A model generated the notes under the pieces. It was not told the origin of the DNA. It was given only the letters and a program-made list of their open reading frames with translations, and did no database searches. Positions 1-29,378 of a stretch of 29,378 nucleotides of DNA are shown here, one piece after another. Origin of the DNA: a virus (lineage: Duplodnaviria > Caudoviricetes); the IMG/VR virus record IMGVR_UViG_3300026260_000659, positions 1-29,378 of that record, one strand, 5' to 3'. Position 1 is the stretch's first letter. Each line of letters opens with the position of its first letter. The position numbers and the translations under genes are program-made.

Positions 1-589
1 CATCTATAACTTTACAACTCCAACCAAATGATGATATTCTTTCTTGTAAATTATCATACATAATACTAAAATCTTTTGAGTATCCATCATTTTGTCCTTT
101 GTTCCAATCTATAATACAAACTAAATTCGTTAACCCAGTTTTAGGATAGTACATTAATGATTCCCAAACTTGTCCTTCTTGTAATTCTCCATCACCCAAT
201 ACACAAAATATAGTTCCATTTATATCTTGTAGGTGTTGTCCAATTGAATGTCCTATTGCTATACTTAATCCTTGTCCTAAAGAACCTGTAGTAGCATCCA
301 TCAATGGTAATCTTAATTTGTCTGGATGTCCTTGTAGTGGTGAATCAATTTCTCTAAACAAATCTAATTCTTCATCTGTTATTTGTCCTAACTCATGTAG
401 TACTGCATAAATGATAGGAACTGCATGTCCTTTAGATAAAATCAATTTATCTTTACCACCAATATCATAATCTTCATACAATACACTTGTTAATTCTGCC
501 ATAGAAAATGCACCACCAATATGTCCTGATTGTTTATCAACAACCATATCTATAACCTTTTTTCTTAATACATTAGGATTTATTTTCAT
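1..589 (-). CDS. Transketolase, N-terminal TPP-binding subunit (3' end runs off the window)
   Basis: Not in the ORF track because it has no stop in the window. Manual translation from ATG at 589 gives MKINPNVLRKKVIDMVVDKQSGHIGGAFSMAE...LILSKGHAVP...LQGHP...TTGSLGQGLSIAIG...VLGDGELQEGQVWE...IIDWN. These are the SGH, SKGH, GHP, GSLGQG and GDG...N thiamine-diphosphate motifs. Confidence 0.92.
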   Translation of the reverse strand, partial: MKINPNVLRKKVIDMVVDKQSGHIGGAFSMAELTSVLYEDYDIGGKDKLILSKGHAVPIIYAVLHELGQITDEELDLFREIDSPLQGHPDKLRLPLMDATTGSLGQGLSIAIGHSIGQHLQDINGTIFCVLGDGELQEGQVWESLMYYPKTGLTNLVCIIDWNKGQNDGYSKDFSIMYDNLQERISSFGWSCKVID

Positions 590-1211
590 TATATACTTTC
601 TCCTTTAATAACCCAACTGAAATGTGAGTTATCTTTGATAAGATATCTTCAAAATGGAAATTGTTATTATTACCCCCTGTTTGTCCAGGGAACTCTGAAG
701 TTCCTTTAAGAGATATAGTTAAGTCTGCAAACTCATTACAATTATTTACAGCATTTCTTGTAACCAAGATGGTTTTCATTTCCTTTTCTCTAGCAACTCT
801 AAATGCCTCTAATACATTCTTTGAATTTCCAGAACCTGACATTCCAAATACAACATCACCTTTAACACCTTGATATTTTAATTGTTCACTAAATATAAAT
901 CTAAACCCTAAGTCATTACTAACACCAGTAATAGTTGCTTGATCACTACATAAACTAACACACTTAAAGTTATTTCGTGGAATAGTTTGTACACCTTTAT
1001 CTTCTGATACAAATGGGTGCATATTCATATCCACTACTAAGTTCTGTACTGAAGCCACATTACCACCATTACCACATGCAAATACTGTTTGTTCATTATC
1101 ATATGCCTCAAACATCATTTCAACAAACTCTATAATTTTACTTGTTGGTATGTTGTGAAACTCATTTGATGATTCTGTCTTATATAAATCAATTAGTTTT
1201 CTTTTATCCAT
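573..1211 (-). CDS. gmhA: SIS-domain phosphosugar isomerase, GmhA (phosphoheptose isomerase)-like with variant active site
   Basis: ACGNGG, ITGVSNDLGF..IFSEQL, GDVVFGMSGSGNSKNVLEAF match the GmhA/DiaA SIS fold. Start placed at ATG 1211 (MDKRK), overlapping the upstream stop; the ORF track starts at 1229. Confidence 0.8.
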   Translation of the reverse strand: MDKRKLIDLYKTESSNEFHNIPTSKIIEFVEMMFEAYDNEQTVFACGNGGNVASVQNLVVDMNMHPFVSEDKGVQTIPRNNFKCVSLCSDQATITGVSNDLGFRFIFSEQLKYQGVKGDVVFGMSGSGNSKNVLEAFRVAREKEMKTILVTRNAVNNCNEFADLTISLKGTSEFPGQTGGNNNNFHFEDILSKITHISVGLLKEKVYNENKS

Positions 1212-2871
1212 TATTATTTTCCTTATCAAAATATTTTGCTAACAAATACTTCCCATATAAGAATAAGAAGCTCCCATACTTTCCTTCTTTAAAATTATCA
1301 TAAAGTGTACAAATACTAAAATATTGTAATATCCCTAATAACTCAACTTGTTTCCAATCATAACCCTCATCTTCACAAAACTTTTTAAAAATATCCATAA
1401 ACGATATAAGATTACTCTTTGCATAAAAATCCAATGTAATATTTTCACCAACTCTATTATAATCAAACATATCTTTTAATATAGTTTGCCCATTAATCAT
1501 AATTGCGTGATATAATTTTCCTAAATCATAATAGACATCACCAATCTGTACACTATTACCAAACTTCTGTCTCCAATCTATCAATACAAACTTATCGTTC
1601 CTTTCATCATATATAATATTCTCTGGTTGTAAATCCCCATGAAAATATGATGGTATTGCATGTTGATAAAAATTCATCCAATCAACCTTGTCCAACATAT
1701 CTTTAATTGGTTCTACTTCTACACCATTAATAATTTTTATCTTATCAAGTTCTGAATCAATTAGTTTCTTTACTCTTTCTTTTGTTTTTCTTTCATACAT
1801 TTCTACACAATCATCCAAATAACGATTACCATTAATAAAAATTTCTTGCCATAAATTTTCTTCACAATCATACAAAAACTTTCTCAATAATTTCTCATTA
1901 GTTATATTTGAAAGTAGTTCTCCTTGAATATAATCATAAGAATACATATTATCATTTACAACTGATACTTCTGGACTCATACCATTTAAATATTTAGTTC
2001 TTTCTACTCGTTGTTTAGCTTTATCTGAATCATTAAAATACTTAACTACTTTTTCTTTATGTATAAAAATAGCCTCATCACTCTTATTGGCCACAACATC
2101 ATTACAAAAAACTTTTTTAGTATCATTGTAAGATTTATTATTTCCTGTATCATACCAAGTGAAATCAATCAATCTAATATTTTCTAAACCATCAAATCCA
2201 TGTATAACTTGGTACTCATCTTTCACTATTTGTTTATCTTCTAATGAATTCCAAAAGTCTTCATAATCATGTATACCTGCCATACCTACATAAGCTCTAT
2301 TACCTGTACCATAATATAAACTATCTAAATATTTACTTCCTTTTACTAAACAATAATCCATTGAATTTTCTATTGGTACTTCAGAAACACCCAACCAATT
2401 ATCTCCACCAAAAATAATATTTTCTTTAACTATTGTATCTACTGAAGTGAATATAAATGGAACTTGTAATTCATCTTTACAACACAACAAACTATATCCA
2501 GGTCCAGAACCAACTTCATCATAGTTATCAACTTCAACATATGTTATTTTTCTTTCATTATATACTGTATCAAGGTAAGTTTTTATTTGTTCTGACTTAT
2601 AACCAACTGCAATTACAATTTCTATTTTCTTATCTAACTTCTCAATAATATGAGATATAATAGGTTTATTTTCCAATGGTAATAAAGCTTTATGTAATCC
2701 ATCCACATCATTATTTCTTGTACCTCTTCCTGCAGCTAAAATACAGAATTTGAAATTATAACTAACTTCGGTATCACAATCTACACAATAATATAAAAAT
2801 TCATGAGCGTGTCCAAAATCACTAAATACTTTAACATGAGATTCACAATGGTTACAATAAGCAGTTTTCAT
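1204..2871 (-). CDS. Fusion: N-terminal Zn ribbon + sugar nucleotidyltransferase + APH/choline-kinase-like phosphotransferase
   Basis: CNHC...CVDC at the N-terminus; ILAAGRGTR...KALLPL and WYDTGN (NTP transferase); FHGDLQPENII...LIDWR...YYDLGKL (APH-like kinase motifs). Confidence 0.85.
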   Translation of the reverse strand: MKTAYCNHCESHVKVFSDFGHAHEFLYYCVDCDTEVSYNFKFCILAAGRGTRNNDVDGLHKALLPLENKPIISHIIEKLDKKIEIVIAVGYKSEQIKTYLDTVYNERKITYVEVDNYDEVGSGPGYSLLCCKDELQVPFIFTSVDTIVKENIIFGGDNWLGVSEVPIENSMDYCLVKGSKYLDSLYYGTGNRAYVGMAGIHDYEDFWNSLEDKQIVKDEYQVIHGFDGLENIRLIDFTWYDTGNNKSYNDTKKVFCNDVVANKSDEAIFIHKEKVVKYFNDSDKAKQRVERTKYLNGMSPEVSVVNDNMYSYDYIQGELLSNITNEKLLRKFLYDCEENLWQEIFINGNRYLDDCVEMYERKTKERVKKLIDSELDKIKIINGVEVEPIKDMLDKVDWMNFYQHAIPSYFHGDLQPENIIYDERNDKFVLIDWRQKFGNSVQIGDVYYDLGKLYHAIMINGQTILKDMFDYNRVGENITLDFYAKSNLISFMDIFKKFCEDEGYDWKQVELLGILQYFSICTLYDNFKEGKYGSFLFLYGKYLLAKYFDKENNNG

Positions 2872-3347
2872 TAATTGCCCTCATGTTCCTTTTTAATAAC
2901 ACCACTACTTCTATCTGAATCATCTTCAAATCTAATACAATCATTTAGATGAGCAGTAGAACATTCTAATGCTGTATAATCTGTTGTGGCTATAACTCTA
3001 TGTTTAGTTTTTAATGGTACACACCAACCATCTCCTACCTTGTATGTTCTCGATTCCATTGTACCATCTTCATTCTGTAACAAAACTTCTGCTTCACCTT
3101 CAATTACATAATTGGTTTCTACTTTCTTTTCATGCCATTGTAAACTACTCTGATAACCTTTGTTCATATGAATCAATTTATACGCATAGTGTTCATTTAA
3201 CTCCAACCATAATTCATATCCCCACGGCTTCTCAACTCTGTAAGAACTTACATCTAACCGATGTGATTTATTCTCATCAATTTTATCCTTATAATCTTCA
3301 AGTGCTTCTCTTACCCAATCATCTTTAATATGTTTATACTTTGACAT
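2871..3347 (-). CDS. Cupin protein, mannose-6-phosphate isomerase C-terminal-like
   Basis: VEKPWGYE...SLQWHEKKVET.YV..G...HRV...LECST. Start at ATG 3347 follows AAGGAG; the ORF track start is 3362. Confidence 0.8.
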   Translation of the reverse strand: MSKYKHIKDDWVREALEDYKDKIDENKSHRLDVSSYRVEKPWGYELWLELNEHYAYKLIHMNKGYQSSLQWHEKKVETNYVIEGEAEVLLQNEDGTMESRTYKVGDGWCVPLKTKHRVIATTDYTALECSTAHLNDCIRFEDDSDRSSGVIKKEHEGN

Positions 3348-3696
3348 CTTTAACTCCTTCATTCCTTGTTACATTTATAGCAAAGGCAGTATCCTCAGTT
3401 CTACCACTTTTTCTATCATTAATTAAAATTCTATCTCCACCGCCAAATCCCATTATCAATTGGTCGTAAAGTATTCCTGCTCTCTGTAATTGTTTAACTG
3501 TAGCTTCACGAGAACTTTCTTTTCTACCAGTAGTTATAACTAAGTGATAACTATTAACATCAATTTTATATAACAACTCATCTACTCCTGGAAGTACTTC
3601 TAATTCATAATTTGGGTCTTGTACAATTCTTACATCACCAGGGTGTTTTACAAGTGTTCCATCTAAATCACAAAATATTGTTTTTGGTTTACTCAT
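3334..3696 (-). CDS. Small HAD-superfamily phosphatase (capsule-biosynthesis phosphatase-like)
   Basis: IFCDLDGTL (motif I), ITTGR (motif II), LINDRK (motif IV); capless, 120 aa. Confidence 0.82.
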   Translation of the reverse strand: MSKPKTIFCDLDGTLVKHPGDVRIVQDPNYELEVLPGVDELLYKIDVNSYHLVITTGRKESSREATVKQLQRAGILYDQLIMGFGGGDRILINDRKSGRTEDTAFAINVTRNEGVKDVKV

Positions 3697-4256
3697 CTTT
3701 TAAACTCCACTAATGCTGCCTCACTATCTTCTAAACTAAGCCACTCTGTTGATCTGTCTAACCCAAACCTTGTAAGTTCTCCACCTAATCTTGCAGCCAT
3801 TTCGTTTGCAGCCTTTTTAACTCCCCAATATCGTTTATCACCATAATCATCATAAATAATAGTATGTACTTTTGGTAATTTTAAAGCATGTGCTGTGTCC
3901 ATTTTGGCATGGTCATAATCATGTACACAATCAATTAAAACTACTTCTACATTTTTCCATTTATCCCATTTCCACTCAGTTTTATATGCATCCATATGTT
4001 CATAAGTTACATTATCTCTATCTTTACAAAGCCAATTATCATCAATTGGATTATGATTTATACAATACACATGACTAAATAATTCTGATAATATCAATGT
4101 TGTGTGGCCCATATGACATCCAACTTCTAAAACTTCTCCTGTACTACCATCGAACTTATCAATTATAAAATTTTTAAATGCATGGGAAGTAGTTTGTTTA
4201 TGGTGAAACTTATCTGGAAGTTCCAACACCAATTCTTTTAGTTGGTCTGGATTCAT
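3693..4256 (-). CDS. Class I SAM-dependent methyltransferase (Methyltransf_24-like)
   Basis: VLEVGCHMGHTT, VLIDCVHDY, IIYDDY, GVKKA motifs. Confidence 0.8.
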   Translation of the reverse strand: MNPDQLKELVLELPDKFHHKQTTSHAFKNFIIDKFDGSTGEVLEVGCHMGHTTLILSELFSHVYCINHNPIDDNWLCKDRDNVTYEHMDAYKTEWKWDKWKNVEVVLIDCVHDYDHAKMDTAHALKLPKVHTIIYDDYGDKRYWGVKKAANEMAARLGGELTRFGLDRSTEWLSLEDSEAALVEFKR

Positions 4257-4888
4257 ATTAACTCCGAATATAATTTGTTTTGTTCTTCTTGTTTTGATAT
4301 AGTTTTAACATGATACAAACTTAACTCTTCTTGTGGCGGTAGATGTGAATATGTTTTACAACCATCTATTTGTTCATGTACTTTTCTTCTCCATCTAATA
4401 TCTGGAGAGTTTCTAAATACTCTTGATTGAAAATCTGGATAATTAATCCACCCTTGTTCTGTAGATTTCCAACCCCAATGATTCATATGTTCTTGTGTGA
4501 TTCCCTCAACTATATTTACTCTTGGTATCCAAATTAAATCTACTTCATTTATTTCTAAAACTTTTTTTATATCTCTTAATAATATCTCATGTGGATATTC
4601 ATCGGCATCTATGTGGAAAATGTAATCTCCACTTGAATTTTCTATGATTGAATTTTTTTGTGATGCAAAATCACCATCAAGTTTTCTCTGATACACTTTG
4701 ATAGTTTTCATATCGGAGTGTCCATATTGTTGAACCCATGATTGAATTACAAATTGAGTTTCTTCATCTGAATAATCATCACAAATAACTATCTCATCTT
4801 CTACATCGGTTTTATGTATTAGAATTTCTAATAACTTGTTGAGTTCATCGGCCTCATTGTGAACTGTTATTCCATAACTTATTTTCAT
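4253..4888 (-). CDS. Glycosyltransferase family 2 (GT-A)
   Basis: ISYGITVHNE, ICDDYS, FASQKN, YIFHIDADE (DxD), PDFQSRVF, VHEQI. Confidence 0.9.
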   Translation of the reverse strand: MKISYGITVHNEADELNKLLEILIHKTDVEDEIVICDDYSDEETQFVIQSWVQQYGHSDMKTIKVYQRKLDGDFASQKNSIIENSSGDYIFHIDADEYPHEILLRDIKKVLEINEVDLIWIPRVNIVEGITQEHMNHWGWKSTEQGWINYPDFQSRVFRNSPDIRWRRKVHEQIDGCKTYSHLPPQEELSLYHVKTISKQEEQNKLYSELI

Positions 4889-5370
4889 GATTCAAATAAC
4901 TTCTCGTATTGTCTCGTTAATTCATCATCAAATTTATCTAAAGTATCTTTTGGTATATTCATATAATCCATCTCTAAATAAACTCTTCTCTTTCTACATT
5001 CTCGTCTACTATATGTTCTCAAATAATCATAAAATGGTCTTAACCTACCTGTTAACTTTACAGTTTGAGCCTTACTCAATCTATCTGGTAAATCTCCAGC
5101 AACTGCACCCTCTTCAAATTCTAAACCACCAACTCTTTTAAATAACATCTCTAACTTACTTTCAGTAATTGGTCTTGTAATTTGTGTATCTAATTGAATA
5201 CCAACTACAAATCTTTTAATTCTACCTGTAGTTTTCTTTCTGTATCTCATATCAGGATTAATTATCAATACAGTTCTCTTGTATCCACGACTTTCACCTT
5301 CTGATTTATATATAAAAGTTACAATTTGTCCTGGTTCAACTGAATGCCATGCTATATTTCTAAGAGCCAC
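4885..5370 (-). CDS. Hypothetical protein
   Basis: 161-aa ORF overlapping both neighbours in the operon; no recognised motif. Confidence 0.7.
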   Translation of the reverse strand: MALRNIAWHSVEPGQIVTFIYKSEGESRGYKRTVLIINPDMRYRKKTTGRIKRFVVGIQLDTQITRPITESKLEMLFKRVGGLEFEEGAVAGDLPDRLSKAQTVKLTGRLRPFYDYLRTYSRRECRKRRVYLEMDYMNIPKDTLDKFDDELTRQYEKLFES

Positions 5371-5815
5371 TTTTTAAATCCTTTACTATTCCCATTTTTT
5401 GACAACACTCTAAAAATTCATATTGTCCAAACTCTTGTGAATTCTCTACATCTAACATTTGAGTATGACCTTTGTACTTTTCATCCTTTTGTTCTTCTTT
5501 CGTTAACTTACGAACTTGAGCTAATTTATAAGTCCAATTTGTAGAAGTTCCCTCTGGATATATCATACCCAACTCTCCCATATTAACAATGGAAGGAAAC
5601 CACATTATCTCTCTGTCTTCATCATAAAAACAAACATCATTCATCAATTGTGTTGCTCCCAATTGAGCAGTTTTCAATTCATTACTACCATATTTAAATG
5701 TAGTGTTAGAATTATACCCACACTTAAAACACATAAAAGAACTAAATTCTTTTTGCATCTCTTCAAAACAATGGTCTGTATCAAAACATACTGGACAATC
5801 TATTACTCTTTCCAT
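5360..5815 (-). CDS. Hypothetical protein with N-terminal Zn-finger-like Cys pairs
   Basis: CPVC...C...CFKCG; tightly packed in the operon. Confidence 0.75.
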   Translation of the reverse strand: MERVIDCPVCFDTDHCFEEMQKEFSSFMCFKCGYNSNTTFKYGSNELKTAQLGATQLMNDVCFYDEDREIMWFPSIVNMGELGMIYPEGTSTNWTYKLAQVRKLTKEEQKDEKYKGHTQMLDVENSQEFGQYEFLECCQKMGIVKDLKSGS

Positions 5816-5816
5816 A

Positions 5817-7145
5817 CTATTTACCCTTTTTTAACTTAGGTAATTTCAACTTACCCTTTTCAGTTTTCTCTTCAACTTTTTGTAATTTAGGTAATTTTAA
5901 TTCAACTTGTTGTGGTACTGATTCTATTAAAGGTGTTATTATTTTATCTAATTTTTCTCTCATCTTCTCATAACTAAATAGTGATTTAGTGTAAACTTGT
6001 AATTGTTTTGATTTAACTAAATGTTTAGTATAGTTTTTCACTACATCCTGCATTATTTGTGAAGCATGTTGATAGTTAGTCTGAAACCATTGTGAGCCGT
6101 CAAAATAGATTTCTTTTGGAAAAGAATTTTTAGGAACTTTAACCAAACTACCACTCAACAATACAGAATAATTTGGATTTAAAAAATCTATTTGTCCACT
6201 CCAACCTGGTGCAATTACTGGTTTAGCACTTTGAGCTGCCTCTAACAGTGGTCTACCAAATCCCTCACCATGTGTGAAAGAAATATGAGCCTTTACTTTT
6301 GGATGATTATACATTTGATTCATTTCCTCGTCTGTTAAATCTCCGTGTATCAAATATACTGAAGGTAATATTCCTTTAATATCACCTTTAATGGTTTTTA
6401 TTTTACTTAAAATCTCTTCTCTATCTATTACTGAAAATGTAGCACCACTTGTTTTTAAAATAAGTCCTGGAGGATTCTTTTGATTCTTAAATGTTTCACA
6501 AAACACTTTAATCAACATTCCTAAATCTTTTCTATCTTCACCAAGCTTACCACTTAACCAATGACCTGTAGATAAAAAATTAAAATCATTATCAATGACA
6601 TCAAAGGTTTCTTTAACCAGTTCACTTATTTCTTTCGTTGGTTTATAAACATCAGTATCCACTCCTTCAAATAAAGTATCCATTGGCTTAGTTACTTTAA
6701 GAAGTGGCCCTTTATTTCCATGTTTATCTTGTTGTTCAAATTCACAACTTTCAAATCCATGTTTAGAAAATTTAGAAGTCAATATATTCAAATCCATTCT
6801 ATTCATACCTTCAACCCATTGTGGTGGTGGTACAGTTGTTTCTATACCAGCAGTCATACCTATATTCTTTTTACCCAATGGATTAAATTCATTCGGAACT
6901 ACAATATGGATATGTAAATCAGGTTGTTTTGGTAAACTTGGTTCATTTAACATACACTCTTTTATTCTATCGTGTATTGGATTACCATCTTCCAATGCAT
7001 TCATTGGTGTATTTCCCCAACGAACTGGGTTTACCTTAACTTCATATTTATCTAAATCAATTAAAGCACTAACAATATCTCGTGAATGATTTCCATATCC
7101 ACTTCTTGTTGCTATAGGTGCTGTAACTAAAATTAATGGTTTCAT
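5817..7145 (-). CDS. Glycosyltransferase, GT-B fold (GT4-like)
   Basis: RSGYGNHSR, GHWL...DRKD, FTHGEGFGRPLLEAA, WSGQIDFL; C-terminal tail has two LKLPKL motifs. Confidence 0.88.
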   Translation of the reverse strand: MKPLILVTAPIATRSGYGNHSRDIVSALIDLDKYEVKVNPVRWGNTPMNALEDGNPIHDRIKECMLNEPSLPKQPDLHIHIVVPNEFNPLGKKNIGMTAGIETTVPPPQWVEGMNRMDLNILTSKFSKHGFESCEFEQQDKHGNKGPLLKVTKPMDTLFEGVDTDVYKPTKEISELVKETFDVIDNDFNFLSTGHWLSGKLGEDRKDLGMLIKVFCETFKNQKNPPGLILKTSGATFSVIDREEILSKIKTIKGDIKGILPSVYLIHGDLTDEEMNQMYNHPKVKAHISFTHGEGFGRPLLEAAQSAKPVIAPGWSGQIDFLNPNYSVLLSGSLVKVPKNSFPKEIYFDGSQWFQTNYQHASQIMQDVVKNYTKHLVKSKQLQVYTKSLFSYEKMREKLDKIITPLIESVPQQVELKLPKLQKVEEKTEKGKLKLPKLKKGK

Positions 7146-7148
7146 TTA

Positions 7149-7331
7149 CTACTCCCAGATTCTTGCTAATCTACGGATGAAACCAAGTGTGGCTCCGAAT
7201 CCAAATGCTATTGCGGCTACTTGTAAATTTTCCATATATAGTGCTACAGCAGATAACATATATGTAGCAAATCTCACTACACCATATAGTGAAAAATTAC
7301 CACTTGCTTCTACAAATTGCTGTCTTGTCAT
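7149..7331 (-). CDS. Small hydrophobic membrane protein (two predicted TM segments)
   Basis: 60 aa with two hydrophobic stretches; TAATG coupling to the upstream gene. Confidence 0.65.
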   Translation of the reverse strand: MTRQQFVEASGNFSLYGVVRFATYMLSAVALYMENLQVAAIAFGFGATLGFIRRLARIWE

Positions 7332-7501
7332 TATTTACCTCTTTTTTTAGGGAATGCTGGTGATAGTAATTTCTTCATTCCATTTATAACTCTTGTCCAA
7401 AATGCATCTACTGGATTACTATTTTTTCGTCTATCAACTTTTCGTCTTGAAATTTTTCTTGTTACTTTTCTTGTTGGTTTTTGTTTCTTTGCTCTTGGCA
7501 T
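7331..7501 (-). CDS. Small highly basic hypothetical protein
   Basis: Start at ATG 7501 (MPRAKKQK) after AAGGAG; Lys/Arg-rich N-half then an amphipathic segment. The ORF track start 7552 overlaps the upstream gene. Confidence 0.65.
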   Translation of the reverse strand: MPRAKKQKPTRKVTRKISRRKVDRRKNSNPVDAFWTRVINGMKKLLSPAFPKKRGK

Positions 7502-7512
7502 TTTATTTCTCC

Positions 7513-8946
7513 TTATACCTTGTATGTATGTATTCGTTTTCTTGGTGTCCATTTTTCAAATGCTGTTTCCATGTGATTGATAAAATTCTTACCCATCCAT
7601 CGAACACTTTGCATCGATTCATCACCCTTTGCGAATTCATGTCCTTTTAATCCACATTCTTTTCTTGATTCTTTACCCATTTCATACCATTGTTTAATAG
7701 CATTTCCTGCGTCTTCCCAATCACATCTATCATCGAAAATATATGGTGTTGGTACTGAACCCATTAGTGAACGAGTCTTAGGCCAAACTGGTTTACACCA
7801 TTCACCCCAAGTTAATTCTTCATTGTGTTCCCACTTCTTCCAATCGTGAAGTGATTTAATTTCTTTATAATCTTCTGAAGTTAATAATTTATCTTTAACT
7901 TTAAATCCTGCTTGGTCTTGTAATCCACCTGTAACATTTACAATGATTGGTGTTCCACACATTATAGATTCACAAGTTCCCAATCCAAATCCCTCATTAG
8001 AAGCAAGATTCATTGTAACATCTGAAATATTATATAAAAAATTCATTTGTTTATTATCAAGTTTTTGGTGTGAGAATATCACTTGACATTCTGGAGCTAA
8101 AGCCCCAATAAGTGCTGGAATATCAGTTCCATTGTCATCAATAGGTTGTGTATGCATTACATAAGCAACTCTATCTTGTTTCTCTTTTGGTAAAGTATTC
8201 ACAAATTCCTTAAATGCTAAAATAGAATCTCCCACCATTTTTCTACGAATATTTCTATTCACATATAATAAAATAAAATCAATTGGTTTATTACCTATTA
8301 ATGCCTGTTTAAAACTTTTCATTTCCAATAACTCATCTTTATCTGTAATTGGATAATAATATTCTTCATTAGCTCCATGTGGTGAATAAGTTGAATTCCA
8401 ATCTGTTCTTGGTTTTCTTGTACAAACATCATTTACAATTGCAACAGTTTGTTTAGAAATATTCATAATCAAATCACAACTCTCATAATAATTTTGATTA
8501 TACTTTGGAGCTGGCCAATCATCCCAGATATTGTAATAAAAGATTGGAATGTTTTGTCTAATTTCATGTTCCATTTGATATAACCAAATCCAAAATCGTG
8601 GGTCTGTATAATGTAATATTGCATCTGGTTTTTCTACTTTAATTAAATGTCTCATCATATCAGGATTACCATAACCACTTGTTGGATATATTTTTAAAGA
8701 CGCGTCATAAATACCTGTTTCTTCTCTAACTGATTCATCTAAATCAAATATTTTCCCCTCTTCAGGATGTTTAATAGCTCCACCAACTTGTACCCAATCG
8801 TATTTATCAAGTGTTGACATAACAAATTCTCTTGACATTGTTCCAACACCGCTTGACATACGAAGGTCATCTGATAGTAATAATATCTTTTTCTTTTTTC
8901 GTGATTTCTTTACTGATTTTAATTTTGGTAATTTTAATTCTGACAT
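7513..8946 (-). CDS. Glycosyltransferase, GT-B fold (GT4-like)
   Basis: LLSDDLRMSSGVGTMSR, NRNIRRK, ASNEGFGLGTCES..CGTPIIVNVTGGLQDQ; N-terminal ELKLPKL motif. Confidence 0.88.
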   Translation of the reverse strand: MSELKLPKLKSVKKSRKKKKILLLSDDLRMSSGVGTMSREFVMSTLDKYDWVQVGGAIKHPEEGKIFDLDESVREETGIYDASLKIYPTSGYGNPDMMRHLIKVEKPDAILHYTDPRFWIWLYQMEHEIRQNIPIFYYNIWDDWPAPKYNQNYYESCDLIMNISKQTVAIVNDVCTRKPRTDWNSTYSPHGANEEYYYPITDKDELLEMKSFKQALIGNKPIDFILLYVNRNIRRKMVGDSILAFKEFVNTLPKEKQDRVAYVMHTQPIDDNGTDIPALIGALAPECQVIFSHQKLDNKQMNFLYNISDVTMNLASNEGFGLGTCESIMCGTPIIVNVTGGLQDQAGFKVKDKLLTSEDYKEIKSLHDWKKWEHNEELTWGEWCKPVWPKTRSLMGSVPTPYIFDDRCDWEDAGNAIKQWYEMGKESRKECGLKGHEFAKGDESMQSVRWMGKNFINHMETAFEKWTPRKRIHTYKV

Positions 8947-8968
8947 TTATAACCTTTGTTGTTTTTAT

Positions 8969-9163
8969 TTAAAATTTACTTCCGCTTTGATGTAGGTTAT
9001 CGTGTTCGAGAATTTTCTTTCTCAACTCCTCATCATAAACAAATAAGTCAAGAGTTCTATTCACTAATTTCTGTAGTGAAAATTCATTCTCAACTGTTTC
9101 GTTTTTAAATTTCTTGTATAGCTCCGATATTACTTTTACCGAAGTCAATTTAACTTCATTCAT
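8969..9163 (-). CDS. Small hypothetical protein, possibly ribbon-helix-helix-like DNA-binding
   Basis: 64 aa with LTSVKV (strand), ELYKKFK (helix), SLQKLVNRTLDLF (helix); GAGGA RBS upstream. Confidence 0.6.
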   Translation of the reverse strand: MNEVKLTSVKVISELYKKFKNETVENEFSLQKLVNRTLDLFVYDEELRKKILEHDNLHQSGSKF

Positions 9164-9190
9164 AACTTTTCCTCATGATTGTATATATGT

Positions 9191-9200
9191 ATATAAATAT
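9191..9200 (-). promoter_or_regulatory. Putative promoter element ATATTTATAT (TATTTAT class)
   Basis: Intergenic, about 30 nt upstream of the 64-aa gene; the same core recurs at 12316-12323 and 16332-16339. Confidence 0.4.
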
Positions 9201-9204
9201 ATAC

Positions 9205-9612
9205 TTAATCAATAATAATGTATTTTTTTACTAACTTTTTTGCGTGTCCAATTGTATCCATTGTTCCATTAGAAGTAACTCCTTCGGGTATAAATGCTAC
9301 AATTTTATCACTATATTCTACTATTTCCTTGTTTCTTTTAAAGTAATTCCATACTGCATATGGTTTACCATAATTAAAACTCTCTCTAACACAATGTATA
9401 TTGTGTGAATAATGTTGTGGTGGAAATTCTACATATTTCATATCAAATTCTAATGCATATTTCTTAGCCAATCCATCAGCTCCATCCTTTTGACCACCAC
9501 TCACTATCTCTAATTCATCTCCAAACTTTTCTTTTAGTTTAAAAACGAAATCTTTTATTTTCTTTGTATTTGTATAACCGCGACTACCTACGATTGCTAT
9601 CTTCATAGTCAT
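9205..9612 (-). CDS. SLOG-superfamily protein (YspA/DUF2493-like)
   Basis: KIAIVGSR, IVSGG..GAD.LA..YA, FKRNKEIV, S.GT..TI..A; the start may be ATG 9606. Confidence 0.8.
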   Translation of the reverse strand: MTMKIAIVGSRGYTNTKKIKDFVFKLKEKFGDELEIVSGGQKDGADGLAKKYALEFDMKYVEFPPQHYSHNIHCVRESFNYGKPYAVWNYFKRNKEIVEYSDKIVAFIPEGVTSNGTMDTIGHAKKLVKKYIIID

Positions 9613-10030
9613 TTCTTTTCTGTTTCCTTTTTTGTGGTTTCTCTGTGGTTGTAAACTCCCAAGTAGATTTAAAATTATCTAATCCTTCGAGTACACCATC
9701 CACCCCATTTGTATATCTATAAGCAAATCTTGTATATTGATGTGGCTTAGCAATAGCAAAAGCTTTTGGTACAATATCATACCAAATAAAATCTCTAAAC
9801 AAATCAAAATATTCAGGACGAATTATAGTTTTAAAATTATGATGTGGTATTCTATCCCATTTCTTAACAAACTTTGATATATCAACCTTATCTAACTTCT
9901 GGTCAAACCAAAGATATAGTTTCATATTAGGTATATCATTACCATAAGTTGATATTCTATCTATTACTTCGTCTTCTTTATCCGTACCTACAAAGTCCGT
10001 TAAATACACTCTTAATGTCGGTGAAATCAT
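9584..10030 (-). CDS. Hypothetical protein
   Basis: 148-aa ORF overlapping both neighbours; no recognised motif. Confidence 0.7.
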   Translation of the reverse strand: MISPTLRVYLTDFVGTDKEDEVIDRISTYGNDIPNMKLYLWFDQKLDKVDISKFVKKWDRIPHHNFKTIIRPEYFDLFRDFIWYDIVPKAFAIAKPHQYTRFAYRYTNGVDGVLEGLDNFKSTWEFTTTEKPQKRKQKRNDYEDSNRR

Positions 10031-10893
10031 GCCATTTTCCTATCACATAAATCTGGTTTAGTTTTATACTCACACCATTTACAATTTTTCGTTGATGGTT
10101 CTTTACGATATTCTTTTATTGAATGATTTCCCTTATCATTAAAACCATCACTAATAAATTCATCCAATCTTCTTATAACTTTATTGATACTTGGTTTACC
10201 ACTTGCTGGTGAAAAAACCTGTATTCTCTTTTGTGGAAAATCCATATTCTCATATAATTTTCTCTTCAATATTAAATATTCAATATCTATTTTATCGATA
10301 GGAATTTCATTCTGTTTAGAAAAGAATTGTTTATATAATAATAACTGATTGGTTTTATTCTTGTCCATCTTCTGATATTTATTCCAACCAAATGTGGCAG
10401 TTTTAATATCAATAATCTTAATACGACCTGTTACTTTATGGTGTATAACCACATCCATATAACCATTAAATTTCATATTGTTGGGTAAATCATAATCTAC
10501 ACTCATTTCAATCCCAACTAACTCTGTATTCTTCTTTGGAAAATATCCACTCTTTCTTTTCTTAAATTCATTTATCATATTAACACCATCTTGATAAAAC
10601 TCTTTCATATCTTGTAGTGTTATTGATAACTCTTCTTCGGAATCTGATTTAGCAGTTTTATAATTTTCTTCCATTCGATATTTTAAAATATCTTCTAATG
10701 GTAGAGCATCTGCTTCTTTGATAGTTCGTTCATAATAACAAACTAAATAAGCTTGAATCACTTCATGTACTGAAGTACCAAAGATTGTATAGATATTATC
10801 AGTAAATGTACCGAGTTTATCTATATAATTGAGTTTCCACATATATGGGCATTTATCCCATTGTGAAAACTGACTATAACTTATTTTCCCCAT
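10027..10893 (-). CDS. PD-(D/E)XK nuclease, Cas4/AddB/RecB-like
   Basis: ISYSQ...KCP, FGTSVHE, GYMDVV...IIDIKT, NQLLLY, C-terminal CKWC...C (1+3 Cys Fe-S staple pattern). Confidence 0.85.
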   Translation of the reverse strand: MGKISYSQFSQWDKCPYMWKLNYIDKLGTFTDNIYTIFGTSVHEVIQAYLVCYYERTIKEADALPLEDILKYRMEENYKTAKSDSEEELSITLQDMKEFYQDGVNMINEFKKRKSGYFPKKNTELVGIEMSVDYDLPNNMKFNGYMDVVIHHKVTGRIKIIDIKTATFGWNKYQKMDKNKTNQLLLYKQFFSKQNEIPIDKIDIEYLILKRKLYENMDFPQKRIQVFSPASGKPSINKVIRRLDEFISDGFNDKGNHSIKEYRKEPSTKNCKWCEYKTKPDLCDRKMA

Positions 10894-11261
10894 TTATCTC
10901 TACCAACAATAGTTGCCATAATACCATAATTAGACACATCGAGATAAGCATCTTCTACTGTTTCACCTTCTACCGCGTTTTGTTTACCACTCATTAAGAG
11001 ATTCTTTAATCTCTGAATCTTATCATTCATCCTAAACCATAATCCTGTTAAAGATAGATGAACTTCTTCTTTAGTTTGTAATTGTGTTCCAACTGATATA
11101 TTACCTGGCCCGTAATCATGTTGTTTATGTAAGAACAATTCATATTGTTCTCTTTGAATCTTCTTAAACTCATCTGTCATCTCTGGCCACTCTCGTTCCA
11201 TTTGTTCAACAATAGATTCTTCTTTTATTCCTGATTTGCTATCCTTGATAACATTTACCAT
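10881..11261 (-). CDS. DUF1599-like (nucleotide-modification-associated) protein
   Basis: LFLHKQHDYG..N, RMNDKIQRLKNL, ETVEDAYLDVSNYGI. Confidence 0.75.
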   Translation of the reverse strand: MVNVIKDSKSGIKEESIVEQMEREWPEMTDEFKKIQREQYELFLHKQHDYGPGNISVGTQLQTKEEVHLSLTGLWFRMNDKIQRLKNLLMSGKQNAVEGETVEDAYLDVSNYGIMATIVGRDKWGK

Positions 11262-11280
11262 ATTTTACTCCATTTTAATT

Positions 11281-11318
11281 TGTCTTAATATACAAAACTT
11301 TTTCTATATAAGTCAAGC
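11281..11318 (-). promoter_or_regulatory. Sigma70-like promoter TTGACT-N18-TATATT
   Basis: Minus strand reads GCTTGACTTATATAGAAAAAGTTTTGTATATTAAGACA; a near-identical element precedes the DNA polymerase. Confidence 0.7.
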
Positions 11319-11870
11319 TATTTTATCAATAATTCCATACTCTAAACACAATTTTGCTGTTAGATATGTATCATTCCTCTGAACCTTTTCCCAAAAGGCT
11401 GCATCTTTATTTGAAACCTCACCTAAAATCTCATTAATATTTTTCTGTAAATCTTTTAAATGGTCAACACCTTTCATAACATCCGTAGTTTTACCTGCTT
11501 CAAATGCTGAACCCTCATGAACCATTACAGTTGAGTTCTTACTCATAGTCCTTACACCTGTACCACAAGCCAACAATACAGAAGCTGCACTCATACAAGT
11601 TCCTATACAATGTGTATTTACCTTAACTGGTAAACTTCTTATATAATCAACTAACCCCAACATTGCATAAACATCACCACCATATGAAGTAATATTCATA
11701 TTTATATCTTTATTTGGATTTACCCTTAATAAATAATCTAACTTAACTTGCACTGAATACACACTATCAATTTCAAACTCGTGGTTCATCCAAGTGGTAT
11801 TGGTATCTGAATTAACACCCCACTCAATTTCTTTCATATAAAATTGTTCTTCTCTTCTATACTCACTCAT
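11313..11870 (-). CDS. clpP: ClpP-like protease proteolytic subunit
   Basis: ITSYGGDV, GTCMSAASVLLACG (catalytic Ser), MVHEG (His), RNDTYLTA..CLEYGIIDKI (Asp). Confidence 0.88.
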   Translation of the reverse strand: MSEYRREEQFYMKEIEWGVNSDTNTTWMNHEFEIDSVYSVQVKLDYLLRVNPNKDINMNITSYGGDVYAMLGLVDYIRSLPVKVNTHCIGTCMSAASVLLACGTGVRTMSKNSTVMVHEGSAFEAGKTTDVMKGVDHLKDLQKNINEILGEVSNKDAAFWEKVQRNDTYLTAKLCLEYGIIDKIA

Positions 11871-12298
11871 TATTTACTCCATATTTTTTTTAATTGTTTA
11901 TCTTCTACACCATATTTCATTATGATTGTTGTAACTTGTTCTTTGGTTAATATCTTCAAATGTTCTTCTACTTCCCTTGTACTACATTCAAAATAATCTA
12001 CTAAATGTTCCATTGCCCATTTCTCAACTTTTGATTTCTTCTTTGATTTAACATAACGAAGAAATGTTCTACCTCTTGGTAATATATCTGTATAAAACTG
12101 ATATAAATTCTTTGGTTTTATTTCCCAATACTTTTGGATTTCATTTACAACTTGTAACCATTCTGATTTCATACTGAGAAATCTATGAACCATATAATTG
12201 CTCCAAGTTTTTTTATCACCATCGGAAAGTGAATCCCAATATAATGTATTTTGTACATTTGTAATTTGCTTTATATGGTCGAATAATGATTTAGACAT
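11870..12298 (-). CDS. Probable clamp loader accessory subunit (T4 gp62-like)
   Basis: LFDHIKQI...WSNYMVHRFLSM...VNEIQ...LYQFY...FLRYVK...YFECS.RE resembles the gp62 pattern; a gp44-like ATPase lies upstream on the same strand. Confidence 0.55.
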   Translation of the reverse strand: MSKSLFDHIKQITNVQNTLYWDSLSDGDKKTWSNYMVHRFLSMKSEWLQVVNEIQKYWEIKPKNLYQFYTDILPRGRTFLRYVKSKKKSKVEKWAMEHLVDYFECSTREVEEHLKILTKEQVTTIIMKYGVEDKQLKKIWSK

Positions 12299-12314
12299 AA
12301 TAACCTTTAGATAT

Positions 12315-12324
12315 ATATAAATAG
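12315..12324 (-). promoter_or_regulatory. Putative promoter element CTATTTATAT (TATTTAT class)
   Basis: Lies in the 27-nt gap upstream of the gp62-like gene, followed by AAAGGTT. Confidence 0.4.
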
Positions 12325-12325
12325 T

Positions 12326-13000
12326 TTATATTGAATTGAAACCTTCAATAAATTTTAATAACCAATCGTTTACTTTTGCATCAATTAATAAAGTTATTCT
12401 GTCGGAATCACCATCATTCCATAGACCATGTATTTTCTTCGCAAATGAGACTTGATACATTACTCCAGGTTTGAATTGTACCAATGTATAGAGTCCTTTA
12501 AATCTTTCTTTAAAATCCTTAAGCGATTTACCATCTTTATCATAAGGAACTTCATCCGTCCAGTTGATACCATTCTTTATTCCATCTTTTTCATAGAGTA
12601 ATCTAATATCTTCTGGTATATAATCTAAATCCGTTGCCGCCAACCAACAATCATCATTTGTAATAATGGGTATTTGAACTCTTTTTACATCCTCACCAAT
12701 ATCAGTATCTTCATGTAATCCATAAGACGAATGAGCCTTTCTTCTCATCAATCTAAATCCAGTTATCTCTGTTTCAAAACTATCAAATATTTCTTTAAAA
12801 TATGGTGTATAATTTAATACTCCCCTTAATGGTACATTATTATGATGTTTTTTATGTGATTCTGCTATCTCATTAATACTCGGTAATGATATACAATGAC
12901 CGAACGCTCCATCTTCATATTTAAATCGTTCTTCTACAAACTTTTTATCTTCTCGTAACTTATCTATATCATAAACTTTATTATTTCTACTCAACTTCAT
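12326..13000 (-). CDS. 2OG-Fe(II) oxygenase, aspartyl/asparaginyl beta-hydroxylase-like
   Basis: FRLM...GLHED (HxD)...RVQIPIITND...IHGLWNDGDSDRITLLID. Confidence 0.75.
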   Translation of the reverse strand: MKLSRNNKVYDIDKLREDKKFVEERFKYEDGAFGHCISLPSINEIAESHKKHHNNVPLRGVLNYTPYFKEIFDSFETEITGFRLMRRKAHSSYGLHEDTDIGEDVKRVQIPIITNDDCWLAATDLDYIPEDIRLLYEKDGIKNGINWTDEVPYDKDGKSLKDFKERFKGLYTLVQFKPGVMYQVSFAKKIHGLWNDGDSDRITLLIDAKVNDWLLKFIEGFNSI

Positions 13001-13554
13001 TTATTTATCTTATCCATCTCTCTACATTGAAAACATTTACCACAAATCTCTCCTTCTCTACACCACCAAACTTTTTCTTGTAGTTCTTTTCCTAATCTAT
13101 CCCAACACATTTCTTTTGTAAAGTTTTTTATTGGTGTTGTTAATTTTATTTTATGATTGGTGTAAACATCATTTTCATTACAAGCCTCTACCACCGAGTA
13201 TAATGTTTTTAAATTCTTTGGTGAGTCTTCATCACTTTCATCTGTTTTTGTAAACCCTACAGCCACCTCATCATATTCTTTTCGATAAGCAATTCTCATA
13301 CCATCAACCAAACATATAAATACATCACCAAGAACACTTGCATACTGAACTGATTCTGTTAAATTAAATGGTCGTATCTTTTGTAACATTGGTTCTATAC
13401 TTTGAACAGCATCCAATTGTTTATTAATCATACCACCTCTGTTTAATAATTTAATATGGTGTGCATGAACTTCACAATCACTTTGTTCTAAATGAAACTT
13501 TAGAAGTGTAGTAGAATCAACCCCACCGCTCCACAACACTAAAACCTTATACAT
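12997..13554 (-). CDS. queC: QueC-family PP-loop ATPase (7-cyano-7-deazaguanine synthase-like; substrate uncertain)
   Basis: VLWSGGVDST PP-loop; TP...TK; C-terminal WWC....CGKCFQC zinc site. Confidence 0.72.
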   Translation of the reverse strand: MYKVLVLWSGGVDSTTLLKFHLEQSDCEVHAHHIKLLNRGGMINKQLDAVQSIEPMLQKIRPFNLTESVQYASVLGDVFICLVDGMRIAYRKEYDEVAVGFTKTDESDEDSPKNLKTLYSVVEACNENDVYTNHKIKLTTPIKNFTKEMCWDRLGKELQEKVWWCREGEICGKCFQCREMDKINK

Positions 13555-14177
13555 TATTTAAAATGATCTCCAACAAATATTTCTTGAATTACATATCGTT
13601 TTCCCTTTGTTACTGGAACAACATTATGACATAGAAATGACGGAAATAATGTTAATGAACCCTTTAATTGGTTCATTGTATACCACTCTTTTGTATTTTT
13701 ATCTTGGATACCAAATTGAACTTCACCACCCTCGTATTCACTTGGGTCTGTGAGTTGGATAATCCCTACAATCTTTCTAACTGAACAACTTCCTACATTG
13801 AAATCTGTGTGCCAACCATAGAATCCACCATCTTGATATTCTATCAATTTTAGTTCATCATCACAACCTTTAATCTCAAAATGAAACACTTTATCATTTA
13901 CGATATTGGCCATTTGAAATATTTTATCTTGTAACCATTTCCAATCTTTATTTGGTTTATCAGGCCTGGACTCAATTGTTGGTTGATCACATAAATACCA
14001 CTCTGTAGTTTTTCTAATCTCTGGTATAATTGTATTTCTACCATCTTCTCCACCAACTCCACCATTGACTTCTTGTTCAGATTCTATTATATCTTTTATT
14101 AATTCATCACATTTTTCGTGTGATAAAAATGTAGGTATTTGAATTGAATATTTTAAATCGTTATTTTGTTTATACAT
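13554..14177 (-). CDS. 2OG-Fe(II) oxygenase (prolyl-4-hydroxylase/PKHD-type)
   Basis: YGWHTD, EYEGGE, FPSFLCHNVVPVTKGKRY. Confidence 0.88.
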   Translation of the reverse strand: MYKQNNDLKYSIQIPTFLSHEKCDELIKDIIESEQEVNGGVGGEDGRNTIIPEIRKTTEWYLCDQPTIESRPDKPNKDWKWLQDKIFQMANIVNDKVFHFEIKGCDDELKLIEYQDGGFYGWHTDFNVGSCSVRKIVGIIQLTDPSEYEGGEVQFGIQDKNTKEWYTMNQLKGSLTLFPSFLCHNVVPVTKGKRYVIQEIFVGDHFK

Positions 14178-14781
14178 AAGTATCTCCTTCCATCCAAGAA
14201 ACTAAAGAATATCTAACCCCGTTTGTGATTGGTGTAACTCTATGTGATAAAAATGATGGAAATATGATTAAAGTACCTTGTGATTTCCTCGCTCTAACCA
14301 AATCACCTTTACACTCAGCTGTACAATGCTGTTTATCAATACATTGACAATCTGTTGAGTTTGTAATACCAAACTCTAACTCTCCACCATCATATTCATC
14401 TTTATCTGATAATTGAACTATTGCAGTTAACTTTCTTAATGAAGCTTTTTTTGCTCCAATATCTGTATGCCAAGTGTAATTACTATCAACTCCATATTTT
14501 AGGAATATAAGTTTATCTAAACTTTCTATTTGGTAATTAAAATATTGTGTGTTTGCAACTTTTATTGCACCATTTAATTTTTTGGATAAATTTTCATCGT
14601 TAAAAGTTGTATTGAGAGTTCTTCTGACATTTGTATTAACTAAATTCTCTGTATAATCACCAGCTAAATTTGCATCTACCAACTCATCCGTATCGAGAGC
14701 ATCTCGTAATTTAGTACACTCTTCTTTAGCTAAAAAATTCTCTCTATATACAACAAACTGAAACCTATCATTTTTTTTCAT
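14170..14781 (-). CDS. 2OG-Fe(II) oxygenase (prolyl-4-hydroxylase/PKHD-type) with Cys-rich insertion
   Basis: YTWHTD, RKLTAIVQL, EYDGGEL, FPSFLSHRVTPITNGVRYSLVSW. Confidence 0.88.
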   Translation of the reverse strand: MKKNDRFQFVVYRENFLAKEECTKLRDALDTDELVDANLAGDYTENLVNTNVRRTLNTTFNDENLSKKLNGAIKVANTQYFNYQIESLDKLIFLKYGVDSNYTWHTDIGAKKASLRKLTAIVQLSDKDEYDGGELEFGITNSTDCQCIDKQHCTAECKGDLVRARKSQGTLIIFPSFLSHRVTPITNGVRYSLVSWMEGDTYV

Positions 14782-14794
14782 TTACCCTCTTCTC

Positions 14795-16297
14795 TTAGTC
14801 TTTTCCAGGAATATTGTGAACTAATATATCTGAACTGAAGTAGGTATCAATATCTTCCACATCCAATGAATAAAAAATAATATCTTCTTCATCATAATTT
14901 TCCTGAATATCTACTATATCAATCTCATTACCATCTTTATCAAACAACTTATCGTCTGTATCTAATCTCCAAGTTTGTTTAAATTTGTAAGTTCCGCTTC
15001 CTGCATTATTTGCAAAAGCACTTCCAAGTTGTGGGAATATATATTCGTTATTATCACTACCACTAATTGTATAATAATGTGGTGTAGTGTATACTCCACC
15101 ACCAACTACAACTGAACCAGTCATAAAACTTCCTGATAAATCTGATGTTGAATAATTCAAAAAATCTAAATCTCCATCTGGCATCCCAATTGGTTGAAAT
15201 GATTTAACCACATCACCTATTTGAACATCTTGAATCTGTTTTGTTGAGTCATCATACATACGAATTAAACTACCACTTGGTGTTGAAAGTCCTTGATGTG
15301 GTTTCAATGTCCATACTGCCCAACCATCATTAGTGATATCATCATCTGCTAAAGTATCTACTGGTGGATATAATTTTAGGTGTTGTGGATTATAAAATGA
15401 AGAGATAACTTTAGTATCTTCTGGTGTTACTAATAAAGAAACTCTACCTTGTGAACTATATTTTTGATTATTAGAATCAACACTACCCGAACTTATTATA
15501 AAATTTTCATTAACATTTCCAGTTGAAGTATTCAATCCTAATATAGCCGATGAAGATTGTTCCGTTCCGATAGTATCTGCTCTATAACTATTTAACATTA
15601 ATTTTCCACCCATTGTAACTTGCATAGATGCATCACCTTGTGTAGTTTTATTTACATAATCTGGCCAATCTCCAATACCATGTCCAATTGAAATTGATGA
15701 TGAATCAAAAGTAGAAATTAAACTTGAAGATACTGGTGAAGTAGATAATGTTGACCTAAACCAATCCTTATTAAATGAACTACTTACTATTTGATATAAT
15801 GTATCATCCGTATGTTCAGGGTTATGTAAAAATAAATGAAAACTTCCAGAATGATTTGCTTGTCCTCTCATATCAAGATATTGTCTATTTGTAGGCGTAG
15901 TATTAAAAGAAGAACTAATATTAACATCTGCAAAACTTGAAGATATTATTCCTCGTTGTGCCATTGGTGGATTTGTACCAAATTCATTTGAATAATCACT
16001 ACCATATATAATTACATTATCATAACTTTGAGTTGCAGCATATTGTGCTATATCTGGAAAAAAATTAGTAAACACTGCAGATACTTGTGCAGAATACATA
16101 TTTGTATTATTTTCAAAAAACTTAACTTCATTAGAACCACTTTCAATTGTGAAATCTAATCCAGCAATTATACCAGCTCTACTTAATGTAGGCCAACCAC
16201 CTGCACTGCCTGTTACATAGTTCCAAAATTCTTTTGCTTTACTATGTACATCACTTCTTTGATTATAATTAATCATTTTATCTTTTGTTAGTGCCAT
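14795..16297 (-). CDS. Ser-rich protein with N-terminal ATP-grasp-like motifs and a C-terminal Hint (intein-like) domain
   Basis: Hint block A STPSGSLIRMYDDSTKQIQDVQIGDVVKS and terminal FYSLDVEDIDTYFSSDILVHN; N-terminal GLDFTIESGSNEVKFFENNTN; AAGGAG RBS. Confidence 0.78.
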   Translation of the reverse strand: MALTKDKMINYNQRSDVHSKAKEFWNYVTGSAGGWPTLSRAGIIAGLDFTIESGSNEVKFFENNTNMYSAQVSAVFTNFFPDIAQYAATQSYDNVIIYGSDYSNEFGTNPPMAQRGIISSSFADVNISSSFNTTPTNRQYLDMRGQANHSGSFHLFLHNPEHTDDTLYQIVSSSFNKDWFRSTLSTSPVSSSLISTFDSSSISIGHGIGDWPDYVNKTTQGDASMQVTMGGKLMLNSYRADTIGTEQSSSAILGLNTSTGNVNENFIISSGSVDSNNQKYSSQGRVSLLVTPEDTKVISSFYNPQHLKLYPPVDTLADDDITNDGWAVWTLKPHQGLSTPSGSLIRMYDDSTKQIQDVQIGDVVKSFQPIGMPDGDLDFLNYSTSDLSGSFMTGSVVVGGGVYTTPHYYTISGSDNNEYIFPQLGSAFANNAGSGTYKFKQTWRLDTDDKLFDKDGNEIDIVDIQENYDEEDIIFYSLDVEDIDTYFSSDILVHNIPGKD

Positions 16298-16330
16298 TTA
16301 AAACTCCTTGTCAATCATAGAATATTTCAA

Positions 16331-16340
16331 TAATAAATAT
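16331..16340 (-). promoter_or_regulatory. Putative promoter element ATATTTATTA (TATTTAT class)
   Basis: Intergenic, about 35 nt upstream of the Hint-domain gene. Confidence 0.4.
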
Positions 16341-16912
16341 CAAGTATCCAATAAATCAATTATATTTCCTCGTATTCCGTTTTCTTTTAATGCATACAGC
16401 AATGGTGCTTTATTCCATATTTCAATATCATACACAACATAATTGTACCCAAGTTCATATAAGTGTTTAAATCCATGTATTCCTATAGAATAATCTCTTA
16501 TACCACGATATTCTGAATCAATCCAAATGTTATAACCATAAATATACTTACCAGTATAAATTATGTCAACTCCAGATTCAGTATAATCAAAACTTGGTGT
16601 ATTATAAACAGGACTACCATTTTGATCCCATGTCTTGTATATTTTTTGACCCAACCACAACCATGCTATAATTCTATCATCTTTAGTAATATAACTAAAT
16701 ATATCACCATTATTAATTCTCCAATCAAAATCGGATTCATTCCACATACCTTCATAATCACCAATATCTTTTTTAAATAACTCTAATCCATCATTAAGAT
16801 TATCTGGCTTCCCAACATGAAAATTAGAATTAATCTCCATACTTTTATAGAACCCCTGGTGATCCAGAAGATTGGTTTCAAATCGTATTAGTTTTTCTTT
16901 ACTGTTTTCCAT
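16340..16912 (-). CDS. GNAT-fold N-acyltransferase
   Basis: IIAWLW, YIYGYNIWIDSEYRG, IEIWNKAPL (acyl-CoA-binding motif A/B pattern). Confidence 0.65.
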   Translation of the reverse strand: MENSKEKLIRFETNLLDHQGFYKSMEINSNFHVGKPDNLNDGLELFKKDIGDYEGMWNESDFDWRINNGDIFSYITKDDRIIAWLWLGQKIYKTWDQNGSPVYNTPSFDYTESGVDIIYTGKYIYGYNIWIDSEYRGIRDYSIGIHGFKHLYELGYNYVVYDIEIWNKAPLLYALKENGIRGNIIDLLDT

Positions 16913-17571
16913 CCTGATCTCTTCACTATATTATCACTTCTACCCTTCCAATAAAAGAACTCACCATCAAATGTAAAAATATCTTTTGTATCAAAAAAAT
17001 CTTTATCGTAATTAGATAACATAGACTCTCCTCTTAATCGTAAAGTTTTATCCAACATGATATCCCAACCACCAATGAGTTTTATTCCAAGATGTATATC
17101 ATCACCCTTCACAAAATTAGTACCCATAACTACTGGTATACATTCTGTAGAACCATAACCATGCATTACTTTTTGTACACCCAACTCTAACATAAACTCT
17201 ACATCATCTACTGATGTTTCTTCGGCACCTATTAACATATGTTCTATAGAACTACAATTTGGTCTTAGTCCACTTTCTTTTAACATCCTTACCATTGTAG
17301 GTATTAATATTAATTTTGTAGGTTTTAAATTTATCATTTGTTTAAACACTTCAGGTGAAAACTTATCACTATATATAGTTCCACCAATTTGTTCCATAGG
17401 TCTTGCCATAATATACGAACCGATTGTATATCTTGGTATAAAATCCAATAGTATATCTGATTTATTCAGACCAAATACTTCTATATTTGAATTGATTGAA
17501 TGTTGTAAAGATTCTTCACTATGTAAAACTTCTTTTGGTTTTCCTGTAGAACCTGTAGTTTTAAACTTCAC
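16888..17571 (-). CDS. Minimal adenylate-forming (ANL, acyl-CoA ligase-like) enzyme
   Basis: TTGSTGKPK (A3), LIGAE, HGYGSTE (A5), FDTKD (A7), KGRSDNIVKRSG (A8). Probable GTG start at 17571 after GGGGT; the ORF track start 17634 overlaps the upstream gene by 74 nt. Confidence 0.8.
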   Translation of the reverse strand: MKFKTTGSTGKPKEVLHSEESLQHSINSNIEVFGLNKSDILLDFIPRYTIGSYIMARPMEQIGGTIYSDKFSPEVFKQMINLKPTKLILIPTMVRMLKESGLRPNCSSIEHMLIGAEETSVDDVEFMLELGVQKVMHGYGSTECIPVVMGTNFVKGDDIHLGIKLIGGWDIMLDKTLRLRGESMLSNYDKDFFDTKDIFTFDGEFFYWKGRSDNIVKRSGWKTVKKN

Positions 17572-17971
17572 TTTTACCCCACTTGATAATGTTCCAAACT
17601 CTTTCATGTACATAGTGTGTAACAATAAATGCAATGTTACTATATATTGTCCACTCTAAAGATGAACTATTATCTAATCCTAATGCCTTACCAATAAAGA
17701 ATAATACTATAAAAGAATAAACCCTCCAAGTAATTGTTTTAATTACACTTCTTCTTTTAGTATCACTTTCATTTAATCTATCCCAATTAACACGATTCCA
17801 AATATATTCGTGTATAAGATAACTTACAAACCCTATCGTGTAACTTGCAACTACCAATTTCAATGCAAATTCATTACCATGTCCTAATAGATATGATAAT
17901 AAAAATATTGAAAGTAATCCTGCAGTTCTATAACTTAATGTTTTTACTGTTGTTCTATAATTTTTATCCAT
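17561..17971 (-). CDS. Membrane protein with two tandem DUF2061-like repeats
   Basis: RTTVKTLSYR...HEYIWNRVNW and RSVIKTITWR...HERVWNIIKWG. Confidence 0.78.
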   Translation of the reverse strand: MDKNYRTTVKTLSYRTAGLLSIFLLSYLLGHGNEFALKLVVASYTIGFVSYLIHEYIWNRVNWDRLNESDTKRRSVIKTITWRVYSFIVLFFIGKALGLDNSSSLEWTIYSNIAFIVTHYVHERVWNIIKWGKSEV

Positions 17972-17972
17972 T

Positions 17973-18218
17973 TTATTCTCCTTGTTGAACTTGACTCATC
18001 ATATTTTTTGGAACGACACCACAATTACCACAACTAAATACTTGAATCGGAACAATTGCCTCTTTACCATTTGGACTCATCAATGCTGATATTCTTTTCA
18101 AAAAGAATGATTGAATGAAAGATACATTCCCACACTCTTCACATTGAATTGTATCTGTTTGTGAAATATCTATTTCTTGTGGTGGTTTTTGATAGTTTCT
18201 ATCTTTTTTCTGTTTCAT
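17973..18218 (-). CDS. Small Zn-ribbon hypothetical protein
   Basis: CEECG...F...CGNCG; AGGA RBS. Confidence 0.75.
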   Translation of the reverse strand: MKQKKDRNYQKPPQEIDISQTDTIQCEECGNVSFIQSFFLKRISALMSPNGKEAIVPIQVFSCGNCGVVPKNMMSQVQQGE

Positions 18219-18258
18219 TTTATTTTTCCTATTATTATTTCTAAATTATCAGTTAAGT

Positions 18259-19293
18259 TCATACCACTCCTTGTAATGTGTGTAAAGAATTAGTTTCTTT
18301 TAACATCTGTTTCCATATTGTTTCAAACTCGGAATAATTAGGATGTCCTTTTTTCCAAACTGCCTTTTCTTCATATTGTTCATCGGTAAGATTACCCCAA
18401 TTTAAAACTTTATAATATTGTGTCTTTACCTTTTTATTAGATAAATTTTCTTTTAATTCAAGTAATTTTAAAATCTCTTTGTAATTATCATTCTGTACTA
18501 CAAAACTAAATATCACCGTTTCAATGGTATCAATAGTATTTATAAATTCTAAGTTCCTCATTAACAAATCCCAATCTCCACCTCTTCTTGTAATCTTATA
18601 AGTTTCTGGTGTAGCAGCATCTATAGATATTTCCATAGTTTTTAAAAATGGATGAACACCTTTCATAGTTTCCCACAACTTTGGTGTAAAAGAATTTGCA
18701 TTAGTATGTAAATGTATATGTCCAACATTTGGATATTTCTTAGTATCAAACTCTTGTAAAAAACTTTTAAAGAAAGGACTTTGTAATGGATCACCTGTTC
18801 CACTTATATATAATCTGTAAGCATCTTTTATAATCTCTTCTGTAACTATTTTATGAATCCGTTCCATATTTTTCCAATTAGGTGAATTTGGTGAATCCAT
18901 AATCATTTCATTTCTACAAGTAGGACAAGATAATGCACAACTTCTGTCATAATTAAAAGCAACAACCAATGGTCCTGTAGTTGCTTCTGGTTTAAACTTT
19001 CTCCACAACACACCTAAATCATCTTTATTGAATACAGGTAATTCAGAATCAAGTTCATCTGATAATAATTGTGAACAATTTTCTTCTATACAATTTTTAA
19101 AAGTAGAATCAATCATACTCTGTCTATATTCTTTTGCAATCTCACCATTCCAAACTTCTTCCCAAGATTGTTCTAATATATTACCCATTGGTTTTGTAAT
19201 CCATCCTGGACAACAATTATAAACATTTCCATCACCGTGAATCTCTGTAAATGCCCACGGTTGTCTACACCATCGGTTCTTAATATCAATCAC
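18259..19293 (-). CDS. Radical SAM protein with N-terminal SPASM/twitch-like Fe-S domain
   Basis: CALSCPTC (CxxxCxxC), SGTGDP, HTNA, ISIDAAT.ETY...R; N-terminal CRQPW...GNVYNCC...GNI...W...C...C. Confidence 0.88.
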   Translation of the reverse strand: MIDIKNRWCRQPWAFTEIHGDGNVYNCCPGWITKPMGNILEQSWEEVWNGEIAKEYRQSMIDSTFKNCIEENCSQLLSDELDSELPVFNKDDLGVLWRKFKPEATTGPLVVAFNYDRSCALSCPTCRNEMIMDSPNSPNWKNMERIHKIVTEEIIKDAYRLYISGTGDPLQSPFFKSFLQEFDTKKYPNVGHIHLHTNANSFTPKLWETMKGVHPFLKTMEISIDAATPETYKITRRGGDWDLLMRNLEFINTIDTIETVIFSFVVQNDNYKEILKLLELKENLSNKKVKTQYYKVLNWGNLTDEQYEEKAVWKKGHPNYSEFETIWKQMLKETNSLHTLQGVV

Positions 19294-20213
19294 TTTATTT
19301 TTCCAATTACCTCAACAAACATAGCCATAATGTTTATTTCTTTATCCACTACAACTGCATCTGATTGTTGATATTGACTTAATGTTAATATACATTCTGC
19401 AACATGACCTCTTCCCCAATCATCTACGGTATCAAATAATAATCTGAATAAATCACTAAAGTCTGTTACTTTTGAGTCTGCTAATGTTTGTCTTATATTC
19501 TTAAATGAATTCTTTTTATCTTGTGTTTTTAAAATATCTAATACTTGTAACTTATAATCATTTTGTATTGCCATTCCCTCATCAATCACAAGTTTACCAT
19601 TTACTACTTGTCTTTGTACTGAATTTATAACTCGTCTGATATCAGGATAACCACCATTAACTATAGTTACAATATCATCTACTGTTGCATCCACCTTTTC
19701 ATTCTTTAAAATATTTGAAACATGAAGTGCAACTTGTTTCCTATCTGGTGGTATAATCTGAAATGATTGACATCTTGATTGAATTGGGTCTATGATTCTC
19801 TCAACGAAATTACAAGTTAAGATAAACCTACAATGTTTACTAAATGTTTCCATTAGGTTTCTTAATGCAGCTTGAGCATTTGGTGTAATGTAATCACACT
19901 CGTCCAAGATAATCACTTTCATATCTTGGAATCCAAGTGTTGAGGCAAAGTTCTTAACTTTCTCTCTTACTACTTCTACACTATTCTCGTCTGACGCATT
20001 AATATACAGATAATCACAATCTATATTATTAACGAGTAATTTAGCGAGAGTGGTCTTACCTGTACCAGCCCTTCCAAACAATAAAAGGTGTGGTAAGTCT
20101 CCACTCTCCAAATACACCTTGACTTTACTCTTGAGATGTTCATTCCCAATGTAAGTGTCAAGATTCGAAGGCCGATACTTTTCTACCCATAAACTATTTT
20201 TAATTTCTTCCAT
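19290..20213 (-). CDS. Clamp loader AAA+ ATPase (RFC small subunit / T4 gp44-like)
   Basis: WVEKYRP, GRAGTGKTT (Walker A), ILDECD (Walker B), AQAALRNLME, IQSRC. Start at 20213 by TAATG coupling; the ORF track start is 20234. Confidence 0.93.
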   Translation of the reverse strand: MEEIKNSLWVEKYRPSNLDTYIGNEHLKSKVKVYLESGDLPHLLLFGRAGTGKTTLAKLLVNNIDCDYLYINASDENSVEVVREKVKNFASTLGFQDMKVIILDECDYITPNAQAALRNLMETFSKHCRFILTCNFVERIIDPIQSRCQSFQIIPPDRKQVALHVSNILKNEKVDATVDDIVTIVNGGYPDIRRVINSVQRQVVNGKLVIDEGMAIQNDYKLQVLDILKTQDKKNSFKNIRQTLADSKVTDFSDLFRLLFDTVDDWGRGHVAECILTLSQYQQSDAVVVDKEINIMAMFVEVIGKIK

Positions 20214-21460
20214 TATAACTTTTTCCATATCCAAATTGGTTCACAAAATGTTTTTCCGTTTGTTTCTTGTGCTAATTGTAGTGATTCTTCTGTAAATCTA
20301 TTATCCGAAGCCGTTCCAGCTCCACCACTATTTGGTCTCTGTGCCATTTCCATTCCAATACAACCTTGATATTCCGAGTCGTGGAATGTAGATAGAAAAT
20401 CATTCATAGGATTACAAATCTCTAACCATTTCTTACCATGAGAATTTAATCTCTTTTGTTTTGCTCCACTACTCGCATAAACATCACTTATGTTCACTAA
20501 TAAATATCCACCACTCTTTATAGAAACCCATAATTTTTTAAGAGTTTTCTGTAAAAATTGTTCATTCCATTCATCAATAGTTTTATATCTAACCCAACTT
20601 TGAGTATCATCATAACTATATCTTTCAACTCCAAAATATGGTGGTGAAGTAAATACCGTATCAAACATATCTTCATACTCTTCAAAATCTACATCTTCTG
20701 CTGGTGATTCTATAAACTCACAATCCTTATCAACTTCAAAAAACATATTTCTATGTGTATTATAGAAATCTTTCTGTTCCTTGTATATCGGATGATTTTC
20801 TTTTCGTGGGTCTATTCCAAGATAATATTTACCTGTTTCACTACCATAGAATCCTGCCAATCTATCTCCCCAACCTGCACTAAAGTCTAATATGTTTTCA
20901 CTACCTAACTTATCATATAATACTTTTGCCACATTTGGTTTAAACTGAGAACAAATATACTTTCTCAATCCAATCATGGTTCTCAATACACTACGATTTA
21001 TTTTAGGTAATTTTAAAGTATAGGCTGCTCCCATTAAACTTACCATAAACTTTTCAGTTTTCCAAGTTCTTTCTGGACCTGGAGCAATAGTTCCATCTAC
21101 ACTCCATCTATTCTTTTGTTGAAAATAATTACTTGAACCATTTCCTGTATTGATTCTTCTAAAGTATTGTTGTTTACCTTGAAAAGATAAATCATATTTA
21201 TATTCTGAACCTTCTCGAGCAAACCAAGTACCATCAACTAAAATTTCATTATGTCTCATACCTTTAAGTTTCATTAAATCCTTGTAGGCATCATTCTCTG
21301 AAATTAGAGCATACGGTATCCCATAAGTCATTGCAACTTTTGCAAGACTCTCTTTGACATCTTGTTTGTCAAATGTTTCTTTTATGTATTTCCATTCTCC
21401 TTCATCAATTGAAAGATATGGTTTCATATTTAAGAATTTATCAAAATAATCTAAATACAC
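20213..21460 (-). CDS. Amino (N4-C/N6-A) DNA methyltransferase-like protein
   Basis: ILDFSAGWGDRL (motif I) before VFTSPPYF (motif IV); GTG start. Confidence 0.8.
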   Translation of the reverse strand: MYLDYFDKFLNMKPYLSIDEGEWKYIKETFDKQDVKESLAKVAMTYGIPYALISENDAYKDLMKLKGMRHNEILVDGTWFAREGSEYKYDLSFQGKQQYFRRINTGNGSSNYFQQKNRWSVDGTIAPGPERTWKTEKFMVSLMGAAYTLKLPKINRSVLRTMIGLRKYICSQFKPNVAKVLYDKLGSENILDFSAGWGDRLAGFYGSETGKYYLGIDPRKENHPIYKEQKDFYNTHRNMFFEVDKDCEFIESPAEDVDFEEYEDMFDTVFTSPPYFGVERYSYDDTQSWVRYKTIDEWNEQFLQKTLKKLWVSIKSGGYLLVNISDVYASSGAKQKRLNSHGKKWLEICNPMNDFLSTFHDSEYQGCIGMEMAQRPNSGGAGTASDNRFTEESLQLAQETNGKTFCEPIWIWKKL

Positions 21461-21461
21461 C

Positions 21462-22193
21462 TTAACTTACTTGTTGTGTTGCCACTAAGTAATATTCTGA
21501 TTTGTATTCATCCACATTGAAGTTTATTTTACTCAAACCAGATTTACTGATTTTCAATGAAGCACTTGTACACTCTTTATTTGCACTTAATATATTTGCA
21601 AACATTGTAGCGTTAAATGATATTGGTTCAAGTTCAACATACTCTTCAACTTCAACTGGAATTGTAATACGATTACTTGCAACATTACTATAACCTATAA
21701 CAACACTAACCTTTCCATCTTTTGTTATTATTGTAAATGATTCACTATCAGTAAGAGCTCCCTTACCCATAATGAATGTGTTTATAAAGTAAGAATTTAC
21801 TTTAATATCTAAATCAAATTCACTTGGTAAGTTTTTCAATGCTGGTGGTGTTGGTATAACACTTAAATCACTCAACATATACTTTGACTTAGTATTGTAT
21901 TTAGTATCCGTCATATCAATACTAATAAACTTATCTCCTGAAGATGTTAGTTTAAATTCTACATCATCACTTAATACTGATAATAGTGCTACAAGTTGTG
22001 GTGTATTATAGACACCTAATTCTGATGGATCAACTCCAGAGAATTTATCTACTAATACACTACCAACTACTGACTTATCTCCTGAGATAAACCTTGTTGA
22101 CAATTTTGTACCATCACTAACCCACTTAACAGATTTAATCTCTCCACCAAGTGCGTATTTATTAATATATCTAATTAGTTGTGTTTTATTCAT
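21462..22193 (-). CDS. Sliding clamp (gp45/PCNA-like)
   Basis: 243 aa, beta-rich, directly downstream of the DNA polymerase and near the clamp loader; GVYNTPQL..LL and C-terminal SKSGL....F......YYLVA pattern. Confidence 0.72.
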   Translation of the reverse strand: MNKTQLIRYINKYALGGEIKSVKWVSDGTKLSTRFISGDKSVVGSVLVDKFSGVDPSELGVYNTPQLVALLSVLSDDVEFKLTSSGDKFISIDMTDTKYNTKSKYMLSDLSVIPTPPALKNLPSEFDLDIKVNSYFINTFIMGKGALTDSESFTIITKDGKVSVVIGYSNVASNRITIPVEVEEYVELEPISFNATMFANILSANKECTSASLKISKSGLSKINFNVDEYKSEYYLVATQQVS

Positions 22194-22259
22194 AACCTTT
22201 TTCCTATTTGTTAATTGTTAATTGTCTCTATATATACATATATATAAGAATCCTCAAAA

Positions 22260-24758
22260 TCAAAAAAATCTTTCAATAGATTGTTGTTTATCAACTACTG
22301 CTTCCCAACCCATACTTTCATAGAACATTCCTATTTTTTTCTTTAAAGCCTGTTCAAACATTCTACTACTATCTATCTTATTTTTGATTAAATCTAAAAT
22401 TTCTCTTGGGTCTTCATATCCCTTGTATGCTATGGTATCAAATCCAAACTCATTATCTTTTAAATAAACCCATTTTATTTTGCTACCATTAGTAATCTTT
22501 TCATATTTTCTACCCTCATACCAATAATCTAATAATGAATTGTAATTTATAGCCGCTTTAACATGAACTGGAGCACCTTTCTTGTATTTAGCAAATGAAC
22601 TCTCTTCATCTCGTTCAATATACTTTCCAATACCTTTTACTCCGATTGGATTTGCCATAACATCAAAATGTAAATTATTCATATTCCTTTTAAAAATACT
22701 AATTCTCTCATCAATTTTTTCTTTAGGTACTTTTGCCAATATATCTTGTAAAACTTGTCCTAATAATTCTTTCATAGCGATTGCAAAATTACTACGAACC
22801 GTATCCAATCCCTTTACTTGTAACTTATTTACTTTTCTACCAGCATCATTAATAATATTTAATCCATATCGTTTCTTCACAATAAACAATGCTGTCTTAG
22901 CAATAACTTCTTGTTTAATATCAAATACATGATCATCTATATTTAAAAACTTTTTAGCAAAATAATCATAACTTTGATTTAAATAATCTTGTACTTCACC
23001 ACACACTTCCATAATTCTTTGAGTCATCATTGTTTCGGATAACTTTTCATTTGGATATCTATTCTCAATCAATGGAACTGCTGATGCGAAAATAGAGTCT
23101 GTATCAATATAAATAACATAGTCTTCATTTGTTCCCAATTCTTTATTATAGAAATGATTAGTTATCTTTTTACTAAACTTAATCAATGATTGTCCTGTAA
23201 GTGTGGTTGCTTCTGCATTATCAATATCATAAAATCTAAATACTGGTAATCCCAATACACCATATAATGAATTTAATAATATCTTCTGTAAGTATTGTCG
23301 TCTATCGAAATATTCTTCTTTCTTTTTATCACCTTGTTCATGAAACTTTTTAACAAGTTTTCTCATCTCTACTCGTTCATTAAACCACTTTGATAAAAGT
23401 GCTGGAATCAATCCTTGTTTGTCTGTACGATATATTATACCATTACTTGATATACTTATTTTTTGACTTTCTAAATAATCTTTTAATTCTACTTCAGATA
23501 ATTTACCTACTTTTTTTCCATTTCTATTTTTAACTTGATATGTTTGTTGATGGTTAGTCTTTATAAAATCATCTGCATTCCATTCGTCAATCTTACCAAC
23601 TTTGGTTTCAGGTGAAATATTCAATGAACGAATAACACTTGGATACATTGATGTAATATCCAAGTCAAATACCCATTCGTGTCTTCCTCTTTGTGGTGAT
23701 TGTACATAAGCACCTGCAAATTTATCTTCAATCTTTTTAGGTCTTGGTGGTTTATTGGGTGCCACCACACCAATCTTTTTCAGATATACTAAGATAGCTC
23801 CCTCTAAATATCTTGAACTCATAAACACATCTTCATATGGTACATGACCAATATGAGCTATACCACGAGCAATATCAATAAAATCTAACTTATCATCTAA
23901 TTCAGCAAGTATTTCAACATCTCGTATATTATATTTAACAAACTTCTCTAAATCTTTTTCATATAAATCATTAAGTGTTCCTTCATAATCTATCTTTTTC
24001 ATACCAACTTCAACTTCACCAATGTAATCTAACCGATAACTTGATTGTTGTATTGGTGAAAACTTTCTATATAAATGTAAATAATCCATTTGATTAACAC
24101 CAGCAATAGTATACTTTTTCTTGTATTCACTATAATAAATTTGTCCAATTGGTGATAACATAGTTGCTACATCTTTACCCAATACTCTTACTGCTCTATT
24201 ATATAGATAAGGAACATCAAAACTATCACTATTCCATCCACTTAATATTGTTGGTTGTATTTCTGAATACTTTCTAAAAAATGAAGTTAATAATTCATAT
24301 TCTGTAGTAAAGAACTCAACTATCTTATCATCTTTTGTATAATTCTGAAGTTGTTTTTTCTCATCCAATACATACGCAAAATATGTTTTAGTTATCTCAT
24401 CATATAATGCAATTGATGTTATTTTATTTGGAGCTTTCAATGGATCAGGAAATCCGTCTGTTACTTCTACCTCAATATCAAAAAATACTTTTCTATGTCC
24501 TACTGATACTTCATCCGAATCAGTATATTGGTCTACTAAAAATCTTGTAGTTTGTGGTACATCACTTTCGTGTAATCCAGGAGTTTTATCTTCCCATTTA
24601 AAAATCTTTTTAACTTTATCACCATCAAGTGTAAAGTGTTGTCCTGTTGAATTTTTTATATAAGCGTACTTTTTATATGGGATTATAAGATAACCCCTTT
24701 TATCATCCCAAAGATGAATTTTTTGTCTACGAACTTCGAAATAAATCGATTGATACAA
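22260..24758 (-). CDS. Family B DNA polymerase
   Basis: Exo I FFDIEV, Exo II GWNSDSFDVPY, Exo III YNIRDV; polymerase DITSMYPS, KILLNSLYG, YIDTDS, KKRY; TTG start after GGAG. Confidence 0.96.
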   Translation of the reverse strand: MYQSIYFEVRRQKIHLWDDKRGYLIIPYKKYAYIKNSTGQHFTLDGDKVKKIFKWEDKTPGLHESDVPQTTRFLVDQYTDSDEVSVGHRKVFFDIEVEVTDGFPDPLKAPNKITSIALYDEITKTYFAYVLDEKKQLQNYTKDDKIVEFFTTEYELLTSFFRKYSEIQPTILSGWNSDSFDVPYLYNRAVRVLGKDVATMLSPIGQIYYSEYKKKYTIAGVNQMDYLHLYRKFSPIQQSSYRLDYIGEVEVGMKKIDYEGTLNDLYEKDLEKFVKYNIRDVEILAELDDKLDFIDIARGIAHIGHVPYEDVFMSSRYLEGAILVYLKKIGVVAPNKPPRPKKIEDKFAGAYVQSPQRGRHEWVFDLDITSMYPSVIRSLNISPETKVGKIDEWNADDFIKTNHQQTYQVKNRNGKKVGKLSEVELKDYLESQKISISSNGIIYRTDKQGLIPALLSKWFNERVEMRKLVKKFHEQGDKKKEEYFDRRQYLQKILLNSLYGVLGLPVFRFYDIDNAEATTLTGQSLIKFSKKITNHFYNKELGTNEDYVIYIDTDSIFASAVPLIENRYPNEKLSETMMTQRIMEVCGEVQDYLNQSYDYFAKKFLNIDDHVFDIKQEVIAKTALFIVKKRYGLNIINDAGRKVNKLQVKGLDTVRSNFAIAMKELLGQVLQDILAKVPKEKIDERISIFKRNMNNLHFDVMANPIGVKGIGKYIERDEESSFAKYKKGAPVHVKAAINYNSLLDYWYEGRKYEKITNGSKIKWVYLKDNEFGFDTIAYKGYEDPREILDLIKNKIDSSRMFEQALKKKIGMFYESMGWEAVVDKQQSIERFF

Positions 24759-24781
24759 CCTTGTAATTCTCCAATTTAATG

Positions 24782-24819
24782 TGTCTTAATATAACAACAA
24801 AACCCTATATGAGTCAAGC
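24782..24819 (-). promoter_or_regulatory. Sigma70-like promoter TTGACT-N18-TATATT
   Basis: Minus strand reads GCTTGACTCATATAGGGTTTTGTTGTTATATTAAGACA; second copy of the element at 11281-11318. Confidence 0.72.
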
Positions 24820-24834
24820 CTTTTTTTAAGTAGA

Positions 24835-24861
24835 AGGGGGATAATATTGAACTATCCCCCT
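24835..24861 (-). terminator. Stem-loop after the TonB receptor gene (putative terminator or 3' stabiliser)
   Basis: AGGGGGATA-N9-TATCCCCCT, a 9-bp stem 10 nt past the stop; only a weak U-tract follows. Confidence 0.6.
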
Positions 24862-24871
24862 AAATACTATT

Positions 24872-27670
24872 TTAGAAATTAACACTTAACCCTAAGTTAA
24901 AGTATCTTGGTGTACCAAGAAATACTTCAGCATTATGAGCTGCGTGTACTTTATCTCCATAACTGTTGTATTGACTATGATCAACAGCGTCTTGTACATA
25001 TACTTCATCCAATGCGTTAAACACATGAGCGAATAAAGATATATCATATCCACTAACTGGTAGTTTATATGAAGCATGTAAGTCCACCTTAGAATATCCA
25101 GGTGCTTGCCATACTTGTTCTCTGTCAGCGTCTTCATCTGAACCATCATACTCTCGAGCATCAGGACTCCAATCACTATAGTTCTTTTCATAAGAATTCC
25201 ATAGTGCTGAAATTGCTAATCCCTTTACAGGTGTAATGGTAGCACCAAGTGCATATGATGTCTGTGGTTGATCACCAACAAACAATCCGTTAAGAGCGTA
25301 TTGATAATCTGTAGCGGTTAAACCCGTTACATTACCGTTTTCATCATATTCATTTGATTGATATTTACCACTTGCATCACCATCAAACTTCCAAGTACCA
25401 AGACTTACGGCAGCCGTTAAACTAACCATCTTGTGTAATTGTGTAGAAGCTTCTACTTCTAAACCTTGATGTTTTTGATTAATACCTGTTAAGAAGATAA
25501 CATCAGTATCACCTGAATCACCTTGACCTGTGGTTACAGCTTTAGTAAGGTTTCTGTCTTTCCAATCTGTATTATAAACACCCGCTTTAACTGCGAATTT
25601 ATCAGATTTGAAATTGACTCCAGCCTCTGTACTAATGAAACTTTCATTCGTTGGATCAGAAGCAACCGTACCATCATAGTAAATTACATTATCCATGATT
25701 GGTGGTTTTTCAACATAGCCAAAGTTACCAAAAAGACTAACATTGTCATCTATGTCGTACATTGCTCCACCTTTGAATTGCATCGTATAGATAGCATCAG
25801 CATCTACAACTTCATTTGCAACTGTAAAATGGTCTTGGTAAGAATACTTAATACTTGATAATCCACCCATACCATATAGATTTAAATTATCTTTTGTATA
25901 ATTACCTTGTACAAATCCACCTAACCAGTCAACTGTAGTTGAGTTATGATAAGCGATTATATCACCTAATTCAACTCGTTTACCATCAGGAGAGTTATCA
26001 TCAGCATAATCCATATAGTAATCACCACCAAGTAAATCGCGAACTTCACGAGCATGTTCGATACCCGCAGTTCTCCAATCTATACCTACTTGTATTTTTA
26101 ACTCATCACTAATATCGTAATTAAGTTTAGAAATTACACCGTATGTATCTTGACGATTAATACTATTTCTTAGAATACCAACTGATTGATTATTACCTTC
26201 ACCATGTGTTCTTGGAAGTGCTCTTTTATCAACATATACTGTATCAGAATCACCTGAGTTATATGCGATAAGAGTATTCCAATCACGAGTCCAGGGAGAG
26301 CGACCATAATAGAATTTATAGTTTTCTCCACCTAAAGTACCATCGGCATCTAAAGTAGGAATCCTACCATAAGTACCTGTACCACCACCTGAACCACCAC
26401 TCCAATAAAAGACAGAACTTAAGCTTGTCTTATCATCGATAGCCCAAAAATGGTTTAAGTTAACCAATGGTTTATGAAAGTAATTTTCTCTCTCATTTAA
26501 GAAGTTGGGGTCATGTCTGTCTGCCAATCCACTATCAAATAGTCCACCAACACCATACATATACCAGTATTGTTTACCTGTATATGAAGCATCTACTGGA
26601 GACCAGTTTTGATTGAAGAATCGTCCAACATCCTTGAACTTACCATCTTCTCCAAGTGCGGTTTCATCATATCCATCTACACTTGCAGCAAAATCAGCGT
26701 CATAAGCACCAATATTCTGTTTGTATAGATTCTGTCCATGTCGCTGTGGAGCACCGATTGCGTATAATTCCAATCGATGATCTTCATTCACTTGATAACT
26801 TGAACCTAAATAATAAGCCCATGCATCTGTCCATGTTTTGTCGATAAGACCATCACCTGTTTTTCGTACAATAGCACCACTCAAGGCGAATTTATCACCA
26901 ATAAGTCCACTATTATAATTCAGAGTAGTTTTTAGAAAACCACCTGCACCACTTTCCTGTTTAAACTTCCCACCTTTTTCATAAGAAGCAGGGTCTGTGA
27001 TTATGTTCATAGTTCCACCAATGGAAGGGGCAGCTAAATTAACAGCAGATAGTCCTCTTTGCATCTGAATTGATTGGGCTGCATCTGCAACACCATCCCA
27101 ATTAGACCAATAGACCCATCCGTTCTCCATATCATTCTGGGGAACTCCGTTAATCATTACTGCTATATTCCTCTGATTAAACCCACGAACATTAATACGA
27201 GCATCACCCGCACCACCACCTTGTTGTGTTGCATATACACTTGGTGTAGCATTCAAAGACATTGGAATATCTTGTGAACCAAGACGAAACTCAAGTTCTT
27301 CTTTACTAACTGTAGTGTATGCAACAGGTGTTTTTTCGTCAGCCCTTGAAGCCAAAACTTCGATGTCTGACAATGTAACTGCATCAATTGCTAAAGCAAA
27401 ATCAACATTTACATCTTCTCCACCCACATCTACCTTTTGAGATAGAGATGAATATCCGATGAATGTAGCGGTAATAGTATAAGTTCCAGAATCAACTTTA
27501 ATTGAGTAGAAGCCGTTTACACTAGCTACTGCTCCTAAGTCCGTTCCCTCTACTACTATATTTGCTCCATCCAAAGGATTTGTGTTAGAATCAGTTACAA
27601 GTCCAGTTATAGATTGTGCGAACAATCCAGTTGTCATCATAATTGATACTAATAGATTATATATTTTCAT
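24872..27670 (-). CDS. TonB-dependent outer-membrane receptor with N-terminal carboxypeptidase-regulatory-like domain
   Basis: Signal peptide (..GLFA/QSITG), PLDGANIVVEGT..G, plug motif RINVRGF...VMINGVP...IQMQRG.......GGTMNIIT, C-terminal beta-signal LGLSVNF; GAGGAG RBS. Confidence 0.93.
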   Translation of the reverse strand: MKIYNLLVSIMMTTGLFAQSITGLVTDSNTNPLDGANIVVEGTDLGAVASVNGFYSIKVDSGTYTITATFIGYSSLSQKVDVGGEDVNVDFALAIDAVTLSDIEVLASRADEKTPVAYTTVSKEELEFRLGSQDIPMSLNATPSVYATQQGGGAGDARINVRGFNQRNIAVMINGVPQNDMENGWVYWSNWDGVADAAQSIQMQRGLSAVNLAAPSIGGTMNIITDPASYEKGGKFKQESGAGGFLKTTLNYNSGLIGDKFALSGAIVRKTGDGLIDKTWTDAWAYYLGSSYQVNEDHRLELYAIGAPQRHGQNLYKQNIGAYDADFAASVDGYDETALGEDGKFKDVGRFFNQNWSPVDASYTGKQYWYMYGVGGLFDSGLADRHDPNFLNERENYFHKPLVNLNHFWAIDDKTSLSSVFYWSGGSGGGTGTYGRIPTLDADGTLGGENYKFYYGRSPWTRDWNTLIAYNSGDSDTVYVDKRALPRTHGEGNNQSVGILRNSINRQDTYGVISKLNYDISDELKIQVGIDWRTAGIEHAREVRDLLGGDYYMDYADDNSPDGKRVELGDIIAYHNSTTVDWLGGFVQGNYTKDNLNLYGMGGLSSIKYSYQDHFTVANEVVDADAIYTMQFKGGAMYDIDDNVSLFGNFGYVEKPPIMDNVIYYDGTVASDPTNESFISTEAGVNFKSDKFAVKAGVYNTDWKDRNLTKAVTTGQGDSGDTDVIFLTGINQKHQGLEVEASTQLHKMVSLTAAVSLGTWKFDGDASGKYQSNEYDENGNVTGLTATDYQYALNGLFVGDQPQTSYALGATITPVKGLAISALWNSYEKNYSDWSPDAREYDGSDEDADREQVWQAPGYSKVDLHASYKLPVSGYDISLFAHVFNALDEVYVQDAVDHSQYNSYGDKVHAAHNAEVFLGTPRYFNLGLSVNF

Positions 27671-27697
27671 TTATAATCTCCTCTGTTTGTGTGTTAA

Positions 27698-27731
27698 GAC
27701 GCATTTTTTCATAGGTGCGTCAACTGCCTAT
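27698..27731 (-). promoter_or_regulatory. Predicted H-type RNA pseudoknot in the 5' leader of the TonB receptor
   Basis: AUAGG-CAGUU-GACGCA-CCUAU-GAAAAAA-UGCGUC: two perfectly complementary interleaved stems of 5 and 6 bp. Confidence 0.62.
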
Positions 27732-27747
27732 TCGGGTATGTGAAATC

Positions 27748-29378
27748 TTAATTTGCATATTCTTGATCATCGTTATCTCCACTTAATGGTGGTATCTCAC
27801 ACGAATCATTATTACAAAATTTATCTATTTCTGCCTCTTCGTTTTTAATTACTCCAAACGAAAGTGGTTTTAGTTTTTTTAATTTCTTGTTATATAACTT
27901 TTCATCTATTGCTTCATATGGCATTTGTTTGTAAGCTCCATAATCATGTCTTGGTAATAGTGAAATCCCTTTTAATCTGTATTGAAAATAATTCAACACA
28001 TATGGTAGTTCTTCAGCTTCTGTTTCAGGATTGAATGTAGCTGTACAACTAACTTGGTTATCTGCCCAATGTCGTTGTAAGAATGCGGCTAAACTAAACT
28101 GTTCCCAGATTGATAATTCAGCCGCAGTTCTAATCCCCTCACCTACATCTACTGGCACTTCTACAACTAATGTTGTTTTCTCTGAACCAAATGCTGGTTC
28201 TAATTTGTAACCTGCCCTTTTCAATGGCTGTATCAGGTCAGAGTTAACTGATAACCTAACTCTTCTAATATAAAATCTACTCTCTGGATAATGTAATCCT
28301 GGTGTTGCTCCTGCCAATAATGAAACCGTTCCACTTGGTTTTACACTTGTAGTCTTAATAGACTTAGGTACTGCAAACCAATCTGAATAAACTTTATCCC
28401 ACTCTTGTATAACATCATATCCATCTTCCAACCAATTTCGTAATGCATCTAATCCATTATTAGTAATGAATTGTGCTACTCCACTAACACTACATCCAAT
28501 TCTTCTATTTCTCAACATAACTCTGTTTGTATCACTCCAATGTGTTCTACCAAGTGTTACGGTTTTGGCGTATAAATAAGCATATTTTAATGTACGAGAA
28601 TAATCCTCATATGAATCATGATTATTTGGAAATGTTTCTACTAAACAACATAACTCATAACTCTCTAACGATTGTTCTAAACATGGATTTCCACCTGCAA
28701 CTCTGTGGTCTACATCATCTCCACCATTCTTCATACGAGAAAAGTGTCTCATATTTTCTAACCATGCTAATCCAGGTTCTCCATTGTCTACTATTCTTTT
28801 ACAAATGTCTGAATAGTCCATACCTAATTCAGCAAAAACTGAATTATTTGAAGTCCACCCAAATTGCTCTCTATGTTTATTAACTTTATAATTCTTTAAA
28901 TCTAAATATTCTTCATCATGTGGATCACCGAACACAATCTCTGCTGTTCGTCTTACATTACCTGCTACTACACATTTACCTATAAGATTCATAATATCAA
29001 CAATTGTAGTAGTTGTAATTGGTTCACCACTATTCCTTTCTAATACTTTTCTAATATCTTCGTGAACTTCTTTTAGTGGTTCAGGTCCTGATGATACTCC
29101 ACCGAATCCTTTGATTGGTACACCCTCATCTCTAATTAAACTATAATCAAATTCTACTGGCTGTGAACCATGAAAATAACTCTCTAATAATAACCTTAAT
29201 GAATCCACCCAACCTTCTCTTGTGTCTGGAATCTGAAAAGTTGTTAAATCCCTATCGTTATCAATACCTTTAACAATTATTTCACCAGCACCTTTTACAT
29301 CAAAACCTACACCAACACCTAACATTGATGCGTCCATTAAGAAACAAAATGGTTTTGAATAATCTTCTTTAATTGTTT
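27748..29378 (-). CDS. nrdJ: Class II (adenosylcobalamin-dependent) ribonucleotide reductase, monomeric RTPR type (5' end outside the window)
   Basis: GNVRRTAEI, NPCLEQ, CCLVE, TSVKPSGTVSLL, C-terminal FCNNDSC. The frame stays open upstream of the ORF-track Met (TIKEDYSKPFCFL-MDASM) to the window edge. Confidence 0.92.
   Translation of the reverse strand, partial: TIKEDYSKPFCFLMDASMLGVGVGFDVKGAGEIIVKGIDNDRDLTTFQIPDTREGWVDSLRLLLESYFHGSQPVEFDYSLIRDEGVPIKGFGGVSSGPEPLKEVHEDIRKVLERNSGEPITTTTIVDIMNLIGKCVVAGNVRRTAEIVFGDPHDEEYLDLKNYKVNKHREQFGWTSNNSVFAELGMDYSDICKRIVDNGEPGLAWLENMRHFSRMKNGGDDVDHRVAGGNPCLEQSLESYELCCLVETFPNNHDSYEDYSRTLKYAYLYAKTVTLGRTHWSDTNRVMLRNRRIGCSVSGVAQFITNNGLDALRNWLEDGYDVIQEWDKVYSDWFAVPKSIKTTSVKPSGTVSLLAGATPGLHYPESRFYIRRVRLSVNSDLIQPLKRAGYKLEPAFGSEKTTLVVEVPVDVGEGIRTAAELSIWEQFSLAAFLQRHWADNQVSCTATFNPETEAEELPYVLNYFQYRLKGISLLPRHDYGAYKQMPYEAIDEKLYNKKLKKLKPLSFGVIKNEEAEIDKFCNNDSCEIPPLSGDNDDQEYAN

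Follow-up and report, generated by a model that had tools for sequence, protein, structure and literature searches.

A compact H-type pseudoknot of 34 nt lies in the leader of a TonB-dependent receptor gene in the virus record IMGVR_UViG_3300026260_000659 (IMG/VR, Caudoviricetes), whose 29,378 nt (29 kb) are here called the window. The first-pass annotation had put this element forward as a candidate new cis-regulatory RNA, and that proposal is backed by conservation, by covariation and by the lack of an Rfam match; the analysis supports a conserved cis-element that stands outside the known riboswitch families and is uncatalogued in Rfam. Judged from homologous sequences, its structure is under selection and both of its stems covary. 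Its favoured role, which we rate a little short of an even chance, is to fold constitutively at the 5' end of a receptor mRNA released by processing, much as in the leader of T4 gene 32.

Pfam and NCBIfam searches placed in the window genes for an nrdJ/RTPR-type reductase, a 932-aa TonB-dependent receptor, PolB, a clamp loader, ClpP and many sugar-modifying proteins; records of relatives, one of them a complete 216-kb genome, carry a major head protein, tail sheath, UvsX, a helicase and a gp32-like SSB. The phage appears to be T4-like and marine, and its host is probably a member of the Marinimicrobia (SAR406), since the closest cellular homologues of the receptor (56-73% identity) are mostly from Marinimicrobia and the phage copies are nested among them, forming a single clade (support 1.0) in a 119-protein receptor tree. 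The receptor gene itself (24872..27670, minus strand; CarboxypepD_reg and Plug domains) was assigned from Pfam, genome loci and the tree, and the evidence suggests an outer-membrane importer captured from the host. Upstream on the same strand, profile matches identified a 5'-truncated gene for a B12-dependent ribonucleotide reductase (nrdJ/RTPR-like, 27748..29378). This gene adjoins the knot in 61/73 relatives, of which 58 were assigned by score and 3 by overlap, with other genes in its place in 12/73, and the downstream neighbour of the receptor is polB in 35/66 relatives and another gene in 31/66. Because the genes on both sides vary, the knot belongs to the receptor gene and not to nrdJ.

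Several features of the neighbourhood were recorded alongside. The nrdJ region of one relative (G003, L292:15429-19968) is broken into several frames with long insertions that appear intein-, intron- or homing-endonuclease-like, followed by an unchanged knot and receptor. The insertion point after the receptor, consisting of a conserved hairpin and a CTTGAC-17/18-TATATT promoter, is a variable site of the replication module, with extra genes in 31/66 relatives. Genes at window positions 12997-13554, 13554-14781 and 16888-19293 may form a cluster for modifying bases or sugars: their products are a QueC-like protein, an AMP-binding enzyme, a radical SAM/SPASM protein and two 2OG-Fe(II) oxygenases.

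The knot occupies 27698..27731 of the minus strand, within a 77-nt gap whose sequence and coordinates are as first annotated, and spans -61 to -28 relative to the receptor start, ending 27 nt ahead of it. Its RNA fold is predicted from sequence, covariation and the model R1, which scores the window knot at 55.9 bits, the window sequence being itself part of the R1 training set (via L001). The interleaved stems, zero-length L2 and A-rich L3 described at first pass were recovered: read 5' to 3', the first strand of S1 (27727..27731) forms 5 bp with 27715-27711, loop 1 follows (27722..27726; 5 nt), and the first strand of S2 (27716..27721) forms 6 bp with 27703-27698, with 0 nt of L2 between the stems. 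Loop 3 (27704..27710, minus strand) is a 7-nt A-run holding five A that are invariant in alignment A1; it is predicted to occupy the minor groove of S1, and, as a guess, the CAG of loop 1 may contact the two invariant C-G pairs of S2 through major-groove triples.

The rest of the leader (27671..27697, minus strand) consists of a 14-nt A/C-rich spacer, the Shine-Dalgarno (SD) sequence GAGGAG at 27683-27678 and the spacing to the ATG at 27670, in agreement with the A/C-rich run to the RBS noted earlier; spacer composition is 54% A and 6% G. The distance from the end of the knot to the AUG is 24-39 nt (28-30 in 95/129 leaders), which presumably puts the knot beyond the 30S footprint. As had been claimed, S2 is clear of the RBS, the SD lying 13-28 nt past it. 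Fold prediction with the knot formed left the SD mostly paired in 24/126 leaders (mean unpaired 0.70), and since the SD is thus predicted to be mostly open, no SD switch is evident.

Bare H-type geometry is not rare: perfect patterns of 5+6 bp number 12 in the window, against 2-18 in each of 12 Markov shuffles, which is the level of chance. With at least 6 G/C in the stems, this knot stands alone among the window patterns, and the 12 shuffles yield 0. A chance fold was ruled out by conservation in relatives and by covariation. In a first protein scan, covering the best 80 of 312 matches, 76 of the 77 leaders that include a start carried the knot, the sole miss having just 23 nt of upstream sequence. 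Three protein-based scans, the last two with host proteins as queries, found it in 94/94 distinct viral leaders, a count that leaves out 8 loci as too short.

Covariation in both stems, a check named in the first-pass annotation, was borne out in homologous leaders. Among 36 protein-found distinct rows, an alignment that leaves out one row with a longer loop, 97.2% of cells pair and 6/11 pairs change on both sides; the covariation score was reached by 0/500 shuffles, and slid controls paired at 19-54%. Parsimony on a 59-tip tree gave 7 changes in each column of pair 14-31, all 7 coincident, the best of 190 column pairs; coincident changes were 4/4 at 11-34, 3/4 at 12-33, 2/2 at 2-20 and 1/1 at 3-19. 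The 68 distinct cores show the same exchanges in S1 (2-20, CG 60 and UA 8; 3-19, AU 52 and UA 16) and in S2 (14-31, AU 45 and GC 23; 12-33, AU 55, GC 8 and GU 5), and the outer S1 pair 1-21 is frequently broken. Four pairs, G4-C18, G5-C17, C13-G32 and C15-G30, do not vary in the aligned protein-found and tree set. Positions 13-32 and 15-30 are C-G in 68/68 cores, a pattern-biased set, and in 36/36 protein-found rows, and an IMG/VR-wide scan for a compensated 13-32 variant returned one match, which is not a pseudoknot. Loop 1 is likewise constrained, with C in 67, A in 67 and G in 66 of the 68 cores (partly pattern-biased), and a collection-wide scan found another first base in a 5-nt loop 1 in 1 viral stretch only; variants of 4 and 7 nt, or with an altered third base, do occur. 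The junction pair A16-U29 is closed in 66/68 cores, and A.C replaces A-U in 3 loci.

The distribution of the knot is tied to the phage receptor gene. Viral pattern matches were estimated at ~310, and 105 of the 120 examined gave BLAST matches to the receptor; the rest comprised 10 truncated frames with the receptor N-terminus, 3 short receptor-like starts and 2 unresolved starts. Metagenome pattern matches (~1700 estimated) are mostly chance, and 31 of the 120 examined keep at least 8 of the 9 variable pairs; 30 of these 31 precede the receptor. R1 gave one strong match per genome in 5/5 phage records, always at the receptor, including a single copy in the complete 216-kb relative, and one knot was confirmed in L575. 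At three loci (L171, L184, L199), the frame downstream of the knot and RBS begins like the receptor but breaks off after 27 codons, which would reflect a broken gene or a chimeric contig.

No knot was found in 78/78 cellular receptor loci. A host copy was also sought by a relaxed search of 80 genome loci; a match at the receptor was found only in L254 and L256, whose receptors group with phage proteins, and this candidate was dropped. Both are phage contigs, with an nrdJ-like tail, knot and phage-clade receptor, binned in MAGs labelled Flavobacteriales and Methanobacteriota. R1 found 2 weak matches only (25 and 22 bits, chance level) in 151 host-phylum genomes, a sampled and filtered search with 42 candidates scored per genome; the weak match in L421 is antisense within a coding frame. 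The knot is phage-specific, and the pattern suggests that it was added ahead of the host gene after capture. One receptor on a Marinimicrobia MAG contig (L219, 986-3736) is nearer to the phage clade than to any host copy in 8/8 windows scored and has no knot; its neighbours are a divergent aminotransferase-like gene upstream and a second receptor paralogue downstream, and it may represent a phage-to-cell back-transfer. In several Marinimicrobia, a tRNA-Val(CAC) gene lies upstream of the receptor (L216:1990-2160, L218:5160-5433, L230:5425-5624), preceded by partial tRNA copies whose D-arm is split by a palindrome. The palindrome-tRNA junction shares 14-15 nt with the 5' half of the knot (15-mers, 3 vs 1 in controls; 14-mers, 14 vs 1-13), so that a possible origin of the knot in the host tRNA-Val region is a lead, barely above controls.

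Rfam 15 gave no match at gathering threshold in the window and, at E<=10, only unrelated weak matches to the window and to 20 homologous loci, so that the scan of the leader yielded no matching family. Together with the feature tests below, this bears out the earlier impression that the knot does not fit preQ1-I, SAM-II/V, guanidine-III or cobalamin riboswitches. For SAM-II and SAM-V (as defined in PMC9373788, partial text), the distinction was drawn from SD position, gene context and Rfam score: there is no SD sequestration in the knot or terminator platform, no methionine or SAM gene and no Rfam match. Guanidine-III and cobalamin models gave no Rfam match in the window, there is no efflux gene, and the NCBIfam matches at E<=0.01 include no BtuB model. 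A link to B12 was considered and rejected, there being neither a BtuB model nor a cobalamin riboswitch, and the host neighbours being SRAP, DnaG and dNK rather than an uptake operon. The 10 of the 78 host receptor loci that were scanned contain no riboswitch.

The closest scaffold is the preQ1-I riboswitch, which the knot resembles in its ~34 nt, a 5-bp P1 closed by G-C and an A-rich L3; G5-C17 as an invariant pocket floor and the five invariant A are both present. In preQ1-I, the A-rich L3 takes part in a quintuple-base motif, and a C specificity base (UC or AC) precedes the P1 3' strand (PMC11625349, partial text). Here that base is A (sequence CA; A in 36/36 protein-found rows), and the first L1 base is C (67/68 cores), not U. 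P2 abuts P1 with L2 = 0, and A16-U29 fills the ligand junction; with zero L2 and a closed junction pair, there is no preQ1-type pocket. The downstream gene encodes a TonB receptor, with no que, queT or yhhQ gene, and there is no preQ1-I score at E<=10.

A small-ligand switch that works without SD switching, in which receptor cargo or a nucleotide-pool metabolite locks the knot and alters RNase E access or ribosome loading, is nevertheless conceivable if rather unlikely. It would account for the compact size, the transporter gene downstream, the preQ1-I-like S1 and A-rich L3, the near-invariant loop-1 CA and stem base identities and the A.C at the junction in 3 loci, and it has a precedent in the Legionella guanidine riboswitch, whose ligand-locked knot is reported to alter RNase E access or ribosome loading with no need of an SD switch (PMC9373788, partial text). 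Against it stand the closed, A-U-filled junction, a loop 1 that tolerates 4-7 nt and base changes, the absence of the element from host genes and its place before one gene only, and the lack of a conserved SD-sequestering fold; the riboswitch-like reading of the first pass is weakened accordingly. Its more specific form, a phage-evolved switch of ~34 nt with a preQ1-I-like scaffold and a new pocket that would sense SAR406 importer cargo or a nucleotide-pool signal and set mRNA lifetime via RNase E/G, is less probable still.

The receptor gene appears bounded as a transcription unit at its 3' end. A G5/C5 hairpin (24835..24861, minus strand; -19.2 kcal/mol, z -4.6), terminator-like or a 3' stabiliser, closes it, and similar G-run/C-run hairpins were read by eye after the stop in 52 distinct downstream stretches. 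Beyond it, TTGACT-18-TATATT (24788..24817, minus strand) forms a promoter of the sigma-70 type for the DNA polymerase gene that follows, and this type recurs in 28/52 relatives. Such promoters were found in 4/54 stretches upstream of the knot vs 28/52 downstream of the gene, and a putative promoter motif of the TATTTAT type in 1/54 vs 14/52. Three other candidates were set aside: a general phage promoter, TTCACATAC, was not enriched; a readthrough or frameshift signal at the nrdJ stop does not fit, as the stop-to-knot distance and the upstream gene both vary; and an alternative helix, in which an upstream CACAU motif would pair with the 3' strand of S2, has mismatches both in the window and in many relatives and does not covary.

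Right after the nrdJ stop, the single-stranded motif TTTCACATAC (27736..27745, minus strand) is a candidate RNase E/G cut or protein-binding site. It is present in 80/129 distinct 5' flanks, at a variable 1-23 nt from the knot. Its CACATAC core is found in six host leaders too and seldom occurs ahead of other phage or host genes (2/111 and 1/235). RNA-labelled contigs that match the window or differ from it by one base end at 27725 (X2), 27727 (X6), 27733 (X3) and 27738 (X4), and relatives' RNA contigs stop at 27723-27734 (X3, X7); two X3 contigs continue upstream, and X3 record 4, from a relative, spans nrdJ to the knot. These ends come from contigs of 7 of the 24 listed runs, and a contig does not reveal where an RNA ended. 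The run X4, flagged as probably DNA, has its stop at 27738 as well, so that no DNA control runs past the knot, and relatives identical over 27697-27750 would break a k=31 assembly graph (k assumed) near 27726, which could explain 2/4 ends. The tendency of ocean RNA contigs to stop at the knot is therefore a weak hint of processing, partly confounded. Near-identical cover of polB and nrdJ in these runs is slight or absent, but this carries no weight for expression, since contigs cannot rank genes and a large share of the receptor depth stems from hosts or divergent relatives. Across the marine RNA-labelled runs X1-X7, divergent contigs of the receptor family abound, many of them probably host orthologues.

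The same contig ends could mark a primary transcription start from a promoter that escaped recognition, perhaps one at the TTTCACATAC motif, in which case the knot would serve, with no processing, as an S1/standby-type translation enhancer or a 5' triphosphate shield. The motif follows different upstream genes and is partly common to host leaders, and the tisB pseudoknot serves as an S1/30S landing site (PMC7708055, partial text). We regard this alternative as improbable: TTTCACATAC is missing in 49/129 flanks and is not at a fixed distance from the knot, CACATAC is rare ahead of other genes, and standby sites serve sequestered RBSs, whereas the RBS here is mostly open.

A processed 5' end structure is favoured because the T4 gene 32 leader is the closest working model and because pseudoknots impede RNase E scanning. 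Points for it are the selection on the knot, its receptor linkage and host absence, no recognisable promoter ahead, the hairpin at the gene end and the RNase E/G of the hosts; the knotless receptor of L219 behind a divergent gene is further support, from one case. In the proposed pathway, read-through transcription from the nrdJ side would reach the receptor, followed by host RNase E/G cleavage of the A/U-rich stretch after the upstream stop, so that the receptor mRNA is cut out of a longer replication-operon transcript. Loop A-minor contacts and loop-1 triples would brace the 11 stacked pairs, which would then slow 5'-end-dependent RNase E scanning, and the knot and A/C spacer just beyond the 30S footprint may aid S1/30S loading. 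The outcome would be a long-lived single-gene mRNA, yielding outer-membrane protein in bulk from within the replication operon.

Of the three mechanisms offered at first pass, the 5' stabiliser, taken as a gene-32-like leader, fits best, while the ligand-binding and protein-operator proposals fare less well. A block to a 5'-to-3' exonuclease fits poorly: RNase J over the cut-off was found in 0/5 and RNase E/G in 5/5 host genomes, all incomplete. A passive obstacle also leaves the invariant identities (C13-G32, C15-G30, G4/G5 and loop CA) unexplained, and tertiary contacts or a partner are needed.

The element is a well-supported phage-only RNA motif, not in Rfam, placed ahead of a captured host gene, and it suggests a way for a phage to free the expression of an auxiliary outer-membrane importer from its replication operon. 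Its length of 34 nt and its natural compensatory variants make probing inexpensive, and should a ligand exist, it would also offer a clue to what a conserved Marinimicrobia receptor imports. The motif was not found in the literature searched, which covered few subscription papers. The 8495 IMG/VR candidates of PMC10690425 may include it; the within-25-bp table of that source, in the part available, has no fitting receptor entry, a miss that is uninformative because the knot usually ends >25 nt from the start.

Among systems already described, the tisB standby site shares a 5'-proximal pseudoknot with a single-stranded stretch, on an mRNA that is processed (PMC7708055, partial text); the tisB RBS is sequestered and ~100 nt off, whereas here it is mostly open and 13-28 nt off. 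RNase E obstacles, namely the Legionella guanidine riboswitch and the VPK, BWYV and hTR knots, are likewise coaxial H-type knots upstream of a coding region in a host with RNase E/G, and differ in that here no ligand is assigned and no efflux gene follows. The slowing of RNase E scanning by H-type pseudoknots scales with the number of stacked pairs, and an effect described as 'modest' for 11 bp in E. coli (PMC9943677, partial text) counts against a purely passive obstacle.

The nearest counterpart is the gene 32 leader of T4, T2 and RB69. Both elements are H-type knots of T4-like phages, ~60-70 nt before the start (-61 here, -67 in T4), followed by an unstructured A-rich run to the RBS and set in a polycistronic replication region (PMC3014915, partial text). 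In T4, RNase E cuts at -71, four bases before the pseudoknot at -67, and the gene 32 mRNA is the most stable T4 mRNA; its knot also nucleates SSB binding (same source). The gene here differs, being a captured host outer-membrane receptor and not an SSB, which makes autoregulation by the product implausible. A protein-bound translational operator is still the strongest competing account, if an unlikely one: a gp32-like SSB or another RNA-binding protein, of phage or host, would dock on the knot and spread over the spacer, blocking the RBS and tying receptor synthesis to the replication state. Besides the shared layout, the narrow knot-to-AUG distance, the invariant base identities and the gp32-like SSB encoded by these phages speak for it. 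It is weakened by the phages' own SSB genes, which lie elsewhere and carry no knot: the strong R1 match lies at the receptor only in 5/5 records, no pseudoknot turned up in a generic scan of the 2 parsed SSB leaders of 5, and no RegA match was found in 5 records (a search with no positive control). The gene 32 structure has no Rfam model according to the available part of PMC10690425, and a 2010 T4 review, in its accessible portion, held that the gene 32 knot may be the sole viral pseudoknot in translational autoregulation. A second, unrelated phage leader knot widens the picture beyond it.
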